Shown here: in pieces, positions 1 through 64,000 of the stretch | Position numbering within the stretch: the first letter of the stretch is position 1 | Layout: the number at the start of each line of letters is the position of its first letter | Origin: an uncultured Candidatus Saccharibacteria bacterium | Lineage (GTDB): Bacteria > Patescibacteriota > Minisyncoccia > Phycocordibacterales > UBA12088 | DNA length: 64,000 nucleotides | Direction: 5' to 3' | Assembly: GCA_964562615.1 (NCBI GenBank) | Contig: CAZLUD010000002.1 | Span: 17,907-81,906, forward strand | Notes under the pieces: model-generated | Databases searched by the model: none | What the model saw: the letters and a program-made list of their open reading frames with translations, nothing else | Told to the model about the DNA's origin: nothing | Program-made: the position numbers and the translations under genes

Positions 1-1251
1 TTTTTTAAATACACCTACGACGGCGTGGCGGGGGTAGAGCGCTTGTATAATGACCAACTCTTAGGAGAAAACGGACTCACCCTGTTTGAAACCAACGCGC
101 AAGGAGAGCGTGAGTCTGAGTACTCGGTGTCACCTCCAAAGGATGGAACAAATTTAGTCTTATCAATAGATAGCAGAGTACAAGAGACACTGCATTCGCT
201 TATTGAGCGTACTGCAAAAGAGCGAGGGTTTGGAGGCGGGGCAGGTGTCATCATGGATGTCACCACCGGAGAAATAATCTCTCTAGTTAGTTATCCAGAG
301 TATAATAGTAACAATCTTGCCCAGGGTGACACCAAAAGCATTCAATCACTCTTAGATAGTGAACAAAAACCATTTCTTAATAGAGCAATTTCTGGGTTGT
401 ATGCACCTGGGTCAATTGTGAAGCCCTACATGGCGGCAGCCGCGCTTACCGAAGGCACCATCACTCCAAATACGGTCGTGCATAGTACGGGTAAATTGAT
501 CATTCCTAACCCGTATTTCCCCGATCAACCCACAGTGTATTCAGATTGGGGAGCACCCGCCCATGGTGATAACGAAGTGACACGCGCGCTTGCGATATCC
601 TCTAACGTATTTTTTCTTTCTGTTGGAGGAGGTGCAAATGGTATTGAGGGGCTTGGTATAGAACGCATAGAAAAATACATGCGAATGTTTGGTTTTGGAG
701 ATGTCGCAGGGCTACCACTCTCTGAAGAGGTGCGCGGTACTATACCTTCACCAGCATGGAAGAAAAATGCGTTTGATACCGAGTGGCGACTAGGTGACAC
801 CTACCTTACGTCTATTGGACAGTACGGCTTTCAGGTGTCACCCCTACAAGTTGCGCGTGCAGTAGCCAGCATTGCCTCGGGGTCATTAGTAACCCCCGTG
901 CTGGTACAAGGAGCTATGAGTACTACCACTAAGCTTGCTATTGATGATAGTGCATTTGCATTAGTGCGAAAGGGTATGCGTCGTGGTGTGCTCGAGGGTA
1001 CTGCTGGCGGTCTTAATGTGCCATACGTTTCAGTAGCAGCAAAAACTGGTACCGCAGAGCTCGGAGTATCAAAAGCAAATGTTAATTCGTGGGTAACCGG
1101 ATTCTTTCCGTATGAAAAACCTCGATATGCGTTTGTGATACTTATGGAGCGAGGTCCAAGTTCTAATACTATAGGAGGTGTGTATGTGATGCGTGGACTA
1201 CTTGATTGGATGCATGTCAACACACCAGAATATTTTGCAACTGAACCTTGA
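1..1251 (+). CDS. Class B penicillin-binding protein (transpeptidase domain), 5'-partial; open to the window edge
   Basis: The frame is open from nt 1 (FFKYTYDGVAGVERLYNDQ...). It carries the transpeptidase motifs SIVK (SxxK), SSN and KTGTAE (KTG). Confidence 0.85.
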   Translation, partial: FFKYTYDGVAGVERLYNDQLLGENGLTLFETNAQGERESEYSVSPPKDGTNLVLSIDSRVQETLHSLIERTAKERGFGGGAGVIMDVTTGEIISLVSYPEYNSNNLAQGDTKSIQSLLDSEQKPFLNRAISGLYAPGSIVKPYMAAAALTEGTITPNTVVHSTGKLIIPNPYFPDQPTVYSDWGAPAHGDNEVTRALAISSNVFFLSVGGGANGIEGLGIERIEKYMRMFGFGDVAGLPLSEEVRGTIPSPAWKKNAFDTEWRLGDTYLTSIGQYGFQVSPLQVARAVASIASGSLVTPVLVQGAMSTTTKLAIDDSAFALVRKGMRRGVLEGTAGGLNVPYVSVAAKTGTAELGVSKANVNSWVTGFFPYEKPRYAFVILMERGPSSNTIGGVYVMRGLLDWMHVNTPEYFATEP

Positions 1252-1314
1252 AATAGGTGCCATTGCTCCAATTTCTAAATACGGTATACTAGTCACCACA
1301 ACCTTATAATACAT

Positions 1315-1776
1315 ATGAAGCAAGAATATCTTTCACAAGAAAAATTTGATGAGCTAAAAAGCGAGCTTGATTACCTCAAAACAGTTAAGCGAAAAGAGAT
1401 TGCGGATAATCTTGAGTACGCACGATCGCTTGGCGATCTTTCTGAGAACGCCGAGTATCAAGAGGCGCGCGAGCTACAAGCATCAACCGAAGAGCGAATA
1501 AAAAAGATTGAAAGCATTCTTCAAAACGCACGCATTGTCTCACATACCAAAACCGACTCAGTCACTCTTGGCTCTGTGGTAACCATACAAAAGGACGGAG
1601 AAAAAGAAACCCACCGCTACGAAATAGTAGGGAGTGAAGAGGCAAATATGATCGAAAGAAAGATATCTCACCAATCACCACTTGGCGATGCGCTCATGGG
1701 TAAAAAGAAGAAGGACGCATTTGAATTTGAAACACCAAACGGCAAAATGAAGTATCGAATCGTCGACGTTGAATAA
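1315..1776 (+). CDS. greA: Transcription elongation factor GreA
   Basis: 153 aa. N-terminal coiled-coil LSENAEYQEA and a C-terminal FKBP-like domain, typical of GreA. Confidence 0.9.
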   Translation: MKQEYLSQEKFDELKSELDYLKTVKRKEIADNLEYARSLGDLSENAEYQEARELQASTEERIKKIESILQNARIVSHTKTDSVTLGSVVTIQKDGEKETHRYEIVGSEEANMIERKISHQSPLGDALMGKKKKDAFEFETPNGKMKYRIVDVE

Positions 1777-1837
1777 CGTTGACATTCTAGAGTATTGTTG
1801 TAATATCTTTTTGGCTTGTTCAAACTTGGAGGAAGAG

Positions 1838-2275
1838 ATGCGTCCGTTTCAATTTGAAACAGGTTTTGCTCACGTCAGATTTGATGGGGATTTAATCCCA
1901 AGATTCCTCAATGAAATAAAAACAGAATGGCAAATCTCAGATATTAGAGCAGAGATACTCGATGAAGTGTTAAATAAGAAAAGCACATGGTACGGAGAAG
2001 AGAGAAAGTTTCCTTTTGCAGACTTTCATGATTCGTTATCTCTTGATGATGGATTGCGAACAAAATTAACCAAAGGGAGAAATTGGCAATGTTTAGATTT
2101 ATTTCAAGTATTAGCTCATTTATACTTTTGTAGTTATTTAACTAAAGTTAATTTGTTTCTATTTAAGGAAAGTATAATGTGTGTCTTGTTGCCTGGGTCA
2201 TTTTGTAACATAATACTCAAAGTACGTACTTTACCAAGAGTATATGAAGGTTCTAGAATTTTCCTCCCGCAGTGA
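1838..2275 (+). CDS. Hypothetical protein. The track ORF starts at 1769, but a GGAGG RBS favours the ATG at 1838
   Basis: GGAGGAAGAG precedes ATG 1838. Sequence is AT-rich with no recognisable domain. Confidence 0.4.
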   Translation: MRPFQFETGFAHVRFDGDLIPRFLNEIKTEWQISDIRAEILDEVLNKKSTWYGEERKFPFADFHDSLSLDDGLRTKLTKGRNWQCLDLFQVLAHLYFCSYLTKVNLFLFKESIMCVLLPGSFCNIILKVRTLPRVYEGSRIFLPQ

Positions 2276-2283
2276 AGGGACAT

Positions 2284-2324
2284 AGCCGACCGCAAGCTTG
2301 CTTGTGGTCGGCTAACCTTTTTTA
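2284..2324 (+). terminator. Rho-independent terminator
   Basis: AGCCGACC...GGTCGGCT stem followed by a TTTTTT run. Confidence 0.75.
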
Positions 2325-2360
2325 TTGAAAAAAGCTCAGATATTGATACGATAGGGATAC

Positions 2361-3824
2361 ATGGCATCTATAGACGACATTCGCGCTGAGCGCATCAAAA
2401 AGCTAGACCTACTTCAAGCGGCGGGTATGGACGCATATCCTGCTACAACCAATCGTACTCACTCCATCGCTACAATACATGATGCATTTGATAACTTTTC
2501 ACATTCAAGTGATGTGGTTGTTCTTGCCGGAAGAGTGCGATCATTTAGACAGCACGGGGGAGTTATTTTTGCAGATATCTTTGATGGCACGGCAACCATC
2601 CAAGTAATTTTTAAAAAGGACACCATAGGAGATGTACTGTTTACGCTTCTTGTTGATGCGGTAGATGCTAGTGATTTTATTGAAGTTACCGGCACCATTG
2701 CGCTTTCTAAAACTAATCAAGAGTCAATTGTTGCAACATCATGGCGAATGCTCGCAAAGAGCATTCGCCCAGTACCAGATGAGTGGTTTGGTATTAAAGA
2801 TGAGGATGAACGATACCGAAAGCGCTATCTTGATATGTTGCTGAGTGATGAGACACGAGCAATAGTCTACAAGCGCGCACTATTTTGGAAAACAATCAGA
2901 AACTTTTTAGAGGAGCGCGGGTATATCGCGGTTGAAACTCCTATACTTGAAAACACCACCGGTGGCGCCGATGCACGACCATTTGTCACTCACCACAACG
3001 CACTTGATATGGATGTGTACCTGCGTATCTCTGCAGGTGAGTTGTGGCAAAAGAAGCTCATGGTTGCCGGTATTCCTAAGGTGTACGAAATAGGAAGAAT
3101 CTTTAGAAACGAAGGCATGTCTGCGGAGCACCTTCAAGACTACACTCAGATGGAGTGCTATGAGGCGTATAGCGACTACCACAAGGGTATGGAAATGATT
3201 AAAGAGATGTATCAAAGAATCGCAAGGGATGTATTTGGAACAAGTACATTTACAATCCACGGACATACAGTACATCTTGATGGCGAATGGACTACGTATA
3301 ATTTTTGTGACGAGCTTATCAAGCAATATGGCATTGATCCACTTGCTACCACCACTGAGGCGGTAATAGATGCGCTCACCGCACACCACATCCCATTTGA
3401 TAAAAAAGAAATAAACCTTGAGCGAGGTGTCGACCTGTTGTGGAAAAAAATTAGAAAGGGTATCACCGGACCAGGATTTTTGATTGGGATACCAGTATAC
3501 CTAGAGCCGCTAGCAAAAAAGTCTGCGCAAGATGCGCGTGTGGTTGAACGGTTTCAAATTGTGCTTGCCGGTAGCGAAGTAGGCAAGGGATTTTCAGAAC
3601 TTAATAATCCACTAGATCAAGCAGAGCGATTTACGCAGCAACAAGCGCTTCGTGATAAGGGTGATGCCGAAGCACAGATGGCAGATTGGGAATATGTCGA
3701 AGCGATGGAGTACGGCATGCCGCCAACGTTTGGTTTTGGGGTAAGCGAACGCCTCTTTGCCTTTTTGATGGATAAACCTGTGCGCGAGACACAACTCTTT
3801 CCGCTGATGCGTCCACGCGAATAA
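2361..3824 (+). CDS. lysS: Lysyl-tRNA synthetase (class II)
   Basis: 487 aa. N-terminal OB-fold anticodon-binding domain and class II catalytic motifs (FRNEG, GxGxGxERL-like). Confidence 0.92.
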   Translation: MASIDDIRAERIKKLDLLQAAGMDAYPATTNRTHSIATIHDAFDNFSHSSDVVVLAGRVRSFRQHGGVIFADIFDGTATIQVIFKKDTIGDVLFTLLVDAVDASDFIEVTGTIALSKTNQESIVATSWRMLAKSIRPVPDEWFGIKDEDERYRKRYLDMLLSDETRAIVYKRALFWKTIRNFLEERGYIAVETPILENTTGGADARPFVTHHNALDMDVYLRISAGELWQKKLMVAGIPKVYEIGRIFRNEGMSAEHLQDYTQMECYEAYSDYHKGMEMIKEMYQRIARDVFGTSTFTIHGHTVHLDGEWTTYNFCDELIKQYGIDPLATTTEAVIDALTAHHIPFDKKEINLERGVDLLWKKIRKGITGPGFLIGIPVYLEPLAKKSAQDARVVERFQIVLAGSEVGKGFSELNNPLDQAERFTQQQALRDKGDAEAQMADWEYVEAMEYGMPPTFGFGVSERLFAFLMDKPVRETQLFPLMRPRE

Positions 3825-3956
3825 TACTCCCGAGACACTTTTGACAACACACCCCGAACATTGCGGGGTGTTTTGTTGTGGATAACACGTACCCATAAGT
3901 GGGGCAAAGTGTTGTACTATACATGAGCAGTGGGATAAAGTGGTATACCGAGAAAC

Positions 3957-4391
3957 ATGCTGATAGGAGAATACATTCACACACTCGACCCAAAAAAGCG
4001 TTTATCGCTCCCTGCTAAGTTTCGAAAGGAGCTTGGAAAAGGGGTGGTGGTAACACGAGGGCTCGATCACTGCTTGTGGGTGTATTCAACTAAAGAGTGG
4101 CATGTAATCGCAACACGACTCGCTGCACTGCCAATAGGGCAGGCGGATACAAGAGGGTTTGCACGTTTTATGTTTTCGGGTGCAACCGAGGTAGACATAG
4201 ACAGTGCAGGGAGAATGCTCATTCCAGACTTTCTCAAAACATTTGCAGGCCTTGAGAACAAAGTGGTACTCGCTGGTGCGCAAACACGAATTGAGATATG
4301 GAACGAAGCAGCATGGGAAGCGTACAAAATGCGTATCGAATCACAGGCAGATGTAATGGCTGAAAAACTTGGAGAGATAGGCATTGTATGA
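3957..4391 (+). CDS. mraZ: Transcriptional regulator MraZ
   Basis: 144 aa with duplicated MraZ DxxxR motifs. It is the first gene of the dcw cluster. Confidence 0.9.
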   Translation: MLIGEYIHTLDPKKRLSLPAKFRKELGKGVVVTRGLDHCLWVYSTKEWHVIATRLAALPIGQADTRGFARFMFSGATEVDIDSAGRMLIPDFLKTFAGLENKVVLAGAQTRIEIWNEAAWEAYKMRIESQADVMAEKLGEIGIV

Positions 4392-5284
4392 CCACCCATA
4401 TCCCCGTTCTTCGAAATGAAGCAATAGAAGCACTCCTCATCAACGACCATGATGTGGTGGTAGACGCTACCCTTGGTGGAGCCGGGTATGCCAAAGACAT
4501 TGTTGGCAAGCTCTCAGCAGACGGGGTATTTGTCGGCATAGATGCTGATGCAAAGGCAATTGCCCGCGCACAGCTGGCGCTTAAAGGCGCCAAGCCAACC
4601 ACGTATCTTGTAAACACCAATTTTAGACATATCGGTGTCGTACTTGATGAGCTTCATATTGCTACGGTTAATAAAGTTGTCTTTGACCTTGGTCTATCCT
4701 CGTATCAGCTTGAAGAAGGCGAGAGAGGGTTCACCTTTCAAAAAGACGAACCACTTATTATGACGTTTGCTACCGAGACGCTTCCTCATGAGAGAACTGC
4801 TCGAGACATAGTAAATGAGGACAGTGTTGAAGCGCTTACTACCATGCTCTTTACCTACGGAGATGAAAAGTACGCACGTCGAATTGCAACAGCAATTGTA
4901 AGTGAGCGAGCGATTGCACCAATAGAAACTACTGGTGCGCTCGTAGCCATCATAGAGAAGGCAGTCCCGGTGGTATACAAAAAGCAACGGACACATCCTG
5001 CCACACGAACGTTTCAAGCACTTAGGATTGCAGTCAATGAAGAGTACGACGCGCTTACAGAAACACTCACCACCGCAATAAGCAGACTAAGCAGTAAAGG
5101 AAGGATAGCAGTAGTGAGCTTTCATAGCGGAGAGGACAGAATTGTAAAAACGATTTTTCGGGAGGCGGCACAAAACGGTAGTGGGGTGCGTGTAACTAAA
5201 AAGCCAATTGTGCCGCGCCCCGAGGAAGTCGAACACAATCCTCGTTCACGAAGCGCAAAATTACGGGTATTTGAAGCACTATGA
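4388..5284 (+). CDS. rsmH: 16S rRNA m4C1402 methyltransferase RsmH
   Basis: Begins HIPVL and contains the DATLGGAGY SAM-binding motif. It overlaps mraZ by 4 nt. Confidence 0.92.
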   Translation: MTTHIPVLRNEAIEALLINDHDVVVDATLGGAGYAKDIVGKLSADGVFVGIDADAKAIARAQLALKGAKPTTYLVNTNFRHIGVVLDELHIATVNKVVFDLGLSSYQLEEGERGFTFQKDEPLIMTFATETLPHERTARDIVNEDSVEALTTMLFTYGDEKYARRIATAIVSERAIAPIETTGALVAIIEKAVPVVYKKQRTHPATRTFQALRIAVNEEYDALTETLTTAISRLSSKGRIAVVSFHSGEDRIVKTIFREAAQNGSGVRVTKKPIVPRPEEVEHNPRSRSAKLRVFEAL

Positions 5285-5592
5285 ACAGACGAATATCATC
5301 ATTATTTTTATACACAGACGAAAAGGCGGTATATGCCTCTTTTGTGCTGACGCTTGTTTGCTTTTTTGCATATATCTATTTTGTGAGTGTGTCTATTGTT
5401 GAGGTGGTAGTACGTGAAGAGTTGGTAGAAAAGGTAGGTGAAGTAGCGACGGGTATTTCGGTACGAGAATCAGAGTACATTGCTCTAAAGGCATCAATCA
5501 ACGAATCAGAAATGGAGCGAATGGGTCTTGCATCACTTTCAGGAAAGACATATGTCACGGTGAAGGTGGCATCGCTGTCACTTAATCAGTAA
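5281..5592 (+). CDS. ftsL: FtsL-like cell division protein
   Basis: 103 aa with a single TM helix, located between rsmH and ftsI. Confidence 0.6.
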   Translation: MNRRISSLFLYTDEKAVYASFVLTLVCFFAYIYFVSVSIVEVVVREELVEKVGEVATGISVRESEYIALKASINESEMERMGLASLSGKTYVTVKVASLSLNQ

Positions 5593-5602
5593 TTAGTGCG
5601 AC

Positions 5603-7315
5603 ATGAGAAGAGTGTTTTTGGTGAGAGTTCGCATTATACTCGTCTGTGTCATATTATTTGCACTACTTATCGTGGGAAGACTGTACCACGTACAGATACT
5701 GAACGGTGAGGAGTACACTGATCGCGCCGAGCGACAGTACCTCCGCCCAGGAAAAAATCTATTTGATAGAGGTTCAATCTTTTTTACCAACAAAGACGGA
5801 AGCAAAGTATCAGCGGCAACCATTAAGCGTGGCTTTGGTATCGCCCTTGATCCTCGAGTGCTTGAGCACCCTGATGAGGCATACTACATGCTCAAAGACT
5901 ATCTCCCTCTTGATGAGGAGGACTTTTTGCATCGTGCAGCAAAACAAAATGATGCGTATGAAGAGATTGCCCATAAGGTAGAGGCTGAGATCGGGGGCAA
6001 TATAAAAGCGAGACAGGTAGAAGGGGTAAATGTAATACGAGAGCAGTGGCGATACTATCCGGGTAATTCGCTTGCGTCACACGTGATTGGCTTTGTGGGA
6101 TACGATGGAGATAATCGAGTGGGTATGTATGGACTAGAGCGAAAATTTAATGATGTCCTTACCCGAGAGGATGGCGGTGCGTCACTTAATTTTTTTGCAG
6201 AGCTATTTACCTCCCTTGGAGAAACTCTGTTTGAATCTGATACCGAGCGTGATGGCGACTTGGTGCTTACTATTGAACCTACGGTACAGTTGTCTCTTGA
6301 AGATACTTTACAAGATATCAAAGACGAGTGGGGATCAAAGACTATTGGCGGCATTATTATCAATCCAAAAACGGGCGAAATATACGCCATGGCAGCGTAT
6401 CCAACCTATAACCTTAATGAGTATGGCGCGGTAGATGACCCGGTTGTGTATAAAAATCCTTTGGTAGAAAACGTGTACGAGATGGGCTCTATCATCAAAC
6501 CCCTTACCATGGCAGCGGGCATTGATGCGGGCGCCGTATCACCAACCACCACGTACTATGATGGCGGCACGCTTACCCTTGATGGCTATACTATTTCAAA
6601 CTTTGACGGAAAGGGAAGAGGCACTGTGAGCATGCAAGAAGTATTAAGCCAGTCACTCAATACAGGTGTTGCCTATGTGGTTGATAAAATGGGACACGAA
6701 GCATTTAAGCGCTACATGCTAGGTTATGGACTAGGTACCACAACCGGCATAGACCTTCCTAATGAATCTTCAGGTATTATCACCAACCTCACTTCGCCAC
6801 GATCAATCGAGTACGCAACCGCCTCATTTGGGCAGGGTATTGCGCTTACCCCTATACAAACTGTTTCTGCACTCTCTGTGCTTGCTAATGGCGGTACACG
6901 CATCACGCCCCATGTTGTAAAGGCGATAGACTACAAAGCCTTTCCAACCGCAGCGGTATCCCCAAAGGTTGGCGATGAGGTACTCTCTCTAAGTACGAGC
7001 CTTACCATATCGCGAATGCTTGTTGAGGTGGTAGATAAAGCACTGAGAAACGGCGAGGTAAAAAAGGAACACTATAGTATTGCCGCCAAAACGGGTACTG
7101 CCCAGATTGCCAAGTCTGGGTCGCGTGGCTACTATGATGATAGGTACCTCCATTCATTCTTTGGATACTTTCCTGCCTATGATCCAACATTTCTGGTATT
7201 CTTATTCCATACAGAACCAGTCGGAGCGAGGTACTCATCAGAAACACTCACCAAACCATTTATTGACCTTACCGACTTTCTCATTAACTATTACGAAGTT
7301 CCACCAGATAGATAA
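5603..7315 (+). CDS. ftsI: Peptidoglycan transpeptidase FtsI (class B PBP)
   Basis: 570 aa. N-terminal TM helix, a dimerisation domain, and transpeptidase motifs SIIKP/SxN/KTGTA. Confidence 0.9.
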   Translation: MRRVFLVRVRIILVCVILFALLIVGRLYHVQILNGEEYTDRAERQYLRPGKNLFDRGSIFFTNKDGSKVSAATIKRGFGIALDPRVLEHPDEAYYMLKDYLPLDEEDFLHRAAKQNDAYEEIAHKVEAEIGGNIKARQVEGVNVIREQWRYYPGNSLASHVIGFVGYDGDNRVGMYGLERKFNDVLTREDGGASLNFFAELFTSLGETLFESDTERDGDLVLTIEPTVQLSLEDTLQDIKDEWGSKTIGGIIINPKTGEIYAMAAYPTYNLNEYGAVDDPVVYKNPLVENVYEMGSIIKPLTMAAGIDAGAVSPTTTYYDGGTLTLDGYTISNFDGKGRGTVSMQEVLSQSLNTGVAYVVDKMGHEAFKRYMLGYGLGTTTGIDLPNESSGIITNLTSPRSIEYATASFGQGIALTPIQTVSALSVLANGGTRITPHVVKAIDYKAFPTAAVSPKVGDEVLSLSTSLTISRMLVEVVDKALRNGEVKKEHYSIAAKTGTAQIAKSGSRGYYDDRYLHSFFGYFPAYDPTFLVFLFHTEPVGARYSSETLTKPFIDLTDFLINYYEVPPDR

Positions 7316-8622
7316 TGTATTGTATGCAAGCAAAAGACATTTTTAGAAAGATCATACTCTTTATTATCACCATAGAGGCAAAGCTTATTCTCAAAAAGTA
7401 TAAGCCAAAGATAGTAGCAGTTGCCGGAAGTGTTGGAAAAACCTCTACTAAGGATGCGGTCTATACCGCGCTATCGAGTACCTTTCATACTCGAAAAAGT
7501 GAAAAAAGTTTTAACAGTGACTTTGGGGTACCCCTTACGATACTTGGTGTTGGCAATGGGTGGTATGACCCAATGGTGTGGATTAAAAATATTTTGATCG
7601 GTCTTAACCTTCTTGTTTTCAAAGAAAAATATCCTGAGTGGTTAGTCCTTGAGATTGGCGCAGATAGACCAGGTGATATTGCCTCACTTATGGCGTGGAT
7701 ACAACCACACATAAGTGTCCTTACACGATTTCCTGAGGTGCCGGTTCATGTAGAGTTTTTTTCTTCACCTGAAGAGCTATACAAAGAAGATTTTCTTATC
7801 GCTGACGCACTCCCTGCTGATGGGGTGTTGGTTATCAATGATGATGATGAGCGACAGCGCACATATGAGCTAAAGTCACCTGCATCCACCATAACGTATG
7901 GATTTTCTCAAGATGCAGAGGTACGAGGCTCTGGGGTACAGTTTCGTTATACCGACAAGCAGGTGCGGGGAGTCGCGTTTAGAATTCGCGAAAGCGATCA
8001 CAAAGCAGAGGTGATAGAGCTAGACGGCTCACTGGGGGTACAACACGCGTACCCTGTCCTTGCCGCATTTGCGGTAGGAAAGACCCTCGCAATACCATTT
8101 GATACCCTACAGCAGGCATTTGCTACCTATGACCCCCCACGAGGCAGAATGCGCCTTATAAAGGGCATAAAGCACTCTATTATCATAGATGACACGTATA
8201 ACTCGTCACCTATTGCTGTGGCGCATGCCCTTACCGCACTTCATGATGTGGTTGCCAAAGGCAAAAAGATAGCCATTCTTGGAGACATGCTTGAACTTGG
8301 CGAGTATTCAACAGAAGCACACAAAGAAGTAGGGAGGCAGGTAGCAGGAGTGGTAGACGAGCTGTATACCGTAGGGATACGTGCTCGTATGATTGCCACC
8401 AGCGCACATGAAAGCGGTCTTGCAACTGAGCATATTCACGCCTTTGATGATGCAACCACCTGCGCTAACGCCCTTGAGCCTTTCCTTGCTGAAGGCGATG
8501 TAGTACTCATTAAAGGATCGCAATCAATCCGCCTTGAAAAGGCAGTAGAAGAGCTCATGCAAGAACCAGAAAAAAAGACAGAACTACTTGTACGCCAAGA
8601 TTCTGCGTGGCTTGACAAATAG
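7315..8622 (+). CDS. murF: UDP-MurNAc-tripeptide:D-Ala-D-Ala ligase MurF
   Basis: Mur ligase P-loop VAGSVGKTSTK. Positioned after ftsI. Confidence 0.88.
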   Translation: MYCMQAKDIFRKIILFIITIEAKLILKKYKPKIVAVAGSVGKTSTKDAVYTALSSTFHTRKSEKSFNSDFGVPLTILGVGNGWYDPMVWIKNILIGLNLLVFKEKYPEWLVLEIGADRPGDIASLMAWIQPHISVLTRFPEVPVHVEFFSSPEELYKEDFLIADALPADGVLVINDDDERQRTYELKSPASTITYGFSQDAEVRGSGVQFRYTDKQVRGVAFRIRESDHKAEVIELDGSLGVQHAYPVLAAFAVGKTLAIPFDTLQQAFATYDPPRGRMRLIKGIKHSIIIDDTYNSSPIAVAHALTALHDVVAKGKKIAILGDMLELGEYSTEAHKEVGRQVAGVVDELYTVGIRARMIATSAHESGLATEHIHAFDDATTCANALEPFLAEGDVVLIKGSQSIRLEKAVEELMQEPEKKTELLVRQDSAWLDK

Positions 8623-8663
8623 CCACAAGTATCGAGAATACATACAGCAACATGGAGGCGGGC

Positions 8664-8921
8664 ATGAGCGACACAAGAGTCGTGGTTCAAAAAATTCTTG
8701 AAGATGTACAAAGGATAAGGAGAGAAAAAGTACCACACAAAACCTTGCCCAAAATAAGTTCAGGTATGAGAGTGAAAATTCAAATTGGGCATAGCAGTTT
8801 CATCGGAACTGCTGTAGCGGATAGCTATAGGGGATTTGTCTCTGTCAATTATATTGGTCCAGATGGATCGGAAGAAACTAGATCAATTAGTTTGCGATTG
8901 GCAACCCGCATACAAGAATAG
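8664..8921 (+). CDS. Hypothetical small protein
   Basis: GGAGG RBS 6 nt upstream of ATG 8664. No recognisable domain. It lies between murF and the tRNA. Confidence 0.35.
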   Translation: MSDTRVVVQKILEDVQRIRREKVPHKTLPKISSGMRVKIQIGHSSFIGTAVADSYRGFVSVNYIGPDGSEETRSISLRLATRIQE

Positions 8922-8948
8922 ATATCAAGTAATCAAAAGGTGGGTAAT

Positions 8949-8980
8949 GAAGGGGTCAATTCGTTGACCCCTTCATTTAT
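8949..8980 (+). terminator. Rho-independent terminator
   Basis: GAAGGGGTCAA-TTCG-TTGACCCCTTC hairpin followed by ATTTATT. Confidence 0.7.
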
Positions 8981-9008
8981 TGCATTTAAGGCCATTTTCC
9001 TCCATAAT
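8980..9008 (+). promoter_or_regulatory. Sigma70-like promoter for the tRNA
   Basis: TTGCAT -35, 17-nt spacer, CATAAT -10. The tRNA 5' end lies about 11 nt downstream. Confidence 0.6.
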
Positions 9009-9019
9009 CGTAACTACTT

Positions 9020-9091
9020 GGCCCTATCGTCTAACGGTTAGGACGGAGCCTTCTCAAGGCTTAAATCGGGGTTCGATTCCCCGTAGGGTCA
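9020..9091 (+). tRNA. tRNA-Glu (anticodon CUC), no encoded CCA
   Basis: Manual cloverleaf: acceptor GGCCCTA/TAGGGTC, D-arm GTCT/GGAC, anticodon stem GAGCC/GGCTT with loop TTCTCAA, T-arm CGGGG-TTCGATT-CCCCG. Confidence 0.8.
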
Positions 9092-9093
9092 CA

Positions 9094-9225
9094 AATCGGC
9101 CGACCGAATACGCGAATGCGTTTCGGTCGTTGCCGTTTGTAGGCACTACGGGGAATCGAACGACGGAGGCGGTATACAAGAACCGAAGCGAAGCGTAGGT
9201 TGCTTGTCGCCGAGTCGCGACCAGC
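9094..9225. repeat. 132-bp direct repeat unit A (copy 1). It contains a hairpin and an inverted 16-nt tRNA T-arm fragment
   Basis: Identical to 14325-14456. It contains ctacggggaatcgaac, the reverse complement of the tRNA T-arm. Confidence 0.9.
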
Positions 9226-9294
9226 GTGCTTAGCCAGAATGGCTTAGCAAAAGCGGGTCGATTCCCCGTAGGGTCACAAATCGAGACGAAGTCT

Positions 9295-9539
9295 CGTTTT
9301 GTGATGAAATACTAGCCTTTGCTCGAACCCATTTCGAGAAAAGACCATAACTACAACGCGTCGAGCGCGTGGTGGCTTTGTACTTCTGCGTACGCATTGG
9401 GGTGTGGCGCGCCTCGCCACTCGCTAATCGCTCGCCCCCAACCAATGAAATATCCTTACTTTTTGATTTTTCGGTGGAGGGGTCTGGGGAGGAGCCGACA
9501 AAAAATTGAAAGGATATTTCTTTGGTTTGGGGTCGCCGC
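9295..9539. repeat. Left arm (about 245 bp) of the terminal inverted repeat flanking the island cargo
   Basis: It is the reverse complement of 14082-14326. The outer tip cgttttgtga approximates the reverse complement of the core. Confidence 0.9.
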
Positions 9540-9574
9540 CATGAGTCTAGAAATAAGATTTTGTCCACGATCAA

Positions 9575-9598
9575 ACTATTATACTTTAATATAATAGT
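9575..9598 (+). promoter_or_regulatory. C-box-like palindromic operator upstream of the controller gene
   Basis: Perfect 9-bp inverted repeat ACTATTATA-n6-TATAATAGT, ending in AGTC like C.PvuII-type C-boxes. Tandem TATAAT boxes lie at 9603 and 9621. Confidence 0.55.
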
Positions 9599-9633
9599 CG
9601 TGTATAATGTAAGAGTTGGGTATAATTGTGGAG

Positions 9634-9837
9634 ATGAATGATTCCGCAAAGCTCGGCATGAATTTGAAAAAAATTCGCGAAGCGAAAAATATGTCTCAAG
9701 GTGACGTTATGCGCGTTATGGGTTGCAGTCGTAGTTATGTTAGCAACATCGAAAATGGAAAGACAAACCCCACCCTTGAGACAATTTCAAAACTAGCGAA
9801 GGTACTCGATGTAAGCACCATTGAGCTATTAAAATAG
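9634..9837 (+). CDS. XRE-family HTH regulator, candidate restriction-modification controller (C protein), probably leaderless
   Basis: HTH motif MSQGDVMRVMGCSRSYVSNIENGK. The ATG lies about 8 nt after the TATAAT at 9621-9626. The track used a TTG at 9616. Confidence 0.7.
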   Translation: MNDSAKLGMNLKKIREAKNMSQGDVMRVMGCSRSYVSNIENGKTNPTLETISKLAKVLDVSTIELLK

Positions 9838-9841
9838 AATT

Positions 9842-10798
9842 ATGACTACGCAACAAACAATCGCAAAACTCGCATATGAGTTAAAAATCAATAAAATCTA
9901 CGCGCGTCATGTTTTTCATAATGCAGACAAAACGAGATTATTTGAAGATGCGGCTCGAATTGTTAATGAGAAGCCAAAACCTTTCGTGAAATGGGTTGGA
10001 GGAAAAAGACAGTTGCTCCGCCAATTTCGTGATATGGGGTTATATCCACCTGATGATTTTGATCCTGTTACCAATACATACTTTGAGCCGTTTGTTGGCG
10101 GTGGAGCTGTCTTTTTCGATCTTCTGCCTCAGAAAGCAGAACTTTCTGATCTCAATACAGAACTTGTGACAACATACAACGTCATTAAAAATGACGTTGA
10201 TGCACTAATTAATTCACTCAAAAAACACAAGTACGAAAAAGAGTACTATCTAGAATTGCGTGCAAAAGATCCCAAAGAACTATCAGATATAAATGTTGCT
10301 TCTCGGTTCATTTTTCTTAATCGCACTTGCTTCAATGGCATGTATAGGGTCAATAGCAAAGGTGAATTCAATGTTCCGTTTGGGAAATATACAAACCCTA
10401 TAATTTGTGACGGAGATAATTTGTTTAAAGTATCGAAATCACTAAAAAAAGTAACTATCAAAAATCAAGACTATAAAAAAGTTTTGGATAAAGCAAAAAA
10501 AGGAGATTTTGTATATTTCGATCCACCTTATTATCCAGTAAGTAAAACTGCTTCCTTCACTTCATATACAGCAGATGCTTTTTTAGAAAAAGAACAGACA
10601 GAGTTGAGAGATACATTCGTAGAATTACATAAACGTGGTTGTTTTGTCATGCTTTCTAACTCCGATACTTCAGTTATCAACGAACTATACTCGAATATTA
10701 AGGATATCAAAGTATCAAAAGTTGCTGCAAGCCGTGCCATAAACTCAAATGCTTCAAAGCGAGGAAAGATAAGTGAAGTTTTAGTAACTAACTATTAA
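9842..10798 (+). CDS. Dam-family (D12 class, alpha) N6-adenine DNA methyltransferase with a 55-aa N-terminal extension
   Basis: Motifs KWVGGKRQLL, FEPFVGGGAVFF (motif I) and FDPPY (motif IV). Confidence 0.85.
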   Translation: MTTQQTIAKLAYELKINKIYARHVFHNADKTRLFEDAARIVNEKPKPFVKWVGGKRQLLRQFRDMGLYPPDDFDPVTNTYFEPFVGGGAVFFDLLPQKAELSDLNTELVTTYNVIKNDVDALINSLKKHKYEKEYYLELRAKDPKELSDINVASRFIFLNRTCFNGMYRVNSKGEFNVPFGKYTNPIICDGDNLFKVSKSLKKVTIKNQDYKKVLDKAKKGDFVYFDPPYYPVSKTASFTSYTADAFLEKEQTELRDTFVELHKRGCFVMLSNSDTSVINELYSNIKDIKVSKVAASRAINSNASKRGKISEVLVTNY

Positions 10799-10801
10799 AT
10801 T

Positions 10802-11329
10802 ATGATTAAGGGTGGCGTTGGAGGAGGAAATACAAAAACAGGATTACACTTTGAAGGTCGAATTAATATTGTCGATCTACTAAATAGCCAGCCTGGCTAC
10901 AAAGTGACGAAAGATGTTGTCTACTTTGAGGGTTCAGAAGTCGCAATCTGCCTTGCAAAACATAAATTGTATAAATGGCTTGAAACTCAAAACATAGACT
11001 ACAAAAAGTACATATCAAAAAAGTTGCTACCCGATGAGGCGTTGTATGTAATTGTAGACAACACTTTGTATGTCATTGAAATGAAGTTTCAGGAGACTCC
11101 TGGGTCAGTTGATGAAAAATTACAAACGTGTGATTTTAAGCGTAAGCAATACTCAAAATTGATGGCTCCACTAAACATTGAAGTTGAGTACATGTATGTA
11201 CTAAGTGAGTGGTTTCGTAAAGATGAATACAAAGACGTACTTGACTATATTATTTCAGTTGGATGTCAGTACTATTTTGAATATATACCATTACAGAAAC
11301 TCGGCTTACCTGTACCGAAAATACAATAA
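10802..11329 (+). CDS. Small PD-(D/E)xK nuclease, candidate type II restriction endonuclease
   Basis: 175 aa with LLPDE...VDNTLYVIEMK, giving PD-x14-ExK. It sits between two MTase genes. Confidence 0.5.
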   Translation: MIKGGVGGGNTKTGLHFEGRINIVDLLNSQPGYKVTKDVVYFEGSEVAICLAKHKLYKWLETQNIDYKKYISKKLLPDEALYVIVDNTLYVIEMKFQETPGSVDEKLQTCDFKRKQYSKLMAPLNIEVEYMYVLSEWFRKDEYKDVLDYIISVGCQYYFEYIPLQKLGLPVPKIQ

Positions 11330-11335
11330 TTATTC

Positions 11336-12088
11336 ATGGCTAAGGAAATGAAACTACACCCTGAAGAATTCGACCTTGAATGCACAACGGTGTGGGCATT
11401 TCCACGGCGTGGTAACTGGGCAACCCACAAATCAGACTGGCGTGGTAACTGGGCACCAGAAGTCGCCCGCAATCTAATCCTTCGATACTCTAACGAGGGT
11501 GACATTCTGCTAGATCCAATGATTGGCGGCGGTACTACTGCGATTGAAGCAAAGATACTCAATAGAAATATCATATGTTCAGACGTAAATGATATTGCAC
11601 TAGAACGAACAATGGAAAGTCTAAAATTTCCAGTTGAAAACAAATCGTGGCAAAAGATTGTTAAGAGGGATGCACGTGACCTCAGCAAGGCTGAAAATGA
11701 AAGTATTGATTTTATTCTCACTCACCCACCGTATGCTGATATTATCAAATATAGTGAGGGAGAAATTGATGAAGATCTTTCAAATATCCACGCGATAGAC
11801 GAGTTTGCGGACGAAATGGAAAAAGTCGCTAGTGAATTGTATAGAGTCCTTAAGCCTGGTAAATTTTGCGCAATTTTGATCGGTGATACTCGACGTCAAA
11901 AAATGTATCAACCTCTCGCATATCGAGTTATGGATCGCTTTTTGAATGTAGGTTTCGATCTCAAAGAAGACATCATAAAAAGACAATACAACTGTAAGGC
12001 AACGGGTTTTTGGGTAAATAAATCAAAAGAAAATAATTTCTTACTAATAATGCACGAACATTTGTTTGTATTTCAAAAAGCAAATTAA
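11336..12088 (+). CDS. Amino (N6A/N4C) DNA methyltransferase with motif order X-I then IV
   Basis: TVWAFPRRGNWATH...GDILLDPMIGGGTTAIEA (motif X/I) followed by ILTHPPYADI (motif IV). Confidence 0.75.
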   Translation: MAKEMKLHPEEFDLECTTVWAFPRRGNWATHKSDWRGNWAPEVARNLILRYSNEGDILLDPMIGGGTTAIEAKILNRNIICSDVNDIALERTMESLKFPVENKSWQKIVKRDARDLSKAENESIDFILTHPPYADIIKYSEGEIDEDLSNIHAIDEFADEMEKVASELYRVLKPGKFCAILIGDTRRQKMYQPLAYRVMDRFLNVGFDLKEDIIKRQYNCKATGFWVNKSKENNFLLIMHEHLFVFQKAN

Positions 12089-13874
12089 CGATATGTCTTA
12101 CAAAATTTTAAAAATTTCCATAAACAACTATCGGTCTATCAAAAGAATCACATTGACCACACCCGAATTCGGAAATCCTACAATTATATGTGGCGCAAAC
12201 AACGTAGGAAAAACAAATTTTTTACGAGCAATAGATTTATTTTTTAATGAAGTAAATTTCAAAGCATCAAACGACATTCCCTATGAAATAGTCGAAGCAA
12301 CGCGAGGAGCTGGCTATAAGACCACCATAAGTATTGATTTCATCGATACTGCTACAAAGGAAAAGGTTGTTATAAAGAAAGTATTCCGAGAACAATCTGG
12401 GGAAAATGTAGTTGAGAGAACTGGATATAAAAAGCCGTATCGAAGTAACCGTAATAATATTTATGATACTGAGATTAGAAAATTTCTTGATAATTTCCGT
12501 TTTCTTTTCGTCGAAGCTAGTAATGTAGACATCCCTGCACTTGTTGCACAAATCACAAAAAATAATGTACTTTCTGGACTCGACAAATTACGCAAGAAAC
12601 AAACTAAACCGTTGGATATTTTGAAAAAATTTATTTCGGAATCCGAAAAATCACTACAAAATATCGAGACGAATATCACAAAAAATTTTCAAGACTTTGC
12701 ACATGGGATTGGCACTTACACTGAAGGCTTAGATGCAAAAGACTGGCAGATTAAATTCATTTTTCCTGAGTATGAATTCTTAAGAGAAGCTGTTGGTAAT
12801 ATGGTTAACTTAGTGATGCAGGACAGCAACCAAAAAGAGCTCGAAGCTAAAGGTAGTGGTATTCAAAGAATACTCTTACTCTCTCTAATAAAGTATATCT
12901 CTGAGAACACAAAGAAAACTGTAATTTGGGGTATTGATGAACCAGAGGCTTTTCTTCAGCCAGGACTTCAGAAAAAAGTTTTTGCCATAATAAAGGAGAT
13001 GTCACGAAACCTTGAGATATTCATAACGACACACTCACATCACTTTGTGGATATTGGGTACCTAGAGCCAGTGCATCTATTTAATGCTAAATATACTCAA
13101 CAAGCATACTCAAGAAAGAAGAACAAAGAATATCTGAAGATAAGCACTGAAGTAGATAAGGTTACAGGATACAACAAGGTACAAAAAATAAGAGAACATC
13201 TCGGAGTAGCAACAAACGACAGTTGGGAGATTCTGCCCTACAACTTAATTGTTGAAGGCAACGAGGACAAATTATATTTGCTTAAGCTTTTAGAAATTAA
13301 CGGACTCGATCAGCCGAAAATACTTACAGCTGACGGAGCGGATAAAGTTCCCGGATATCTAGTCTTTGTTAATATGTTTTGCCAAGAACAAAAAATAAAA
13401 CCGAAAATACGAACAATATTAGATCATGACGCAAAAGGAAAACAGGTCTCAAGCAGCCTTAAATCAAAGAACTATTCATTTGATCATAAGTTAGAATTTA
13501 TTGAAAGATTCGATGGTAAAAGTAACGCAACTTGGGAATATGACGTTGAAGATTTAATTTATCCTGAAATATTAATTAAATCCGTTAATAAAATACTACA
13601 AAAAAGAAATTATTCGATACTAAAAGTAAAAGAGACCGTCACAAAGAAGAATCAGCCGAGTTATCAGAAAGATTCAATTCTTTCATTCATTACAGCGCAG
13701 GTTAAAGAAGTTAACCAGGATAAAGAAGAGCTTGACTTTGAAAGTCCGTCACTCAAAATATTTCTTTGTACAACCACCTGTTCTCTACTTTCACAGACTA
13801 AGGACATAGCTAACTTGAACAAAAAATATCCTGAAATCCTGAAATATTTAAAACAGATATCTGTAGAATTTTGA
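12066..13874 (+). CDS. OLD-family ATP-dependent nuclease (ABC ATPase fused to TOPRIM); alternative start at 12093
   Basis: Walker A ICGANNVGKTN, signature GSGIQR, Walker B IDEPEAFL, H-loop TTHSHH. The C-terminal TOPRIM is LIVEGNEDK...ADGADK. Confidence 0.8.
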   Translation: MYFKKQINDMSYKILKISINNYRSIKRITLTTPEFGNPTIICGANNVGKTNFLRAIDLFFNEVNFKASNDIPYEIVEATRGAGYKTTISIDFIDTATKEKVVIKKVFREQSGENVVERTGYKKPYRSNRNNIYDTEIRKFLDNFRFLFVEASNVDIPALVAQITKNNVLSGLDKLRKKQTKPLDILKKFISESEKSLQNIETNITKNFQDFAHGIGTYTEGLDAKDWQIKFIFPEYEFLREAVGNMVNLVMQDSNQKELEAKGSGIQRILLLSLIKYISENTKKTVIWGIDEPEAFLQPGLQKKVFAIIKEMSRNLEIFITTHSHHFVDIGYLEPVHLFNAKYTQQAYSRKKNKEYLKISTEVDKVTGYNKVQKIREHLGVATNDSWEILPYNLIVEGNEDKLYLLKLLEINGLDQPKILTADGADKVPGYLVFVNMFCQEQKIKPKIRTILDHDAKGKQVSSSLKSKNYSFDHKLEFIERFDGKSNATWEYDVEDLIYPEILIKSVNKILQKRNYSILKVKETVTKKNQPSYQKDSILSFITAQVKEVNQDKEELDFESPSLKIFLCTTTCSLLSQTKDIANLNKKYPEILKYLKQISVEF

Positions 13875-14081
13875 CAAGCACACACGCAGCAACACCGAGC
13901 AGGCGGCGCGAGCGAATGCGAGCGTGCCTATGCGAGGTGCTTGCGTAGTGTGAGCGGACGCTAGCTTTACCACGCGCGCTGTATACGGGAAGCGCGCCTC
14001 GCTCGACGCGAGGACGGAAAAAAGCGTAGTGGTAGGCTCTCAAGTAGATGGAGACTATAATGGAGCTTTTTGGAGGACGAA

Positions 14082-14326
14082 GCGGCGACCCCAAACCAAA
14101 GAAATATCCTTTCAATTTTTTGTCGGCTCCTCCCCAGACCCCTCCACCGAAAAATCAAAAAGTAAGGATATTTCATTGGTTGGGGGCGAGCGATTAGCGA
14201 GTGGCGAGGCGCGCCACACCCCAATGCGTACGCAGAAGTACAAAGCCACCACGCGCTCGACGCGTTGTAGTTATGGTCTTTTCTCGAAATGGGTTCGAGC
14301 AAAGGCTAGTATTTCATCACAAATCG
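14082..14326. repeat. Right arm (about 245 bp) of the terminal inverted repeat
   Basis: It is the reverse complement of 9295-9539. It ends in the TCACAAATCG core, which abuts repeat unit A. Confidence 0.9.
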
Positions 14327-14456
14327 GCCGACCGAATACGCGAATGCGTTTCGGTCGTTGCCGTTTGTAGGCACTACGGGGAATCGAACGACGGAGGCGG
14401 TATACAAGAACCGAAGCGAAGCGTAGGTTGCTTGTCGCCGAGTCGCGACCTAATTT
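14325..14456. repeat. 132-bp direct repeat unit A (copy 2)
   Basis: Identical to 9094-9225. It is followed by a 52-bp insertion flanked by GCGACC, then the shared 58-bp segment. Confidence 0.9.
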
Positions 14457-14563
14457 TTACGACCAAAGGGAGATAAAAATGGAAGTACTCTTTGTGGTGC
14501 GACCAGCGTGCTTAGCCAGAATGGCTTAGCAAAAGCGGGTCGATTCCCCGTAGGGTCACACGA

Positions 14564-14598
14564 AATCCTGGTACTAATTTTTTATTAGTACCAGGATT
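14564..14598. repeat. Perfect 15-bp palindrome with a T5 loop at the island/chromosome junction
   Basis: aatcctggtactaat-ttttt-attagtaccaggatt, immediately after the last tRNA 3' copy. Confidence 0.8.
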
Positions 14599-14691
14599 GC
14601 GCTTGTGATGCCTGGGAGGCAGAATCGAAAGCCGCAGCAAAGCGAGGCAGGGCAGGAGCCACTTAGGTTTCTGGGAGATATTGCTATTTAT

Positions 14692-14844
14692 CTATTTGAG
14701 TGGATTTTCACCGCGGATTACACGAATAAGTACTACAATAATAGCAATAACTAATAACACGTGAACGAATCCACCAACGGTATATGAGGTAACCATACCA
14801 AGAAGCCAAAGCACAACAAGAACAGCGGCGATAGTAGTAAGCAT
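14692..14844 (-). CDS. Small membrane protein, lmo0937-like family (50 aa). Absent from the ORF track because it is under 60 aa
   Basis: MLTTIAAVLVVLWLLGMVTSYTVGGFVHVLLVIAIIVVLIRVIRGENPLK matches the conserved LWLLG...GGxxHxLLVIAxIVxLIR pattern. Confidence 0.55.
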   Translation of the reverse strand: MLTTIAAVLVVLWLLGMVTSYTVGGFVHVLLVIAIIVVLIRVIRGENPLK

Positions 14845-15070
14845 AGGAGTGAGTTTTAAAAAGAATCAAATAATATTCGACTCATCGCTCACTGTGAGGC
14901 GATATAGTTATATTGTCTCACCTCACACAAAGAGCACAAGGGTGTGTCATAAGAACTCTCTGAGAACTACTAATCATCAATTTTAGAAATAAGAGCCGTG
15001 ATTTCTTTCAAGCAGACAATAAATCACAACTAATGCCACAATAACCACGTTAATTTGTGGTGATATACTC

Positions 15071-15946
15071 ATGCATATGCCTAGAAAAATGCTGAGGAGT
15101 ATGGTGAAAAAGAAGGGGGTGAAAAGAGAAATGGCAAAGGCAGATGTAAAGGATGGCGTAAAGGTGAGTGGGAATGTGGATGTGGTAAGAAAAAAGAAGG
15201 GAGCATTTATGAATGAGAAAACGGGGAAGGTGTCAATCACTGAAGCGTTTGGTGGGTCACTTGCAGCATTGCTAGCGGATAAAATAGTGGCGGTGTATCC
15301 AGAATTTCAAAAAAAGAAATTTTGTGCACAGGTGGTAAAGGAGGTGGTGGGGAAGTCATATACCGAGCGGGTGGGTATCATTGCTGATGCACTCCATACA
15401 CACCTCCCTGAAGCATACCCAGATGCCCTCGGTATCTTGATGCAGATACTTGGACCAGAAAATAAAGAAGAGACCGGCATGTTTACCCACTATTATTGGC
15501 TTATGCCCGTGGGTAAATTTGTAGAGAAGTACGGGATAGACAATTTCTCTTTGTCTATAAAAGCAATAGAAGAGATAACAAAAAGAAATACTGGCGAGTA
15601 TGCCATTCGACCGTTTGCAAGAACGTACCCTGCAAAAACACTTGCCGTGTGTACGCGGTGGGCAAAGAGCAACAACTTTCACTTGCGCCGCCTTGCGTCA
15701 GAAGGGCTTCGCCCAAAGTTGCCATGGGCAACAAAACTTGAGGTGTGGAATGATGCCCCGGCGCCGGCTATGGCGATTCTTGATCTTTTGAAAGAGGATG
15801 AGGTGCGCTTTGTGAAAAAGTCGGTTGCCAATCATTTGCGCGATTGGATAAAGGTACATCCACAAGAAGCAAAAAAGATTATTGCTAGATGGTCTGTATC
15901 AAAGAATCCCGATACTATATGGATACTAAAGCATGCGCAGCGATAA
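15071..15946 (+). CDS. DNA alkylation repair protein (AlkD-like HEAT repeat); possible start at 15208
   Basis: RRLASEGLRPKLPWA motif and HEAT-like repeats. Confidence 0.7.
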   Translation: MHMPRKMLRSMVKKKGVKREMAKADVKDGVKVSGNVDVVRKKKGAFMNEKTGKVSITEAFGGSLAALLADKIVAVYPEFQKKKFCAQVVKEVVGKSYTERVGIIADALHTHLPEAYPDALGILMQILGPENKEETGMFTHYYWLMPVGKFVEKYGIDNFSLSIKAIEEITKRNTGEYAIRPFARTYPAKTLAVCTRWAKSNNFHLRRLASEGLRPKLPWATKLEVWNDAPAPAMAILDLLKEDEVRFVKKSVANHLRDWIKVHPQEAKKIIARWSVSKNPDTIWILKHAQR

Positions 15947-15949
15947 TAT

Positions 15950-16384
15950 ATGCATACGATAGAAATAAAAACAGTAGATACCGTACCAGAGCTGCGCGCA
16001 TTGATGGCGGTGTGTGAAAAGGTATTTGACTCACCGTATGTGGCTGATGATACGTATCTTGAAGAGATGCTTAATCAATCACATGGAGTATACCTTGGTG
16101 CGTATGATGATAAGCGTCTTGTAGGCGGTGTGGTGGCATTTGCACTTGTACCACTTCACGGTACAAAAGAATTGTACTTGTATGATATTGCAGTACATCC
16201 CGAGTACCAACTGAAGGGCATAGGCGCTATGCTAATTGCCGCCACAAAAGAAGAAGCAATAAAAAGAGACATACGAGTGGTGTTTGTAGAGGCAGAAGCA
16301 GATGATGATGGGGCGGTGGCGTTTTATAGAGCAATAGGAGCAACAGAGTTGTCGGTTACTCATTTTACTATCACCACACTATGA
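15950..16384 (+). CDS. GNAT family N-acetyltransferase
   Basis: VHPEYQLKGIGAMLI (Q/RxxGxG/A acetyl-CoA motif). Confidence 0.75.
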   Translation: MHTIEIKTVDTVPELRALMAVCEKVFDSPYVADDTYLEEMLNQSHGVYLGAYDDKRLVGGVVAFALVPLHGTKELYLYDIAVHPEYQLKGIGAMLIAATKEEAIKRDIRVVFVEAEADDDGAVAFYRAIGATELSVTHFTITTL

Positions 16385-16764
16385 TTACGTACGGATACAC
16401 TATTTTATACGTTGAAGATGTTGAAAAGACCATTGCATTTTATGATAAAGCATTTGGCCTTACACAAAAATTTATCACTCCAGAAAAAGATTATGGTGAG
16501 CTTGCAACCGGGCAGACTACACTTGCCTTTGCTTCGTTCAAACTAGCTGAGCATAATGGGATATCCATTTCAATGAATGCTACTACATCATTTGAAATAG
16601 CCTTGGTGACTGATGCTATCGCTAGCACTTGGGAGCGTGCGCTTTTAGCTGGAGCTATTAGTGAAGCTGAGCCAAAGAAAAAGCCTTGGGGGCAGGAGGT
16701 GGGCTATCTACGGGATATCAACGGCTATCTCATAGAAGTATGTACCCCAGTGGTTACAGGCTAA
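16381..16764 (+). CDS. VOC/glyoxalase-bleomycin resistance family protein
   Basis: 127 aa with VOC-type paired beta-alpha-beta-beta-beta signature (ILYVEDVEKTIAFY...GYLIEV). Confidence 0.65.
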   Translation: MITYGYTILYVEDVEKTIAFYDKAFGLTQKFITPEKDYGELATGQTTLAFASFKLAEHNGISISMNATTSFEIALVTDAIASTWERALLAGAISEAEPKKKPWGQEVGYLRDINGYLIEVCTPVVTG

Positions 16765-16792
16765 GTAATACGGTGATACCATATATATACCT

Positions 16793-17227
16793 ATGACCTA
16801 CACCAACAAAACACAACCAACTACCATTACCCCAGAGGCATATCTAAAGGCGCTGGCGCCAAAGAACAAGCAAGTGCTAGAGGATGCGCGAGCGCTTATT
16901 GCGGTATACACAAAGGCGACTGGTTCGCCGTGTGTGATGTGGAATAAAATTTTTGGCTTTGGTTCGTATGAGTATGCAGACAGCAAGGGTGGAATGCATA
17001 CCCATTTAATGACAGGCTTTGCTATATCCTCAACTGGTTTTACCCTCTACACCATGGTGGGGTGGAAAGAATACGAGCAAGAGATAAAAAAGCTCGGAGT
17101 GTATAAACTCTCTGGCAAGTCATGCCTTGCGATAAAAAATGTTGCGGCAATTGATCTTGCGGTGCTCGGTACAATCATCAAGAAGTCTATTGCTGTAATG
17201 AAGAAGAAGTACAAGACGCATAAGTAA
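16793..17227 (+). CDS. DUF1801/YdhG-like protein
   Basis: 144 aa with a YdhG-like architecture. Confidence 0.5.
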   Translation: MTYTNKTQPTTITPEAYLKALAPKNKQVLEDARALIAVYTKATGSPCVMWNKIFGFGSYEYADSKGGMHTHLMTGFAISSTGFTLYTMVGWKEYEQEIKKLGVYKLSGKSCLAIKNVAAIDLAVLGTIIKKSIAVMKKKYKTHK

Positions 17228-17233
17228 TTGGTA

Positions 17234-17260
17234 TAAAAAAATGTGCCCTTGCGGGCACAT
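17234..17260 (-). terminator. Rho-independent terminator for the minus-strand gene
   Basis: ATGTGCCC-TTGC-GGGCACAT hairpin with a T7 run on the minus strand. Confidence 0.7.
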
Positions 17261-17290
17261 AAAGAAGACGAGAGGCATCAAGCAGAGAAT

Positions 17291-17770
17291 CTATCTCATA
17301 GGATTCTCATACAAAGGATCTTTTGGACCAAAATAACCTCTCAGTAACCTAGAAGTAAGGTTACTTTTGAATGCACCCACCGGTACACTACCTTTGCGTG
17401 GGATTATCTTGATAACATCGCCCACCTCGAAGTGGGAGGCGTCAAAGAATGGCCAAAATTCATACTCAACATCTCTACCAGTCAATGATTTTGTTAACTC
17501 AAAGTATGTATCGCATCCCTGCGGAGGCACTACGGTTTTCCCACTTGAGAAAACAGTGGAGCCTCTCATAATTATTACCTTTTCCCCATCAGTATCTTGT
17601 GGCGCCTGAAGCCGCTCACATGTAGTTTCGTACGTAATTCCACGGTGATCTGTTTCAAGAATTAGAAACCTCTGCCACCTTGGTGTTGAAATTACAGTAA
17701 CGGAAACCGTGAACTGGTTAAACTGCGACATGTAAGCAGACTCCATTGTTTTGCTTGTGCGAGTATGCAT
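17291..17770 (-). CDS. Hypothetical protein
   Basis: 159-aa ORF convergent with the upstream operon. No motif recognised. Confidence 0.4.
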   Translation of the reverse strand: MHTRTSKTMESAYMSQFNQFTVSVTVISTPRWQRFLILETDHRGITYETTCERLQAPQDTDGEKVIIMRGSTVFSSGKTVVPPQGCDTYFELTKSLTGRDVEYEFWPFFDASHFEVGDVIKIIPRKGSVPVGAFKSNLTSRLLRGYFGPKDPLYENPMR

Positions 17771-17842
17771 ATAAAAGCGTTGTGTGTCAATGCTGTGGCT
17801 ATACGCATGCGAGTGTGTTGGATATGGTAGTATGAATGCACT

Positions 17843-18271
17843 ATGGAAATAAAAAATAATATGTATGTGGTGGGTGGGGGAATGTTGGTGGTAGGGCTAG
17901 TGCTTGGCGGGTTACTATCTTCTTGCATGGCAAAAAATAAGTGGCACATGATGGATAAAAATCCTGGGATGTACCATGAAGGCTCTATGCATGGTGATAT
18001 GCGAAAGAATGATTCTATGAAAGGTGCAATGGAGGGTATGATGCATACCATGGATGGAAAGACCGGTGCCGAGCTAGAAAAAGCATTTTTAGAAGAAATG
18101 ATTGTGCACCATGAAGGCGCCGTGAGTATGGCAGAGGCGCTTATTGCCGGCACTACGCGTCCAGAGCTACTTACCCTAGGAAGAGAAATCATCACCGCGC
18201 AAATGAAAGAAATAGAGCAGATGAAGGGATGGCTTAATGAGTGGTTTCTTGCTGCGCCTACTACCGAGTAA
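17843..18271 (+). CDS. DUF305 family protein with a Met/His-rich N-terminal region (candidate Cu/metal binding)
   Basis: DUF305 core ELEKAFLEEMIVHHEGAVSMAE. N-terminal MxxM/H-rich stretch MYHEGSMHGDM...MEGMMHTM. Confidence 0.65.
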   Translation: MEIKNNMYVVGGGMLVVGLVLGGLLSSCMAKNKWHMMDKNPGMYHEGSMHGDMRKNDSMKGAMEGMMHTMDGKTGAELEKAFLEEMIVHHEGAVSMAEALIAGTTRPELLTLGREIITAQMKEIEQMKGWLNEWFLAAPTTE

Positions 18272-18297
18272 TCCTATCTTGCCATAGGCTATAGAGG

Positions 18298-19461
18298 ATG
18301 TATGGTAATGGTATGAATCGATATGTGCTCTTAGTGGTATCTATTATATGTGGCGCAAGCGCTATGGCGCTTGCGCCTACTAGTGCTGTATCTGCGCAAA
18401 TTCTTGATAACACCTATCAAGGGGTGTGGCGTGCAAAGGTAACTGATATCATCGACTCGCAAGTGCGGACAATACCTGGCACAGACACCACACAGCTCTA
18501 TCAGACCATTGAAGCCAAGGTGCTAGAGGGACCCAAAGAAGGTGAGGTGATACGGATAGAAAATGATTACCTCGAGCTTGATACTGGTGATGCCTTTTAC
18601 TTTAATTACTCACAGTATCCAGATGGCACTGAGGGGTATGGCGTGATTAGTATCGACAGAAGACTCTCGCTGTTTGTCTTAGGGATGGTATTTGTGGTTG
18701 CGATAATACTCTTTGGCGGGTGGCAAGGGGTGCGATCGCTTGTTGCGCTTGGGGGGAGTTTCTTGGCTATTTTTTACATCCTTATGCCTGGCATACTTAA
18801 AGGATGGGATCCCGTAGTTGCAAGTGTGCTGGTGGCATCGGGTATACTCTTTGCGGCGATATTCTTTACACATGGCTTTAATAGAGAATCGTTGGTGGCA
18901 TATGGCGGTACCATGCTTGCCGTCCTGCTTACAGGATTGTTTGCGCTTGTATCAGTTTCTGGTACTGATCTTTCAGGATTTGCCTCTGAAGCGGCAACCT
19001 ATCTTAATTTTAATACACGAGGGTCAATAGATTTTGCCTCATTATTGCTTGGTGCCATTATTTTGGGAGTATTGGGAGTGCTTGATGATATAGCTGTTAC
19101 CCAGGCTGCGGTAGTTACCGAGCTGTTTAGGAGTAATCCATCCCTTACCCGAAAGGAGGTGTATATGCGTGCAATGAGGGTGGGTCGTGGGCACGTGGCG
19201 GCGCTTGTTAATACGCTCGTGCTTGCATACGCTGGCGCGTCGCTACCACTACTCCTTCATACGTACATGGCATCATCAAGTGTTGCGATGGCAATAAATA
19301 GTGAAATATTTGCGACAGAGATTGTTCGCGCGGTAGTAGGGAGTATGGGGCTATTGTTTGCTGTTCCTATTGTTACCTTTTTTGGGGTGTTGTATTTGCG
19401 CAATTATGTACCGAAAGGAGACCATGCGCATGCAGGGCATTCACACGGTCATCATCATTAA
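18298..19461 (+). CDS. YibE/F-family membrane protein with a C-terminal His-rich tail
   Basis: Multi-TM YibE/F-like core. The C-terminus is HAHAGHSHGHHH. Confidence 0.65.
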   Translation: MYGNGMNRYVLLVVSIICGASAMALAPTSAVSAQILDNTYQGVWRAKVTDIIDSQVRTIPGTDTTQLYQTIEAKVLEGPKEGEVIRIENDYLELDTGDAFYFNYSQYPDGTEGYGVISIDRRLSLFVLGMVFVVAIILFGGWQGVRSLVALGGSFLAIFYILMPGILKGWDPVVASVLVASGILFAAIFFTHGFNRESLVAYGGTMLAVLLTGLFALVSVSGTDLSGFASEAATYLNFNTRGSIDFASLLLGAIILGVLGVLDDIAVTQAAVVTELFRSNPSLTRKEVYMRAMRVGRGHVAALVNTLVLAYAGASLPLLLHTYMASSSVAMAINSEIFATEIVRAVVGSMGLLFAVPIVTFFGVLYLRNYVPKGDHAHAGHSHGHHH

Positions 19462-19478
19462 TATGTTTGATATAAGGA

Positions 19479-19503
19479 GAGGCCGGCGCGTAGCGCCGGC
19501 CTC
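19479..19503. terminator. GC-rich hairpin between convergent genes (probable bidirectional terminator)
   Basis: GAGGCCGGCGC-GTA-GCGCCGGCCTC. The flanking U-tracts are weak. Confidence 0.5.
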
Positions 19504-19506
19504 AAC

Positions 19507-19722
19507 TCATTCATGACCGCAATCTTTCCTTCCTTGCCAGCAATTTTGGTCGTTTACTCGTGGTTTCGTTTCTGCTTCTGCCAACATCTTTTTCTTTTTT
19601 CTTTGCGCGGCAAGATAGTTTAAAGCACTTCTCCCATGTGGGGTGGCAAGTGCTTCGGTTGGTCTGACAATCTTATTTTCTATTTCTTGGATTGTCAGAA
19701 AAACACGACCCATCTGTGACAT
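19507..19722 (-). CDS. Hypothetical small basic protein
   Basis: 71 aa, downstream of the yqeY-like gene, with an RKKKK stretch. Confidence 0.35.
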   Translation of the reverse strand: MSQMGRVFLTIQEIENKIVRPTEALATPHGRSALNYLAAQRKKKKMLAEAETKPRVNDQNCWQGRKDCGHE

Positions 19723-19783
19723 GTGACAGCTCCAAAAGTTACGCTAACTTTTTATACAACAAAATGACGCCTTTAGTCAAGCG

Positions 19784-20232
19784 CTAGAGAAATAGCTCGG
19801 TGACTACATCACGGACATCAGCACCATCTGCTTTGCCTTGAAGCTCTTTCATAATAGCGCCCATAAGCATGCCCATTTGTGCTTTGTCGGTTACTCCCAT
19901 CTCGTCACGTTTTTGTATCGCTACTTTAAGTATGTCTGCTTTGCTCATTGATTCAGGCAGATACGCCTCAAGGACATGAAGTTCGCCACGCTCTCCATCA
20001 GCAAGGTCGGGTCTGTTGGCTTTGGTGTATTGCTCAATCGAATCTTTTCGTTGTTTTACCAATCGCTTGATTACCACCATGGTGTCTTCGTCTGATAGTA
20101 CATCGCGTGGTGTTTTGCCTTTTGCTACCAGTTCATTGGTGCAGGCGGTAATAAGTCCACGCAATACCGTAAGGCGTGGTTCCTCTTTTGCTTTCATTGC
20201 CTCTTTTAGGTCGCTTCGTAGTTGTTCTTGCA
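19784..20232 (-). CDS. GatB/YqeY domain protein
   Basis: MQEQLRSDLKEAMKAKE...LQGKADG. Start placed at the internal ATG. Confidence 0.8.
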
Positions 20233-20253
20233 TAGTATGAGCATACACCGTGG

Positions 20254-22965
20254 ATGATTGCTTTTCAATATAACGGTATACTTTATGCAATGATGAATCC
20301 ACAAAAAAAATACTGTAGTGAATCCATAGACTCACTATTACTTACCTTTGGTACTGATCCAAAAAATGGACTTAACGCAAGAGACATTCCACACAAAAGA
20401 GCAGCGGCAGGGTTTAATGAGCTAAAAAAGGACCAAGAAGAGTATCTTGGCGATAAAGTATTACGACAAGCAAAGAATCCACTCATTATTATTCTTATCC
20501 TTGCTGGTATCGCCACACTTTTGCTTGATGAGGTGGTAGACGCGATGGTTATTTTTGCTGCGTTTATCATCAACATCACCATTGGCGTCTTTCAAGAAGA
20601 ACGCGCATCACGAGCATTTGAAAAACTAAATGACTCGCAAGAAAAGTTTGCCACTGTTATCCGTTCAGGAGTTAAAGTAAAAGTCCCATCTCGAGAATTG
20701 GTACCTGGTGATGTGGTGGTGATAGAGGCGGGGGCATATGTGCCAGCAGACATACGCCTCATTGAGGCAAAAAACTTGAATTTGAATGAAGCCGCGCTTA
20801 CCGGTGAGTGGGTAGAGGTGCAAAAAAGAATTGCGCAGGTGCACGAAGATGCTCCCCTTACCGAGCAAATTAATATGGCGTGGATGGGTACGCTCGTTAC
20901 CTCTGGATATGGACACGGCATAGTGGTCGCGACCGGCAACACCACGCAAGTGGGGCATATAGCAAGTAACTTAGGTAGGGAAGCGTCACGACAAACACCG
21001 CTTCAGGCAAGTATCGCGCGCGTGGCAAAGTTTCTTATTATGGTGATTTGTGTAGGTATCACTATCATCTTTTTCCTTGGACTTTTGCGAGGTGAATCAA
21101 TGAGCGCCATGCTCCTTATTGCCATTGCCATTGCCGTTTCTGCGATGCCACAAGGTTTGCCTGCGGCGGTAACGGTGGTACTTGCTCTTGGTATGGAGGG
21201 GCTACTTAAGCAAGGGGGGTTGGTGCGAAGTCTTCTTGCAGCAGAAACACTTGGCGCGACCACTATTGTACTTACCGACAAAACAGGCACGCTCACCGAA
21301 GCAAAGATGGAGCTTTCAGAAAAGGTAGTCGCACTTAGTAGACGCAAATCTGACAAGCAGGCAATAGATATGGATGCGCGTGAGTTGCTGCGGTCGGCGG
21401 TGATGGCGTCTGATGCGTTTGTCGTAAAGAAGAATGACACCGACATTGTCGTAGAAGGTAGACCCATTGAAAAGGCAATCATACTCTCTGGGCTAACTGA
21501 TGGACTTTCACAAGAAAATCTTTTTGCAAAAGAAAGATTACTTGACCTGCTTAAGTTTGAGTCTTCACGGCGATACACCGTATCGCTGTATCAGACACTT
21601 GGTGACGAGCGACATGGAAAAATGTATGTAAGTGGAGCACCAGAAGTGTTGCTTGAGTCTGCACATCGAGTCCATGAAAATGGTAAGGGAAGGGAGATGC
21701 GCGATGAAGACCGTCTGTTTTTTACCCACGAGCTAGAAGTTCGTAGTAGTAAAGGAATGCGCGTTATTGCGGTTGGGTATGTAGAAACCGCAAGAAAAGA
21801 AATACCTGAAGCATTTACCATTCCACAGAATGATTTTGTCTTTTTAGGCTTGTTGGTATTTGTTGATCCAATCAGAGAAGATGCAAAAGCATCTATGATA
21901 GAGGTGCAAGAGGCAGGGGTGCGTGTGCTTATGGTGACTGGTGATAACGCGGGCACTGCGGGGCATATTGCTGAGGAGGTGGGTATTCGTGGCGCAGCGG
22001 CAGGGGCAATAACCGGCGCCCAGATTGATGCCATGAATGATGCTGAGCTGTATGCCACATTAAAAAAGTACTCGGTTATCGCGCGGGTAGTGCCTGAGCA
22101 AAAGCTTCGTATTGCACGAGTGTTTAAAAACAACGGTGAAGTGGTAGCCATGACGGGAGACGGTATCAATGACGCACCCGCGCTACGCACTGCTGATATT
22201 GGTATCGCAATTGGAAGTGGTACCGAGGTAGCAAAAGAAGCGTCTGATATTGTGCTCCTTAATAACAGCTTTGCCATTATTGTTGCTGCAATCCGCACCG
22301 GAAGAAAGATAGTGGATAATATAAAAAAGATTGTTGCGTACCTTCTTTCGACCAGCTTTAGCTCACTTACTATTGTTTCTGCGGCGGTTATTGTCGGCAC
22401 ACCACTTCCGATTTTGCCGTCTCAAATTCTGTGGGCAAATATTGTTGAAGAGGGACTTATGAGTTTTGCCTTTGCCTTTGAACCAGAAGAAAAAGGTATT
22501 ATGCGCAGATCACCACGTGATTCTTCTGCAAAACAAATTCTTACCAGAGAGCTCGCAAGTCTTATTGTTATTGTGGCAGTCATCACGGGGGCGCTCCTTA
22601 TCGTGCTTTATTTTTGGCTTCTCAAGTCTGGGCTACCTATAGAAGAAATTCGCACCATTATGTTTGTCTCGCTTACTCTTGATTCTATTTTCTTCTCATT
22701 TTCACTTAAGAATCTTAACGTGCCACTATGGCGTATCAGCTTCTTTGATAACCGCTTTCTTATTGGCGCGCTTAGTATCAGTGTCCTTACCTTGGTGGCA
22801 GCGCTTACGTTTAAGCCACTGCAGACACTTCTTTCGCTTACCCCACTTACAATGGGCGAGCTAGGACTACTTGCAATTGTGGGGGTTGTTAACTTGGTTG
22901 CTATTGAGGTGGTAAAGTACGCATTCTTTAGCAAAAATCGCGCTTCCGCGCTACTTCCTTTATAA
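20254..22965 (+). CDS. P-type cation-transporting ATPase (type IIA, Ca2+/Mg2+-like)
   Basis: DKTGTLT, TGDN and GDGINDAPAL motifs, with 10 TM helices. Confidence 0.88.
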   Translation: MIAFQYNGILYAMMNPQKKYCSESIDSLLLTFGTDPKNGLNARDIPHKRAAAGFNELKKDQEEYLGDKVLRQAKNPLIIILILAGIATLLLDEVVDAMVIFAAFIINITIGVFQEERASRAFEKLNDSQEKFATVIRSGVKVKVPSRELVPGDVVVIEAGAYVPADIRLIEAKNLNLNEAALTGEWVEVQKRIAQVHEDAPLTEQINMAWMGTLVTSGYGHGIVVATGNTTQVGHIASNLGREASRQTPLQASIARVAKFLIMVICVGITIIFFLGLLRGESMSAMLLIAIAIAVSAMPQGLPAAVTVVLALGMEGLLKQGGLVRSLLAAETLGATTIVLTDKTGTLTEAKMELSEKVVALSRRKSDKQAIDMDARELLRSAVMASDAFVVKKNDTDIVVEGRPIEKAIILSGLTDGLSQENLFAKERLLDLLKFESSRRYTVSLYQTLGDERHGKMYVSGAPEVLLESAHRVHENGKGREMRDEDRLFFTHELEVRSSKGMRVIAVGYVETARKEIPEAFTIPQNDFVFLGLLVFVDPIREDAKASMIEVQEAGVRVLMVTGDNAGTAGHIAEEVGIRGAAAGAITGAQIDAMNDAELYATLKKYSVIARVVPEQKLRIARVFKNNGEVVAMTGDGINDAPALRTADIGIAIGSGTEVAKEASDIVLLNNSFAIIVAAIRTGRKIVDNIKKIVAYLLSTSFSSLTIVSAAVIVGTPLPILPSQILWANIVEEGLMSFAFAFEPEEKGIMRRSPRDSSAKQILTRELASLIVIVAVITGALLIVLYFWLLKSGLPIEEIRTIMFVSLTLDSIFFSFSLKNLNVPLWRISFFDNRFLIGALSISVLTLVAALTFKPLQTLLSLTPLTMGELGLLAIVGVVNLVAIEVVKYAFFSKNRASALLPL

Positions 22966-22972
22966 TGAAGGT

Positions 22973-24025
22973 ATGGAATACTCCACTATCATTCTGGTGC
23001 TTCTTGCCCTCATAAACATTGCCGCGCTAGTAGTAGTGGTTATTATGGTGCGCTCACGACCTAAAGACACTCCTGATGGAAGCTTTGTCATGCTTCAAAA
23101 TCAACTACACGACCTTGCACGCTCTATCAATGATAGACTCGGCTCTTCATCTAAAGAGCTCCACGAGTCACTCAAAACACAACTAGGCGAGAGTAATCGC
23201 ATTGTGCGTGAGGTAACCGAGGGGTTAACTAAATTAGACGAAACCAATAAGCAGGTGGTTGGATTTGCTGATCAATTGCAACATCTCCAAGACATACTCA
23301 AAAACCCTAAGCAGCGCGGAGTGCTTGGTGAGTATTATCTCGAGTCGGTACTTCAAAATGTGCTTCCACCAAAGTCATTTGTGATGCAGTACGCATTTAC
23401 TAATGGAGAAATTGTTGATGCGATTGTTTTTGTGAAGGACAAAATAATCCCAATCGATTCAAAATTCTCGCTTGAAAATTATAATCGCATTCTAGAATCA
23501 CGAGGCGACGAAGAACGTGAACGGTACGAAAAACTATTTAAACAAGACCTAAAAAATCGAATTGATGAGACATCAAAGTACATACGTCCAGAGGAAGATA
23601 CGATGGATTTTGCATTTATGTTTATACCGTCAGAGGGAGTGTATTATGATTTGCTCATCAACCAAGTTGGCGCAGTGAAGACCAATACCCGAGACCTCAT
23701 TGAATATGCCTTTGATAAAAAGGTGATTATTGTTTCGCCTACGTCATTTCTTGCGTACCTACAGACGGTGCTCCAGGGTCTACGATCGCTTCATATAGAA
23801 GAACAGGCAAAGGATATCCAAAAGCGGGTAGGAGAGTTAGGGAAGCATCTAAAGGCGTATGAGGACTTTTATCAAAAATTAGGAAATGCGTTGTCTACCA
23901 CGGTTAATCACTACAATGCTGGTGCAAAAGAGCTAGGAAAGATAGATAAAGATATATACCGCATAGATGGCGAGCGCCCCGGCCTTGACGCACCCCTCCT
24001 TGAGAGGCCAAAAGAGGCTGAATAG
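22973..24025 (+). CDS. rmuC: DNA recombination protein RmuC
   Basis: N-terminal TM helix, a coiled coil, and a conserved C-terminal region FMFIPSEGVYYD. Confidence 0.8.
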   Translation: MEYSTIILVLLALINIAALVVVVIMVRSRPKDTPDGSFVMLQNQLHDLARSINDRLGSSSKELHESLKTQLGESNRIVREVTEGLTKLDETNKQVVGFADQLQHLQDILKNPKQRGVLGEYYLESVLQNVLPPKSFVMQYAFTNGEIVDAIVFVKDKIIPIDSKFSLENYNRILESRGDEERERYEKLFKQDLKNRIDETSKYIRPEEDTMDFAFMFIPSEGVYYDLLINQVGAVKTNTRDLIEYAFDKKVIIVSPTSFLAYLQTVLQGLRSLHIEEQAKDIQKRVGELGKHLKAYEDFYQKLGNALSTTVNHYNAGAKELGKIDKDIYRIDGERPGLDAPLLERPKEAE

Positions 24026-24084
24026 CTTGATATATCAGCAACCACTTGCCTTTTTTTGTGCTTTTAGGTATAGTATCTCCACTA

Positions 24085-24401
24085 TGCATTTCGCAGTAAT
24101 AGAAACAGGCGGAAAGCAATATAAAGTCGCTGAAGGCGATGTTGTAGCTATTGAGAAAGTAAATGAGCTTAAAGAGGGTGAGACGAAGCTTATTTTCGAC
24201 AAGGTGCTACTACGAGACGATGGCGCGTCAACCACTGTTGGCAGCCCGTATATTGAAGGTGCCCTTGTAGAGGGAGTACTAGAAGAAGAGGGGCTTGGTA
24301 AAAAGATTGCCGTGATGAAGTTTAAGTCAAAGTCTAACTACTTCAAAAACCGCGGGCACAGACAGCCCTACATGAAGGTAAAGATTACCGCAATAAAGTA
24401 A
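24085..24401 (+). CDS. rplU: 50S ribosomal protein L21
   Basis: MHFAVIETGGKQYKV. Confidence 0.9.
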
Positions 24402-24402
24402 A

Positions 24403-24429
24403 AACTCAGCATCACGTGCTGAGTTTTTA
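24403..24429 (+). terminator. Rho-independent terminator
   Basis: AACTCAGCA-TCACG-TGCTGAGTT hairpin followed by TTTT. Confidence 0.75.
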
Positions 24430-25047
24430 CTTTCTATTAGTGAGGGCGTTTTTAATGGTGATGGGGTCTGCGTATTCTATCTCGGCTCCTGTCGAGAGGC
24501 CACGCCCTAGTCTCGTAACCAGAAGTGATTTCTTTTCAATTAATTCCTTTGCTTGTTCTTCAATATATAGGGCTGTCTCTTCACCATCGGTGGTAGTTGA
24601 AAGCGCAAGAATAATTTCTGCACCATCGGGCAATTCGTCAATGGTGCGTATAAGTTTCTTTACTTGTATTTTTTCTGCAGGATTTTTTTCGGTGAGGGTA
24701 ATGAGTGCGCCTACCACAAAGTATGTACCTTGATAGATGCCGTTTTTCTCAATGGTTTCAAGATCAACGTCCTTTTCTACTACCATGAGGGTACGCTCTC
24801 GTGTCGTGTCGCTACATATCGCGCAGCGGGTTTGTCCTCCCGTGCTTGTAAAGAGTCTTCTGCAATCATCACACTCGTGCATGGCGCTTTTTATCTCAGA
24901 GAGTAGTCGAGAAAGACGCGAAAGTGAGCCCCCATCTTTACGGATGAGATGCTCAACAATGCGCCGTGCCTGACGCGTGCCAATACCGGGGAGGCGGGCA
25001 AATTCTGATATAAGGTCATTAAAGTGTCCACTCATACAAATACTCAC
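24427..25047 (-). CDS. recR: Recombination protein RecR
   Basis: HhH motif LPGIGTRQARR, a C4 zinc finger CxxC...CxxC, and a Toprim domain. Confidence 0.9.
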   Translation of the reverse strand: MSICMSGHFNDLISEFARLPGIGTRQARRIVEHLIRKDGGSLSRLSRLLSEIKSAMHECDDCRRLFTSTGGQTRCAICSDTTRERTLMVVEKDVDLETIEKNGIYQGTYFVVGALITLTEKNPAEKIQVKKLIRTIDELPDGAEIILALSTTTDGEETALYIEEQAKELIEKKSLLVTRLGRGLSTGAEIEYADPITIKNALTNRK

Positions 25048-26465
25048 TAAAACTCTTCTACCGATGATCCTTGGTAGGCGCCAAAGCTACTCTTTTCGAT
25101 AGATTGGAAGGTGACTCGTCCTTCATCAAAGTAGAGGTCAACCTTTCCAGTTGGTCCATTGCGGTGCTTTTCGATTAGTATTTCGGCAATGTTATTTTTC
25201 TCCATGCCATCTTGCATCTTGTCTTCGCGATGAATAAACATCACCACATCGGCATCCTGCTCGATAGATCCAGAGTCACGAAGGTCGGAGAGTCGTGGTC
25301 TGCCTCTGCGTTGCTCTACGGCTCTTGAGAGCTGTGAGAGAGCAAGTACGGGTACTTCAAGCTCGCGAGCAAGTCCTTTGAGTGATCGAGAAATTTCTGT
25401 GACCTGCTGTACCAAAGAGTCGCTTGCTCGTGTAGAGGTAGGCGCCATAAGCTGGAGGTAATCAACCACAATGAGCCCAAGCCCCTTTTCACGCTTTAAG
25501 CGACGAGCAACCGAGCGCATGGTGATGATATTTGCCATCGGTTGATCATCAATAAAAATGGGAGCATTTGAAAGCCTATCAAGACCAGCGTGAATTTGTT
25601 CAAATTCTTCATCGGTTGATAGTTTGCCGGTTCTTAGTTTCCACGCGTCAACCTTTGCTTCAGCACCAAGCATACGATCAACCAATTGTTGTGCGCTCAT
25701 TTCAAGAGAAAAGATTCCTACAGGAATATTGTGCTGTACTGCCGCTTGCCGTGCGATATCAAGGGCGAATGCTGTTTTACCCATAGAAGGTCGGGCAGCA
25801 AGGATAATGAGGTCGGATTTTTGAAGTCCGGAGAGTTTGTTATCAAGCTCGGTAAATCCGGTGCGTACTCCTCTAAATTCGTTATCAGATTTATGCAGTC
25901 TATCTATGCGCTCTATGGTATCAAAGGTAAGTGATCGTATATCTTGAAATTTGCGTGAGCCAGATATGTTGGTTACGTCATAGATACGCTTCTCAGCTTT
26001 GTCGAGTGTCTCATCAAGTTCACCAGAGGCATCAAAGCCTAGTTCAGAAATATGTTCGCCAGCAAATATGAGTCTGCGTAGTACTGCAGATTTTCTTACG
26101 AGATTTGCATAGTACATTACGTTAGACGCGGCAGGGGTTTCAGAAACAAGCTCAGTAAGCTCGCTTGCGCCACCGACTGATTGTAGTTTTTTCTCTTCTT
26201 TGAGACGAGAGGTGAGTGAGAGAATATCGATGGGTTCGCCCTTATGAAAAAGTGAAAGAATCGCTTCAAATATGGTGCGATGCTTCGCAACATAAAAATC
26301 ATCACTTGAGACGAGGTCTATAACGTCATGAATTGCGTCAGGTTTAAGCATCAAGGCACCGAGGAGTGCTCGCTCTGATTCTATGTTTTGTGGAGGGACG
26401 CGGCCACCCGTAGCCCTCTCAACCGCCTCCTTTCTTTGAAATCGTTCATTAGCCATTGTGTGCAT
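25047..26465 (-). CDS. dnaB: Replicative DNA helicase DnaB
   Basis: Walker A ARPSMGKTAF and RecA-like helicase motifs. Confidence 0.92.
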   Translation of the reverse strand: MHTMANERFQRKEAVERATGGRVPPQNIESERALLGALMLKPDAIHDVIDLVSSDDFYVAKHRTIFEAILSLFHKGEPIDILSLTSRLKEEKKLQSVGGASELTELVSETPAASNVMYYANLVRKSAVLRRLIFAGEHISELGFDASGELDETLDKAEKRIYDVTNISGSRKFQDIRSLTFDTIERIDRLHKSDNEFRGVRTGFTELDNKLSGLQKSDLIILAARPSMGKTAFALDIARQAAVQHNIPVGIFSLEMSAQQLVDRMLGAEAKVDAWKLRTGKLSTDEEFEQIHAGLDRLSNAPIFIDDQPMANIITMRSVARRLKREKGLGLIVVDYLQLMAPTSTRASDSLVQQVTEISRSLKGLARELEVPVLALSQLSRAVEQRRGRPRLSDLRDSGSIEQDADVVMFIHREDKMQDGMEKNNIAEILIEKHRNGPTGKVDLYFDEGRVTFQSIEKSSFGAYQGSSVEEF

Positions 26466-26643
26466 TGTAGCACATCAGCGGGAGGGGTATTTCTATAAAA
26501 AGTTGTATTGCGTGTGTACGAAATGTTGATAAAAAAATGTCGCCGCGTGGTTAACGCAGCGACGAGTGAAGCCTTGAACCTACAAGTTGGAGGTAGGTGT
26601 TATGGTCTGGAACCCCACCTACAAGCAATTTATAGCACTATAT

Positions 26644-28131
26644 TTACGACAAGTCAACTGTTCGTTTAGTGATCTCAAATCCTTTAGGGGTGTCTACCAC
26701 CTCGTAGCCCATATCGTGTATTTGCTTCCTTAGGGTATCAGCTTCTTCCCAGTTTTTATTTTCTCGGGCAAGCACACGTTTTTCTGCGAGCTCTTTAACC
26801 TCAGGATTCATGTCAGCTAGTGGCACTACATTGATAGAGAGCATTTCTTTAATCTTCTTTTTGCTTTGATTGAGTCCAAGGCATAGCACTTTGTCCATCT
26901 CAAGTAGTGTTGCTCGTTTATCCTTTTTCTCAAGAGAGGTGTCCTTTACCATATCCCACATAATGGCGATTGCCTTAGGGGTATCAAGGTCATCATTGAT
27001 AGCCGTAAGAAATGTATCCCAATAGGAAGGAATCGGTTGTCCCGTGCGTTCAGGAAGTTCTTCTACAAAATGACGTTGTAGTTTGAAAAGCGCTTTTTGT
27101 GACGCCTCGAGCGCCTCCCAGGTAAAGTTTACTTGAGTGCGGTAGTGACTGGTGAGGAGGAGATATCGGTACGCAAGTGGTGAAAACTGCTTTGCGATAA
27201 TTTGATCGAGACGAATACTGTTGCCAAGCGATTTTGATATCTTTTTTCCTTCAATCTTCATAAAGTCATTGTGCATCCAATACCGTACATACTTTTTGCC
27301 TGAGACGCCTTCTGCCTGCGCTATTTCGTTATTGTGATGTACAGCAATGTGGTCTATACCGCCGGTATGTATATCAATCTGCTTTCCGAGAGTGGCAAAA
27401 ATCATAGCGGTGCACTCTACATGCCATCCAGGAAAGCCCTTTCCCCAGGGAGATTCCCATCCCATGGTTGGGTTCTTTTTCCACAATGCAAAATCAGCAG
27501 GGTTGTGCTTTTCGGTGTTTACCTCAAGACGAGTACCTTCTTTTTGTTCTTCAATTTTTATATTGCCAAGTCGTCCATAGGTAGGGAAGCGAGCGGTATC
27601 AAAATAGAGTCCATCAGAGGTTTCGTAAGCGTACCCCTTTTCTTCTAGGGTTTTGTTTATGGCTACCATACCATCGACATGTTCGCTTGCGCGAGGAAAG
27701 CGGATGCCTTTAGTGTTGATATGAATCGCCTCGAGGTCTTTGAAAAACGCATGCATAAAATCAGTTGCAAGCGTGAGCATGTTTTCTACCGACACTTCTT
27801 TATTAGCATGCTTGAGCGCTTGCATCATTTTATCTTCGCCGCTATCAGCATCAGAGGTGAGGTGTCCAAAGTCAGTAATGTTGATGACATGATCAACCGA
27901 GTAGCCGTTAGCAGTTAGTACACGCCTCAAGGTGTCTGAAAATACATATGAGCGAATATTGCCAATGTGTACATAGTCGTACACGGTCGGGCCACATGAG
28001 TATAAAGAAACTTTGTTGGGAATTCTTGGCTCAAATATGTCCTTTTTTCCAGTTTCGGTGTTATAGAGAAATACGGGAGGTTTTGGTACCTCCTCCACGA
28101 CTTCTTTCTTCTTGAAAAATGTTCCTAGCAT
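26644..28131 (-). CDS. cysS: Cysteinyl-tRNA synthetase
   Basis: HIGN and KISKS class I motifs with a CysRS-type zinc site. Confidence 0.9.
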   Translation of the reverse strand: MLGTFFKKKEVVEEVPKPPVFLYNTETGKKDIFEPRIPNKVSLYSCGPTVYDYVHIGNIRSYVFSDTLRRVLTANGYSVDHVINITDFGHLTSDADSGEDKMMQALKHANKEVSVENMLTLATDFMHAFFKDLEAIHINTKGIRFPRASEHVDGMVAINKTLEEKGYAYETSDGLYFDTARFPTYGRLGNIKIEEQKEGTRLEVNTEKHNPADFALWKKNPTMGWESPWGKGFPGWHVECTAMIFATLGKQIDIHTGGIDHIAVHHNNEIAQAEGVSGKKYVRYWMHNDFMKIEGKKISKSLGNSIRLDQIIAKQFSPLAYRYLLLTSHYRTQVNFTWEALEASQKALFKLQRHFVEELPERTGQPIPSYWDTFLTAINDDLDTPKAIAIMWDMVKDTSLEKKDKRATLLEMDKVLCLGLNQSKKKIKEMLSINVVPLADMNPEVKELAEKRVLARENKNWEEADTLRKQIHDMGYEVVDTPKGFEITKRTVDLS

Positions 28132-28140
28132 ATTCTGATG

Positions 28141-29058
28141 TTATAGCCACTTTTTATACCAGAAAAATACAAAGAATGAAGCAGAGAGAATTGCCATGCC
28201 GCTGATGATTATCCAAAAGTCATGCGGACTTCCTACGATCGGGAGATTTTCTGTATTCATACCAAAGGTGCTTGAGATAAGTGAAAGGGGGAATGTGACA
28301 AATGCCATAATGGTGAGCACCTTCATTATCTCGTTTTGTTTTGTTGAAAGTAGAGAGTTGTTGGTGTCTCGTAGCTCTTTGAGCCATTCGCTGTGAGTTT
28401 CGATGTGACGGAATATTCTGTAGTAGTCATTCAGTATGATATCAATCGGTCGAGAAAAATCTTGCCCGAAAAATGTGTTACTGACGTCTTTAAGTGAAGC
28501 AAGGATATCTCGGTGCGTAGCAAGCGATTGTCTGAGGTTGAGCAAATTTCTGCCTACCACAGAAAGTTCGACGACCATCTCTTTTTCATTACCTGAAAAA
28601 ATGCTTTCTTCGATTCGTTCAATGTCATCTCGAATACTCGAAAGCTCATGTTCAATCGATTTGTACATTTTTCTTACCATAGTAAAGAAAATGTACCCCG
28701 CATGCTCACTGGTGGTGCCCTTTTCTAAAATAGAGCCTACTTCAAATACTTTTGAAAATTTATGAAGCGGATCAATGGTTTCGTATCGGTTGGTAATAAT
28801 AAAATCCTTGCCGATAACAAAATCAATTTCTTGATCGTCGTTGTTGTAGGTGTGTGTGTGCTTTAGCGCGGGGAAGTGTAGCACGAGGTAAAGGTAGTTT
28901 TCTCTGCTTTCTACAAATGGTCTTCGGGTAGGAGAGAGTAGGTCATTTGCCGTGTCGGGATGTAGCGAAAATTCGCTCATGAGTGCGCGAACCTCATCTT
29001 CCTTTGGAGACTCGACGTCTACCCATTGTAGTGATCCGTACGTGTGCTTTGTAATCAT
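28141..29058 (-). CDS. corA: Magnesium/cobalt transporter CorA
   Basis: GMN motif (FGMNTE) and two C-terminal TM helices. Confidence 0.88.
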   Translation of the reverse strand: MITKHTYGSLQWVDVESPKEDEVRALMSEFSLHPDTANDLLSPTRRPFVESRENYLYLVLHFPALKHTHTYNNDDQEIDFVIGKDFIITNRYETIDPLHKFSKVFEVGSILEKGTTSEHAGYIFFTMVRKMYKSIEHELSSIRDDIERIEESIFSGNEKEMVVELSVVGRNLLNLRQSLATHRDILASLKDVSNTFFGQDFSRPIDIILNDYYRIFRHIETHSEWLKELRDTNNSLLSTKQNEIMKVLTIMAFVTFPLSLISSTFGMNTENLPIVGSPHDFWIIISGMAILSASFFVFFWYKKWL

Positions 29059-29153
29059 TGGTATAAGTATAGCTAATACGTCACTAAATACAAAGACAAT
29101 AGCGCACCAGATGCGTTGACGTGGTGTGACAATTTTGGGATACTAAGCACACT

Positions 29154-30443
29154 ATGGAACAAGAAAACACCCCAACAAACACGCCGCAAGAGAAGACTTC
29201 ACGAACCTCATTTATCACTAAATTTGCTGAGGGTGGTATTGCATTTCTTCTTGTGGTTACGGTTGCGTTTGGCGCCGGCTTTGTCATTGGTGGAAAGCAA
29301 AGCACAACCAATGCAGAAGTGATCTACTCATTTTGGGGAGACCTTAATGAGGTACAACCTGAAGGTGTTGACTTTGGTCCCTTTTTTAAAGCGTGGAATT
29401 TGCTAAAGGATAAATACGTTCCTTCTACTGCATCAAGCACACAAGCTATCTCAGATGAGGACCTTATGTGGGGAGCGATACAAGGACTTACTGCAAGTTA
29501 TGGTGATCCATACACTGCATTCCTCCCACCGGTAGAAAACAAGCTTTTTGAAGAAGATATACAAGGATCATTTGGTGGAGTCGGTATGGAGATTGGTATA
29601 CGGGAAGAAGTACTAACGGTTATTTCTCCACTTAAAGATTCTCCTGCTGAAAAGGCCGGACTTCGTCCTGGCGATAAGATTATCGCTATTAACGGAGTTA
29701 CCACTCAAGGAATTACTATAGAAAAAGGCGTACTCAGTATTCGAGGTGAGGTAGGTACTACGGTTGTGCTTACTATCATTAGAGATGGCGGATCACCACA
29801 AGAAATTTCAGTCATTCGCGGTACCATAAGTATCCCAACACTAAAGACTCAGATGAGAAATGATGGCATATTTGAAGTCTCACTATATAGCTTTGGTGCT
29901 ACGTCTCCTGAGATGTTTAGAAATGCAATGAGGACATTTAGTGAAAGTGGAAGCAATAAGCTATTACTTGATCTAAGGGGTAACCCAGGTGGGTATCTTG
30001 AGGCTGCGGTTGATATGGCAAGCTGGTTCCTCCCGGTAGGAGAGGTGGTGGTGCAAGAACACTTTGGCGATGGCTCGGTGCCTCGCATGTACAGGTCTAA
30101 GGGTTACGATGTATTTGGTGATGATCTACAAATGGTAATACTGGTTGATCAAGGATCAGCATCAGCTTCAGAAATACTTGCAGGTGCCCTAAAAGAACAT
30201 GGTATTGCAACGCTTATTGGAGAAAAGACGTTTGGAAAGGGATCAGTACAAGAGCTCATTTCAGTCACTAACAGCACCTCAATCAAAATAACGGTTGCGC
30301 GTTGGCTGACTCCACTTGGACACTCAATATCAGAGAGCGGACTTACCCCTGATTATGTAGAAACTATTACCCCAGAAAGTCTTAAGGAGGGTAGAGATCT
30401 ACAAAAAGAGCGAGCGGTGAAGTTCCTTCTTCAAGGCTTCTAG
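29154..30443 (+). CDS. ctpA: C-terminal processing peptidase (S41) with a PDZ domain
   Basis: PDZ domain plus an S41 catalytic domain (GASASASEI...KTFGKG). Confidence 0.85.
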   Translation: MEQENTPTNTPQEKTSRTSFITKFAEGGIAFLLVVTVAFGAGFVIGGKQSTTNAEVIYSFWGDLNEVQPEGVDFGPFFKAWNLLKDKYVPSTASSTQAISDEDLMWGAIQGLTASYGDPYTAFLPPVENKLFEEDIQGSFGGVGMEIGIREEVLTVISPLKDSPAEKAGLRPGDKIIAINGVTTQGITIEKGVLSIRGEVGTTVVLTIIRDGGSPQEISVIRGTISIPTLKTQMRNDGIFEVSLYSFGATSPEMFRNAMRTFSESGSNKLLLDLRGNPGGYLEAAVDMASWFLPVGEVVVQEHFGDGSVPRMYRSKGYDVFGDDLQMVILVDQGSASASEILAGALKEHGIATLIGEKTFGKGSVQELISVTNSTSIKITVARWLTPLGHSISESGLTPDYVETITPESLKEGRDLQKERAVKFLLQGF

Positions 30444-30477
30444 TGTCTGGTGCATTATTTAACTCTATACATCTGTT

Positions 30478-30924
30478 ATGAAAGTTATTCTACTTAGAGA
30501 TATCCCAAAGATTGGAAAGAAGCATGAGGTAAAAGAAGTAAGTGAAGGGTACGCGCAGAATTTTCTCTTTCCAAAAAAATACGCAGAGGCAGCAACACCA
30601 AGCAAAGTTGCTAAGCTAGAAGAGCAAAAGATAGCCTCAAGTGCGACACAACAGCTACATCATGAATTGTTTGTAAAAACTATTACCTCGCTTGAGGGTG
30701 CGGTGGTGATGCTTGCCGCGAAGGGTAATGACAAGGGACACTTGTACGAAGGAATACACAAAGATGAAATAATTGCTGCGATTATGGAGCAAAAAGGAGT
30801 ACACCTAAGTCCAGAGCATGTGGCACTTGTGCATCCACTAAAGACTACTGGCGACCACTTAGTTGTGGTGGGTACTAAAGAGGTGTCGGCTACTGTAACA
30901 ATTAGCATACAGGAACAAAAGTAA
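30478..30924 (+). CDS. rplI: 50S ribosomal protein L9
   Basis: MKVILLRDIPKIGKKHEVKEVSEGYAQNFLFP. Confidence 0.9.
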   Translation: MKVILLRDIPKIGKKHEVKEVSEGYAQNFLFPKKYAEAATPSKVAKLEEQKIASSATQQLHHELFVKTITSLEGAVVMLAAKGNDKGHLYEGIHKDEIIAAIMEQKGVHLSPEHVALVHPLKTTGDHLVVVGTKEVSATVTISIQEQK

Positions 30925-31067
30925 AGTAGTACTTGAGCGTGTCGCTTGTGTGTGGATGACAAGTGATGCAAGCGATGAGTGATACTGAAGAATGAATGAT
31001 AGAGTAGAGTGATATATCAAAAGGGCCTCACTGTGTGAGGCCCTTTTGATTGTGTGCTACGTATAGA

Positions 31068-31340
31068 TTACGTAACGTTTATTACTTTCTTTACTTGGGT
31101 CTTTCCGTTAAAGGATGTCTTTCGTCGTGATGTGATGCTTACGACACCTTCTTTAGTAGCAAATAGAGTGTGGTCTTTGCCCATAGAAACATTTTTACCT
31201 GCTTCCATGCGAGAACCTCGCTGTCGTAGGAGCACAGCTCCTGGCCATGCCTTTTCTCCGGAATACTTCTTCACACCAAGGTATTTTGGCTTTGAATCTC
31301 TTAGGTTTTTTGCGGTTCCGCCTGCTTTTCTATGTGCCAT
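31068..31340 (-). CDS. rpmA: 50S ribosomal protein L27
   Basis: MAHRKAGGTAKNLRDSKPKYLGVK. Confidence 0.92.
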   Translation of the reverse strand: MAHRKAGGTAKNLRDSKPKYLGVKKYSGEKAWPGAVLLRQRGSRMEAGKNVSMGKDHTLFATKEGVVSITSRRKTSFNGKTQVKKVINVT

Positions 31341-31378
31341 GGTGGTTTAGTGTGCCTAAAATACTATATAATTGAAGT

Positions 31379-31738
31379 ATGAGAACTATACCAGAAATGA
31401 TAAAAATGGGCAAGCAAGCCATCAAAACACTAACTACGGGCAGTATGCTTACCTTTATATTGGTGGCGCTTGTGGCTGTAGCCTCATTCGGGCTTGGGCG
31501 ATTATCGATGCTGGATGCGTCACATACGGTATCCCTTGTTGAAATGCCCCTAACTGAGGGGCAGCCGGCGCTAGTTATGGGAGGTACATTTGTTGCCTCA
31601 AAAAAGGGTAGTGCGTACTACTTTCCGTGGTGTGCAGGCGCAGAGCGAATTACCCCTTCAAATATGGTATGGTTTACCTCAAGAGAGCAAGCAGAAAAAG
31701 CGGGGTATGCTCCTGCAAAAAATTGTAGTGGACTATAA
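31379..31738 (+). CDS. Hypothetical membrane-anchored protein with a C-terminal Ada-like YxxPWC...GYxPxKxC motif
   Basis: N-terminal TM helix. C-terminus YYFPWCAGAERITPSNMVWFTSREQAEKAGYAPAKNC. Confidence 0.45.
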   Translation: MRTIPEMIKMGKQAIKTLTTGSMLTFILVALVAVASFGLGRLSMLDASHTVSLVEMPLTEGQPALVMGGTFVASKKGSAYYFPWCAGAERITPSNMVWFTSREQAEKAGYAPAKNCSGL

Positions 31739-31756
31739 CAATAATTATCTACCAGC

Positions 31757-32347
31757 ATGATAGTACTTGATATTGAGGCGAGTGGAACAGAATACGATGT
31801 ACACTCTATTGTGTCACTTGGTGCGCTTGAGCTTGCTAATCCTAGCAACCGTTTTTATCTGGAGTGTCGAGTATGGGAAGGGGCAGATATCATGGAAGAA
31901 GCGCTAATGGTAAATGGATTTACGGTTGAACAGATAACTGACATCACCAAACCTACAGAAGAAGAATTGCTCCATGCATTTCTTGCGTGGGCAGAACCAA
32001 TAGCAGACAAAACTCTTGCTGGGCAGAATGTTTCATTTGATAGAGATTATATAAAGGCGGCATGTAAGCGTGCGGGCGTTAATTTTCCATTTGCCTACAG
32101 AACAATAGACACACACACGCTTGCCTACATGCATATGGTTACTCGAGGTATCACCCCACCTTTTGACAGGGCAAAGCACAGAACGGCGCTTAATCTAGAC
32201 GCGGTACTTAATTATGTGGGCATTGCAGATGAGCCAGAGCCACACAATGCCCTTACCGGCGCACTCTCCCACGCTGAGGTAATCTCTCGATTGCTGTACG
32301 GGAAAAAGTTACTCCCGGAGTTTTCTGGTGACGAAATTCCATTTTAG
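31757..32347 (+). CDS. DEDD-family 3'-5' exonuclease (DnaQ-like)
   Basis: Motif I LDIEASG, motif II SFDRDY, motif III HNAL. Confidence 0.75.
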   Translation: MIVLDIEASGTEYDVHSIVSLGALELANPSNRFYLECRVWEGADIMEEALMVNGFTVEQITDITKPTEEELLHAFLAWAEPIADKTLAGQNVSFDRDYIKAACKRAGVNFPFAYRTIDTHTLAYMHMVTRGITPPFDRAKHRTALNLDAVLNYVGIADEPEPHNALTGALSHAEVISRLLYGKKLLPEFSGDEIPF

Positions 32348-33754
32348 TTGCGCGACATGAGTAATCACCCAACTGTTATTGTTATATTGGGAGGAACGGG
32401 CGATCTTGCAAAGACAAAGCTCATCCCTGCATTTTTTGACCTCTTTTGTGCAGGGTATCTTCCTGATGACTTTGTTATTCTTGGCATCTCAAGAAAAATA
32501 CTTACTAATGAAGAATTCGCGCATTTGGTGAGTGAGTCAATACGAAAGAGAGTGGGGGTGAGTAACGATGATATACGTGCGTTTCTTTCTCATCTTAGAT
32601 TTTTACAGGGAGCACTTGATGTACCAACTGACTATGAACTGCTCTCTCGAGAACTGCATCGCATGGATACCACGCGTGGGGTGTGCATGAACAAGCTATT
32701 TTACCTTGCTACACAACCCATGTTGTACGCCAGTATATTTGAAAATCTCGCACATTCAGGGCTCTCTGTAGGGTGCGCTCACCATAATGAGGGGTGGGTA
32801 CGAATAGTCGTAGAAAAGCCATTTGGTAATGATCTTTCTACCGCGATACAGCTTGATGAGATGCTTGGACTACTTTTTAAAGAAGAACAAATTTTTAGAA
32901 TGGATCACTACTTGGCAAAAGAATCACTTGAAAACATTCTTGCGTTTCGCTTTGCTAATAGCTTGTTTGAACCGCTTTGGAGTAATGAGCACATAGCGCG
33001 CATTGAGGTAAAGCTACTTGAGTCAAAAGGTATAGAGGGTAGGGAAGGCTTTTTTGATGCGGTTGGGCAGCTTAAAGACGTGGGACAAAATCATGTACTA
33101 CAAATGCTTGCTGTTACCGTTATGGATAATCCGCAAGCACTTACTGCAGCGGCGGTACGTAGTGCACGTGCTCAAGTGCTTGGTTCACTTACGTACTCGG
33201 CTGACTCGTTGTTGATTAAGGGCCAATACAAGGGATACAAAAGTAATGCAGATGAGACATCATCCACCACTGATACCTACTTTAAAATTCAAGCAGAGAT
33301 AGACTCGCCGCGTTGGAGAGGTGTTCCTATTATTCTTGAATCGGGTAAGGCACTTGATAGGGACGAGGTGGCAATTGAAGTGGTATTTAAAGAGAAAGAC
33401 ACATTTCTTATTGATACAACCGATACTATATTTGTACAAAACAGAGTTATCTTTAGGATACAACCTAACCCAGCTATTATTGTGCGGTTTTGGACAAAAA
33501 AGCCTGGCTACGCAATGGACATAGCGCCACAGGATGCAGTGTTTCCGATTTTACAACAGACTACAACGCGGGTGAGAGATGCGTATGAAAAAATTTTGCT
33601 TGATGCACTTACGGGCGATCAGATGCTCTTTGCTTCTAGTAAAGAGGTACATGATGCATGGACATTTATCGCGCCGATACTAACCACTTGGAAAGATATA
33701 GCTCCTATTGAGTATGAACGGGGAGCGCATCCAGGAAGTATCACTCATTCATGA
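32348..33754 (+). CDS. zwf: Glucose-6-phosphate 1-dehydrogenase
   Basis: ILGGTGDLAKTKL NADP-binding site and the RMDHYLAKE signature. Confidence 0.9.
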   Translation: MRDMSNHPTVIVILGGTGDLAKTKLIPAFFDLFCAGYLPDDFVILGISRKILTNEEFAHLVSESIRKRVGVSNDDIRAFLSHLRFLQGALDVPTDYELLSRELHRMDTTRGVCMNKLFYLATQPMLYASIFENLAHSGLSVGCAHHNEGWVRIVVEKPFGNDLSTAIQLDEMLGLLFKEEQIFRMDHYLAKESLENILAFRFANSLFEPLWSNEHIARIEVKLLESKGIEGREGFFDAVGQLKDVGQNHVLQMLAVTVMDNPQALTAAAVRSARAQVLGSLTYSADSLLIKGQYKGYKSNADETSSTTDTYFKIQAEIDSPRWRGVPIILESGKALDRDEVAIEVVFKEKDTFLIDTTDTIFVQNRVIFRIQPNPAIIVRFWTKKPGYAMDIAPQDAVFPILQQTTTRVRDAYEKILLDALTGDQMLFASSKEVHDAWTFIAPILTTWKDIAPIEYERGAHPGSITHS

Positions 33755-34461
33755 ACAGAGTAACTAACCACGATAGTGTTGCGCTTGCTAAAGAGGCAGC
33801 ACAACTACTTGCGGCACATATACAAACACACCAATCGGGTGGTGTGCTGGTGCTTTTCTCGGGCGGCTCTGCATTATCTGTAGTAGATCATTTACCAAAA
33901 ACGGTATTTGGCGATAGGTGCACAGTATCAGTAGTGGATGAGCGATATACTCATGATACGACGCATCATAATTTTTATAATGTGATTGCACGGCTAAAGG
34001 CACATACAATTGCCGTGCCACAAACCATTGATACTACAGTACAGAAAGAAGAATCATTTGAGGAGTATGTCCAAAGAGTCGCTGCAGCGCACACACAGTG
34101 GCACGCTACACACCCTCAAGGAAAAGTAGTGGCATTGTTTGGTATAGGAGAGGATGGACACACTGCGGGTATCTTTCCTGCGGCACACACTACTTTTATT
34201 GATGCATATGAGCGTGCCGATGCAATAGTGCCGGTGCTAGAAGGCAAGGCACATGCCCCGTTTTGTGAACGAATTACCATCTCGCTGCCATATATACGCA
34301 CCATTAGTGATGCGGTTGTGTACGTGGTGGGAGAAAACAAACGCGCTGCAGTACAGCGTGTGTGTGGCAACGTAGGATCACTCGCAACAACCCCCGCGAG
34401 GGTCTTTAGAGAGCTACGTTCGGCAACGCTATGTACCAGCTCTACAACTGACATGATATAA
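33751..34461 (+). CDS. pgl: 6-phosphogluconolactonase
   Basis: LFSGGSA and GIGEDGHTAGIFP motifs. It overlaps zwf by 4 nt. Confidence 0.8.
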   Translation: MNRVTNHDSVALAKEAAQLLAAHIQTHQSGGVLVLFSGGSALSVVDHLPKTVFGDRCTVSVVDERYTHDTTHHNFYNVIARLKAHTIAVPQTIDTTVQKEESFEEYVQRVAAAHTQWHATHPQGKVVALFGIGEDGHTAGIFPAAHTTFIDAYERADAIVPVLEGKAHAPFCERITISLPYIRTISDAVVYVVGENKRAAVQRVCGNVGSLATTPARVFRELRSATLCTSSTTDMI

Positions 34462-34468
34462 TATTCGC

Positions 34469-35191
34469 ATGTCGTTTTTACGAAAGAAAACACTAGAAAA
34501 GTTTGTTGAAAAGAAACCAACACGAGGCAGTGTTTGCCGTGTGGATGATGAGTTGCTTGCTGAAGGAGACACTGAAAAGTCGTGGCGAGTGTTTAAGATA
34601 ATGTCTGAGTTTGTTTCTGGATTTGAAATACTTAAAAAGTACGGACTTGCGGCAACATTCTTTGGTACTGCGCGATGTAAAGAAGGTGACATTGACTGCA
34701 AAATGGCTCGCGACTTGGCGCACCGATTAAGTGATGATGGATTTGCCATTATCACCGGAGGAGGGGGAGGCGTGATGAGTGCCGCTAATCGTGGTGCGTA
34801 TGAGGCAGGTGGTCACTCTATTGGTCTTAATATTCAACTACCAGAAGAACAGCGAATTAACTCGTATGTGACTGATAGTAGGAGTTTCCATTACTTTTTT
34901 ATACGAAAGGTAATGCTCTCGTATGCGTCTGAGGTGTATATATTTATGCCTGGAGGATTTGGTACTCTTGATGAGTTTTTTGAAATCGTAACGCTGGTAC
35001 AAACTAAAAAAATTACCTCAATCCCGATTCTGTTGGTAGGAAAGAAGTACTGGACGCCGCTTGTTACCTGGATGCAGGAGATGCTCTATGAACAAAAAAA
35101 ATATATCAATAAAGAAGATATAGACCTTTTTCATCTTGTTGATTCGGTAGACGAGGCACATGAACTTATCAGAACACTAGTGCCACGATAA
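34469..35191 (+). CDS. LOG-family protein (TIGR00730 Rossmann-fold nucleotide-binding)
   Basis: GGGGGVMSAANRGA and PGGFGTLDEFFE motifs. Confidence 0.85.
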   Translation: MSFLRKKTLEKFVEKKPTRGSVCRVDDELLAEGDTEKSWRVFKIMSEFVSGFEILKKYGLAATFFGTARCKEGDIDCKMARDLAHRLSDDGFAIITGGGGGVMSAANRGAYEAGGHSIGLNIQLPEEQRINSYVTDSRSFHYFFIRKVMLSYASEVYIFMPGGFGTLDEFFEIVTLVQTKKITSIPILLVGKKYWTPLVTWMQEMLYEQKKYINKEDIDLFHLVDSVDEAHELIRTLVPR

Positions 35192-36117
35192 TGGATATGT
35201 CGTACACAGAATTGCTCGCTACATTTACAGAGGATGCATTGCCAGATCTCACTACTGTGACACAGGGCGCAATTGAGCTTTTTGAACAAACAGCTGTACC
35301 TATCACAGAGTCTATACCACCTAGTACGCTGGTTATTGGGAGTGGCAACGCGTTATCAGTTGGGCGAATCATTTCTCACGAAAAAGCATTTTATGCCGAC
35401 GAAACTAACTACAAGGATGTACTTGCTGACAAAAAGGGCATGATTGATAGAGTGTTGCTTATTTCTGCGTCAGGAGGCAAACACTCGATTGAGATTGCTG
35501 CGTGGGTAAAAGAAAGTGGGGTGCCGCTTGTTTTGTACACTAACACCGCAACACCACGCGCTGGAGAATATATTCCTACCGAGAACATTGTTGTATTTCC
35601 TAAAAATAGAGAGCCATATACCTATAATGTATCAACCTATCTTGGTATGATACTTGCACAGACAAAAGAGCGTGCCGGTGACCTGGGGCACCATATTGCA
35701 ACGCTACTGCCCACTCTTCCTAAAAATTTTGCGTCGTATGACTCGTTTTTCTTTTTATTGCCAGCATCGCATAGGTTAGTAGCGCCTATGCTGCTTACTA
35801 AATTTGATGAACTTTTTGGCTCGAGAGTGAGTGCGCGTGCCTTTACTATAGAGGAGGCAAAACATGCCAAGACCCTTATTTCAAACGAAAAGGAGCTGTT
35901 TATAAGCATAGGGGTACCCCATAATCCATTTGCTGAAAACACGCTTTTTATTCCTATGCCAGCATCTTCTGACTATGCCGCGTATATGTGCACTGCGTAC
36001 GCAATTATTGGCATGATACAAGCGCAACATCCACCATACTATATGGAGCATATACGTGAATACGTACGGCGTTCTTCAGAAGTGTTTGGACACGAAATAC
36101 CGGTAATTGTTACATAG
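35191..36117 (+). CDS. SIS-domain protein, possibly an archaeal-type phosphoglucose/phosphomannose isomerase
   Basis: VIGSGNALSVG...LLISASGGKHSIE resembles SIS motifs. The gene context is zwf-pgl-glucokinase. Confidence 0.45.
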   Translation: MDMSYTELLATFTEDALPDLTTVTQGAIELFEQTAVPITESIPPSTLVIGSGNALSVGRIISHEKAFYADETNYKDVLADKKGMIDRVLLISASGGKHSIEIAAWVKESGVPLVLYTNTATPRAGEYIPTENIVVFPKNREPYTYNVSTYLGMILAQTKERAGDLGHHIATLLPTLPKNFASYDSFFFLLPASHRLVAPMLLTKFDELFGSRVSARAFTIEEAKHAKTLISNEKELFISIGVPHNPFAENTLFIPMPASSDYAAYMCTAYAIIGMIQAQHPPYYMEHIREYVRRSSEVFGHEIPVIVT

Positions 36118-36119
36118 TC

Positions 36120-37022
36120 ATGTATCTTGTTTTTGATATTGGTGGTACAAAAATGCGTCTTGCGCTATCGCATGATCTTCATACATTCCATAGCGAGCCG
36201 TACATTGTAGATACGCCACAAGCATACGCGGACGCCCTTGAGTATATAGGTACATTCCTCTCTCAAAAATCAGAACATATTTCTGCCGCACCACTTCGTG
36301 TGGTGGCAGGAGGTATCGCAGGGACACTTGCTGCAGATAAGCAATCGCTAATTGATACAACAAATATTGGAGCGGATTGGGTGGGTAAGCCACTTGCACA
36401 TGATATTGCCATGATTGCAGGTGTTAATGTTGTGGACGTGTATCTTGAAAACGACTGCACTATGGTAGGGCTAGGTGAGCTTTATCACGGATCGGGAAGT
36501 GCGTATTCAAAAGAGGATACTACTATTGCTTATGTGACCGTATCAACCGGCGTCGGTAGTGCACTGTTTACCCACGGCAAGCCAGATGATACAGTGCCAT
36601 TTTTAATAAATCGAGTAGTGCTTACCGATGCGCAAACGGCATGCCCGCAGTGCACGGCGGTGGTAGGAAGAGACGCTATTGATATTGAGTCTATGATCTC
36701 TGGTACCTCGGTGGAGGCAAGAGTAGGGAAAAAGCCGTATGAAATTCCTCAGGATGATCCGTTATGGGATACGCTTTCTGGGTACCTTGCACAAGGGCTA
36801 AAAGAGCTGGTGTCTGTATGGAATCCATCAGTCATAATTCTTGGCGGCTCTATGATGGTAGGGGATCCCAAAATTTATATGAAGGACCTCACGGCGCACT
36901 TTGCTCAGGTGTGTAATGAGGGTGGTATACCAATAGCACAGCTATGCCTTGCCACGCTCGATAGCCGTGGAGGGTTGTTTGGTGGATTAGTCTATCTTGA
37001 GCAAAAAATACAGAGGGTGTAA
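36120..37022 (+). CDS. ROK/BadF-type sugar kinase (probable glucokinase)
   Basis: N-terminal FDIGGTKMR ATPase motif and an actin-fold sugar kinase architecture. Confidence 0.7.
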   Translation: MYLVFDIGGTKMRLALSHDLHTFHSEPYIVDTPQAYADALEYIGTFLSQKSEHISAAPLRVVAGGIAGTLAADKQSLIDTTNIGADWVGKPLAHDIAMIAGVNVVDVYLENDCTMVGLGELYHGSGSAYSKEDTTIAYVTVSTGVGSALFTHGKPDDTVPFLINRVVLTDAQTACPQCTAVVGRDAIDIESMISGTSVEARVGKKPYEIPQDDPLWDTLSGYLAQGLKELVSVWNPSVIILGGSMMVGDPKIYMKDLTAHFAQVCNEGGIPIAQLCLATLDSRGGLFGGLVYLEQKIQRV

Positions 37023-37212
37023 TATAGTAATACTATATATGGTACACAAAGCACAGAAAGTTCGTTGGTATGAAAACAAGCAAAACGTTGCGCTTGTTCT
37101 TGGATTCATCAGTACGATGATTACATTTCTCAATTTCTTAGTTGATATAGAATAGCCGATACTGGCTTATATAGTAGCTTTTCTGCTGTCAAGTGTTTGA
37201 AAAGGTGGGTAC

Positions 37213-37241
37213 TTGACTCAATAAGAAAACAGTTTTATAAT
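37213..37241 (+). promoter_or_regulatory. Consensus sigma70 promoter
   Basis: TTGACT, 17-nt spacer, TATAAT. Confidence 0.6.
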
Positions 37242-37318
37242 GTAAACATCTCGAGGTAACCCCCCGAGATTTTTGCTTTTTTACTCAGCTAATACATAGG
37301 CTTATAATCTTACTTCCA

Positions 37319-37708
37319 TTGTTGTTTCTCGCTATCTCGACGTTTAATCAGCCTTCAGTGCTTGCTGCACCTACGGATGTGTTTGCCACAGATGGTGATA
37401 ACGAACGGGTAGAAGAGATCACGAGAGCGTATTTTAGCGATGTGCCAGTAATGGCAGAAATAGCGTGGTGTGAATCTAAGTTTAAGCAGTTTGATGAGCG
37501 TGATGGTGGTGTAGAGCGCGGTGACGTCACGAGTGAAGACGTGGGAGTTATGCAAGTTAACGAGTACTTCCACAAAGACGTTGCTGACTCACTTGGACTT
37601 GATCTTCATACCCTTGGTGGAAATCTTCTCTATGCTCGGTACTTATACGAGAAAGAGGGGACAAAACCTTGGAACTCATCAAAGCATTGTTGGAAAAAAA
37701 GAATCTAA
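37319..37708 (+). CDS. Secreted lysozyme-like/transglycosylase-like small protein (TTG start per the track; start uncertain)
   Basis: Signal-peptide-like N-terminus ending in AAP. WCESKF...GVMQVN resembles lysozyme-like catalytic motifs. Confidence 0.4.
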   Translation: MLFLAISTFNQPSVLAAPTDVFATDGDNERVEEITRAYFSDVPVMAEIAWCESKFKQFDERDGGVERGDVTSEDVGVMQVNEYFHKDVADSLGLDLHTLGGNLLYARYLYEKEGTKPWNSSKHCWKKRI

Positions 37709-37751
37709 CATTACACACAACACCCGTCATTATATGACGGGTGTTGTGTTG

Positions 37752-38213
37752 TTATAGGGTTATCTCATGCTCGTGCAGGTCTTTTTTATTTGCTTGTGGT
37801 GGAGGTGTGCGGCGCATAAAATAATCTGCGCTTATTCGTCCTGGCCCGTGACCTAAGAGGTAACAAAGCCCTCCGAGTATGGCAATGTTTTTTAACAAAG
37901 AGGTATCGCTAAATGAATTATGAATAAGCAATATGGTAAGGATGGTAAATAGCGCAAGTAATGATGCGCTTATATGGGTTAAAAGCCCTATCACAACAAG
38001 TGAGCCAAAGACAATCTCAATTCCTATTACGGCATAGGTGATAAGCTCAGGGTAGGGCAATGAAAGGGAAGCGACAGTGCTTACCACGCCTTCAATCATG
38101 TATAGCTTTGCGATACCTGAAAACAAAAATAGTGAGCCGATACTTACCCTTCCGATAAGGATGTATATCGTCTCGCATATACCACAGTGATAACGTGAAA
38201 ATGTACTTTGCAT
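37752..38213 (-). CDS. DoxX-family membrane protein
   Basis: 4-TM DoxX-like core (SIGSLFLFSGIAKL). Confidence 0.75.
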   Translation of the reverse strand: MQSTFSRYHCGICETIYILIGRVSIGSLFLFSGIAKLYMIEGVVSTVASLSLPYPELITYAVIGIEIVFGSLVVIGLLTHISASLLALFTILTILLIHNSFSDTSLLKNIAILGGLCYLLGHGPGRISADYFMRRTPPPQANKKDLHEHEITL

Positions 38214-38242
38214 ATATAAAGTATAGCCTATGTTGAAACGCT

Positions 38243-38269
38243 TGACACCTTATGTAGGGGGAGTAAAAT
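38243..38269 (+). promoter_or_regulatory. Sigma70-like promoter of the ncRNA candidate
   Basis: TTGACA -35, 15-nt spacer, TAAAAT -10. Confidence 0.55.
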
Positions 38270-38275
38270 AATTGT

Positions 38276-38442
38276 GTCGATAGGTTCGCGACTCTATCGA
38301 CTTCGACATCGTAGATGGCGTTCCCTCCCCAGGGGCGGTGCGGGTGGAGAGCATTTTCTCTCCATATTGTGAACCGGGCTTGTGGCCCGCACCGCCCTCA
38401 CGGGCCGAGCATAGTCTTCCTTCACTGGAAGACTATTTTTGT
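38276..38442 (+). ncRNA. Structured small RNA candidate (about 165 nt) of unknown class
   Basis: Consensus promoter, 8-bp 5' hairpin, 12-bp long-range helix GGGCGGTGCGGG/CCCGCACCGCCC enclosing two hairpins, and an intrinsic terminator GTCTTCC...GGAAGAC-TATTTTT. Confidence 0.5.
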
Positions 38443-38502
38443 ATAGAGACAAAATAGGAAAAGTGATGTATAGTTTATTCAGCAGCAGAAAGGAGAGAGA
38501 GT

Positions 38503-38598
38503 ATGCAAACACTCGCCGAGAGAGTCATGCTTCGCGGTTTGTTACTTGTACCTCTTGTAATTCTTTTCACCCTTCTTCTAAAAGAAACTCTAATTTAG
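38503..38598 (+). CDS. 31-aa hydrophobic peptide ORF (MQTLAERVMLRGLLLVPLVILFTLLLKETLI) with a strong RBS; absent from the ORF track
   Basis: AAAGGAGAGAG RBS 5 nt upstream of the ATG. Followed by a terminator at 38627-38670 (ACCGCA...TGCGGT then T8). Confidence 0.45.
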   Translation: MQTLAERVMLRGLLLVPLVILFTLLLKETLI

Positions 38599-38626
38599 AG
38601 GAATATTCTCTCCTCTATTTACCTTT

Positions 38627-38670
38627 ACCGCAAGTATGATCTGTGTGATCGTATGTGCGGTATTTTTTTT
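38627..38670 (+). terminator. Rho-independent terminator
   Basis: ACCGCA...TGCGGT stem with a structured loop, then TTTTTTTT. Confidence 0.6.
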
Positions 38671-38747
38671 GTCCAATTTTTGCCCGTTGAGTAGATATCT
38701 CTTTGTGTGATATAACCTTGGAGGTCACACACATAAGGAGTTTTGGT

Positions 38748-39059
38748 ATGACTCAGCGCCTCGTTCAGATATACTTACTTCCTAAAGCGATAGAGATAGA
38801 AGAGTACAACAAAAAAGTTCGTCGGATTTGTGTGCTTTCTGCTTTTTTTGCAATAGTACTAGTAATTGTTGTTGCGTTTGTCTCAGAGCTTATAAAAGCA
38901 GTATTCGGCATACCATTTCAAGGCACCTTCGCAGAAGATGCTTTTCTTGTACTCGTAAGCGGCGTAATTGGACTTGCGCTTATAGGCTATATCACTCACC
39001 GGGGCAATCATGTCATGAACCTACGTAGGGTTAATGGCAGGTATGAACCAGACACATAG
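38748..39059 (+). CDS. Hypothetical small membrane protein. The AAGGAG RBS favours ATG 38748 over the track start at 38703
   Basis: AAGGAG 8 nt upstream. Two predicted TM helices. Confidence 0.5.
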   Translation: MTQRLVQIYLLPKAIEIEEYNKKVRRICVLSAFFAIVLVIVVAFVSELIKAVFGIPFQGTFAEDAFLVLVSGVIGLALIGYITHRGNHVMNLRRVNGRYEPDT

Positions 39060-39067
39060 TATGTATT

Positions 39068-39101
39068 GCCCGCACTATCATGAAAAATAGTGCGGGCTTT
39101 T
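39068..39101 (+). terminator. Rho-independent terminator
   Basis: GCCCGCACTAT-loop-ATAGTGCGGGC followed by TTTT. Confidence 0.8.
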
Positions 39102-39602
39102 ACTACTCTGAAAACAATTTTTACTTGGACGCATTATTAAGGTAACGCAAGTAAGGTGCGGTTATGGTAAATAGTATATTTTTATTATTCAAATTTTTTA
39201 ATTGATTTATTTGTGCCAGCAAGGAGAGAGGTCGGAGGACGGGAAGAGGGAGCGAATTTGAGTGTAAAATAATATATTTTTTTATTTGTACGAGTATTCA
39301 TACCAATCAATACTGCGCATTTATTACTAGAGGGAAGCTATTTAATGGCTTATTTGAAAATGCATGAGTGTCGCACAATATATCTTTTGCGTCATTAAAA
39401 TCAGGCAATTTGCGACGTATACTCTGTGGTCTGTATCAACTAACTATATTGTATTGATGCACTTCTATCTTCTGAGATTGGCGCGTGTTGTTAATCGATA
39501 CAAATATATATTGAACACAAAAGCGTGACTGTGTCCCCTCTGTGCCTCTACGGTAGTACTCACCATCATTGGTTATGTGTACTGCCTTATCTAAAGGATT
39601 TC

Positions 39603-41006
39603 TTATAGCAAGAAATCAAGTGGGTTGAGGTATGCGTTGTGTGCTGCTACAGGGATAATTGCACCGCCTTTTGAGCATGCAGTTGTAGGAGCAACACCAC
39701 TCTTTTTGTACCATTCGCCAAGATTCATGACTTGTACACCTTTTGTAGCAAATACACTGTAGTGCAAGTGAGGACCAGTTGAGTATCCAGTGTTGCCTGA
39801 GTAGCCGACAATACTACCACTATCAACTGCATGTCCCGGACTTACGCTAATAACTGAAAGGTGCGCATAGAGTGTAGAAAGACCATTTTGGTGTTCAACC
39901 AATACCCACTTGCCATAGCTGTAACAACCGCGAATTGAATCAGTATTGCCGGTTGCTGTAACTCTACCTGAGAGTGATGATCTAATCTTTGTCCCAAGAG
40001 GCGCCCTAAAATCGATGCCGTTATGACCCTTTCCACTGTAGGCACCGCTCTTTGCAAATGAGGTGTTGCCAAAGAGTTGTGTAATACAAAATGTGTTTTT
40101 AAGCAGTTTTTCAAATGACAGACAACCACTCATGTAGTCAGGAGAAAATGGCCAGCTAAGGGCTCCCGTACCTGAGGCTGGAATTGAGCTTGGGTCGAGG
40201 ATAAACTTGAGCTCACTTTCAAGTGCGACAATTTCTGCTTCAAGCTTGTCATACGCATCTTTTTTCTCTTTAAGGAGTGCCTGATATTTAGACTCTTGAT
40301 TTTGAGTTACTGAGAGGATGCTGGTTTTTTCTTTTCGTGCGACATCGAGCACTGATTTTTCATCTGATAGTTGACGCCTAAGCCCGGTAAGCTCTTGTGC
40401 TTTTTCTTCCTCCTCTTTGCGCACATCTTTGAGGCTTTGCGTAAGGGTCATGAGTTCACGTACATGTTCACGCACGGCACTCTCAAATTGTTGAATAGAA
40501 TCTTCTTGTTCCCAAAACTCAATAAGATTGTCGTGTTTAAGTAGTGACTCAAGCAGTGACTCATCTGAAAGGCGGTCAATTTTTCTGATTGATTCAGATA
40601 CGGCATTTCTGTCCATGATTATTTGCCCCATCTTGTTATCAATTTGCTCTGAGAGGGACTGTATCTCTGATTGGGTCTTGCCGATATTATTTTCGGTGTA
40701 GCGAATTTCCGTGCTGATTTTATTGCGTGAAATGTCAAGTGTTTTTACAGAATTTTGCAATGTCTGCTTTGCCTTACCAACCTCTACGAGCTGTACTTCG
40801 TATTGTCTAATCTCCGCTTCAAGCTCTTTTAATTTGGCGCTCGTGTTCTCGATTTTTGACTTTATCTCTTCTGCCTCCTTAGGAAGGGTAGATTCAGCAG
40901 TCGCGCTTTCATTGTTTGCGCTCTCTTGTGCATACACATACGAGCCATATGATGAGAGCATCATTGCCGCTATGAGTAAAATGACTAGGGAACGGGGATT
41001 CCTCAT
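39603..41006 (-). CDS. M23-family peptidoglycan endopeptidase with an N-terminal coiled coil (EnvC-like)
   Basis: Signal peptide, long coiled coil, M23 motifs HNGIDF and HLHYSV. Confidence 0.85.
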   Translation of the reverse strand: MRNPRSLVILLIAAMMLSSYGSYVYAQESANNESATAESTLPKEAEEIKSKIENTSAKLKELEAEIRQYEVQLVEVGKAKQTLQNSVKTLDISRNKISTEIRYTENNIGKTQSEIQSLSEQIDNKMGQIIMDRNAVSESIRKIDRLSDESLLESLLKHDNLIEFWEQEDSIQQFESAVREHVRELMTLTQSLKDVRKEEEEKAQELTGLRRQLSDEKSVLDVARKEKTSILSVTQNQESKYQALLKEKKDAYDKLEAEIVALESELKFILDPSSIPASGTGALSWPFSPDYMSGCLSFEKLLKNTFCITQLFGNTSFAKSGAYSGKGHNGIDFRAPLGTKIRSSLSGRVTATGNTDSIRGCYSYGKWVLVEHQNGLSTLYAHLSVISVSPGHAVDSGSIVGYSGNTGYSTGPHLHYSVFATKGVQVMNLGEWYKKSGVAPTTACSKGGAIIPVAAHNAYLNPLDFLL

Positions 41007-41008
41007 AT

Positions 41009-42343
41009 CTATGAAAGTAATGAAATCGCGTGATCAATCCTTTTAAGCGCGGCATCCTTCCCTATTGCTTCTGTAATAGTAAATGGGTCTGGGCTTTGCT
41101 CCTTTCCAGATAGCGCCACTCTCATTGGCCACAAGACATTCCCTCTCCCTACATTTGTTGCGTAGTCCCATACCGTGCTCTTTATTGTCTCTTTTACAAA
41201 TGCCTCACGGTCAAGTGATTCGAGCATGGTTCGTACCTCACTAAGATGGGTGCGTGCCACTTCCCGCTCTATCTTACCCTTCATCCGTAGTATGTCGCTT
41301 TCATAGGCAGGATCATTGGTATAAAAAGAAAATTCCCCTGCTTGCTCTAGTTCTTTGATTTGTGGGATACGGGTGATTCTTTCAAGCGCATCAGTGTATG
41401 CCGCGTCACTCTTTTCAAGTACACCGTAGAGTGCTTCGCTAGCATGCAAGGCTATATCACGGAGGTTCTCTTCTTTGGTACGCTTTTGGATATAGTGTGC
41501 GTTAAACCAATTTAGCTTTTCTACATCAAATACCCCCGCACCTTTTTGGAGTCCAGATATATCAAATCGTGCGATAAGCTCGTCAATCGTAAAAAACTCT
41601 TCGTCACTTTTTGGGCTCCATCCAAGGAGTGCAAGATAGTTTATAATCGCTTCTTTTAGATAGCCCATATCCCTATAGTCGGTTACGGCAACAGCGCCAT
41701 GTCGCTTTGAGAGTTTGGTTTTATCAGCAGCTAATATGAGAGAGAGGTGTGCATACACTGGTCGTGGAAAGCCTAGCGCCTCTTGAATGAGAATTTGTCG
41801 TGGGGTGTTTGCAATATGGTCATCACCACGTATTACATGAGTCACTCCCATAAGGTAGTCATCAACCACTACCGTAAAGTGGTACAGTGGGCTATCCATA
41901 TCTCTTGCGATAACCATGTCACCAAGGTCGGTGGTATCAACAGAGATATCTCCGCGCACCTCATCAGTAAAGGTAAGTACGGTGTTGGTATTTCTCAGTC
42001 GCACTACTTCTACCATTTCTCCCGGGTTCATTTTACTCTCTTCTTTAGAGAGATAGGCTTTATCAGATGCAAGTAATGCTTCAAGATATGGTTTATATAA
42101 GTCGTTTCGTTCAGATTGACGGTACGGACCTTCATAGCTAATACCAAGCCAAGAAAGCGCCTCTAGTATATTGTCCTCATATTCTCTCTTACTACGCTCT
42201 TTGTCGGTATCCTCAATACGCAGGACGCAGGTCCCGCCTTTGTGCATAGCAAAAAGATAGTTAAACAATAGTGTACGCACATTGCCAATGTGAAGAAGCC
42301 CAGTAGGACTTGGTGGCATTCTGGTTTTGATGGTAGTACTCAT
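41009..42343 (-). CDS. gltX: Glutamyl-tRNA synthetase
   Basis: PSPTGLLHIGN and KLSKRHG class I motifs. Confidence 0.9.
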   Translation of the reverse strand: MSTTIKTRMPPSPTGLLHIGNVRTLLFNYLFAMHKGGTCVLRIEDTDKERSKREYEDNILEALSWLGISYEGPYRQSERNDLYKPYLEALLASDKAYLSKEESKMNPGEMVEVVRLRNTNTVLTFTDEVRGDISVDTTDLGDMVIARDMDSPLYHFTVVVDDYLMGVTHVIRGDDHIANTPRQILIQEALGFPRPVYAHLSLILAADKTKLSKRHGAVAVTDYRDMGYLKEAIINYLALLGWSPKSDEEFFTIDELIARFDISGLQKGAGVFDVEKLNWFNAHYIQKRTKEENLRDIALHASEALYGVLEKSDAAYTDALERITRIPQIKELEQAGEFSFYTNDPAYESDILRMKGKIEREVARTHLSEVRTMLESLDREAFVKETIKSTVWDYATNVGRGNVLWPMRVALSGKEQSPDPFTITEAIGKDAALKRIDHAISLLS

Positions 42344-43476
42344 GCCTCGTGTTCTAGTGCTATGTCTATTAACTCATTTGCAATTTTGTTGGCTGCATCA
42401 GGTTTTTGAAATTGCTTTGCAGATGTACGCATACTTGCTTGTAGCTTGGTATCTTCTACTAGCCGAGCAAGCTCTGCAAGAAGCACATGTGGGGTAAGAT
42501 TCCCCTGCTCTATCACCTCTGCGGCACCGGTCTTTGCGTAGGCGTAGGCATTTTTGCGCTGATCGCGGCTTATATCTTCAGGTATTGGTACCAATATTGC
42601 TGGTATTTCCCATGAGGCGATTTCGTAGATGGTGCCTGATCCTGCGCGTGATACCACCACCACCGCAATACCAGCAACCATTCTCAGTGCAAGCTCGCCA
42701 AGGTATGCAAATGGTTTGTAGCGCGCGGCGTACTCGTTGTTCTCTAGTATCACTTTCGCAGCGCCTGCGGTCTGTGCAAAGAGCGCCTCACCAGTTTGAT
42801 GAATGATCTGGTATTTGGTAACCAGATCAGGTAATGCTTCTAGGATAACGTCATTTAATGCAAGTGAGCCTTGTGATCCACCGATAATAAAGATGGTTGG
42901 GATTGATGGATCAAGTCCAAGGTATTCATTCCCTCCTTCTCTTATTGGCTTGAGGATATCTCTTCGTATTGGATTACCCACAAATGCAATTTTGTCCTTG
43001 TACTCTTTAAAGTAGTCTATCGCCTCTGGGTATGAAATACCGATACGCACTGCGTATTTAGCAGAGTACAAATTAACTCTTCCAGGTACCGCGTCAGAGT
43101 CATGGATAAAAATAGGAATACGCAATATACGCGCAGCGATGATGATAGGAAAACTCACATACCCTCCTTTACTAAATACTACGTCAGGATAAATCTTGAA
43201 TAATAGAAAAGTAGATTTGATTATGCCAGCAACAGTTTTTATGGAATCAAAAAAATTCCTGATAGAAAAGTACACACGTACCTTTCCTGCAGGAGATCGT
43301 CTAAATTGTATGTTCTTTTCAAAAAGAATTTTTTCATCGTACGGGGTGTCTGCGATGTAGTACAGCTCGGGAGTGAGTAGGTTTCGTTTTTCTGCAATAG
43401 CCATTATCTCTTCAGCAACCGCGATAAGCGGGTAAAAGTGTCCTCCTGTTCCTCCTCCGGTGAGTACTATTTTCAT
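42340..43476 (-). CDS. murG: Lipid II synthase MurG (UDP-GlcNAc transferase)
   Basis: N-terminal GGTGGHFYP motif and a GT28 C-terminal domain. Confidence 0.9.
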   Translation of the reverse strand: MKIVLTGGGTGGHFYPLIAVAEEIMAIAEKRNLLTPELYYIADTPYDEKILFEKNIQFRRSPAGKVRVYFSIRNFFDSIKTVAGIIKSTFLLFKIYPDVVFSKGGYVSFPIIIAARILRIPIFIHDSDAVPGRVNLYSAKYAVRIGISYPEAIDYFKEYKDKIAFVGNPIRRDILKPIREGGNEYLGLDPSIPTIFIIGGSQGSLALNDVILEALPDLVTKYQIIHQTGEALFAQTAGAAKVILENNEYAARYKPFAYLGELALRMVAGIAVVVVSRAGSGTIYEIASWEIPAILVPIPEDISRDQRKNAYAYAKTGAAEVIEQGNLTPHVLLAELARLVEDTKLQASMRTSAKQFQKPDAANKIANELIDIALEHEA

Positions 43477-44573
43477 GCAATATATCGAGACACATTAAGA
43501 ATTATACCTACCTCTGCAAGGGTAATAAGCATGGCGGTACCACCGTGGCTAATAAAGAGTAATGGCACTCCAGTCAAGGGTACTATGCCGAGCATTGCCC
43601 CAATATTGATAAATGACTGAGACACTATAAGTATAACAATACCGGTTACTATGAGTCCACCATACATATCTGGTGCTTTTGCCGCAATAGAAAGCCCTCG
43701 GTAGCAAAACAAAACAAATAAAAAGACCAGTAGCACGCTTCCAACAAAGCCAAATTCTTCTGCGTATACAGAGAATATCGAGTCTCCAATCGGTTCGGGT
43801 AGATAGTTAAACTTTTGCACGCTTTGTCCGAAGCCTCGCCCAAACATGCCACCAGAGCCGATAGCGATAAGTGACTGGTCTATCTGGTATCCACTTCCAA
43901 GAGTGTCGTGGCTTGGGTTAAAAAAGGTCTTAACACGTGCCATGGCATAATCACGTGACATGATAAGACCGGTAAGTGCGGTTACTGCGATAAGACACAC
44001 TATTACAATGTCTCGAGCACGTGCGCCTGCCACCAAGTACATGGCACCAGCTGCTGCAAGTACGGTCAAGAATGTCCCAGTATCAGGTTGCAGTAACAGC
44101 AGTACCCCTACCCCACCTGTCCCTACTAATAGTGGCACAATGCCATAGTAGAAAGTGTGCATCTGCGTTTTGTAGGTAGTGAGCCACCACGCATAAAAAA
44201 ACACAAAACCCAGCTTCAAAAACTCAGACGGTTGCATTGAAAACCCGAGTATATGCACCCAGCGTTTTGCTCCCCCATGCTCAAATCCAAGTCCAGGAAC
44301 AAATACAAGTAATGTAGCAATAATAGAAAACACGAAAAGTATTAAGGCAAATTTTTTCCAGTACTGGTAGTTTATTCGTGATGTGATATACAGCGCGATG
44401 CCTCCTCCGATAACACCAAGTACAATTTGGTTGAATGCAACACTTGAAAATGACGCCCCATCACGGGCAAGTAGTCCCAATGAAGCAGAGGTAAAAATAA
44501 AAAACCCTATACCAACAAGGAGTGCAACTACTATAAAAAATGCCTTGTCAAAAGGTTTCTCTGCCCGTCTCAT
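43473..44573 (-). CDS. ftsW: SEDS-family peptidoglycan polymerase FtsW/RodA
   Basis: 10-TM SEDS fold, lying between mraY and murG. Confidence 0.85.
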   Translation of the reverse strand: MRRAEKPFDKAFFIVVALLVGIGFFIFTSASLGLLARDGASFSSVAFNQIVLGVIGGGIALYITSRINYQYWKKFALILFVFSIIATLLVFVPGLGFEHGGAKRWVHILGFSMQPSEFLKLGFVFFYAWWLTTYKTQMHTFYYGIVPLLVGTGGVGVLLLLQPDTGTFLTVLAAAGAMYLVAGARARDIVIVCLIAVTALTGLIMSRDYAMARVKTFFNPSHDTLGSGYQIDQSLIAIGSGGMFGRGFGQSVQKFNYLPEPIGDSIFSVYAEEFGFVGSVLLVFLFVLFCYRGLSIAAKAPDMYGGLIVTGIVILIVSQSFINIGAMLGIVPLTGVPLLFISHGGTAMLITLAEVGIILNVSRYIA

Positions 44574-44577
44574 AGCA

Positions 44578-45642
44578 TTAGCCGGTAAGGGCGATAATTA
44601 CACCAATAAATGCAAAAAGAACAGAAAGTACCCAGTAGCGCATGGTGACCTTGTAACTTGGCCATCCAATCGCTTCAAAGTGATGATGAATTGGTGCTAC
44701 TCTGAACAATTTTTTGCCCCGAAATCGTTTTGAGCATACTTGCAGTATGTTTGAGAGTACGGTAATAACAAGCAAAAAACCTATCACAAGGAGAAGCGAT
44801 ATCCCTTCTCCACCGCCAAGCGCATCAGTCATAAACGCAAGAACGGCAATGGTCATGGTGATTCCCATGGTGCCTGTTTCTGTCATCCAAAATCTAGCTG
44901 GTGGGATGTTAAACCACAAAAAGGCAAGCGTTGCACCAAGCATGGCGCCAGAGAAGGCGGCGAGGTTTAACTGTGATTGTGAAAACGCAATAAGCGCATA
45001 GGCGGCAAATATAGATGCAAATACTCCACCAGAGAGCCCGTCGATGCCATCTATTACTCCACTAGCGTACAGCGCCACCATAACAAGCACAAAAAGCGGA
45101 ATGATATATGCACCCAAGGTTATGTCAGAAAGGTATGGTAGCCCTACACTAACCACATCAAGTTTTGCATAAAACCACCACGCTACACCGGCACCGACTA
45201 CCGTCACCACAGCAAGACGATGAAAAATTGAAAGCCCCCGCTCTCCCTCTGGAGCTATATCCCGTATGTCATTAAGCAATCCCACGAGACTTCCAAGAAG
45301 TAGTGTCATAAGCGGTATCCACGTTTGATCGCGAGAAAGATAATCCAACTTATCAAATAGCGGCACATCAGTTATAAGTGCAAGCAAGTAGTAGAGTGCG
45401 GTAGTGATACACACACTGAGCCAAATAATAATGCCACCCATACGTGGTGTCTTTGTCTCGGTGTGTTCTCGAAGTTTTGAAAATTCTTCCGCGGTACTTC
45501 CGTCCAGTGCTACTTTATGTGGTTGCTTTTTCCAGGCTTTATATTTGTATAGATAGTGCGTAATGATAGGTGTGATACCAATACCAACAGCAAACGCAGT
45601 TGCGACAGGTATGAGGACTTTTACTATAGAAAAGGTAATCAT
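44578..45642 (-). CDS. mraY: Phospho-N-acetylmuramoyl-pentapeptide transferase MraY
   Basis: PIHHHFE motif and 10 TM helices. Confidence 0.9.
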   Translation of the reverse strand: MITFSIVKVLIPVATAFAVGIGITPIITHYLYKYKAWKKQPHKVALDGSTAEEFSKLREHTETKTPRMGGIIIWLSVCITTALYYLLALITDVPLFDKLDYLSRDQTWIPLMTLLLGSLVGLLNDIRDIAPEGERGLSIFHRLAVVTVVGAGVAWWFYAKLDVVSVGLPYLSDITLGAYIIPLFVLVMVALYASGVIDGIDGLSGGVFASIFAAYALIAFSQSQLNLAAFSGAMLGATLAFLWFNIPPARFWMTETGTMGITMTIAVLAFMTDALGGGEGISLLLVIGFLLVITVLSNILQVCSKRFRGKKLFRVAPIHHHFEAIGWPSYKVTMRYWVLSVLFAFIGVIIALTG

Positions 45643-45702
45643 TCATTAGATTGTAGCATGGGTAGCTACTTTATTTGAACGCATACAAAATAGATGTGTG
45701 GG

Positions 45703-45731
45703 TTGACACATTACATGCATTGTAGTATTAT
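45703..45731 (+). promoter_or_regulatory. Consensus sigma70 promoter of ncRNA candidate 2
   Basis: TTGACA, 17-nt spacer, TATTAT. Confidence 0.6.
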
Positions 45732-45737
45732 ATACAC

Positions 45738-45904
45738 ATATCGTTCTTTCCATTTTTGGAGCACAGTTGACCATCGGTCGCTTCGGACCCGATCGATGGT
45801 CTTATGGGTGGCGAATCCTTGATACACAAGCTAATCCACGGTAGCTTGCAGTCGGGTTCGCCACCCACTATACCCGCCGCCTTTTATAAAGGCGGCCTTT
45901 TGTT
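45738..45904 (+). ncRNA. Structured small RNA candidate (about 165 nt) of unknown class
   Basis: 12-bp hairpin capped by a cUUCGg tetraloop; 10-bp long-range helix GGGTGGCGAA/TTCGCCACCC enclosing a 7-bp hairpin; intrinsic terminator GCCGCCTTT-TAT-AAAGGCGGC followed by CTTTTGTT. Confidence 0.5.
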
Positions 45905-46883
45905 AGTTGCGAGAGTTAATTACTTCTCGAGCAATTTCTGAGAGATATATAGCGTCACTAAACCGCTCGTCCTTGGTTGAACCTAGTACTACCACCACCG
46001 CTGGATGGCCAATACCAGCATCAAATGCAATGACTAAATTGCCTCCAGCAAGATCAGTATAGCCAGTTTTAGATGCGATAAGTCCTGGTATCATCCCGAC
46101 AAGAGTATTTGTATTTTCAGCAATATGAGAAGCATTGAGCGAATCTGTCGATACTACTAGGTCTTTGGTCTTTGCAAGTAGCTCTGGTTTGGTGCGCAGT
46201 AGATACGCAGTAAGCATGCTCATATCTCTCGCAGAGCCATATGCACCACTGTGCGTGAGGCTAATATCAAGCCCAGTAGGATTTAAAAAGTATGTTTGCT
46301 GTAGTCCTAATGATTTGGCATACATATTCATGCTTTCAACAAAACCACCAAGGTTATGAGTGCCATCCGGTAGTATATCGTCCGCAGCAAGCGCAACTGC
46401 CGCAGCGCCATCATTTGATGAGGTGATAAGGGTGTAATCAAGGAGATCAGGCAAGTACCACGATTCGCCATAGGTAAAACCAGACTCCCCCTCTTCATTA
46501 AGCGCTTCTTCAGTGATGGTAATTGGTGAGGCGTCTGAGAGTGATTCACTTGCCACAAGAGCGGTCATGAGCTTTGCCACAGAGGCAAGTGGAAGCTGCG
46601 CATCTGCATTTCTCTCGTAGAGAATTTCATTTTGGAGGACGTCATATACCACAAACGAACGAGCCACTACCCTACTTTCATCTATAGCAACTGTTGGTAT
46701 TGCGCGCGTTGGTGATGAGATAGTGTAAGAGCTCTCTGTGGTGTCTTCTAGTAAAAAGTATCTAGCACCAAGCACACTCATCATCGTGATGAATAAAAGT
46801 ACCATTGCTGGCACTGGCAGTGATGCAAGTGGTTTATACGTCATGGTCATTGTCTTGTGATTCTTCATTAAGAAATGAGGCAA
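45903..46883 (-). CDS. D-alanyl-D-alanine carboxypeptidase (S11, PBP5-like)
   Basis: SVAK (SxxK), SSND (SxN) and KTGYT (KTG) motifs. The start is likely an internal ATG. Confidence 0.85.
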   Translation of the reverse strand: MPHFLMKNHKTMTMTYKPLASLPVPAMVLLFITMMSVLGARYFLLEDTTESSYTISSPTRAIPTVAIDESRVVARSFVVYDVLQNEILYERNADAQLPLASVAKLMTALVASESLSDASPITITEEALNEEGESGFTYGESWYLPDLLDYTLITSSNDGAAAVALAADDILPDGTHNLGGFVESMNMYAKSLGLQQTYFLNPTGLDISLTHSGAYGSARDMSMLTAYLLRTKPELLAKTKDLVVSTDSLNASHIAENTNTLVGMIPGLIASKTGYTDLAGGNLVIAFDAGIGHPAVVVVLGSTKDERFSDAIYLSEIAREVINSRN

Positions 46884-47388
46884 GGGTTGCGGTTACTGAT
46901 GCGTAGTCAGGTAATGCCTCAACTGACGGTACGCCAAGATGAGTAAGTAATTCAAGGGTTGGAAGGTACACAAAAGTACGAGCATCATTATGGCGAGTTT
47001 CCTTCTTAACAAGACCACGCACCATAAGTGCACGCAAAATAAAGCTTGAGTTTACTCCTCTGATGTAATCAATTTCAGCACGGGTTATTGGTCCATGATA
47101 CAGCACGATGGATAGTGTTTCTAGCCCCGCCTTACCTATGTCTTTGCTTAGTTCTTCCTTGCGAAGGGCGGTAATGAAGTCCCCCATCTCTTTTTTGGTG
47201 GCAAGCACGACTGTGGTAGCATCTTTTACAAGGGTGAGCGCGCCACCTTCAAGATGTTGTTCAAGCTCGGTGATTGCAAGTTGTAGTTGTTCGTCATCAA
47301 GTCCGCATACTTTTTTAAGCTCATCAAAAGAGACGGGTGAGCCGTTATAAAACAAGTATGCTTCTATTTTTTTGCTAGACTCGTTCAT
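46834..47388 (-). CDS. scpB: Segregation and condensation protein B
   Basis: Tandem winged-helix ScpB architecture, adjacent to scpA. Confidence 0.85.
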   Translation of the reverse strand: MNESSKKIEAYLFYNGSPVSFDELKKVCGLDDEQLQLAITELEQHLEGGALTLVKDATTVVLATKKEMGDFITALRKEELSKDIGKAGLETLSIVLYHGPITRAEIDYIRGVNSSFILRALMVRGLVKKETRHNDARTFVYLPTLELLTHLGVPSVEALPDYASVTATLASFLNEESQDNDHDV

Positions 47389-48122
47389 TAGTAGTAGGTT
47401 GGTTTTTGGACCTGTTCGGTTTCAATAGTTATATCATCAAACGAACGCTCTTGTCTTGCTGATAGTATCCCTCGTTTAACAAGTTCAAGAATGGCAAGAA
47501 ACGATACAATGACATGTGCTCTGTCACCTCTTTTATACCCTGAAATTTCATGAAAGCTCTCAGAGAGCGTGCGGGTAATACGTTTTGTAAGCCCGTCAAT
47601 CATAGCCTCAAGAGTCATCACCTTCTTTACGATTGCAGTCGGCGTGTCTTCCTTTTTTTTCGGCAAGCTTGTGATTACCTGTCGCATTCCTTCATGAAGT
47701 GATTGAGTGTTGATGCGAGCGTGAGGTGAAAATACAACTTCCTCAGTTGTGACACCGTCACTCATAAACATCACCTTTTTAAACAGTGGCTTTAATGTTG
47801 AGCTGACCTGTGTAAAGAGTTGATGCATGCGCAATCGCCGCTCCAGATCATCAACATTGTGTTGCTCTTCTTCAGTAAGGGTAAGAATGGGAAGAAGTGA
47901 TTTTGATTTTATAAGTACTAAGGTTGATGCGACAAGGATAAAGTGCGCCGTCTTTGCCATGGGATATTCGGTGTGTTGCTCTAAAAACGAGATAAAGTCA
48001 TCAGCCACCGCGGCAAGCGAAATATCATTGATGAGGAGTTTGCGTTTTTCGATAAGAGATAACAGTAGGTCGAGTGGCCCCTCAAATACATCGGTTTTTA
48101 TATCTACGGTTTCTTGTTGCAC
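47388..48122 (-). CDS. scpA: Segregation and condensation protein A
   Basis: ScpA kleisin conserved N- and C-terminal regions. Confidence 0.85.
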   Translation of the reverse strand: MQQETVDIKTDVFEGPLDLLLSLIEKRKLLINDISLAAVADDFISFLEQHTEYPMAKTAHFILVASTLVLIKSKSLLPILTLTEEEQHNVDDLERRLRMHQLFTQVSSTLKPLFKKVMFMSDGVTTEEVVFSPHARINTQSLHEGMRQVITSLPKKKEDTPTAIVKKVMTLEAMIDGLTKRITRTLSESFHEISGYKRGDRAHVIVSFLAILELVKRGILSARQERSFDDITIETEQVQKPTYY

Positions 48123-48128
48123 ACAATA

Positions 48129-49460
48129 TTATGATGAGAGAAGGGTGTCTATTCTGTTCATGTCCCTAGGAAATAGTGTTGCCTCTTTAGCGTTAGATAG
48201 GCCAAGAAACTTTTGGGTAAGTCGCTCTAGCCCCATACCCCACCCTCCATGAGGAGGCATGCCATATTTGAATGCTTGCAGATAAAACTCAAAGAGAGCA
48301 GGATCAAGTTTTTTTGCTTTAAGTTTTTCTATGTACTCATCGTAGACATGGATGCGCTGTCCGCCAGTGGTTATTTCTACCCCTCTAAAGAGTAGGTCAA
48401 AGCTTTTGGTATATCCTGGGTCTTCTTTGTCCTCGTGGGTATAGAATGGCCTTTTTGATATAGGGTAATGCGTGACAAACACATAGTCAGAATCAAGGTG
48501 TTCATTCGCATACTCGCAAAGCCATCGCTCATCTTCAGGATTTAGGTCAGGTTCGTCTAGGGTATCTCTACCTGTTTTTTCCTTGATGAGTGCTTGTGCT
48601 TCTTTAAGCTTCATGACGGGGAATGTCTCTGGTGCCTTTGGAAAGGTTGCCCCAAGAGTAGCAAATGCGTCCGCGCAGGTAGTTTTTAGGTGCGCAATAA
48701 TATGGTGCATGAGTTTAGTTTCTAGTCTCATGATGTCCTCGTGGCTCTTGATAAAGCCCATTTCAATATCAAGCGAGGTGTACTCATTAAGGTGTCGTGA
48801 GGTGCTGTGTTTTTCTGCTCGAAACACATTACCAATAGCAAATACTCGCTCAAATACGCCAACCATTATTTGCTTATAGAGCTGTGGGCTCGTAGCAAGA
48901 AACGCATCTTGCCCTTTGAAGTATTCAAGCTTGAATACGTTACCTCCTCCTTCTGCGTCACCACCGACAATTTTAGGTGCCATAAATTCGGTAAATCCTT
49001 CCGCGGTAAGAAATTCTCGGTAGGCACGTATTATTTCGTGCTGCACTTTAAAAATAGCTCGCTCACGTGGTCTTCGTAGGGTAAGTGGTCTTGTGTCAAA
49101 GAGTGTATCAAGGTTAAGTTCCGCGTTAGCGTCAAATGGTAGTTCACGCGCACTTCCTAGTACGTGAAGGTGAGTAATTTCAAGCTCGATGTCACCATTA
49201 GCTTGGCTAGCAACAACCATTTTATCTGGTCGCTTATTAACGATGCCTTTCATTTCTACCACCCATTGTTCTTTAACCATCGCTGCGCTTTCAGCAACTC
49301 CTTCATGGGATGGAAGGATGACTGCTTGCACCTCGCCTGATCTGTCATGAATATCAAAAAATACCAGCTTGCCGTGATCTCTGCGAACAAGTATTGATCC
49401 TTGTACAAATACTTCTTTACCGAGGTGAGCGTGCAATTCGCTTAGTAGTGTTCGTTCCAT
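48129..49460 (-). CDS. Class IIb aminoacyl-tRNA synthetase (AsnRS or archaeal-type, possibly non-discriminating AspRS)
   Basis: FRAEKHSTSRHLNEYTSLDIE and the C-terminal GGWGMGLERL motif. Confidence 0.8.
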   Translation of the reverse strand: MERTLLSELHAHLGKEVFVQGSILVRRDHGKLVFFDIHDRSGEVQAVILPSHEGVAESAAMVKEQWVVEMKGIVNKRPDKMVVASQANGDIELEITHLHVLGSARELPFDANAELNLDTLFDTRPLTLRRPRERAIFKVQHEIIRAYREFLTAEGFTEFMAPKIVGGDAEGGGNVFKLEYFKGQDAFLATSPQLYKQIMVGVFERVFAIGNVFRAEKHSTSRHLNEYTSLDIEMGFIKSHEDIMRLETKLMHHIIAHLKTTCADAFATLGATFPKAPETFPVMKLKEAQALIKEKTGRDTLDEPDLNPEDERWLCEYANEHLDSDYVFVTHYPISKRPFYTHEDKEDPGYTKSFDLLFRGVEITTGGQRIHVYDEYIEKLKAKKLDPALFEFYLQAFKYGMPPHGGWGMGLERLTQKFLGLSNAKEATLFPRDMNRIDTLLSS

Positions 49461-49470
49461 AGAGTGAGTG

Positions 49471-50502
49471 TTATAGATGTAGTGATAACGCTGTTTTAAC
49501 TTCTGTAAGTGTTTCTGATGCTATTGACCGTACCTTTTCATTGCCCTCCTTAAGAATAGTGTGGATAATATCGGGGTTAGTACGGTAGTAGGTGTGGCGC
49601 TCTCGTATTGGCTCAAGGAATCTATTCATTACGTCTACGAGATAGCGTTTAACCTCAACATCTCCCACCTTACCTTCTTTGTACCGATCTTTAAAGTCAT
49701 CAATGATAGTTTTGTCCTCTGCGGTACTAAAGGTGTCTAGATATATAAATACAGGGTTGCCATCTACCGTGCCTTTGTCAGTGGCTTTAATCCTCGTAGG
49801 ATCGGTATACATAGTCATAACTTTTTTCTCAACCTCTTCTTTTGATTCTGACAAAAATATAGTGTTGCCGAGTGACTTGCTCATTTTTGGATTGCCATCG
49901 GTACCAATGAGTTTTCCTACTCTGCCAATTTTTGCCATTGGTTCAGGAAAAATTTCTTTTTTACACACGACATTGAGTGCGCGAGCAATTTCTCTGGCTT
50001 GTTCAAGGTGCGCCTCTTGATCTATGCCGACTGGTACTAATTCTCCTTTGACGGCAAGAATATCTGCCGCTTGATACATAGGATAATTGACAAAGCCAAG
50101 TGAAAACTGCTCTCCAAGACCTTTCATTACTATTTCGTCTTTGATGGTTGGATTCCTAAGTGCGGTAGCGTGAGATACATACATTGAAAAAAGTGCGGAG
50201 AGTTCGTATATCTCAGGAATAGCTGATTCTACAAAGATGGTTGCCTTTTCGGGCATAAGGCCAGCAGCAAGATTGTCTATTGCGACATGGGTAGTGTATT
50301 CACCGATGGATGAAGGGTCCTTGGATAGAGTGGTAAATGCATGAAGGTCAGCAATGACGATAAATGTCTCATAGTCATGCTGCAAAGATGCCCTGTTTTC
50401 AAGCGTTCCTACATAGTGGCCTAGATGAAGTTTGCCCGTCGGAGTGTCCCCGGTGAGTATTCTACTCCCCTTTTTAGGCATGGTGTCGATATCGCGTTCC
50501 AT
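49471..50502 (-). CDS. trpS: Tryptophanyl-tRNA synthetase
   Basis: TGDTPTGKLHLGH and KMSKSLGN motifs. Confidence 0.9.
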   Translation of the reverse strand: MERDIDTMPKKGSRILTGDTPTGKLHLGHYVGTLENRASLQHDYETFIVIADLHAFTTLSKDPSSIGEYTTHVAIDNLAAGLMPEKATIFVESAIPEIYELSALFSMYVSHATALRNPTIKDEIVMKGLGEQFSLGFVNYPMYQAADILAVKGELVPVGIDQEAHLEQAREIARALNVVCKKEIFPEPMAKIGRVGKLIGTDGNPKMSKSLGNTIFLSESKEEVEKKVMTMYTDPTRIKATDKGTVDGNPVFIYLDTFSTAEDKTIIDDFKDRYKEGKVGDVEVKRYLVDVMNRFLEPIRERHTYYRTNPDIIHTILKEGNEKVRSIASETLTEVKTALSLHL

Positions 50503-50586
50503 ATACCTATACTATCAAAATCCAGCTTTTTTTCCATGAATATAAAAGTTTTTGGAGCCGGCGCGCACGCGCCGGCTCCAAGTGTC

Positions 50587-51342
50587 CTATGTGTTATTCT
50601 CTACCCAATCAAATATTTCTTCTTGAAGAATGTCGTTATCTGTATGGCAAGGCATGTGCCCTGCACCTTTGACAGAGATTAGGTCGCAGTTGACACCTTG
50701 TCGTAGTAACTGTTCTGCCATTCTTTGTTGGGTACTTGTTCGTACCCACCTATCCTTTTCGCCTACGACTACTAATATTGGTACTCTTCCAAGTGCTTTG
50801 AACCTAACCTGTGGTCCCGCGTTAAAGAGTAGGTCGCGACACTCCTTTCCTGATATGGGAAGCCTGGCATCTATTTGACGCCTTCTTTCCTGCACCTCGA
50901 GTTCTCGCAATGCTACTCTGAAGTAATCTAGCTCACTGACATCAAATAATTCCCCCATATAAATTGGCCACAAATATTTCATCATCACTGCACTGCATGT
51001 TAGGGTTTGTGGAAACATCGTAAACGGAGCCGGGGAAATTGCAATTATCCCCTTTACCTTTTTTGGCAACTGAGACGCTGCTACTATGCAAGCCTTAGCG
51101 CCGGCGCTTGTGCCAACTAGTAGCGACTTCTCACGTTGTTGTTGAAGAGATTCAACAACCTTATTTACTCTATCTTCAAACCCCCATCCATGGTGAGGGG
51201 TAGTACAAATTACCTCGCTGTATCCAAAATACTTGGGCAGTGCCGCCCTGCTCTGCCCAATCCCACCGACACCAATGATAGCCATTTTGTATCTCCCTTG
51301 GGCTCTCCACCATGAAGAACCGCCTGAAGCGTTATATAACAA
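50587..51342 (-). CDS. Alpha/beta-hydrolase fold protein
   Basis: GTSAG nucleophile elbow. The real start may be the internal MAIIGVGG. Confidence 0.6.
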   Translation of the reverse strand: MLYNASGGSSWWRAQGRYKMAIIGVGGIGQSRAALPKYFGYSEVICTTPHHGWGFEDRVNKVVESLQQQREKSLLVGTSAGAKACIVAASQLPKKVKGIIAISPAPFTMFPQTLTCSAVMMKYLWPIYMGELFDVSELDYFRVALRELEVQERRRQIDARLPISGKECRDLLFNAGPQVRFKALGRVPILVVVGEKDRWVRTSTQQRMAEQLLRQGVNCDLISVKGAGHMPCHTDNDILQEEIFDWVENNT

Positions 51343-51366
51343 AAATGATTATGTGTAAATACCTTA

Positions 51367-53019
51367 CTATGGCAAGGTAGTAAGCTCTATGTGAAAAATA
51401 GATCCTTTATTTCTTCCTTCTGATTCGACCCAAATTACCCCACTGTGTGCTTGTACCATTTCTTTTGCGACGTATAGTCCTAACCCTGTGCCGTGCACAT
51501 TTGTAGTGTTTGCGTTATCTGCGCGTTGAAACTTTGCAAAAAGTTGCCACTGATCTTCTTTTGAAATACCAATACCAGAATCTTTGATATCAAGATGGAG
51601 CACTGGTCGATTTGCCTCACGAGAGAGGCGTACTTCAACAAATCCCTTCTCGGTATATTTGAGTGCGTTATCAATTAAGTTTGATACTACTTGTCGAAGT
51701 TTTCCTTCATCACCATGTATCATAAATCCTCGTGGATGTGTTACCACAATAAATCTAAAATCAACGCCTTTAGCCTTAGCGACTCGTGCCATGTTTTCAA
51801 TCACCTTTTCTGTGGTTTTATGAAAATCAAAGTCACTCATTTGGAATTTCATTCTCCCTTGTTCAATACGAGAAATATTGAGAAAATCCTCTACCATGTC
51901 TGCCATTGCCTTTCCTGATTCAGCAATACGCTCCATAGCTTCACGTATTGATGGCGGCACCTTACCAAACGAACCATCAAGAATAAGTGACGCGTACCCA
52001 CGGATTGCGGCAGTAGGCGCACGAAGCTGGTGTGATGCTACAGAGACAAATTCTGTCTTCTGTTTATCAAGGACAGTAAGCCTTCTGTTTGCCTCCTCGA
52101 GCTTATCAAGTGTTTGCTGCAGTTCTTCCCTTGTGTGTATTTCTTTTTTAACGCTTTGGATAATGAATACACCAAGACCAATTGATGCAAATAACGAGAC
52201 GATGTTAATAACTTGCTCAGTAGTGTTTTGCGAAGCAAACAATCTGAACATAAACAAAAGCCAAATACCAAAAGTGAGTAGCTCTGTTGCAACGATTTTT
52301 ATATCAAACAGTTTATGTCGAACTATCGCGTAAAAAATAAAGCCAACAAATAGAATGGTTGAGGCATTGCCAAACCAGTTAAGAGCAAATATCCCATACC
52401 AAGGAAGTATAAGATTGGTGATGAGACTTACTCCCGAGGCGGTAAAGGTACCAACAAAAAGAAACAATGATTGAATACGCATTGTTCTATCAGGATGCGT
52501 AATAAACTGTCGGAGCAAGAGATAAAAACCCCACCCAAAACCAATTAAAAAGTATGTGACATACATGGCATAAAAATCACCAAAAATGATGATTTTTTCG
52601 CCTTGCGGAGGAATAACGATATCGGTGACAAAGTAGCCAGTAAAATACGAGACATAGCCAATCGCAACAGCGAATAATACGGCTAACGAACGAACGCTCC
52701 TATGCGTAAAGATGGAGCGCGGCATGCCGCTATAGATGTAGGCAAATACTACAAATAATGCAGGAATAGTAACCGGAACAAGGTATAGTAGCTTTAAGGC
52801 AAGTAGTGCATCCTCATATACCGCAGTTGAGCGGTAGTAGATTATGACAAATGTCCACGCAGACACACATACTGCAAGCACACAAAATGCGGTGTACAAC
52901 GAACGCATCTTTCCTTTGTTGAAAAATACCACCGTGCCAAATATCATATTGATAATAGCAACCGCAAGTAGTATTGCGTTCGTTAATGCAAAAAATGGAT
53001 CAGTACCAAATGGTATCAT
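51367..53019 (-). CDS. Membrane sensor histidine kinase
   Basis: About 7 N-terminal TM helices, HisKA motif ASHQLRAPT, HATPase_c. No adjacent response regulator. Confidence 0.85.
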   Translation of the reverse strand: MIPFGTDPFFALTNAILLAVAIINMIFGTVVFFNKGKMRSLYTAFCVLAVCVSAWTFVIIYYRSTAVYEDALLALKLLYLVPVTIPALFVVFAYIYSGMPRSIFTHRSVRSLAVLFAVAIGYVSYFTGYFVTDIVIPPQGEKIIIFGDFYAMYVTYFLIGFGWGFYLLLRQFITHPDRTMRIQSLFLFVGTFTASGVSLITNLILPWYGIFALNWFGNASTILFVGFIFYAIVRHKLFDIKIVATELLTFGIWLLFMFRLFASQNTTEQVINIVSLFASIGLGVFIIQSVKKEIHTREELQQTLDKLEEANRRLTVLDKQKTEFVSVASHQLRAPTAAIRGYASLILDGSFGKVPPSIREAMERIAESGKAMADMVEDFLNISRIEQGRMKFQMSDFDFHKTTEKVIENMARVAKAKGVDFRFIVVTHPRGFMIHGDEGKLRQVVSNLIDNALKYTEKGFVEVRLSREANRPVLHLDIKDSGIGISKEDQWQLFAKFQRADNANTTNVHGTGLGLYVAKEMVQAHSGVIWVESEGRNKGSIFHIELTTLP

Positions 53020-54152
53020 AGGTGAAGCGAACGCATGTGTTCGACATCACTATCACTATAAACCCTTTTGTTGTTCTGAAAAACTCCACTTTCAAAAGAA
53101 AACTGCGTAGCGACCTCTTTAAGCTCTTGTACGGTATCCATATCTATTTTTCTAAACTCACCAAGTGAGCTTCCACGCACGTGTGACATCTCATTAAGTA
53201 GCAATGCTTCTGCAAGACAACTGTAGATTGTTGAGGAATCTTTAAGTCCCATGTCAAAAGGGATTTTGACATGGGGAGTACGTACTGCTCCCCCTGAGAG
53301 TATGAGTAAGTCATCTCGCATCAGTAGTGCCTCATCTACATCAGATGGTTGCGCGTCATCAACAATAATAACTCCTGGTGCAACATGCTCACTCATAATG
53401 AGTGCCCCCTCTTTGCTGGTTGCGGTCACAATTACGTGTGAGCCTTTTACGTCATTAAGATTGTCGGAGATGGTAACGGAGGCTTTTTTGTTGTGTTCTT
53501 TTATATACGAGTGAATTTCTTCCATCCTCTCTTTCTTATTGGAAAGGTCAATAAGTATAAAATTGGTATACCCCCAGTAAGAAAGTATTTGTGCTACTGC
53601 AGAGCCTATTGATCCTGCGGCACCAACAATAGAAACAACTATTGTCTCTTTGTTGCGTGAGAGTGCGCTGACCCCTCGCTCGACCAGTGTTGCCACATTA
53701 AGTGAGGTAAAAAGTCTCCCGGTAGTTATTCGTGGGGTTGCGTCGGTAGCAGCAAGCAATGTACCGCCGTGGGTAAGTGAAGCAGTGAGCGCGCCGAGTC
53801 CAACTACTCGAGCACCACGCTTATGCGCATAGGCATACGCATCTTGTATATACCGAACTGCTCTCTTTCTATCGTCAAGCATCTGCTTTGCGGTAAGTGG
53901 TATAGAAAGCACGATACCTTCATTACGCTTCTCACCTACATGTATTGGTGCAACGCTGACCACCCAAAATCGCTTCATGAGTGCTCGTACAAGTGGGAGG
54001 GGAAGAAAACGAAGGAATGGAAATTTTTTAATGGTGTCCTCTTCGGTTCGTGGATGGACAATAAATGCTACGTGCACCTTACGTGATGGCGTGCTCCACG
54101 GAACAAGCTGATAGTATATATCTTGTAAAAGAAAATACAGCGATTTAGGCAT
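53016..54152 (-). CDS. Acyl-ACP reductase (AAR)-like NAD(P)-dependent oxidoreductase. The track ORF extends to 54245; start placed at MPKSL
   Basis: Block similarity to cyanobacterial AAR: VGAAGSIGSAVAQIL Rossmann motif, TTGRLFTS, and CLAEALLL. Confidence 0.55.
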   Translation of the reverse strand: MPKSLYFLLQDIYYQLVPWSTPSRKVHVAFIVHPRTEEDTIKKFPFLRFLPLPLVRALMKRFWVVSVAPIHVGEKRNEGIVLSIPLTAKQMLDDRKRAVRYIQDAYAYAHKRGARVVGLGALTASLTHGGTLLAATDATPRITTGRLFTSLNVATLVERGVSALSRNKETIVVSIVGAAGSIGSAVAQILSYWGYTNFILIDLSNKKERMEEIHSYIKEHNKKASVTISDNLNDVKGSHVIVTATSKEGALIMSEHVAPGVIIVDDAQPSDVDEALLMRDDLLILSGGAVRTPHVKIPFDMGLKDSSTIYSCLAEALLLNEMSHVRGSSLGEFRKIDMDTVQELKEVATQFSFESGVFQNNKRVYSDSDVEHMRSLHL

Positions 54153-54927
54153 GCTGGTTGTGGTTATATAGCGCACGCGATACATCACTATGCGCCATGC
54201 TGGTACTGGTAATGGTGTATTTGAGTGATTTAATTTTTTCTCCAAGTACTATAGCCGCGTTTTTGTAGTCATCTAGTAAAGGAAATTCTGGCAACTGCTC
54301 GTGGTAATAGATAGGATCACCAAATACGACCTTGAGTGTTAGACGCGCTTTAAAAAAAGAAGAAAATGACGCGTGATAACATTCAGATATATATACTGGC
54401 ACCACCGGTACCTGTAGATAATGAGAAAGAAATACTACTCCTCCGCGAGGCTTTTTTGGTTCTGGGTCAGTTAATTTTTCAATACCGAATGGAAAAATAG
54501 TAATACTCTCTCGTGTTTTACCTATAGTAATAAAATTTCTGAGTGAATAAACATAGTCTTGCTTACCAGGATATGCGGGATATGCACCCCAGATATTAAA
54601 AAAGGTATCTCCATATAGATACCCTTTCCATCCTTTCCAATCGTAAATCTTTTGTTCGCGCGCTACATAAAACATAGGAGCAAATCGCGAGAACCATGGT
54701 AGCGCCGCTCTGATGGCTATCGGGTCCAAGTGACTCGTGTGGTTGATAGCAAAAATAACTCCTTTGGGTAAACGGGATATTTTTTTATAGCCAAACACCT
54801 CAAAATCACACAAAATCCAAAATAGTACTCGGGCGATTGGCCACGCAATAGTTTGTAATAATAACGGAAGTATTGATCTAAAATTTATCTGCATAATTTT
54901 AAACAGAGTACGGGAATTATCATCCAT
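54145..54927 (-). CDS. plsC: 1-acyl-sn-glycerol-3-phosphate acyltransferase-like (LPLAT, PlsC family)
   Basis: NHTSHLD (HX4D) and FPEG-like motifs. Confidence 0.75.
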   Translation of the reverse strand: MDDNSRTLFKIMQINFRSILPLLLQTIAWPIARVLFWILCDFEVFGYKKISRLPKGVIFAINHTSHLDPIAIRAALPWFSRFAPMFYVAREQKIYDWKGWKGYLYGDTFFNIWGAYPAYPGKQDYVYSLRNFITIGKTRESITIFPFGIEKLTDPEPKKPRGGVVFLSHYLQVPVVPVYISECYHASFSSFFKARLTLKVVFGDPIYYHEQLPEFPLLDDYKNAAIVLGEKIKSLKYTITSTSMAHSDVSRALYNHNQHA

Positions 54928-55382
54928 AGGACGCTCTGGATACTACCAACAAATAGTGTTTGCATCGACTCACTAAAGGTAAACAGGGATTGAAATGTTG
55001 TTGCGGTGAGAAGTAGAGAGAAAAGTAACCCGGTTGAAAGTATTCCAAGAATAATTATCTCAAACCACTTTTTGGGACCACTGCCATGATAAAACGACCC
55101 AATTACCGATCGAATTGGTAGATAGATAAGCACGATAAGGGTGATAAAGACAAGCACACTCACGTGGTGGTGAGTAAGGTATGGTGAAAGAAGAGTGGCT
55201 ACTAACGGTGTAAGCAGTGCGCTTGGGTACATGGCAATAATCACCGCAAAAAGTGCTTGCTTACCTTTCCATACAGCGATAGCAACCATAAGAGTAACCA
55301 GCGCTACGGCAAGTAATATATCCTTAGGCACTTCTAGAAAGTGCTCGGTAATCATGGATACGTATGTGGTTGCGGTTTGCAT
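54885..55382 (-). CDS. Hypothetical membrane protein
   Basis: About 5 predicted TM helices. Confidence 0.45.
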   Translation of the reverse strand: MQTATTYVSMITEHFLEVPKDILLAVALVTLMVAIAVWKGKQALFAVIIAMYPSALLTPLVATLLSPYLTHHHVSVLVFITLIVLIYLPIRSVIGSFYHGSGPKKWFEIIILGILSTGLLFSLLLTATTFQSLFTFSESMQTLFVGSIQSVLWMIIPVLCLKLCR

Positions 55383-55405
55383 GAAGTGTGCGCTTTTGCA
55401 CTACA

Positions 55406-56470
55406 CTATATCCCCTCTTTCTTTAGCTCTTCAATAAGTGCTCGTGATTTTCGGGAAAGCTTTTCAGGAATACCGATTTTAATCCTTAACAATAAGTCAC
55501 CTCGTTTTGATGCTGAAAGCACTACTCCTTTACCTTTAACTCGTAACAGCTCATTAAAGGAGACGCCTGGCGGTATCTTCACGGCAATATTACCATCAAG
55601 TGTCTCAACTGTATATGTCGCGCCAGTAATTGCGTCGGTAAGCTTTACATTTAGGTCCTTTATGATGTGTGCGCCCTCCTTTTTGTACTCTGCATCTTGT
55701 TTTACATGTATTTTTACATACAAATCACCAGGAGTACCCGCCTTTATTGCCTCGCCAAATCCAGACATTCGTATCATCTCACCATCATTTATTCCTGCAG
55801 GAACATGGATATCAATTTTTTCTTGTTTATAGAGCACCCCTTCTCCTTTACATGCCTCACACGCATGTTCAGGTTTTGTTCCTCTACCCGCGCAAGCGCT
55901 ACATGGTCTTGTTGCAGAAAACACACCAAACATGGTGTTCTTTGATTCGTGGATAACACCCGCGCCTGAACATGTCGTACAAGCTATCATTGCTGAACCA
56001 GTTTTTGCGCCTGATCCACTACAGGTAGTACATGTTGATGTTTTAGAGAGGGTTACTGATCTGGTGACACCAAATACTGATTCTTTGAATGACACCTCGA
56101 TATCAACCGATACATCACTTCCTCGTGATTGTCTGCGTTTACCTCCACCAAAGAAATCTCCAAAAATATCTCCTAAGTCAAACTCAACCGACCCATTCTG
56201 AAATCCAGAAAAATCAAATCCGTCAAAGCCTTGATTGTTGTTACCTTGTGCGCTATTACCACCAAATACCCTGCCGTAGGCATTGTATTCAGCTCGCCTT
56301 TTTTCATCTGAGAGGACCGAGTACGCCTCACTTATTTCTTTAAATTTTTTTTCGTCCCCGGTCTGCTTATCAGGGTGATATTTTTGAGCCAATTTTCTAA
56401 ATGCCTTTTTTATCTCCTCTTGGGTGGCATTCTTTTCTACTTCAAGAATTTTGTAATAGTCTTTTTTCAT
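55406..56470 (-). CDS. dnaJ: Chaperone DnaJ. Start placed at MKKDYYKIL; the track ORF extends to 56536
   Basis: J-domain containing HPD, a G/F region, and four CxxCxGxG zinc-finger repeats. Confidence 0.9.
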
Positions 56471-56471
56471 G

Positions 56472-58400
56472 TTACGAGGTTTGGTTTTTTCCATCCTCAG
56501 GTATGTCTGTTGCCTCAGCATCATGAACGGTACCATTTTCTGCTGGTTTCTCCTCGGCAGTATGTGGTGCGCTTTGTGCTGATTTCATTACTTCACCTAC
56601 TTTTTGTAGCTCATTGCTTAGTGTTGTAGTGCTATTTTTTATTGCTTCCATGTCGTTTTGAGAAAGCACGTCTCGTAGTGATGTAATGGCACCCTCTACC
56701 GCAGTCTTGGTATCAGCAGGGATAGCATCTTTGTGATCGGTAAGAGATTTTTGTGCGGTGTAGATAAGTTGCTCTGCAATGTTTTTTGCTTCAGCAAGGT
56801 CTTTCTTTTTCTTATCCTCGTCCGCATGACCTTCTGCGTCATCAGTCATTCGCTTGATATCAGCATCACTAAGTCCTGAGCTTGCTTCAATTCGAATAGT
56901 CTGTGTTTTGCCAGTCGTCTTGTCTTTTGCGGTAACATTGAGAATGCCGTTCGCATCAACATCAAATGCAACCTCAACCTGTGGCAGTCCGCGAGGTGCT
57001 GGTGGAATTCCTTCAAGGATAAATCGTCCGAGTGACTTGTTATCACTAGCCATCGCTCGTTCGCCTTGTACCACATGCACTTCGACACTAGTTTGGTTGT
57101 CTGCGGCGGTTGAAAATACTTGTGAGTTTTGTGTTGGTATGGTGGTGTTTCTGTTTATGATTTTTGTCGCTACACCACCCATGGTTTCGATGCCAAGAGA
57201 TAGCGGGATAACATCGAGTAGGAGAATATCTTTTACATCACCTTGAAGGATACCCGCCTGAATAGCAGCACCAAGAGCAACTACCTCATCCGGGTTAATG
57301 CTCTTGTTTGGTTCACGTCCAAAAAACTCTTTTACTGCCTCTTGTATCGCTGGCATTCGAGTTTGTCCACCAACAAGAATCACTTCATTAAGATCAGTTA
57401 CCTTAAATGGAGATGCCTCCATTGCTCGCTTTGTGATAGCAATGGCCTTATCGATATATGGTCGTGCAAGCGTCTCAAGGGTTGCCCTCGTCATGTTCAT
57501 GAGAAGGTGCTTTGGTCCATCCTCACCTGAGGTAATAAATGGAATATTGATTTCTGTTTGCTGTGTTGTTGAAAGCTCGTGCTTCGCCTTTTCTGCCGCC
57601 TCATCAAGTCGTTGTACTGCAAGCGGGTCTTTGAGTAGATCTACCCCCTGTGTTTTCTTAAATTCTGATGCAATCCATTCAACAATCTTTTGATCAATGT
57701 CGCGTCCACCCATAAAGGCGTCACCGTCCGTTGCCTTTACTTCAATAACATCATCTCCTACTTCCAAAATTGATACGTCGAATGTACCGCCGCCAAAGTC
57801 AAAGACAGCAATCTTTTCATCCTTCTTTTTATTAAAGCCATACGCAAGTGCCGCTGCAGTTGGTTCGTTGATGATTCGTTTTACTTCAAGGCCAGCGATT
57901 TTTCCTGCGTCCTTGGTAGCTTTTCGTTGTGCATCATCAAAGTATGCTGGTACGGTAATGATTGCTTCAGTTATTTTTTCTCCAAGCTTTGCTTCTGCAT
58001 CACTCTTTAGTTTTTGCAGTATCATTGCAGAGACTTCTTCAGGTCTGTACGTAGCGCCACTTAGTGTTACCTCTACACCACCGTCTGTCCCTGCCTTTAT
58101 TTCATACGGAAGCACGCCAGCGTTTTGAGTGACGATAGGATCATTAAAGCGGTGACCCATAAACCGTTTGATACCATAAATGGTGTTCTTTGGATTTGTT
58201 ACTGCTTGTCGACGCGCAACCACACCAACAAGGCGCTCTCCTGTCTTAGAAATGGCTGCGACAGAAGGAGTAGTTCTACTACCTTCGGTGTTTTCGATGA
58301 TAGCAGGCTCTGCGCCATCCATAATTGCCATTGCGCTATTTGTGGTGCCGAGATCAATTCCAAGTATTTTAGCCATAGTAGTGGTATTAACTGGTAACAA
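56472..58400 (-). CDS. dnaK: Chaperone DnaK (Hsp70)
   Basis: [18 protein letters not shown] and other Hsp70 signature motifs. Confidence 0.95.
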
Positions 58401-58929
58401 ATAAAATAACTTTAGCAGGTCGTATGAGTGTATGCTCGAGCTCTAATCCTTTTTGCATAACACTCGCAACAATATGATCTTCGCTAGGTGTCGAGGTGGG
58501 GGTAGTACCTACTGCTTCATGCCGGTGTGGGTCAAATGGTTCTCCGATAGGGTCTATAAGGGATACTCCGTACTGCGCTAATATTTTTAAAAATTGCCCT
58601 TGAACCTGTATGACGCCATCGCGTACCGCGTTCCCCTCGCCTGCCGACACGTCAATTTTAATTGCACTATCAAATGAGTCAAGAATGCTTGAGAGATCTC
58701 TTACGAGAGGAGTAATGGCAAGCTTTACTCGTCTGTCCGCATCCTCTTGCGCGGTGCGCTTGTAGTTTACCTGATCAGCGCGAGCTCGCTGCCATCCGAT
58801 AAGATGTTCGTCTCTTTCTTTCTGACATTGAAGTAATTTTTCACGCAACGACTTTACCGTATCACTGGTACCGAGTGAATCATCTTCAAAAATTAGGTCT
58901 TCTGACGTCTGTGATGTATCTTCTGACAT
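58387..58929 (-). CDS. grpE: Nucleotide exchange factor GrpE
   Basis: 180 aa, GrpE-like, upstream of dnaK. Confidence 0.85.
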
Positions 58930-59001
58930 ACTACGTTTTTGTTACGAAAAAACTATACGTCTCGATAACGCCTGTGTCAAAACCAAGTGCGTATAGGAGA
59001 A

Positions 59002-59394
59002 TTAACGCTTGCTCCACTGAGGTGCCTTTCTTGCCTTCTTGAGACCGAATTTACGTCGCTCCTTTGTTCGAGGGTCTCGCTTGAGGAATCCAGCCTTCTT
59101 AAGTGGCGTTCTCAGTGCGCTCTGGTGCTCGCTGATAGCTCGTGAGATACCATGACGTATTGCCTCAGCTTGTGAAGCGCTACCGCCGCCGTTTACATGC
59201 GCAGAGACAGCAAATGTATTTACGCCCTCAACATGAAATGCTTCAGTAGCCACCTTTTGGAGGGTGCTTGTTTTGAAGTATTCAACTACAGGCTTGTCGT
59301 TAACAACAAGAGACTGTGTTTTTGCAGGCACAAGACGAACTCGTGCTACTGATGTCTTTCTTCGTCCAACTGTTTCGATGTATCTCTCTGACAT
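59002..59394 (-). CDS. rpsI: 30S ribosomal protein S9
   Basis: C-terminus [12 protein letters not shown]. Confidence 0.92.
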
Positions 59395-59396
59395 AA

Positions 59397-59780
59397 TTAT
59401 TTTTCGTTAATCAGAAGGCGCTTCAACATTCTGTCTCTCAGTTTGTTTTTTGGAAGCATGCCACTTATTGCTCGTATCAACAATTCCTTACCTCCTTTCT
59501 TTGCGATAAGGTCCTTGAGTATTTCTCGTTTTTGATTTCCTGGATAGCCTGAGTAGCTGTAGTACGCCTTATCGTTTCGCTTATTCTCATCAATAGTGAG
59601 TGAGCCAGCATTCTCAATAACCACCTTGCCCTCGCCTTCTTTGTGGCGAGCGTAATGAGGCGTGTCTTTGCCCATAAGGATGGTTGCAGCTTCAGAAGCT
59701 ACTCTTCCGAGCCTCTTTCCTTTTGCGTCAATTGTGTAAATTTTTTCATTCATACGTTGAGAATTGAGCGTACTATACAA
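59397..59780 (-). CDS. rplM: 50S ribosomal protein L13
   Basis: [16 protein letters not shown]...GMLPKN. Confidence 0.9.
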
Positions 59781-60126
59781 ATGCGATTTTGGCTACGCTT
59801 CGGGCATCCATTCCTCGCTGACCCATCTTAACTATTCGAGTATATCCACCAGCTCGGTCTTTATACTTTGGTGCAAGGACAGTAAATAGCTTTGCAACAA
59901 CCTCTTCATCGTTATTAACTCGAGATGCGATAAGTCGTCTGCTTGAAAGAGTGTCTACCTTTGCCTTTGTGATGAGCTTCTCTACTGCTGGGCGTAGCGC
60001 CTTTGCCTTTGCTTCTGTGGTGGTAATAACATCACGCAATACAAGCTCACGTACCAAAGACATGATAAGCGCGTTGCGTTCATTTCGGCTGCGTCCTAGT
60101 GTATTAAGTTTAGCTCCGTGCTTCAT
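59773..60126 (-). CDS. rplQ: 50S ribosomal protein L17
   Basis: MKHGAKLNTLGRSRNER. Confidence 0.9.
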   Translation of the reverse strand: MKHGAKLNTLGRSRNERNALIMSLVRELVLRDVITTTEAKAKALRPAVEKLITKAKVDTLSSRRLIASRVNNDEEVVAKLFTVLAPKYKDRAGGYTRIVKMGQRGMDARSVAKIAFV

Positions 60127-60127
60127 A

Positions 60128-61126
60128 TTAGCTTCTTAGAGTTATACCAAAATTGCTGAGTGCTCGCTTTATCTCTTGAAGACCTTTTACTCCAAGTCCT
60201 TCAATCGCAAGAATATCGTCTTCTCTCTTTCTTGCAAGTCCACCAACAGTTCGTATGCCAGCAACGCCAAGAGCTGAAACTGTTCGTGTTGAAAGAGAAA
60301 GAGTTTCTATTCGTGTCTTTAGCATTTCAACATCATCTTCTTTGCCCTCATGAGTTTCTTTAGACTCCTTTACTGGGGCCTCAATTGCTCGTGATTCTTT
60401 TGCCTCCTCATCGCGAGAGAAGGTTTCTTTAGGATCCTGAAAACCAATAACTGACTTCAGTTGGTAGATCATTATCTCAATTGACTTCTCGAGTGCTTCC
60501 TTTGGAGTTACGGTGCCGTCAGTCTCAATAGTTATTCGAAGACGGTTGTAATCTGTTCTGTCACCTACGCGCATGTTTTCTACCTCGTAGTTAACTCGTC
60601 TAATTGGAGTAAATGCAGCATCAAGCGCGATAGTACCAACATCTACCTTGTCTTCCTGAATTTGCTCTCGAGGTACGTAACCAATGCCCTTTTGTACGGT
60701 AAGCTCAGCGTAGAATTCAGTCTTGCTCGTAACATCACAAATGTACTGCTCTGGGTTATGTACGCTTACTTGAGTAGGTAGTGTAAAGTCAGCCGCAGTA
60801 ACGTTTTTAGGACCCTTTATTTTAAGGGCAATAGTCTGAGTGTCGTCACCAATAAGTGAAAGACGAACCTTTTTGAGATTGAGAAGAATAGTGATGATGT
60901 CCTCCTTTACTCCTTCTTTAGTACTAAACTCATGAGGTACACCCTCAATTTTTACCTTAGTGATAGCTGCGCCTGGCAGAGAGGAGAGAATTATTCGTCG
61001 TAGTGAGTTACCAAGCGTATGGCCATATCCTGGATATAGACCATCAATCTCAAAGACACCTGAGTTTTGAGACTCAGAGACAATCTTTGGCTTTGATGGC
61101 AGTGTTACATGAAGTTCCATATGCAA
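60128..61126 (-). CDS. rpoA: DNA-directed RNA polymerase alpha subunit
   Basis: N-terminal dimerisation domain plus the C-terminal HhH alpha-CTD (LGVKGLQEIKRAL). Confidence 0.92.
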   Translation of the reverse strand: MHMELHVTLPSKPKIVSESQNSGVFEIDGLYPGYGHTLGNSLRRIILSSLPGAAITKVKIEGVPHEFSTKEGVKEDIITILLNLKKVRLSLIGDDTQTIALKIKGPKNVTAADFTLPTQVSVHNPEQYICDVTSKTEFYAELTVQKGIGYVPREQIQEDKVDVGTIALDAAFTPIRRVNYEVENMRVGDRTDYNRLRITIETDGTVTPKEALEKSIEIMIYQLKSVIGFQDPKETFSRDEEAKESRAIEAPVKESKETHEGKEDDVEMLKTRIETLSLSTRTVSALGVAGIRTVGGLARKREDDILAIEGLGVKGLQEIKRALSNFGITLRS

Positions 61127-61146
61127 AAATAAAATCCTAATAATTA

Positions 61147-61755
61147 CTATCGGCTATAAAATTCAAGTACCTGCGCAAGGTCAAACGGCATGTCAGTATT
61201 CTCTGCGTTTGGCTGTTCAAGGACGGTAGCAACAAGTGATGTATTTTCAAACTTTATCCAACGTGGTGCGGTGACATCAGCAATTTTCTCTTTCGCCTCA
61301 ACAATGTGAGCCTTTGACTTGCTTCCATCACGCACTTCGACAACGTCACCCTTTGAAAGATTATATGAAGGTACGGTAACGCGCTTTTTGTTAACCATAA
61401 CATGGCCATGAGCAGCCATCTGTCTTGCTGCTCGTCTTGTCTTGGTTAGACCTACACGATACAGCGTATTATCAAGTCGGCTCTCTAGCTTTGAAAGAAG
61501 CTCAGTCTTTGCTTCCTTACCGTGAGCAAGTGATTCATCAACATACTTTCTAAACTGTCGCTCGGTAATACCGTAGAGCATACGTACACGCTGCTTCTCA
61601 AGCATCTGCTTTGCAAAGTCAGACATATTACCTTTTGATCGCTTCTCTGATTTCTTAGATCGCTCCTCAGACAAAGAAAACTTTTGATTTTGGCACTTCT
61701 CAAAAACGCCATTACCAAGTCTCTTACAAATTTTGTATCGTGGTCCTGTTTTCAT
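61147..61755 (-). CDS. rpsD: 30S ribosomal protein S4
   Basis: MKTGPRYKICKRLG and an S4 domain. Confidence 0.92.
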   Translation of the reverse strand: MKTGPRYKICKRLGNGVFEKCQNQKFSLSEERSKKSEKRSKGNMSDFAKQMLEKQRVRMLYGITERQFRKYVDESLAHGKEAKTELLSKLESRLDNTLYRVGLTKTRRAARQMAAHGHVMVNKKRVTVPSYNLSKGDVVEVRDGSKSKAHIVEAKEKIADVTAPRWIKFENTSLVATVLEQPNAENTDMPFDLAQVLEFYSR

Positions 61756-61758
61756 ATA

Positions 61759-62193
61759 TTATACGCGTCTTGCTTTCTTAGGCCTTGGTCCATTGTGTGG
61801 GTTAGGCGTTCTGTCTTGTATATTTGAAACCTCAAATCCCTTACCCACAAAGGCGCGAAGAGCAGATTCTCTTCCTGATCCAACGCCGTTGATGACTACT
61901 GAAACAGTTTTGATACCCATCTGTCCAGCCTTTTCGCCAATAAGCTCCCCTACCTTAGCAGCAGCAAACGGGGTACTCTTTTTTGCTCCCTTAAATCCTA
62001 GTGCTCCTGCAGATGAGCTACTGACTACGTTACCCTTTTCATCGGTAAGAGTGATGGTGGTGTTGTTGTATGACGCAATAACATGGAGAACAGCTGAATC
62101 GAACCTTCTCTTTACAGACTTCGAAAGTGCTCGGGCTTTTAGGCCTTGATCAACTGATCCTCCTGGTTTTTTTACAATTCGTTTCTTACCCAT
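61759..62193 (-). CDS. rpsK: 30S ribosomal protein S11
   Basis: GVAHIKSTFNNTIVT-like core (VLHVIASYNNTTITL). Confidence 0.9.
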   Translation of the reverse strand: MGKKRIVKKPGGSVDQGLKARALSKSVKRRFDSAVLHVIASYNNTTITLTDEKGNVVSSSSAGALGFKGAKKSTPFAAAKVGELIGEKAGQMGIKTVSVVINGVGSGRESALRAFVGKGFEVSNIQDRTPNPHNGPRPKKARRV

Positions 62194-62207
62194 AGGTATT
62201 GTCAGTA

Positions 62208-62588
62208 TTATTTCTTCTCTACTGTCTTCTTACCAGAACCCATCGTCTTCTTTACCCCCTTCAATGTTCGTCCGTTTGTCTTTGTTCGTTGCCCTCTTGA
62301 AGGTAGCTTCTTTGAGTGACGTGAGCCTCTGTATGACTGGATATCCTTCAATCGCTTTATATGAGCACCTACAACACGTCTGAGCTCGCCTTCTATTGGA
62401 CCAAGTGACTCAATGTGCGTTCTTATTGCGTTCTCCTCGTTTTCTGAAAGGTCAGTCGGCTTTTTTGATGGGTCAATCTTGAGGTCGTGCAGAATTTTAA
62501 GAGCCTTGGGTCGTCCAATACCATACACTGCAGTGAGTGCAAATTCAAGGTGCTTCTTATCTGGAATGGTGATGCCTGAAATACGCAT
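62208..62588 (-). CDS. rpsM: 30S ribosomal protein S13
   Basis: MRISGITIPDKKHLEFALTAVYGIG. Confidence 0.92.
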   Translation of the reverse strand: MRISGITIPDKKHLEFALTAVYGIGRPKALKILHDLKIDPSKKPTDLSENEENAIRTHIESLGPIEGELRRVVGAHIKRLKDIQSYRGSRHSKKLPSRGQRTKTNGRTLKGVKKTMGSGKKTVEKK

Positions 62589-62589
62589 A

Positions 62590-62706
62590 TTATCCTTGTC
62601 GTTGTTTATTTCTTGGGTTCTTTTTGTTAATGACGTAAATACGCCCGCGTCTGCGGACTATTTTGTCGTCTGGACTTCTTTTTTTGATAGATGATCGAAC
62701 TTTCAT
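62590..62706 (-). CDS. rpmJ: 50S ribosomal protein L36, Cys-less (non-zinc) variant, 38 aa; absent from the ORF track
   Basis: [38 protein letters not shown]. It sits between rpsM and infA. The C/C/C/H zinc ligands are replaced. Confidence 0.8.
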
Positions 62707-62732
62707 ACCTAGTTGTCTTTGTTCTCCATCAA

Positions 62733-62945
62733 TTAGAGACGTTTTACAATTCTTGCTTTACCACCGTAAGGGTCTAGCTCGACTCTTACCGAGTCGCCAA
62801 CCAAAACCTTAATTCTGTGTATTCTCATCTTCCCTGCAAGATATGCGAGGATTAATTCCCCACTTTCTTCCAAGCGGACTCTAAACAGAGTATTCGGGAG
62901 CGCCTCTTCAATGGTGCCCGTTTGCTGTTCGATCTGCTTATTCAT
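62733..62945 (-). CDS. infA: Translation initiation factor IF-1
   Basis: S1-like OB fold ...[22 protein letters not shown]. Confidence 0.9.
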
Positions 62946-62988
62946 GCCGGATTGACAAGGTTATGACATAGTACATGAGCCGGTATTC

Positions 62989-63951
62989 CTAGTCAAGCAC
63001 ATTGTCTATAGATATATCCTTTGCATCAACCGGAAAGGCCTGTTTCCAGAATGGTCGTAGGGTTACCTCAGCTTTATCGATGCTTGGGTAGCCAGAAAGC
63101 ACTGTATATAGCGCTTGTCTGTTTTTGCCAGCCAAATCCTTCTTTAGCGCCTCCGCATCAAAGAGCCATCTAAATTCAACAGTCCCTTTTATAGATAGCT
63201 GTACTGACGAAATAGTCGCTGAATCAGTGGGTATTGGAGTGGCAAGGGTTATTTCTAGGTCCGATAAGTTCTCGATCATCACGTCCTCATTGTTGTAGTC
63301 GGTAAGGCTCGCATTTGCGATTGCTTTTGCAAGTGCACGCTCATCAAGCATAATGTAGTCTGCATGTATTGCCTCCTCTACAACTACTGAGTTATCAACA
63401 TCCGCATTTTTTGGTTCAGCAGAGATAACAGAGACTTTTACAAGGTCTTTATCAACATAAAAGCCCTCCTTTTTTTCTGATTGTAGCTTTTTTTCAAGAG
63501 AGGAAAGGATCGCTGCGGTCATTTCTGCACGCGTAGAGGTAACAACCGCATCATCAGCTATTTGCTTAATACCATTGTATCCCCCGGTGATTGGCGTATT
63601 GGTTACTGCTTCAAAACCTGAGAATCGAGGAGAGCCAGAAAATCCGGGTATAGTCATTTTTGCTGAGGCAAGATTGTACTCCTCACCAGGAGCGTCAGCG
63701 TACAGTGTAGCGACAATTTTTCCTGGAACCACGTCACCATTTGGCTTCTTGGTTAAGCCAGGAACTTCAACTGCATCTCGGATTCTGTACACTTTTTTGT
63801 CAGCAGTTTCAAATCTAGTGTTGGCAATAAGACGCTGACTGTCTTCTGAATAGGTATTAATGATGGTGACCTCGCCTTTAGCGTACTCCTTAACTGACGC
63901 TTCCTTTACTGCAGGAATTACCTCCGTTTTGCTGTCGCTTAGTGACATCAC
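62989..63951 (-). CDS. Hypothetical protein (start uncertain; it may extend upstream towards the window end)
   Basis: 320-aa ORF in the position usually occupied by map/adk upstream of infA. No recognisable motif. Confidence 0.4.
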   Translation of the reverse strand: MMSLSDSKTEVIPAVKEASVKEYAKGEVTIINTYSEDSQRLIANTRFETADKKVYRIRDAVEVPGLTKKPNGDVVPGKIVATLYADAPGEEYNLASAKMTIPGFSGSPRFSGFEAVTNTPITGGYNGIKQIADDAVVTSTRAEMTAAILSSLEKKLQSEKKEGFYVDKDLVKVSVISAEPKNADVDNSVVVEEAIHADYIMLDERALAKAIANASLTDYNNEDVMIENLSDLEITLATPIPTDSATISSVQLSIKGTVEFRWLFDAEALKKDLAGKNRQALYTVLSGYPSIDKAEVTLRPFWKQAFPVDAKDISIDNVLD

Positions 63952-64000
63952 TTCAAAGGTAAGTGGTGCATTTGGTGAGTTATCTGCCCTAATCGTGCCG

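What the first reader, a model, noticed from the sequence alone, without database searches (positions are those of the whole stretch)
9575..9640. C-box-like palindrome and tandem -10 boxes in front of a probably leaderless controller gene
ACTATTATA-ctttaa-TATAATAGT is a perfect 9-bp inverted repeat with an AGTC end, like known C-protein operators. Two TATAAT hexamers follow (9603 and 9621). The ATG at 9634 sits about 8 nt after the second one with no room for an SD. C genes are classically leaderless and autoregulated. This supports a timed RM establishment circuit controlling the downstream MTase, nuclease, MTase and OLD genes.
Basis: partly seen in the sequence, partly recalled or inferred. 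Interest (0 to 1): 0.5.

Follow-up and report, generated by a model that had tools for sequence, protein, structure and literature searches.

The report
Controller-gene operator and leaderless promoter
The palindrome and the TATAAT boxes are the conserved operator and promoter of a small DNA-binding regulator that heads a mobile restriction-modification cassette in a Patescibacteria genome. It is a real but fairly ordinary variant of a known kind of switch.

Summary
A perfect 9+9 bp inverted repeat lies at 9575-9598. TATAAT hexamers start at 9590, 9603 and 9621. The ATG at 9634 follows the last hexamer by 7 nt. It opens a 67-aa XRE helix-turn-helix gene tightly followed by a Dam-type methyltransferase, a PD-ExK nuclease, a second methyltransferase and an OLD-like ATPase.

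Seventy-four non-redundant upstream regions of homologues, nearly all Patescibacteria, share one layout:
- a palindrome with core T-R-T-T-A N10 T-A-A-Y-A centred near -47;
- a GTG;
- a -10-like hexamer near -31;
- a third half-site;
- a near-consensus -10 that ends 6-9 nt before the ATG.

The arms change in a compensatory way, and the half-site type tracks the recognition helix. So the site is very probably the regulator's own operator on a leaderless promoter.

Three points weaken the classical reading:
- The "AGTC end" is not conserved, and the geometry is not GACT-N3-AGTC.
- Leaderless starts are the norm in this genome.
- The gene order (regulator, methylase, nuclease) and the consensus -10 boxes favour simple negative feedback over a timed delay of the nuclease.

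In relatives the same operator overlaps the promoter of a divergent serine recombinase.

The parts
9575..9598 (.). Distal operator (OL). It is a perfect 9+9 bp inverted repeat, ACTATTATA-N6-TATAATAGT. The family-conserved core is TATTA (9577-9581) and TAATA (9592-9596), centred at -47 relative to the ATG.
   Evidence: Searches show the repeat. One search shows arm positions 6-10 complementary in 28-52 of 54 loci, with A:T/G:C swaps. One search shows that the half-site type tracks the recognition helix. One search shows that the conserved block among close relatives starts at 9576.
9599..9602 (+). CGTG spacer. Its GTG is conserved in the family. It sits at the -35 position of the proximal promoter and directly upstream of the distal -10-like hexamer.
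   Evidence: One search finds GTG within 8 nt after the right half-site in 47 of 74 loci. One search shows GTG-containing 4-mers dominating just upstream of the distal hexamer. PMC2175313 reports a CGTG spacer for C proteins with a DR[T/S]Y helix.
9603..9608 (+). Distal -10-like hexamer TATAAT, starting at -31. It is either a second promoter or part of the proximal operator.
   Evidence: a TAnnnT hexamer lies at -36..-26 in 65 of 74 loci (55 of 74 at 5/6 or better), with the peak at -31.
9610..9616 (+). Third half-site (R), TAAGAGT. It is a direct copy of the right arm TAATAGT, 18 nt downstream, and ends 17 nt before the ATG.
   Evidence: One search shows the direct repeat family D1 with spacing 18. 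One search shows R resembling its own locus's right arm more than other loci's arms (21 representatives: 4.43 against 4.02 of 7, permutation P about 0.015). One search gives 0 of 1000 permutations reaching the observed value.
9621..9626 (+). Proximal -10 hexamer TATAAT. The predicted transcript starts at or within 1-2 nt of A9634.
   Evidence: a hexamer starts at -15..-12 in 72 of 74 loci (66 of 74 at 5/6 or better), mode -13.
9627..9633 (+). A 7-nt stretch, TGTGGAG, between the -10 and the start codon. It has no correctly spaced Shine-Dalgarno site. The motif GTGGA(T/G) recurs in many relatives.
9634..9837 (+). Controller-like XRE helix-turn-helix gene of 67 aa. The start at the ATG 9634 is supported by a conserved N-terminus, M-x-[DE]-[SA]-x-K-L-G.
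   Evidence: HTH_3 2e-19; Control_protein 2.1e-12; C.AhdI 3.4e-9; alignment of 38 homologues.
9842..10798 (+). Dam-family N6-adenine DNA methyltransferase. It starts 4 nt after the regulator's stop codon.
   Evidence: MethyltransfD12 2.8e-61; TIGR00571 dam 3.1e-87.
10802..11329 (+). A 175-aa PD-ExK nuclease. It is the presumed restriction endonuclease of the cassette, inferred from its position.
   Evidence: One search shows invariant P77-D78, E93 and K95. Searches give a model (pLDDT 78.7) with only weak matches, and those are to PD-(D/E)XK nucleases. Searches show relatives with the same two methyltransferases carrying R.DpnII, a MutH-like protein or DUF6996/6997 in this slot.
11336..12088 (+). 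Second DNA methyltransferase, of the N6_N4 type.
   Evidence: N6_N4_Mtase 1.2e-25; PADLOC MTase_II 5.3e-89.
12066..13874 (+). OLD/GajA/AriA-like ABC-type ATPase. It is the last gene of the block. The start may be the TTG at 12066 or the ATG at 12093.
   Evidence: AAA_15, AAA_21; AriA 3.8e-27, Old 7.2e-23, GajA 1e-20.
9295..9539 (.). Left arm of a 245-nt perfect inverted repeat that brackets the cassette. The right arm is 14082-14326. The operator-promoter lies in the last 60 of the 94 nt between this arm and the ATG.
   Evidence: repeat pair I1; arm conserved in L002, L009, L022, L079; 36 related loci have such a bracket.
14082..14326 (.). Right arm of the 245-nt inverted repeat.
9020..9092 (+). 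tRNA-Glu(CTC) next to the island. Partial copies of its 3' end recur at 9255-9283 and 14537-14565.

Best explanation
The segment 9575-9633 is the operator-promoter of a controller-like XRE regulator (9634-9837). This regulator heads a horizontally acquired, GATC-type restriction-modification plus OLD cassette.

Proposed mechanism:
1. A dimer of the 67-aa protein binds the palindrome. Its core is TATTA-N10-TAATA.
2. A further half-site, TAAGAGT, lies between the two -10 hexamers.
3. RNA polymerase uses the proximal TATAAT (9621-9626) and starts at or next to A9634. The regulator mRNA is therefore leaderless.
4. The downstream genes follow in the same transcript. The first is coupled at a 4-nt gap.
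5. The promoters carry consensus -10 boxes and the half-sites sit in the -24 to -57 zone. Occupancy therefore most likely gives negative feedback: a burst of expression on entry into a cell, then shut-down to a set level. Weak activation at low occupancy is not excluded.

Shown: the anatomy, its conservation, the arm covariation, the covariation between helix and half-site, and the gene content.
Inferred: binding, the transcription start, and the sign of regulation.
For: - Anatomy in the window.
- Protein class: HTH_3 2e-19; PADLOC Control_protein 2.1e-12; C.AhdI 3.4e-9 and C.BclI 1.1e-7.
- Family layout in 74 non-redundant upstream regions from 80 genome loci: proximal -10 in 72 of 74 at -15..-12, distal -10-like in 65 of 74 at about -31.
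- Palindrome: arm positions 6, 8 and 9 swap A:T or T:A with G:C (25 against 18 at position 9). A locus's own arms give 8.2 of 12 complementary pairs, against 6.1 for permuted partners (maximum 6.66 in 500 permutations).
- I count about seven operator classes in the table, each with its own recognition-helix signature. Examples: TATTA with SRS[FY]xSN, TGTTA with SRGFxST, GTTGT/ACAAC with DKSFxSN, TAGTA/TACCA with GRSFITN.
- The third half-site follows the locus's own right arm.
- Among close relatives (84-97% identical proteins) conservation starts sharply at 9576 and runs to the ATG. The 35 nt upstream are scrambled.
- The stop-to-ATG gap to the next gene is 1-6 nt in 61 of 75 loci, although the cargo differs.
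- The first downstream gene is a DNA methyltransferase in roughly 27 of 67 loci (my sum over the methyltransferase families). Others are restriction or defence genes.
- In relatives the operator contains the -10 of a divergent recombinase gene. That only makes sense for a repressor.
- Precedents: a repressing C protein at a consensus promoter in Mollicutes (PMC5282649), and leaderless C genes with a motif-to-ATG distance of 17-18 nt (PMC2632904).
Against: - There is no experimental binding or transcription-start data. All support is comparative.
- Many of the loci are related, so the permutation tests overstate independence. With 21 representatives the test on the third half-site gives only P about 0.015.
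- In the closest relatives the right arm is imperfect (5-7 of 9), so the perfect palindrome is particular to this window.
- Three half-sites, with 15-nt and 18-nt centre spacings, do not give an obvious two-dimer geometry.
- The distal TATAAT could be the main promoter, which would give an 18-19-nt leader.
- The proximal promoter has a poor -35 (TCGTGT). That would fit an activator-dependent promoter.
Confidence: 0.6

Rival explanations
1. This is a classical PvuII/AhdI-type switch. The promoter is weak without the regulator. A dimer at the distal palindrome activates the leaderless promoter, which gives positive feedback. Later occupancy of the proximal site represses it. The result is delayed nuclease expression during establishment in a new host.
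For: - The layout parallels the 35-bp PvuII-like motif: a strong 5' operator, a conserved GTG, a weaker 3' site, and 17 nt to the start codon.
- The SRSY helix aligns with DRSY of C.AhdI, and the spacer is CGTG.
- The -35 position of the proximal promoter reads TCGTGT, a poor match.
Against: - The -10 boxes are consensus and highly conserved. C-activated promoters show no recognisable -10 (PMC2632904).
- The gene after the regulator is a methyltransferase, and the nuclease lies in the same co-oriented block with gaps of 3-6 nt. Activation would raise methylase and nuclease together and cannot delay one against the other.
- No second operator core lies in the island.
- The half-site geometry differs from GACT-N3-AGTC.
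Confidence: 0.2
2. The protein is primarily the repressor of a mobile element, an immunity-type XRE regulator. Its main target is the promoter of a divergent large serine recombinase. Control of the cargo operon is secondary. In this window the recombinase has been lost and the operator is a relic that still autoregulates.
For: - In 15 related loci the recombinase ATG and the regulator ATG are only 58-65 nt apart, back to back. The recombinase -10 (often TATAAT, 6 nt before its ATG) lies inside the palindrome.
- A recombinase of the same family flanks 33 of 80 loci and the closest relatives.
- The cargo behind the regulator is highly variable and not always restriction-modification.
- C-protein homologues are known to associate with mobile-element genes (PMC2632904).
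Against: - No recombinase homologue exists anywhere in the 64-kb window, yet the operator-promoter is intact and perfect.
- In class-1 loci the recombinase is 300-600 nt away or absent.
- This reading is compatible with the best explanation rather than exclusive of it.
Confidence: 0.12
3. The gene is not leaderless. Transcription starts about 7 nt after the distal TATAAT, near 9615-9616. The proximal TATAAT and TGTGGAG are part of a short AU-rich leader, or of the operator.
For: - The distal hexamer is conserved in 65 of 74 loci.
- In one large subfamily the distal hexamer is preceded by TGTGA. By my reading this gives TGTG-A-TATACT, an extended -10 of the TRTGn type (promoter consensus in PMC5282649).
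- This genome hardly uses Shine-Dalgarno sites, so a leader without one would not be unusual.
Against: - The proximal hexamer is more strongly and more precisely placed (72 of 74; gap to ATG 6-9, mode 7).
- The same '-10 then 6-7 nt then ATG' pattern recurs at other genes of the window, 14 of 59 against about 3 expected.
- Both promoters may be active, as in PvuII.
Confidence: 0.2
4. No regulator binds here. The palindrome is a by-product of AT-rich promoter sequence, with -10 boxes on both strands.
For: - The arms contain TATAAT on both strands.
- A 9-bp perfect repeat appears in 25% of simulated sequences of island composition.
- The core pattern TATTA-N10-TAATA with at most one mismatch is not rarer than chance in the window.
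Against: - The conserved arm positions are TRTTA/TAAYA, not the -10 hexamers. Subfamilies with TGTTAT...ATAACA have no TATAAT in the arms.
- The arm changes are compensatory, and the half-site type tracks the recognition helix.
- A third copy of the half-site covaries.
Confidence: 0.04

Closest known systems
C (controller) proteins of type II restriction-modification systems with PvuII/AhdI/Esp1396I-type C-boxes
   Same: - A small XRE helix-turn-helix protein encoded at the head of a restriction-modification operon.
- A palindromic distal operator plus a weaker promoter-proximal site.
- A conserved GTG between the two sites.
- The motif ends 17 nt before the start codon.
- Predicted leaderless mRNA and autoregulation.
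- Sequence similarity to C.AhdI and C.BclI.
   Different: - The half-sites are T-R-T-T-A N10 T-A-A-Y-A (20 bp), not GACT-N3-AGTC (11 bp).
- Only three clear half-sites are present.
- The -10 boxes are consensus.
- The next gene is a methyltransferase, not the nuclease.
- The family heads many unrelated cargos.
- The host is Patescibacteria.
HsdC controller proteins of Mollicutes (PMC5282649)
   Same: - A reduced-genome host.
- A core recognition word GTGTTA, close to the TGTTA half-site of one subfamily here.
- An operator that overlaps a strong promoter with a consensus, extended -10.
- Inferred repressor function.
- A motif absent from the earlier C-box catalogues.
   Different: - HsdC sites are mostly direct repeats, (GTGTTA-N5)x2.
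- They control type I systems.
- No leaderless arrangement or recombinase linkage is reported in the passages I read.
Immunity-type XRE repressors at divergent promoters of phages and integrative elements (cI/Cro-like logic)
   Same: - A small helix-turn-helix gene sits back to back with a recombinase gene.
- One compact operator region serves both promoters.
   Different: - There is no second antagonistic regulator.
- The cargo is defence genes rather than phage functions.
- In this window the recombinase is missing.
DpnII / MboI / LlaDCHI-type GATC systems (two methyltransferases plus one endonuclease)
   Same: - A Dam-family methyltransferase plus an N6_N4 methyltransferase flank the nuclease gene.
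- Close relatives carry a true R.DpnII-family gene in that slot.
- GATC is depleted in the window, 139 against 226 expected.
   Different: - The nuclease here is an unrelated 175-aa PD-ExK protein.
- To my knowledge the classical DpnII cassette has no controller gene (from memory, not checked here).

Membership tests
C (controller) protein of restriction-modification systems | Small (about 70-100 aa) single-domain XRE-type helix-turn-helix protein | tested here: met
   67 aa; HTH_3 2e-19; PADLOC Control_protein models 2.1e-12 and 2.9e-11; C.AhdI 3.4e-9, C.BclI 1.1e-7 and C.Esp1396I 1.3e-5. Generic XRE regulators (SinR, DdrO) score similarly, so sequence alone does not decide.
C (controller) protein of restriction-modification systems | Gene lies within or next to a restriction-modification gene set | tested here: met
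   It is followed at 4 nt by a Dam-family methyltransferase, then a PD-ExK nuclease and a second methyltransferase. In the family, roughly 27 of 67 first downstream genes are DNA methyltransferases (my sum over families).
C (controller) protein of restriction-modification systems | C gene directly precedes and is co-transcribed with the endonuclease gene, while the methyltransferase has its own promoter (the basis of the timing delay) | tested here: not met
   The order is C, M, R, M, OLD on one strand, with gaps of 4, 3 and 6 nt and a 23-nt overlap. No second operator lies in the island. No conserved internal promoter was seen at the C/M junction.
PvuII-like C-box (motifs 1-6 of PMC2632904) | Two operators of the form GACT-N3-AGTC separated by 4 nt, within a 35-bp motif | tested here: not met
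   The conserved arm positions are 6-10 from the centre (TRTTA / TAAYA, 20 bp). The AGT(C) end is complementary in only 17-22 of 54 loci. Only three half-sites are present.
PvuII-like C-box (motifs 1-6 of PMC2632904) | Highly conserved GT(G) in the spacer between the distal and proximal sites | tested here: met
   CGTG lies at 9599-9602. GTG follows the right half-site within 8 nt in 47 of 74 loci. The same bases could also serve as a -35 or an extended -10 element, so the meaning is ambiguous.
PvuII-like C-box (motifs 1-6 of PMC2632904) | Motif ends 17-18 nt before the start codon (leaderless mRNA) | tested here: met
   The third half-site ends at 9616 and the ATG is at 9634, so 17 nt lie between. 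A -10 hexamer ends 6-9 nt before the ATG in 72 of 74 loci. The transcription start itself is not testable here.
PvuII-like C-box (motifs 1-6 of PMC2632904) | Weak promoter without a recognisable -10, dependent on C for activity | tested here: not met
   A perfect TATAAT lies at 9621-9626. The hexamer is nearly invariant at its T1, A2 and T6 positions in the family.
C (controller) protein of restriction-modification systems | The protein binds its own upstream operator and autoregulates | not testable with these tools
   It is inferred only from arm covariation and from the covariation between helix and half-site.
DpnII-type GATC restriction-modification system | Dam-class methyltransferase, second N6_N4 methyltransferase and a DpnII-family endonuclease | tested here: inconclusive
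   Both methyltransferases are present. Relatives with 73-78% identical methyltransferases carry Pfam DpnII (1.9e-95), MutH-like or DUF6996/6997 genes in the nuclease slot. The window's 175-aa protein matches none of these families. GATC specificity is not tested.
OLD-family / Gabija GajA-like nuclease | N-terminal ABC-type ATPase plus C-terminal Toprim nuclease domain | tested here: inconclusive
   The ATPase part matches AAA_15/AAA_21, and PADLOC Old, GajA and AriA models. No Toprim match was returned and I did not examine the C-terminal half further.

The most novel reading that the evidence does not exclude
The regulator and its operator may be the fixed 'head' of a cassette platform that is widespread in Patescibacteria.
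- The unit is bracketed by long, often 100% identical inverted repeats, and is usually anchored at the 3' end of a tRNA gene.
- Unrelated defence operons are exchanged within it, precisely between the regulator's stop codon and a conserved right-end element.
- The same operator holds the leaderless promoter of a divergent large serine recombinase.
- One small protein would thus couple expression of the defence cargo to the mobility or inversion of the unit.
Probability: 0.3. Interest if true: 0.65.

Novelty: new variant of a known kind. Interest (0 to 1): 0.42.

Why it matters
- It extends the controller-protein and operator paradigm of restriction-modification systems to Patescibacteria, with a new operator class, T-R-T-T-A N10 T-A-A-Y-A plus a third half-site.
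- It offers about seven natural pairs of half-site and recognition helix. These could be used to study how XRE regulators re-specify their DNA targets.
- It is a caution for genome scans. In organisms where leaderless mRNAs are the rule, 'leaderless' is not evidence for a controller gene. A controller placed before the methyltransferase gene need not be a timing device.
- The link to a recombinase promoter and to repeat-bracketed, cargo-swapping cassettes may explain how these tiny genomes trade defence systems.

Tried and rejected
- Looking for the window's four cargo proteins in 80 related loci found the two methyltransferases in only a handful and the 175-aa nuclease in none. The cassette content is therefore not what defines the family.
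- Rfam gave nothing but the tRNA at gathering threshold on the whole window and nothing meaningful besides it at E up to 1 on 9000-9700. The palindrome and the flanking structured repeat are not known RNAs.
- A second operator inside the island was sought and not found.
- An internal leaderless promoter for the methyltransferase (TAAAAT 6 nt before ATG 9842) was considered. I rejected it as a conserved feature because the hexamer follows from the codons Leu-Lys-stop and most relatives have TTGAAATAA.
- A full second palindromic operator (OR) equal to OL could not be placed. Its left half would overlap OL's right arm, so I describe a third half-site only.
- My first covariation test on fixed windows gave a small effect (5.08 against 4.66 of 8). 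I repeated it anchored on the palindrome centre and with one representative per arm type.
- The fold search of the 175-aa model gave no match with E at or below 0.001. It supports only the PD-(D/E)XK class.
- Literature searches found no description of this module in Patescibacteria.

Full report
**1. The observation**

The sequence at 9575-9640 is as described.
- ACTATTATA (9575-9583) and TATAATAGT (9590-9598) are perfectly complementary and 6 nt apart.
- TATAAT occurs at 9603 and 9621, and also at 9590 inside the right arm and on the minus strand at 9578-9583.
- The ATG at 9634 follows the last hexamer by 7 nt (TGTGGAG). The GGAG touches the ATG, so it cannot act as a normally spaced ribosome-binding site.
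Its mirror is AACT, so it is not part of the repeat.

A 9-bp perfect repeat is not significant alone. In sequence of island composition about 0.37 are expected per 4.5 kb, and 25% of simulations have at least one. The hexamer cluster is unique: only 19 TATAAT lie on the + strand in 64 kb, and this is the only trio within 40 nt.

**2. Context**

The window is a Patescibacteria-type chromosome.
- Cell-wall genes (a transpeptidase at 5603-7315 and a Mur ligase at 7315-8622) are followed by tRNA-Glu at 9020-9092.
- A low-GC island follows, with 32-39% GC against 41-54% in the flanks.
- The island encodes five genes on one strand with gaps of 4, 3 and 6 nt and one 23-nt overlap:
  - a 67-aa XRE helix-turn-helix protein (9634-9837);
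  - a Dam-family methyltransferase (9842-10798);
  - a 175-aa protein (10802-11329);
  - an N6_N4 methyltransferase (11336-12088);
  - an OLD/GajA/AriA-like ATPase (12066-13874).
- The 175-aa protein has an invariant PD...ExK motif. Its model matches PD-(D/E)XK nucleases, and only weakly.
- In relatives with 73-78% identical methyltransferases the same slot holds R.DpnII, a MutH-like protein or DUF6996/6997. It is therefore very probably the endonuclease of a GATC-type system.
- GATC is depleted in the window, 139 against 226 expected.

**3. The regulator**

- It matches PADLOC controller-protein models (2e-12). Among solved structures it matches C.AhdI (3.4e-9), C.BclI and C.Esp1396I, alongside generic XRE regulators.
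- It has 238 homologues at E up to 1e-5. Most are 67-73 aa.
- Their N-termini (M-x-[DE]-[SA]-x-K-L-G) are conserved from the residue that corresponds to ATG 9634. The internal Met9 of the window protein and the upstream TTG extension are not conserved. The start at 9634 therefore stands.

**4. Comparative anatomy of the upstream region**

A scan of one genome per species returned 245 loci and I kept the best 80. Nearly all are Patescibacteria assemblies. Seventy-four non-redundant upstream regions share one plan:
- a palindrome centred about 47 nt before the ATG;
- a GTG a few bases after it, in 47 of 74 loci;
- a -10-like hexamer that peaks at -31 (65 of 74);
- a further half-site;
- a near-consensus TATA[AC]T that starts at -15..-12 (72 of 74, mode -13).

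Aligned on its centre, the palindrome is conserved at positions 1-2 (TA|TA) and 6-10 (T-R-T-T-A ... T-A-A-Y-A). Compensatory swaps occur at positions 6, 8 and 9, with A:T 25 against G:C 18 at position 9. Positions 11-12, which hold the window's ACT/AGT, are not kept complementary. A locus's own arms give 8.2 of 12 complementary pairs, against 6.1 for arms paired across loci (maximum 6.66 in 500 permutations).

The half-site type tracks the recognition helix:
- TATTA goes with SRS[FY]xSN, as in the window;
- TGTTA goes with SRGFxST;
- GTTGT/ACAAC goes with DKSFxSN;
- TATTG/CAATA goes with [GD]R[SA]FVSN;
- TAGTA/TACCA goes with GRSFITN.

I count about seven such classes in the table.

The third half-site (window TAAGAGT, 9610-9616) is a direct copy of the right arm 18 nt downstream. 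It follows its own locus's arm better than other loci's arms.

Among close relatives (84-97% identical proteins) conservation starts abruptly at 9576 and runs to the ATG. The preceding 35 nt are scrambled. The right arm is imperfect in them, so the perfect palindrome is a feature of this window.

**5. What this means**

The palindrome is very probably the binding site of the protein encoded next to it. The proximal hexamer very probably directs a transcript that begins at or next to the A of the ATG. Two cautions apply.

First, leaderless starts are the rule in this genome. Only 3 of 58 long ORFs have a Shine-Dalgarno motif. Fourteen of 59 have a -10-like hexamer 5-9 nt before the ATG, against about 3 expected. 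The leaderless arrangement says little about the gene being a controller.

Second, the classical timing logic does not fit.
- The regulator gene is coupled to a methyltransferase gene, and the nuclease gene lies in the same block.
- There is no second operator.
- The -10 boxes are consensus, whereas C-activated promoters show no recognisable -10 (PMC2632904).
- A repressing controller at a strong promoter has a precedent in Mollicutes, where the core word GTGTTA even resembles the TGTTA half-site of one subfamily here (PMC5282649).

I therefore favour negative feedback on a constitutively strong leaderless promoter. A PvuII-type activation-repression switch is the main rival.

**6. Resemblance to known C-boxes**

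These features are shared with the PvuII-like 35-bp motif (PMC2632904, PMC2175313):
- a strong distal palindromic site and a weaker proximal site;
- a conserved GTG between them. The window has CGTG, the spacer reported for C proteins with a DR[T/S]Y helix, and the window helix SRSY aligns with DRSY of C.AhdI;
- 17 nt from the end of the motif to the ATG.

These features are not shared:
- the GACT-N3-AGTC half-boxes;
- the four-box structure;
- the weak promoter;
- the C-then-R gene order.

The site works like a C-box but is not a member of the described motif classes.

**7. Wider setting (outside the finding)**

- The gene after the regulator starts 1-6 nt after its stop codon in 61 of 75 loci, although the cargo differs.
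- The first cargo genes include many methyltransferases, restriction enzymes, GmrSD, an Hsp70-like trio, nucleotidyltransferase (SMODS) genes and some housekeeping genes.
- A large serine recombinase flanks 33 of 80 loci.
- In 15 loci its ATG lies 58-65 nt from the regulator's ATG, back to back. Its own -10, often TATAAT 6 nt before the ATG, lies inside the palindrome. There the operator must also control the recombinase.
- The window has no recombinase.
- Thirty-six loci have long inverted repeats that bracket the regulator and its cargo. In the window these are 245 nt and 100% identical (9295-9539 and 14082-14326).
- In one class the left arm begins about 5 nt before the end of a tRNA gene and covers the 3' end of the recombinase gene.
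- The window's arms are strongly structured and match no Rfam family.
- The right-end sequence just after the OLD stop codon (from about 13876) is conserved in L002 and, more weakly, in L079, although those loci carry different cargo.

I could not explain why the ends of a tRNA-linked island are inverted rather than direct repeats.

**8. Verdict**

This is a new operator variant of the known controller-protein kind, in a lineage where it had not been described in the papers I could search. As a regulatory element it is of moderate interest. It would matter more if the repeat-bracketed, recombinase-linked cassette platform proves real.

Noticed in passing
window 9295-9539 and 14082-14326; also 9089-9222 = 14317-14450 and 9217-9278 = 14499-14560: The cassette is bracketed by a 245-nt, 100% identical inverted repeat. 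Outside it lie two perfect direct repeats that contain partial copies of the tRNA-Glu 3' end. Thirty-six related loci have comparable inverted brackets of 50-340 nt. In one class the left arm starts about 5 nt before the end of a tRNA gene and covers the 3' end of a serine recombinase gene. Inverted rather than direct repeats at the ends of a tRNA-linked island are unexplained. The arms are strongly structured (z -3.6 and -3.9) and match no Rfam family.
   Followed up: partly
window 10802-11329: This 175-aa protein has an invariant PD...ExK motif, no Pfam family above threshold and more than 7000 homologues. The best 120 are 65-100% identical, and most of those named by a source come from Patescibacteria assemblies. 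It occupies the endonuclease slot between two methyltransferases that in relatives flank R.DpnII, MutH-like or DUF6996/6997 genes. It looks like an undescribed, very common restriction endonuclease family, possibly GATC-specific.
   Followed up: partly
whole window (58-59 long ORFs): Shine-Dalgarno motifs are almost absent (3 of 58). Fourteen of 59 ORFs have a -10-like hexamer 5-9 nt before the ATG, against about 3 expected. Leaderless mRNAs seem to be the default for first genes of operons in this organism.
   Followed up: partly
L023, L040, L042, L053, L054, L061, L067, L069, L070, L080 and others (intergenic region between recombinase and regulator): A 58-65-nt bidirectional region holds two apparently leaderless promoters, for the recombinase and the regulator, and the shared operator. 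The recombinase -10 lies inside the palindrome.
   Followed up: partly
window 9838-13875 compared with L002, L015, L029, L044, L083, L086-L089: The cargo behind the regulator is exchanged as a block, between the regulator's stop codon and a conserved right-end element. The fourth and later genes vary among close relatives. They include an OLD-like ATPase, SMODS/S_4TM (CBASS-like) genes, GmrSD, a HerA-like ATPase, and a C5 methyltransferase with a HATPase protein.
   Followed up: partly
whole window: GATC is under-represented (139 observed against 226 expected from a maximal-order Markov estimate). It is the strongest depletion among the 4-bp palindromes tested, which fits long exposure to GATC restriction.
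   Followed up: no
window 9569-9572: A GATC site lies 3 nt upstream of the palindrome. It is not conserved in relatives, so it is probably without regulatory meaning.
   Followed up: yes

Follow-up and report, generated by a model that had tools for sequence, protein, structure and literature searches.

Computational analysis of a 64,000-nucleotide stretch of DNA from an uncultured Candidatus Saccharibacteria bacterium (the window) revealed an intact gene of the OLD nuclease family at 12093-13874 (+ strand), the product of which combines an ABC ATPase with a predicted TOPRIM domain on a single polypeptide. The gene is the fifth and last of five co-directional genes that also specify a putative restriction-modification (RM) system, and because relatives across many phyla sit likewise in restriction operons it is probably a built-in second anti-phage layer and not a chance neighbour. 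The explanation that accommodates the findings best, and to which we would give an even chance of being correct as a whole, is that this intact, single-polypeptide ATPase-plus-TOPRIM gene encodes an autonomous second-line effector that is co-expressed and co-transferred with GATC-type restriction.

The reading frame is uninterrupted from 12066 to 13874 on the + strand, with its stop codon at 13872-13874, and in the ORF list its longest form begins with the TTG at 12066. The initial annotation of this DNA had given the product a length of 602 amino acid (aa) residues and a start overlapping the stop of the upstream methylase gene. Since the N-terminus of all close homologues, including five at 61-73% identity, is the Met of MSYKI, the internal ATG at 12093 is preferred as the likely start, the TTG is ruled out and the product shortens to 593 aa. 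With this start the supposed overlap gives way to a gap of 4 nt after the methylase stop (12086-12088), so that the two genes are tightly coupled instead of overlapping.

Besides the ORF list, the translation and the homologue N-termini, the gene assignment draws on Pfam, where the protein matched AAA_15 (2.8e-25) and also AAA_21, SMC_N and AAA_23, and on PADLOC, where it matched Old, GajA and AriA; an NCBIfam search with the protein returned no model at its cut-off. A database search placed it in a family of approximately 590 aa with members in Patescibacteria, Bacillota, Bacteroidota, Pseudomonadota, Aquificota and archaea, some of which are named in their source records as ‘ATP-dependent nuclease’ or ‘predicted ATP-dependent endonuclease of OLD family’. 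The nearest relatives are from Parcubacteria and other Patescibacteria. An exhaustive HMMER scan of 1.84 billion representative proteins returned 308 clusters at E<=1e-10 but no more than 82 at E<=1e-30, which makes this a compact clade. Six homologues look broken, which was counted against the explanation as an active nuclease.

The N-terminal portion of the protein, approximately residues 1-365 (12093-13187, + strand, as are all features of the gene given below), is an ABC ATPase of the OLD type, as indicated by AAA_15, AAA_21 and SMC_N, by profile matches to the ATPases of GajA and TsOLD, and by Foldseek, in which this domain matched OLD, GajA, Rad50 and SMC heads. The ABC motifs listed in the initial annotation are all present. 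Homologue alignments place the Walker A motif GANNVGKT at 12192-12215, a signature-like KGSGIQR at 12849-12869, the Walker B and D-loop IDEPEAFLQ at 12933-12959 (IDEPE at 12933-12947) and the H-loop TTHS at 13026-13037. Conservation was assessed in alignments of 33, 98 and 45 homologues, and K40, Q258, D282, E283 and H314 show no variation in the 45 full-length sequences. A helical insertion at residues 147-235 (12531-12797), seen in the AlphaFold2 secondary structure, lies where OLD proteins carry their dimerisation domain, going by the description of TsOLD (PMC10568477), and was modelled with low confidence (pLDDT 45-70).

For the C-terminal half we relied on a full-length AlphaFold2 model (pLDDT 85.3), the best PDB matches of which in Foldseek were the Thermus scotoductus OLD protein (TsOLD, 6p74; 1.4e-18), Gabija GajA and retron Eco8, with Rad50 and SMC heads ranking below. 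The model contains a TOPRIM core at residues 380-490 (13230-13562) with the order beta1-alpha1-beta2-alpha2-beta3-alpha3-beta4. In Pfam/HMMER searches of the protein itself the TOPRIM was not recognised (OLD-like_TOPRIM, E=0.13), and in a PDB profile search the ATPase alone aligned; among 20 family members, weak Pfam matches were obtained to OLD-like_TOPRIM (11/20), Toprim_2 (9/20) and DUF3226 (16/20). The TOPRIM assignment is accordingly a prediction from modelled structure and weak family-level Pfam matches, and because the domain escapes detection by sequence alone in this protein, the assignment as a nuclease depends on the predicted structure.

The acidic residues expected of such a nuclease are in place. 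The motif VEGNEDK (13254-13268), which the initial annotation had correctly picked out as EG..D, is the first TOPRIM motif and carries E388 (metal A) and D392 (metal B), with roles as in PMC7049728; by motif order and spacing these would correspond to E377 and D381 of TsOLD. The annotated second motif, DGADK (13332-13346), was rejected as the TOPRIM DxD: D414 is Gly in 30 of 45 homologues, D417 is Asp in just 19, and K418 is the sole well conserved residue there (38/45). Model topology instead puts the DxD at the end of beta3, as D444-H-D446 (13422-13430; metal A; TsOLD D431/D433). A second acidic cluster, D484-V-E486-D487 (13542-13553), would supply metal B, the counterparts of D484-x-E486 being S478-x-E480 in TsOLD and D541-x-E543 in P2 Old; residue 484 is Glu in 41 of 45 homologues and Asp here. 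E388, D392, D444, D446, E486 and D487 are invariant across the 45 homologues. [quoted passage not shown]

The TOPRIM core is followed by a C-terminal helical bundle (residues 491-593; 13563-13871), modelled at residues 491-589 with pLDDT above 90, in which K555 (13755-13757) is invariant and is likely the counterpart of K562 of the Class 2 protein BpOLD. The two-metal features D392, D484-x-E486 (with the variation at residue 484 given above) and K555 are conserved among the homologues.

The genes preceding the OLD gene, all on the + strand and separated, up to and including it, by gaps of 4, 3, 6 and 4 nt, resemble a DpnII/MboI-type system. The first (9634-9837) encodes an HTH controller (C) protein, identified by PADLOC (Control_protein, 2e-12) and by HTH families on an identical Logan contig. 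It is followed by a Dam-class N6-adenine methylase gene (9842-10798) whose product is a close homologue of DpnM (M1.DpnII), with matches to MethyltransfD12 (2.8e-61), TIGR00571 (3e-87) and PDB 2dpm (2.8e-72), and whose specificity is on this basis probably GATC. Next comes a gene for a 175-aa protein (10802-11329), a putative PD-(D/E)XK-like restriction endonuclease with a D..EMK motif; this candidate function derives from its position between the two methylases and from a PDDEXK_11 match below the cut-off (E=0.0013), and the protein matched nothing in PDB or NCBIfam. The fourth gene, directly upstream of OLD, encodes a second methylase, of the N6_N4 class (11336-12088; Pfam N6_N4_Mtase, 1.2e-25; PADLOC MTase_II, 5e-89).

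No Shine-Dalgarno sequence was evident before cassette genes 2-5 on reading the sequence, a terminator scan found no + strand terminator within or between the last two genes, and the 4-nt methylase-OLD junction holds no obvious promoter. From this close packing we infer that the OLD and RM genes form one transcription unit. The island ORFs include no helicase, RT or separate TOPRIM gene, and an Rfam scan of 8900-15000 found tRNA-Glu alone.

The cassette is carried by a strain-variable island that extends from tRNA-Glu (9020-9092) to a conserved DUF5670 gene (9097-14686), as delimited by composition, the tRNA and breaks in synteny. Its cargo (9540-14081) has approximately 33-39% G+C against approximately 45% in the flanks, with OLD at the 3’ end; downstream of OLD the DNA is non-coding and repeat-bearing, and the low-GC region ends about 200 nt past the gene, in agreement with the initial annotation that the island stops there and that no GajB/UvrD-like gene follows. 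A perfect 245-nt inverted repeat (arms at 9295-9539 and 14082-14326) brackets the cargo, and direct repeats with 3’ fragments of tRNA-Glu also flank it. A fold-back assembly artefact was rejected as the source of the inverted repeat, since the DNA beyond the right arm repeats the left flank in direct and not in inverted orientation. Because a short-read unitig stops within the repeat, the orientation given for the cargo is that of the assembly alone. Agreement with a 98%-identical strain is lost exactly at the 3’ end of tRNA-Glu, where that strain has a different cassette that includes an EcoRI-like methylase; in an 80%-identical species the site is occupied by other genes, and synteny with the compared genomes resumes at approximately 14687. 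These breaks identify the OLD gene as cargo of a strain-variable hotspot.

To place this arrangement among its relatives, one genome per species was scanned, which yielded 54 loci (53 distinct); ORFs were called and neighbours clustered, Pfam annotation was applied to neighbour-cluster representatives and key singletons, and seven further contexts were obtained from exact-protein look-ups. An RM gene lies on the same strand within 25 nt of the OLD gene in 17 of the 53 loci, and within three genes in four more. Two contexts dominate. In Dam/DpnII-type cassettes, a Dam-class and an N6_N4 methylase are combined with a DpnII, MutH, BglII, DUF6996/6997 or 175-aa endonuclease, and OLD mostly comes after the final gene, overlapping it by 4 nt or separated from it by a small gap, and sometimes lies between RM genes. 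In type I operons the order is hsdM-hsdS-OLD-hsdR (three loci). Elsewhere OLD is paired with a C5 methylase or a type IIG enzyme (one locus each), and in two cases it follows cas4 within a type I-C cas operon. The closest relatives, at 65-74% identity, have OLD after an N6_N4 methylase and a MutH-family endonuclease, an RM system different from that of the window.

The association is also apparent in the numbers. ORFs with an amino-methylase motif make up 20 of 242 within three genes of OLD versus 3 of 322 at a distance of five or more genes (p=1.3e-5), and the median gap upstream of OLD is 4 nt with an RM neighbour versus 147 nt otherwise (p=1.7e-7). In a neighbour-joining tree of the family, loci with GATC-type contexts are dispersed among eight or more lineages, whereas those with type I contexts fall close to one another. 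An independent scan of metagenomes, with neighbours annotated against a small self-made reference set that makes the resulting fractions lower bounds, found an RM gene within two genes in at least 17 of 40 informative loci and directly adjacent in at least 15, the contexts again including hsdS-OLD-hsdR and Dam-DpnII-OLD-methylase. Among 2.9 million viral contigs there were only three related loci, none with a methylase motif in the neighbouring genes, and a phage origin is on that count unlikely.

Overall, about 40% of the relatives sit in RM operons and over half are not next to RM genes. The other members adjoin housekeeping genes, integrases, ICE, TA modules, dnd or CRISPR-cas genes, and OLD is consequently not obligately tied to RM; given how many members lack RM genes beside them, the linkage might stem from common mobility within defence hotspots instead of joint function, a point that was counted against the best explanation. 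Recurrent embedding in operons nevertheless makes a mere chance adjacency unlikely.

According to the second-line effector explanation, an ABC ATPase with a helical insert of the dimerisation type would share one chain with a TOPRIM nuclease of the two-metal type, and a lysine from the C-terminal helical bundle would complete the active site. The protein would need no helicase or RT partner, and its ATPase would control the nicking or degradation of invading phage or plasmid DNA. The cassette would then consist of two defence layers, GATC-type restriction and OLD, on a mobile strain-specific island at tRNA-Glu. By analogy with AriB of PARIS, which cleaves tRNA, the substrate could be RNA or tRNA instead of DNA.

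A more tentative alternative, which we consider a good deal less probable, is that OLD guards the RM system in the manner of PrrC or PARIS, staying latent while restriction works and firing when a phage neutralises or evades it; the trigger might be an anti-restriction protein, a DNA mimic or self-methylation of GATC, and the response abortive infection through cutting of DNA or tRNA. The recurrent operon embedding leaves room for such a function, which has been demonstrated for PrrC in EcoprrI and for PARIS. With similar reserve, the clade of the window protein might be viewed as a distinct RM-dedicated OLD class, a single-chain analogue of PARIS, RloAB or PrrC, built into type I operons between hsdS and hsdR and into Dam/DpnII-type GATC cassettes, that would guard restriction there. 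However, about half of the family has no RM neighbours, so that RM is not an obligate partner, and a single specific protein-protein contact is disfavoured by the unrelated subunits of the linked RM systems (type I; DpnII, MutH, BglII and other endonuclease folds). Were this guard model true, the PrrC/PARIS principle would reach common type II GATC systems.

It is unlikely that OLD serves instead to process restriction fragments, as an exonuclease or nickase that degrades GATC-cut DNA and blocks its repair or recombination, standing in for RecBCD in a host with a small genome. Such a role would suit the 5’-3’ exonuclease activity on linear DNA reported for P2 Old and TsOLD (PMC10568477), the finding that among type II systems those of the GATC type are the most strongly associated whatever the fold of the endonuclease (DpnII, MutH, BglII, DUF6997 or the 175-aa protein), and the origin of the closest relatives in Parcubacteria and other Patescibacteria. 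VcOLD, however, merely nicks plasmid DNA, independently of RecBCD, and type I enzymes, which cut at random distant sites, are linked too.

Equally improbable in our estimation is that OLD and the RM genes are independent and were simply gathered in one integration hotspot. The site is indeed variable, with other genes in the 98%-identical strain and in the related species, and TA, dnd, CRISPR-cas or ICE genes are found close to other family members; but independence sits poorly with a 4-nt spacing that holds neither terminator nor obvious promoter, with same-strand adjacency to RM genes within 25 nt in two samples and at least eight tree lineages, and with the insertion of OLD between RM genes in several loci. 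A non-defence or nuclease-independent role, be it in housekeeping or the cell cycle, as for the archaeal OLD ATPase Cran1 with its reported cell-cycle role (PMC12796447), or through the ATPase-only toxicity reported for E. coli YbjD, the TOPRIM of which is reported to be dispensable (PMC13261556), is very improbable given the strain-specific low-GC mobile island, the patchy cross-phylum distribution and the invariance of all nuclease residues.

The locus is of value in that partner-less OLD nucleases are described as isolated in reviews while this clade recurs in RM operons of unrelated types; the five-gene cassette is a small setting in which to ask whether an OLD nuclease works independently, together with restriction or as its guard.

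Among the known classes, the protein is Class 1 by context, having no helicase, no RT and no split partner, as in the Class 1 proteins P2 Old, TsOLD (6P74) and VcOLD, which are likewise single-chain fusions of an ABC ATPase and a TOPRIM and in which the metal A (E, DxD) and metal B (D/E, [D/S/E]-x-E) residues are ordered and spaced as in the window protein. TsOLD is both the top full-length Foldseek match and the top single-sequence PDB match, with approximately 18% identity in the structural alignment. To this extent the Class 1 assignment suggested in the initial annotation is supported; two published traits of the class do not fit. Class 1 genes are described as isolated single genes away from defence genes (PMC10568477), whereas the window gene is embedded in an RM operon, and the C-terminus of TsOLD is shorter and without a helical domain (PMC7049728), whereas the window protein has the C-terminal bundle with its invariant lysine where TsOLD has R487, seven residues past the metal B Glu.

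In this last respect the protein resembles Class 2 or Gabija GajA (BpOLD, 6NK8; BcGajA, 8SM3), which has a C-terminal helical domain with a lysine, and 159 of its residues aligned to the Class 2 CTR versus 120 to TsOLD. Membership of Gabija was ruled out all the same: the downstream GajB/UvrD-like helicase of Class 2 is absent here and in 52 of 53 related loci, the helicase-like neighbour in the remaining locus not being conserved, and Insert 3 is missing, the model having alpha3 (447-456) and beta4 (464-469) with no helix between them. The clade therefore blurs the boundary between the two classes, having no helicase and yet a Class 2-like C-terminal helical domain with a lysine. A Class 3 retron effector was rejected, with no RT in the island ORFs, no ncRNA other than tRNA-Glu in the Rfam scan and an NCBIfam retron_eff_Eco8 score of 35 bits against a cut-off of 250. 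Class 4 (PARIS) was likewise ruled out, ATPase and TOPRIM being encoded in one ORF.

PARIS (the ABC ATPase AriA and the TOPRIM protein AriB) and RloAB of Campylobacter are two-gene split systems, in contrast to the fusion seen here; the ABC ATPase of PARIS senses an anti-restriction protein, and the split RloAB pair has been noted within a Campylobacter type I locus. In the case of the anticodon nuclease PrrC of the EcoprrI type IC locus, an NTPase-nuclease gene is likewise part of a type I operon, and the interval between hsdS and hsdR, where relatives of the window gene are found, is also that of prrC in the prr locus. The nuclease domains of the two proteins are unrelated, however, the window gene belongs to a type II (GATC) cassette, and masking by the restriction complex has been demonstrated for PrrC only. 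In the papers searched, neither the fused OLD clade nor a systematic linkage of it with type I operons and Dam/DpnII-type cassettes is described; the clade may be one of the eleven uncharacterised clades in a recent OLD phylogeny (PMC12796447). That ABC-TOPRIM modules occur in modification-based defence loci has been described before in general terms, OLD-ABC/TOPRIM modules having been put forward as backup effectors for BREX and BREX-related systems (PMC12839542). There, too, OLD-type ATPase-TOPRIM genes have been recruited to modification-based defence operons, whereas the partners here are type II (Dam/DpnII-type) and type I RM systems.

Comparison of positions 9097-14686 of the window with the corresponding loci L066:2354-4190 and L069:3050-6648 revealed a hotspot immediately 3' of tRNA-Glu whose content varies between strains. 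In a strain of 98% identity the site is occupied by a cassette that includes an EcoRI-like methylase, and in a species of 80% identity by five unannotated genes and two direct repeats of approximately 330 nt.

In the window, repeats flank the cassette on both sides (9089-9539 and 14082-14560). The inner one is a perfect inverted repeat of 245 nt (arms 9295-9539 and 14082-14326), outside which lie two perfect direct repeats (9089-9222 = 14317-14450 and 9217-9278 = 14499-14560) that include fragments of the tRNA-Glu 3' end, some in each orientation. The junctions share a recurring short core, TCACAAATCG, and the island lacks an integrase. This arrangement could reflect recombination or inversion at att sites, or could be a product of ambiguous short-read assembly, since a Logan unitig spans exactly 9510-14111 and its end lies inside the 245-nt inverted repeat.

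Between the stop codon of the predicted OLD-family nuclease gene (OLD) and the inverted-repeat arm, the non-coding DNA at 13880-14080 is rich in G+C and bears GCGAGCG-like repeats; it is unlike both island and host in composition, and returned no match in Rfam. The second methylase gene contains an exact 17-nt duplication, GGCGTGGTAACTGGGCA, with a spacing of 33 nt (11406-11455), by which the peptide RGNWA is encoded twice.

Some OLD-bearing cassettes of the DpnII type additionally encode an endonuclease of the modification-dependent Mrr family (L009:5314-6213 and L038:1825-2664), thus placing a methylation-dependent and a methylation-sensitive nuclease in one array. In the latter, a Bacillales locus, a gene for a 913-aa SF1 helicase-like protein (AAA_30, UvrD_C_2; L038:5461-8202) lies 158 nt downstream of the Dam-M-Mrr-DpnII-OLD array, and this is the sole helicase neighbour among the 53 distinct OLD-homologue loci.

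OLD homologues split into two or three ORFs were observed at L033, L036, L037 (=L118), L050, L052, L053, L096 and L119, some of them adjoined by type I RM genes; these are probably pseudogenes, or contain sequencing frameshifts.

Distant OLD homologues (approximately 27-28% identity) are also present in another kind of defence operon, namely the type I-C CRISPR-cas operons of L046:4417-9794 (Kingella denitrificans) and L053, directly 3' of cas8c-cas7-cas4. One homologue is convergent with another DNA-modification system, the dndB-E phosphorothioation cluster of L063:7819-13770 (Clostridium botulinum-related).

Follow-up and report, generated by a model that had tools for sequence, protein, structure and literature searches.

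A probable lineage-restricted small RNA gene with a near-invariant GC-rich helix next to a DoxX gene in CPR/Patescibacteria

All coordinates given here refer to a 64-kb stretch of DNA that was analyzed as a whole (the window). On its minus strand, positions 37752-38213 encode a DoxX-family membrane protein (Pfam DoxX, E = 3e-17), and on the plus strand a separate downstream unit (38446-38617) comprises a promoter-like site (GAGACA-17-TATAGT, 38446-38474; a consensus match only), a good ribosome-binding site (AAAGGAG), an ORF for a hydrophobic peptide of 31 aa (38503-38598), and a hairpin followed by a T-run (38596-38617). Between these two units, positions 38242-38440 of the plus strand constitute, with a probability that we put at about 0.9, a real, independently transcribed, structured, stand-alone non-coding RNA gene of ca. 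165 nt. Its predicted transcript (38274-38440) would start 5 to 7 nt past the -10 element and end in the U-tract of the terminator, both ends being placed by these landmarks. The architecture comprises a sigma-70-type promoter, a 5'-terminal hairpin (P1), a partly single-stranded and pyrimidine-rich linker, a GC-rich multi-helix domain, and an intrinsic terminator. The initial annotation of this stretch had described a compact structured RNA running from promoter to terminator without assigning it to a class, and this description holds insofar as all elements that it listed are present and no Rfam 15 family matches them.

The few close homologues of the DoxX protein gave access to relatives of the locus, on contigs of SRA assemblies and of one NCBI MAG. 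With the exception of L008, all of these contigs carry a homologue of the RNA at the same place and in the same orientation (nhmmer, MAFFT). The DoxX protein of L008 is distant and its synteny is different. The homologues amount to six distinct sequences, i.e., those of the window (identical in L150), L003/L004, L009, L001/L002/L054 (with L054 being the same contig as L001), L005/L006, and L007. In all six loci the RNA lies next to DoxX, which is its only conserved neighbor. A covariance model built from these homologues (R1) scores 99 to 167 bits on them and detects the RNA of the window at 38270-38442 with 146 bits as the sole copy within the 64 kb. The NCBI MAG is labeled "uncultured Candidatus Saccharibacteria bacterium" and the nearest named relatives of the M23 peptidase come from Parcubacteria, Kaiserbacteria, and Pacebacteria; we therefore state the placement of these genomes only as CPR/Patescibacteria.

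As far as can be seen, the RNA is restricted to one genus-level clade of this group, with RNA-bearing genomes being 80% to 99.5% identical to the window in GltX and 86% to 99.8% identical in the M23 peptidase. It is absent from L129 (GltX 66%, M23 peptidase 70%) in an R1 search with filters off, though the DoxX neighborhood is the same there, and it was not found in the available DNA of L131 (filters off) or L130 (default filters), whose GltX is 53% to 56% and whose M23 peptidase is 57% and 54% identical, respectively. A search with a DoxX profile found no further close relatives, the next homologues being Sphingomonas-like proteins with 38% to 41% identity. Scanning species-genome contigs for the core pattern of the RNA returned at least 119 stretches, and among the matches listed only L054 is real according to R1, while the rest of those listed are chance GC-rich hairpins, mostly of high-GC genomes. 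Two core-pattern scans of the JGI metagenomes, which hold many CPR genomes, gave 0 and 15 matches and a viral scan (IMG/VR) gave three, none of which are real, and blastn against phage and plasmid collections gave no match.

The promoter of the RNA (38242-38269, plus strand) consists of a -35 element TTGACA (38242-38247) and a -10 element TAAAAT (38264-38269) separated by a spacer of 16 nt. It had already been recognized in the initial annotation, and a promoter scan scores it with 11 of 12 consensus matches as the best of eight promoter-like sites in 37500-39500, a region for which shuffled sequences predict 5.0 +/- 2.0 such sites. The spacer contains a conserved GGGRG block (38259-38263) that promoters of the window do not generally share, and all six homologues keep TTGAC, GGGRG, and TAnnnT without any change in letters or spacing. 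A promoter-like site for DoxX (GTGTCA-17-TATACT, 38248-38220, minus strand) has its -35 region in common with the promoter of the RNA, so that the two promoters may compete. At the other end, the clean intrinsic terminator that had been noted before is likewise present (38411-38440), with a stem of 10 bp (38411-38436), a 6-nt loop, and then UUUUU (T-run 38436-38440). The sequence of this stem differs in every lineage, with four compensatory pairs, and the U-tract (TTTT) is invariant in 6/6 sequences. The RNA thus possesses what is expected of an sRNA gene, i.e., a promoter and an intrinsic terminator of its own that are both conserved in its relatives.

RNAfold assigns the segment 38270-38442 a fold energy of -76.5 kcal/mol compared to -55.1 +/- 4.0 kcal/mol for dinucleotide shuffles (z = -5.3), and 0 of 200 shuffles equal its stability. 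The predicted structure comprises the 5' hairpin, a 12-bp helix GGGCGGUGCGGG/CCCGCACCGCCC, a GGAGAG/CUCUCC hairpin, and the terminator, and the local GC content is 50% to 51% compared to ca. 39% in the flanks. We take this structure to be more than a product of chance because it recurs, with covariation, in the five other distinct sequences.

The 5'-terminal hairpin P1 (38276-38301) has a stem of 8 to 9 bp with the loop UUCGCGAC and pairs GTCGATAG (38276-38283) with CTATCGAC (38294-38301). It is the 8-bp hairpin claimed by the initial annotation and is kept as a hairpin of 7 to 9 bp in all six sequences despite merely 22% to 47% identity between sub-clades. The linker that follows (38302-38332) contains the pyrimidine-rich segment UUCCCUCCCC (38321-38330), which includes the anti-Shine-Dalgarno core CCUCC. 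Its motif RYRUUCYCU is conserved with a mean unpaired probability of about 0.4 to 0.6, and compared to L003 and L009 the linker of the window carries a 6-nt insertion (a TTCGAC repeat). A pairing of the linker's CUCCCC with an upstream GGGGGAG was considered and rejected, as it fits the window and fails in L009, L005, and L007.

The GC-rich domain is closed by P2, an almost invariant helix of 10 to 12 bp in which GGGCGGTGCGGG (38333-38344) pairs with CCCGCACCGCCC (38386-38397). Eight of its 11 modeled pairs never vary, and one pair, at alignment columns 82/153, changes from G-C to A-U in L005 and L007. Within P2, a variable arm (P2a, 38345-38364) forms the hairpin UGGAGAG-CAUUUU-CUCUCCA with GGAGAG (38346-38351) paired to CTCTCC (38358-38363); its counterparts are GGGGG/CCCCC in L001 and longer or extra hairpins in L005 and L007. 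The junction strand AUAUUGUGAAC(C) at 38365-38375 is mostly unpaired (unpaired probability 0.6 to 0.8). A possible pseudoknot between GAAC of the junction and GUUC of the linker fits the window, L001, and L009 (there as GAAAAC/GUUUUC) and does not fit L003, L005, and L007. The second hairpin, P2b (38376-38388), reads GGGC-UUGUG-GCCC with GGGC at 38376-38379 and GCCC at 38385-38388. At alignment columns 139/146 it is closed by C-G in three sequences (window, L003, L009) and by U-A in the other three (L001, L005, L007). P2b overlaps the last 3 bp of the 12-bp P2 so that both cannot form fully, and in every sequence the full 12-bp P2 and the combination of a short P2 with P2b are mutually exclusive. 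Of the 12-bp helix enclosing two hairpins that had been proposed initially, all parts are therefore present, but the second hairpin competes with the end of the helix instead of simply being enclosed by it. The 3' tail between P2 and the terminator (UCACGGGCCGAGC, 38398-38410) shows weak pairing to the linker in a register that is not conserved, and a tcACGGgc segment that had been pointed out in it (38398-38405) is present in the window without being conserved, with homologues reading TTACTGGC, TTCAGGGC, CTTGGGGG, and TTCGGTGC.

The comparison of homologous intergenic regions that had been suggested as a check rests on six related sequences of one genus in a model-based alignment fitted to the structure, so that its covariation numbers lean toward the favorable side. 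Standard pairs occupy 89.8% of the cells compared to 41% to 51% when partners are slid by one to three columns, the covariation score is 0.31 compared to at most 0.14 in these slid controls, and 0 of 500 shuffles reach the observed values. RNAalifold recovers P1, P2, P2a, P2b, and the terminator, and compensatory double changes are seen in 10 of 43 pairs. The two that fall into the core (G-C to A-U in P2 and C-G to U-A in P2b) probably represent about one evolutionary event each. Identity between sub-clades is highest for the 5' strand of P2 (73% to 82%) and the block of P2b and the P2 3' strand (67% to 71%), whereas P1, the interior of P2 (P2a), and the terminator share only 20% to 62% identity and yet still form helices. 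With the same structure imposed on both strands, 221 of 246 cells are paired on the plus strand compared to 206 of 246 on the minus strand, and G·U combinations exceed A·C by 22 to 7 on the plus strand, which favors the latter as the RNA strand. We found no conserved reading frame that would make the region coding in its relatives: the sequences differ by indels of 1, 2, and 6 nt, peptide-like strings lie in differing frames, and an ATG at 38315 is absent in L005. A coding potential of the RNA region was rejected on these grounds.

No known RNA family accounts for this element. Across the whole window, the 4227 covariance models of Rfam 15 at gathering thresholds report only a tRNA-Glu (9020-9091) on which ARAGORN agrees. 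A permissive scan of 38150-38750 (E up to 10) gave nothing on the plus strand of the element (38270-38442), and neither did scans of the homologues in L003, L005, L007, and L009 at E = 10 match the RNA. Sub-threshold matches to the Rfam families ohsC and OrzO-P in these loci fall on an unrelated terminator and not on the RNA. The initial view that the RNA is not obviously SRP, 6S, or tmRNA is thus borne out by the very covariance-model search that had been recommended along with it, and we found no description of this RNA in the literature. The family is therefore new in the sense that it has no Rfam or literature counterpart, while its kind is familiar, i.e., a bacterial sRNA specific to one lineage whose gene begins with a sigma-70-type promoter and ends in an intrinsic terminator. 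Its most likely class is that of a regulatory small RNA.

The order of promoter, conserved multi-helix domain, intrinsic terminator, and ORF together with the alternative pairings of P2 and P2b resembles terminating riboswitches, and the initial annotation had accordingly offered a riboswitch or leader for the 31-aa ORF as one option. The domain would then be a sensor and the terminator immediately 3' of it the expression platform for the downstream gene, and a same-strand gene indeed follows within 60 to 130 nt in 6/6 loci. These genes are, however, non-homologous between sub-clades, with a hydrophobic (membrane) peptide of 31 to 34 aa in the window, L003, L009, and L001 but an unrelated soluble protein of 93 to 113 aa in L005 and L007 (Pfam gave no informative family for either). 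Moreover, a conserved promoter-like element lies between terminator and ORF in both groups, i.e., the GAGACA-17-TATAGT element in the window, L003, L009, and L001, which is absent in L005 and L007, and GTGACT-17-TACTCT in the latter two (again a consensus match only). Unlike in terminating riboswitches, no conserved antiterminator was found, in that RNAs truncated before the 3' terminator strand leave the 5' strand unpaired or weakly paired in non-homologous registers, and the long, near-perfect terminator stems look constitutive. No Rfam riboswitch matches either. Because the downstream genes differ and have promoter-like elements of their own, and because no antiterminator was found, the RNA is best read as its own transcription unit, and we gave up the leader option as very improbable. 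Less probable still is a role as antitoxin or regulator in a pair akin to type I toxin-antitoxin systems, in which the adjacent hydrophobic peptide would be the toxin. In four of the six lineages the RNA is immediately followed by such a peptide gene, which has a promoter-like element to itself, and in the clade of the window a terminator-like hairpin comes after this gene. Tandem or divergent type I loci, among them tisB/istR-1 and shoB/ohsC, are arranged in a similar way. Like IstR-1, OhsC, and Orz, the RNA has beside it a gene that is transcribed separately and encodes a hydrophobic peptide of around 30 aa, but it is much longer and more structured than these and lacks their 18 to 21 nt of complementarity to the peptide mRNA: no extended complementarity (ca. 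18 nt or more) was detected, duplex energies range from z = -0.8 to +0.6 compared to shuffles, and L009 and L001 do not keep the match of 7 to 10 nt that the P2a 3' strand of the window has with the peptide's ribosome-binding site. The association is also not conserved across the family, as the peptide is absent beside the RNA in L005 and L007, while L129 has a 69-aa ORF with a hydrophobic C-terminus adjoining DoxX without any RNA.

The strong conservation of P2 raises the alternative of a protein-binding or RNP-scaffold RNA, or of a trans-acting ligand-sensing RNA, with P2 and the junction as the recognition module and the rest as a stabilizing periphery. In favor of this unlikely reading, P2 is near-invariant in sequence while the other helices show free covariation at an equal degree of divergence, the multi-way junction domain is GC-rich (55% to 62% compared to ca. 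40% in the genome), and the two P2 conformations exclude each other throughout the family. It fits less well with the very narrow distribution of the RNA, which is missing from the syntenic site of its nearest relative L129, nor is there any conserved adjoining partner gene apart from DoxX or a recognized internal-loop or bulge motif of the kind typical of protein sites. The more specific proposal that the GC helix and multi-way junction with their P2/P2b switch form a new ligand- or protein-sensing RNA domain appears improbable to us; such a domain might have a functional link to the divergently encoded DoxX membrane protein, whose promoter-like site has its -35 region in common with that of the RNA. 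Least probable of all readings is a 6S, SRP, or other housekeeping RNA that has diverged too far for the Rfam models to recognize it. The size of 100 to 200 nt, the strong conserved promoter, and the stable GC-rich structure in single copy would suit 6S or small SRP RNA, and Rfam found just the one tRNA in the window. But 6S RNA is a single long irregular hairpin with a central bubble that is closed by the ends of the molecule, and small SRP RNA likewise is one long irregular hairpin, whereas we see a 5' hairpin, a branched domain, and a terminator with neither a 6S-like rod nor an SRP domain-IV-like hairpin. Furthermore, the RNA is not conserved beyond one genus and was missing where synteny would place it in L129, L130, and L131, the core-pattern scans of the JGI metagenomes with their many CPR genomes gave no real match, and the periphery evolves quickly, with ca. 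9% difference between genomes whose GltX is 99.5% identical. Finally, the structure could belong to no plus-strand RNA at all and instead be the minus-strand 5' leader of DoxX or a palindromic element acting at the DNA level, which we deem highly improbable. The fold on the minus strand is equal or better (z = -7.05), and P1 together with the AUUAUUUUA that comes after it on this strand looks like a weak terminator or attenuator located immediately 5' of DoxX. A good minus-strand fold is expected of any helix-rich region. The pairing counts and the excess of G·U given above argue against this strand, as do the conserved promoter and U-tract on the plus strand, and the structure is separated from the ATG by the promoter-like site of DoxX and would therefore be upstream of the DoxX start site. 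A DNA element is disfavored by the single copy in the window, the lack of terminal repeats, and the lack of phage or plasmid matches.

Our best reading of the locus thus remains a lineage-restricted, stand-alone sRNA that probably acts in trans via its pyrimidine-rich, anti-Shine-Dalgarno-like linker, i.e., the trans-acting option of the initial annotation. For the base-pairing mechanism itself, by which the RNA would serve as a riboregulator, we propose the following only tentatively and at somewhat less than even odds. P1 at one end and the terminator hairpin at the other would shield the RNA, the accessible linker UUCCCUCC with its CCUCC could base-pair to ribosome-binding sites rich in purines and so block the translation of target mRNAs, and the invariant P2 domain may be a structural or protein-recognition module. 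Local ribosome-binding sites are of the AGGAG type, and the pyrimidine core of the linker reads CCUCC in the window, L003, and L001, UCUCC in L007, UUCCU in L005, and CCUCG in L009. In L005 and L007, an additional hairpin (CCUGG/CCAGG, CUCC/GGAG) can tie up much of the pyrimidine-rich segment. A search for targets in the 64-kb window and the neighboring mRNAs yielded none: the longest perfect complementarity elsewhere in the window is 11 nt, which is the level expected by chance, and duplexes with the mRNAs of DoxX and of the downstream gene have energies that do not surpass those with shuffled targets (|z| < 1.4). The P2 helix, and not the linker, is under the strongest constraint, a pattern for which recognition by a protein or ligand is at least as good an explanation as base pairing.

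The closest functional parallel to the base-pairing model is offered by the C-rich-motif sRNAs of Gram-positive bacteria (RsaE/RoxS), which occlude ribosome-binding sites with a C/U-rich seed. Like them, the RNA described here stands alone between a promoter and an intrinsic terminator of its own, folds compactly with many hairpins, and carries a conserved pyrimidine-rich segment (CCUCC/UCCY) that could occlude Shine-Dalgarno sequences. Unlike them, it displays its motif once and in a linker, whereas the RsaE/RoxS motif is found in several loops, and its dominant conserved 12-bp GC helix has no counterpart in these sRNAs, with which it shares no sequence or covariance-model similarity.

CPR/Patescibacteria are ultra-small, host-dependent organisms with reduced genomes. 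Our search of the literature found nothing on regulatory RNAs of this group, which are essentially uncharacterised. The practical impact of the present finding is limited because it concerns one rare, uncultured genus and an ordinary bacterial sRNA architecture. What lends it added note is that the organism group has unexplored riboregulators and that an unusually invariant GC helix is combined with a competing hairpin. If the reading as a sensing domain were true, the RNA would, to our knowledge, be the first structured sRNA family defined in CPR/Patescibacteria and would open a new functional class among structured RNAs of the regulatory or RNP type. As a covariation-backed RNA gene with clear transcription signals, it provides a concrete entry point to riboregulation in CPR/Patescibacteria.

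The interior of the branched domain closed by the GC-rich helix P2 of the RNA is predicted to be organized differently in the two sub-clades. In the homologues at the related loci L005 (5761–5943, minus strand) and L007 (487–668, minus strand), the sequence of the small inner hairpin P2b, GGGUUCCUU, can pair instead with an upstream AGGAR-N-CCC segment, and this alternative pairing generates a longer helix that the window clade lacks. The periphery of the RNA also evolves much faster than the neighboring genes: against the related locus L003/L004, the window copy shows ca. 9% substitutions and has gained a 6-nt insertion (a TTCGAC repeat at ca. 38302–38307), yet the protein GltX, used to gauge genome relatedness, is 99.5% identical. 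A well-conserved family of high GC content (ca. 68% to 70%; match span of 163 nt) made up 9 of the 15 matches in the second pattern scan of JGI metagenomes (contigs L132, L134, L137–L140, L142, L143, and L145) and was rejected as a homologue, being unrelated to the RNA.

Downstream of the RNA lies a self-contained mini-gene (38446–38617, plus strand) with a promoter-like site (GAGACA-17-TATAGT), a ribosome binding site (AAAGGAG), an ORF for a hydrophobic peptide of 31 aa (MQTLAERVMLRGLLLVPLVILFTLLLKETLI), and a 3′ hairpin followed by a T-run. Because this peptide is kept at the protein level in three RNA-bearing loci (L003, L009, and L001), the ORF probably encodes a genuine small membrane protein. 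The region around 39098–39105 is variable, given that L004 carries a ca. 1-kb insertion there (L004 4113–5121), directly after the terminator of a gene for a 113-aa membrane protein, despite 95% to 97% identity to the window across the rest of the region; the insertion holds an ORF of 246 aa. Downstream of the M23 peptidase gene, a block of ca. 45 nt, GAGTGTCGCACAATATATCTTTTGCGTCATTAAAATC, is conserved in an AT-rich intergenic region that is otherwise unalignable (window ca. 39362–39405; L005 4938–5019; L001 3450–3485). It is retained even in L129 (ca. 9545–9590), a locus without the RNA, and may serve as a promoter or operator or represent some other small element.

On the opposite strand, a promoter-like site of the divergent DoxX gene (GTGTCA-17-TATACT; 38213–38248, minus strand) overlaps the -35 hexamer of the RNA, and competition between the two promoters is possible. 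A gap of 6 nt separates the end of the DoxX -10 element from the annotated ATG, a spacing that points to a leaderless DoxX mRNA. Beyond the RNA-bearing clade, the closest homologues of DoxX (query 37752–38213, minus strand) are of Sphingomonas type, with 38% to 41% identity, and not from CPR bacteria, so that the gene adjoining the RNA may have been acquired horizontally.

Follow-up and report, generated by a model that had tools for sequence, protein, structure and literature searches.

Stand-alone small RNAs of bacteria, among them RsaE/RoxS, the C-rich-loop riboregulators of Firmicutes, are encoded as intergenic units of about 100-200 nt under a sigma-70 promoter, fold into stem-loops with short invariant loops, end at a Rho-independent terminator and are lineage-specific. 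The locus that we describe here resembles them in each of these respects. It also shares features with two other kinds of element. Like chromosomal cis-antisense RNAs and convergent insulators, it is oriented convergently to a neighbouring gene, dac, ends at the dac stop codon and would be fully complementary to any transcript that reads through dac. Like T-box leaders and tRNA-like minihelices, it contains GGGUGG, which is the core of the T-box motif, and an acceptor-like 7-bp helix with ACCA directly behind it in three of five sequences.

The small RNAs of the Candidate Phyla Radiation (CPR) are essentially uncharted, and the present locus is a well-delimited candidate with comparative support. 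For TM7x, a member of the group, a 2022 transcriptome preprint speaks of 'no currently validated small RNAs' (doi 10.1101/2022.03.25.485537).

The locus and its transcription signals

Positions 45703-45904 of the 64-kb stretch of DNA analysed here (the window) hold a promoter, three hairpins and an intrinsic terminator, all on the plus strand. The neighbours, mraY (Glycos_transf_4, 44578-45642) and a D-Ala-D-Ala carboxypeptidase gene of the Peptidase_S11 type (dac, 45903-46883), both lie on the minus strand, within a row of genes that reads scpA-scpB-dac-mraY-ftsW-murG. The original prediction of a separate promoter-to-terminator unit, opposite in strand to both neighbours, is borne out, with a length of about 167 nt. 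The promoter, of the sigma-70 type (45703-45731, plus strand), is the TTGACA-17-TATTAT sequence that had been proposed, with the -35 element at 45703-45708, a 17-nt spacer and the -10 element at 45726-45731. It matches the consensus at 11 of 12 positions and is the top site of a 2.5-kb scan; only seven sites of the form TTGAC[AT]-N16-18-TAnnnT occur in the whole 64 kb, this one among them. In the four lineages that carry the RNA the -35 TTGACA is identical in 4/4 despite a differing spacer sequence, and the -10 element appears as TATTAT, TACTAT, CACTAT or TATGTT. Transcription is predicted to start about 7 nt past the -10 element, at about position 45738.

The terminator, too, lies where it was expected (45876-45904, plus strand). 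A 9-bp stem closed by a 3-nt loop, GCCGCCTTT-TAT-AAAGGCGGC at 45876-45896, is followed by CTTTTGTT, the U-tract being CUUUUGUU (45897-45904); six of the nine base pairs are G-C. In L001 (AUCGCCUC/GAGGCGAU), L004 and L016 the sequence of the stem has changed and its pairing is kept. By its last 2 nt the terminator reaches into the stop codon of dac (45903-45905, minus strand). Across the four lineages both promoter and terminator hold their positions amid diverging sequence.

On the other side of the unit lies the promoter of mraY, divergent from that of the RNA (45650-45679, minus strand; TTCAAA-18-TGcTACAAT). Only 7 nt separate its end from the ATG at 45642, and this closeness suggests that the mraY mRNA is probably leaderless; we find no Shine-Dalgarno sequence upstream of the ATG. 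The arrangement TGnTAnAAT-7 nt-ATG is kept in L001, L016 and L004 as well as in L006, an outgroup that has no such RNA.

Distribution among related genomes

Protein searches with dac and MraY yielded four lineages that carry the RNA: the window species, L016 (MraY 94% identical), L001 (MraY 95% identical) and L004/L005 (MraY 87% identical). Two alleles of the RNA occur side by side in public samples of the window species, one in the window and L009, the other in L007, L008, L010, L025 and L026. The organism is present in runs SRR13076504/05, SRR21681254/367/524/527, SRR21875704 and SRR35185575, in JGI 3300043411 and in GCA_020049755.1, and relatives of it in SRR30482345/36 and SRR29748427/38. 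The dac-mraY spacer of the RNA-bearing loci measures 259-268 nt, and the RNA unit keeps its orientation and in every case has the stop codon of dac on one side and the promoter of mraY on the other. Outgroups with the same gene order, namely L006 (MraY 75%), L018 and L019-L021 (67-69%), have a dac-mraY spacer of 53-55 nt that holds only the mraY promoter; in the more distant L002 (dac 43% identical) there is no spacer able to hold the RNA. Because the short spacer of the syntenic outgroups leaves no room for the RNA, comparison of the loci indicates that the whole unit of promoter, RNA and terminator is an insertion of about 210 bp confined to a narrow clade of Patescibacteria. The taxonomic labels conflict: the closest public contig, L001, is labelled uncultured Candidatus Saccharibacteria, and beyond the clade the nearest named homologues of MraY and dac bear the labels Kaiserbacteria, Paceibacterota or Parcubacteria.

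Further copies were sought in several ways. A protein search with the N-terminus of MraY returned no in-clade fragments. A covariance model, R1, built from five sequences, found no second copy in the window, nor elsewhere in about 180 kb of related loci, and a repeated or mobile element of the MITE or REP kind was rejected on the strength of this single copy. The pattern GGTGGNGAANCCNTGA-N20-50-GGNTTCNCCACC, searched in JGI metagenome contigs, matched just unrelated GC-rich palindromes and coding sequence; a looser pattern searched in viral contigs likewise gave unrelated palindromes or coding sequence and no copy of the RNA. In several short Logan/JGI contigs (L010, L024 and L027-L030) the assembly breaks in or beside the RNA gene, 1-197 nt upstream of mraY. 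Strain-level indels are the probable cause of these breaks, and a repeat elsewhere in the genome might also account for them.

Fold and selection

The predicted transcript (45738-45904, plus strand) has a minimum free energy of -74.3 kcal/mol, against -44.1 +/- 3.9 kcal/mol in 200 dinucleotide shuffles (z = -7.7), none of which is as stable as the real sequence. In its 5' leader (45738-45768, plus strand) lie hairpin 1, which is weak (45748-45761, UUCCA-UUUU-UGGAG), and AUUUUUG, a U-run that is conserved. Two pairs of hairpin 1 have changed on both sides; in L004 the hairpin is missing and the U-run alone is retained.

Hairpin 2 (45769-45801, plus strand) had been described as a 12-bp stem capped by a cUUCGg tetraloop. 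The 12-bp stem stands, with one G·U pair, but the tetraloop does not: the predicted loop is the 9-nt CUUCGGACC (45781-45789), and cUUCGg would require a lone C-G pair and a 3-nt bulge. Nor is cUUCGg conserved, its C being deleted in the L007 allele and L001 carrying UCGUCGGACCUGC. Three pairs of the stem have changed on both sides, its G·U has become G-C in L016, and L001 has a compensated 1-bp insertion. Within the loop UCGGACC is invariant across lineages, L004 included though the stem of L004 differs in sequence. Given that the loop stays identical in L004 while the stem is rewritten, the hairpin shows the pattern expected of a contact surface.

Hairpin 3 (45805-45867, plus strand) is long and bipartite. 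The closing helix of the original prediction is present and longer than the 10 bp proposed: it consists of 14 bp and, past a UU bulge, a further 3 bp, with the 5' strand at 45805-45823 and the 3' strand at 45851-45867. Above it come an internal loop and a 7-bp hairpin (45827-45848, plus strand) closed by the apical loop AUCCACGG (45834-45841); here too an inner hairpin of 7 bp had been foreseen, and its sequence reads CAAGCTA/TAGCTTG, not GCAAGCT/AGCTTGC. The base of hairpin 3, GGUGGYGAAYCC/GGGUUCRCCACC, is nearly invariant across lineages, and the changes that it does carry preserve pairing (C-G to U-A in L004; U·G to C-G in L001, L007 and L004). The inner stem has turned from AAGCUA/UAGCUU into UGCUG/CAGCA in L001, and the upper half is rebuilt in L004, that is, not conserved there. 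A single-stranded linker of 8 nt, CUAUACCC (45868-45875, plus strand), leads to the terminator and varies in sequence among lineages.

Two segments of the RNA resemble each other. The hairpin-2 loop CGGACCC (45783-45790) is similar to CGAAUCC in the 5' strand of hairpin 3 (45810-45817), and it could pair with GGGUUCG in the 3' strand (45854-45860), over 7 bp in the window and in L001 and over 6 bp in L004. Such pairing may be an intramolecular alternative or may reflect a shared recognition motif; the 17-bp helix of hairpin 3 is thermodynamically favoured over it.

How strongly is this structure maintained? Identity of the RNA to the window is 0.93 in L016, 0.72 in L001 and 0.53 in L004. At the four-fold degenerate sites of mraY/dac the corresponding values are 0.50/0.50, 0.51/0.44 and 0.38/0.32, near saturation between lineages. 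Since the RNA is more alike than the four-fold sites of the genes that flank it, we conclude from the alignments that it is under purifying selection. In accordance with this, nine pairs have changed on both sides, compared with 2.3 +/- 1.2 in shuffles (0/500 reach nine) and with 0-3 in controls with slid partners, and a model-guided alignment has standard pairs in 90.9% of pair cells; with only four lineages these covariation statistics are weak to modest, yet all lines of evidence agree. The two alleles of the window species differ at five sites: deletion of a C at 45781 (loop), U·G to C-G at 45816, 45824 in the internal loop, deletion of a G at 45840 (apical loop) and 45869 in the linker. 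None of the five differences breaks a pair; the flanks diverge by 1.7% and the MraY proteins are identical. Synteny and covariation, which the original prediction had named among its own checks, speak for it, with promoter and terminator conserved, compensatory changes in the stems and strong purifying selection.

The RNA has also been compared with known families and with possible coding functions. At gathering thresholds Rfam 15 has a single match in the whole window, tRNA-Glu at 9020-9091. With E up to 10, the region of the RNA gives three matches, at 14-21 bits against gathering scores of 41-90, and the homologous loci of L001, L004 and L016 give no consistent match within the RNA. The original prediction assigned the RNA to no known class, and this holds for the window and the three homologous loci, where Rfam returns nothing at gathering thresholds and merely chance matches at E of about 1-5. 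The tRNA gene just mentioned, tRNA-Glu(CUC) (9020-9092, plus strand), is the only one in the 64 kb, and its 3' CCA is not encoded.

Several classes were tried and rejected. A tRNA, tmRNA or tRNA-like RNA was dismissed given that ARAGORN finds only the tRNA-Glu in the window and that no Rfam tRNA or tmRNA model matches the region. A T-box is opposed by the lack of an Rfam match, by a GGGUGG that lies in a perfect helix, by the absence of a specifier stem and of an antiterminator, and by a downstream gene that is antisense. 6S RNA also has no Rfam match, and the five sequences fold as local hairpins with unpaired ends instead of the rod and central bubble of that RNA. Readings as SRP RNA, a K-turn or an integron attC site were set aside from the sequence, where the defining features are missing. 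Comparison of open reading frames in six frames across the four lineages reveals no common ORF, and the ORFs present in the other lineages are all missing from L004; because no ORF is common to the four lineages, a small protein or the toxin of a type I toxin-antitoxin pair is excluded. What is found, in sum, is an intergenic unit that has a promoter and a Rho-independent terminator to itself and no ORF conserved across the four lineages.

Possible modes of action and relation to known RNAs

The reading that we favour, and hold tentatively, is that of a stand-alone regulatory sRNA, specific to the clade, that works in trans on a partner encoded elsewhere. A module of about 210 bp, consisting of promoter, RNA and terminator, would have been acquired in the ancestor of the clade, entering the gap that separates the end of dac from the promoter of mraY. 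Transcription would begin about 7 nt past TATTAT and finish at the intrinsic terminator, which adjoins the stop codon of dac. The resulting RNA of about 167 nt, presumably made constitutively, would fold with hairpin 2, hairpin 3 in its long bipartite form and the terminator hairpin, and this fold is kept by selection. We infer that the free RNA then acts on a partner elsewhere. Contact would probably be made by the base of hairpin 3 and through UCGGACC(C) in the exposed loop of hairpin 2, and the partner could be either an mRNA engaged through the loop, the RNA being a base-pairing riboregulator, or a protein engaged through the helix. Contact with a partner fits the pattern of conservation, since the scaffold is maintained, the short exposed loop is invariant and so is the helix; the elements conserved across all lineages are the -35 element, the U-run of the leader, UCGGACC and the base of hairpin 3.

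The window itself, a fraction of one genome, was searched for targets of the invariant loop and of accessible segments of the RNA, with no convincing result. The 64 kb contain no further exact complement of the hairpin-2 loop; near matches to that complement, with up to two mismatches, number 15 where 29 are expected by chance. With translation-initiation regions in the window, the best duplexes reach z of about -3.5, and they are formed by segments of the RNA that are not conserved or concern doubtful ORFs. A sequence-invariant helix of 14-17 bp, atypical of a riboregulator of the seed type, counts against this reading, as does the very narrow distribution, the scans of JGI metagenome and viral contigs having shown no copy.

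A question remains, could the unit act simply through its position? As a cis-antisense RNA or transcriptional insulator it would uncouple transcription of scpAB-dac from the leaderless mraY promoter. The convergent unit would collide with transcripts reading through dac and pair with them, forming a perfect duplex of about 165 bp, a substrate of RNase III, and the mraY promoter would be shielded from occlusion; in the ancestor, a gap of 53 nt separated dac from mraY, and the two genes probably shared a transcript. On the minus strand no U-tract terminator was found downstream of dac, so read-through is plausible, and any such transcript would collide and pair with the RNA because the end of the convergent unit falls on the stop codon of dac. 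The overlap of the terminator with that codon, the conserved promoter that mraY has of its own 7 nt from the ATG, the near-consensus promoter of the RNA and an outgroup gap of 53-55 nt that contains the mraY promoter alone all suit this explanation. However, complementarity in cis is automatic, and it leaves the compensatory changes, the identity of 93% against 50% at synonymous sites and the invariant loop unexplained. A purely antisense role needs no conservation of the fold, the only antisense target is the inserted spacer itself, and the outgroups cope without such a unit. Collision and pairing are probably real as a by-product; as the main function they are the chief rival of the trans-acting sRNA, one that we consider unlikely, if worth keeping in mind.

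The near-invariant base of hairpin 3 invites another explanation, which we judge very doubtful: a protein-binding or processed structural RNA with a minihelix resembling a tRNA acceptor. RNase P would cut before G45806 and trimming from the 3' end would remove the terminator, leaving a CCA-ended hairpin of about 65 nt as a substrate or decoy of tRNA enzymes. No other part of the RNA is as conserved in sequence as this base. A 7-bp helix, GGGUGGC/GCCACCC, is followed by ACCA in three of the five sequences, A-CCA coming directly after the hairpin-3 helix in L007, L016 and L001. A U precedes G+1 in 4/5 sequences (a C in L004), and the tRNA-Glu gene indicates that CCA need not be gene-encoded here. 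Against this stand the ACUA of the window and the ACCC of L004, the absence of a T-loop-like cap, and the silence of ARAGORN and of the Rfam tRNA and tmRNA models; in a C/A-rich context, besides, a chance CCA is likely. That RNase P and trimming of the 3' end do set hairpin 3 free, and that it then serves enzymes handling tRNA as a CCA-ended substrate or decoy, seems to us slightly more doubtful again. If true, CPR bacteria would possess a tRNA-like small RNA of a new class, and its place in a cell-wall cluster could mean, for example, aminoacyl-tRNA-dependent peptidoglycan chemistry.

Could the functional strand be the other one? The minus strand folds almost equally well (-73.0 kcal/mol, z = -7.0), and both neighbours are encoded on it, so that the element might be a structured intercistronic or 5'-UTR part of a dac-mraY mRNA, with the plus-strand signals fortuitous. 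Yet the pair cells include 17 G·U on the plus strand, which become A·C mismatches on the minus strand, against five of the reverse kind, and the transitions from U·G to C-G and from G·U to G-C suit the plus strand. On the minus strand the terminator hairpin is followed by GGGUAUAG and makes no terminator; on the plus strand a terminator with a covarying stem and a U-tract is present in all four lineages, as is the invariant TTGACA, and the mraY promoter sits at the mraY ATG. Given the excess of G·U over A·C cells, the shifts from wobble to Watson-Crick pairs, the invariant -35 element and the conserved plus-strand terminator, the comparison identifies the plus strand as the functional one and makes a minus-strand element very improbable.

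An attenuator resembling a riboswitch, in which the 5' part would sense a ligand or tRNA and gate antisense transcription into dac, has in its favour the order of promoter, structured RNA and terminator with an antisense gene right behind it, as well as two pairings read from the sequence (the CGGACCC loop with GGGUUCG of hairpin 3, and GGUGGCG with CGCCGCC of the terminator). It is nonetheless scarcely credible. The terminator stem has a predicted pairing probability of 0.96-1.0, no upstream partner competes for it, and its 5' strand is unpaired in every prefix fold of the five sequences; with a terminator that is predicted to form and a 5' strand that stays free, a riboswitch-like decision is unsupported. 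The local 17-bp helix of hairpin 3 would be the first to form, searches at E up to 10 bring up no riboswitch or T-box model, and the RNA lacks a multi-helix junction bearing conserved unpaired nucleotides.

Finally, RNAs of CPR bacteria are often divergent, and a strong promoter, a length of about 165 nt and high conservation might suggest a known housekeeping RNA (6S, SRP or Y-like) missed by the Rfam models, a notion that we find just as hard to credit given that four homologues give no Rfam signal, the 5' and 3' ends are unpaired with no 6S-type rod and central bubble, a GNRA-capped SRP domain IV is absent, and the RNA is missing from the syntenic locus of close outgroups and looks recently inserted.

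If the RNA is expressed, the locus is a clean example of an sRNA gene inserted de novo into a conserved operon, and it offers a concrete entry to RNA-based regulation in ultra-small symbionts. The gene appears to have been gained recently, inside a cluster for cell division and cell wall, by a genome that is otherwise shedding DNA. On the other hand, its narrow distribution limits its general importance.

A second promoter-to-terminator unit of about 167 nt lies in the same window (38242-38442, plus strand), in a gene-poor stretch of 1.4 kb (38213-39603). Besides a TTGACA-16-TAAAAT promoter (38242-38269) it has one hairpin at the 5' end, a second, GC-rich one that is long and bipartite, and a terminator (38411-38436) with TTTTTG after it; the minimum free energy is -76.4 kcal/mol (z = -5.0), and Rfam gives no match at E up to 1. 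The two units are similar in size and architecture and not detectably homologous, R1 having no match there.

How, then, does the RNA relate to the systems it resembles? Unlike T-box leaders, it has its GGGUGG fully paired, lacks a Stem I and specifier loop and is followed by no sense gene; unlike tRNA-like minihelices, it has no T-loop and ARAGORN is blank at the locus. From cis-antisense RNAs it differs in that it overlaps just the inserted spacer, with no coding region or ribosome-binding site, and in that its own fold is under selection. From stand-alone sRNAs such as RsaE/RoxS it is set apart by the absence of sequence or covariance-model similarity to any Rfam sRNA, by a conserved loop, UCGGACC, that is not an anti-Shine-Dalgarno C-run, by its long sequence-invariant helix of 14-17 bp and by its CPR host. 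The candidate is best regarded as a new sRNA family of a familiar kind, in which stem-loops stand between a sigma-70 promoter and an intrinsic terminator in an intergenic region.
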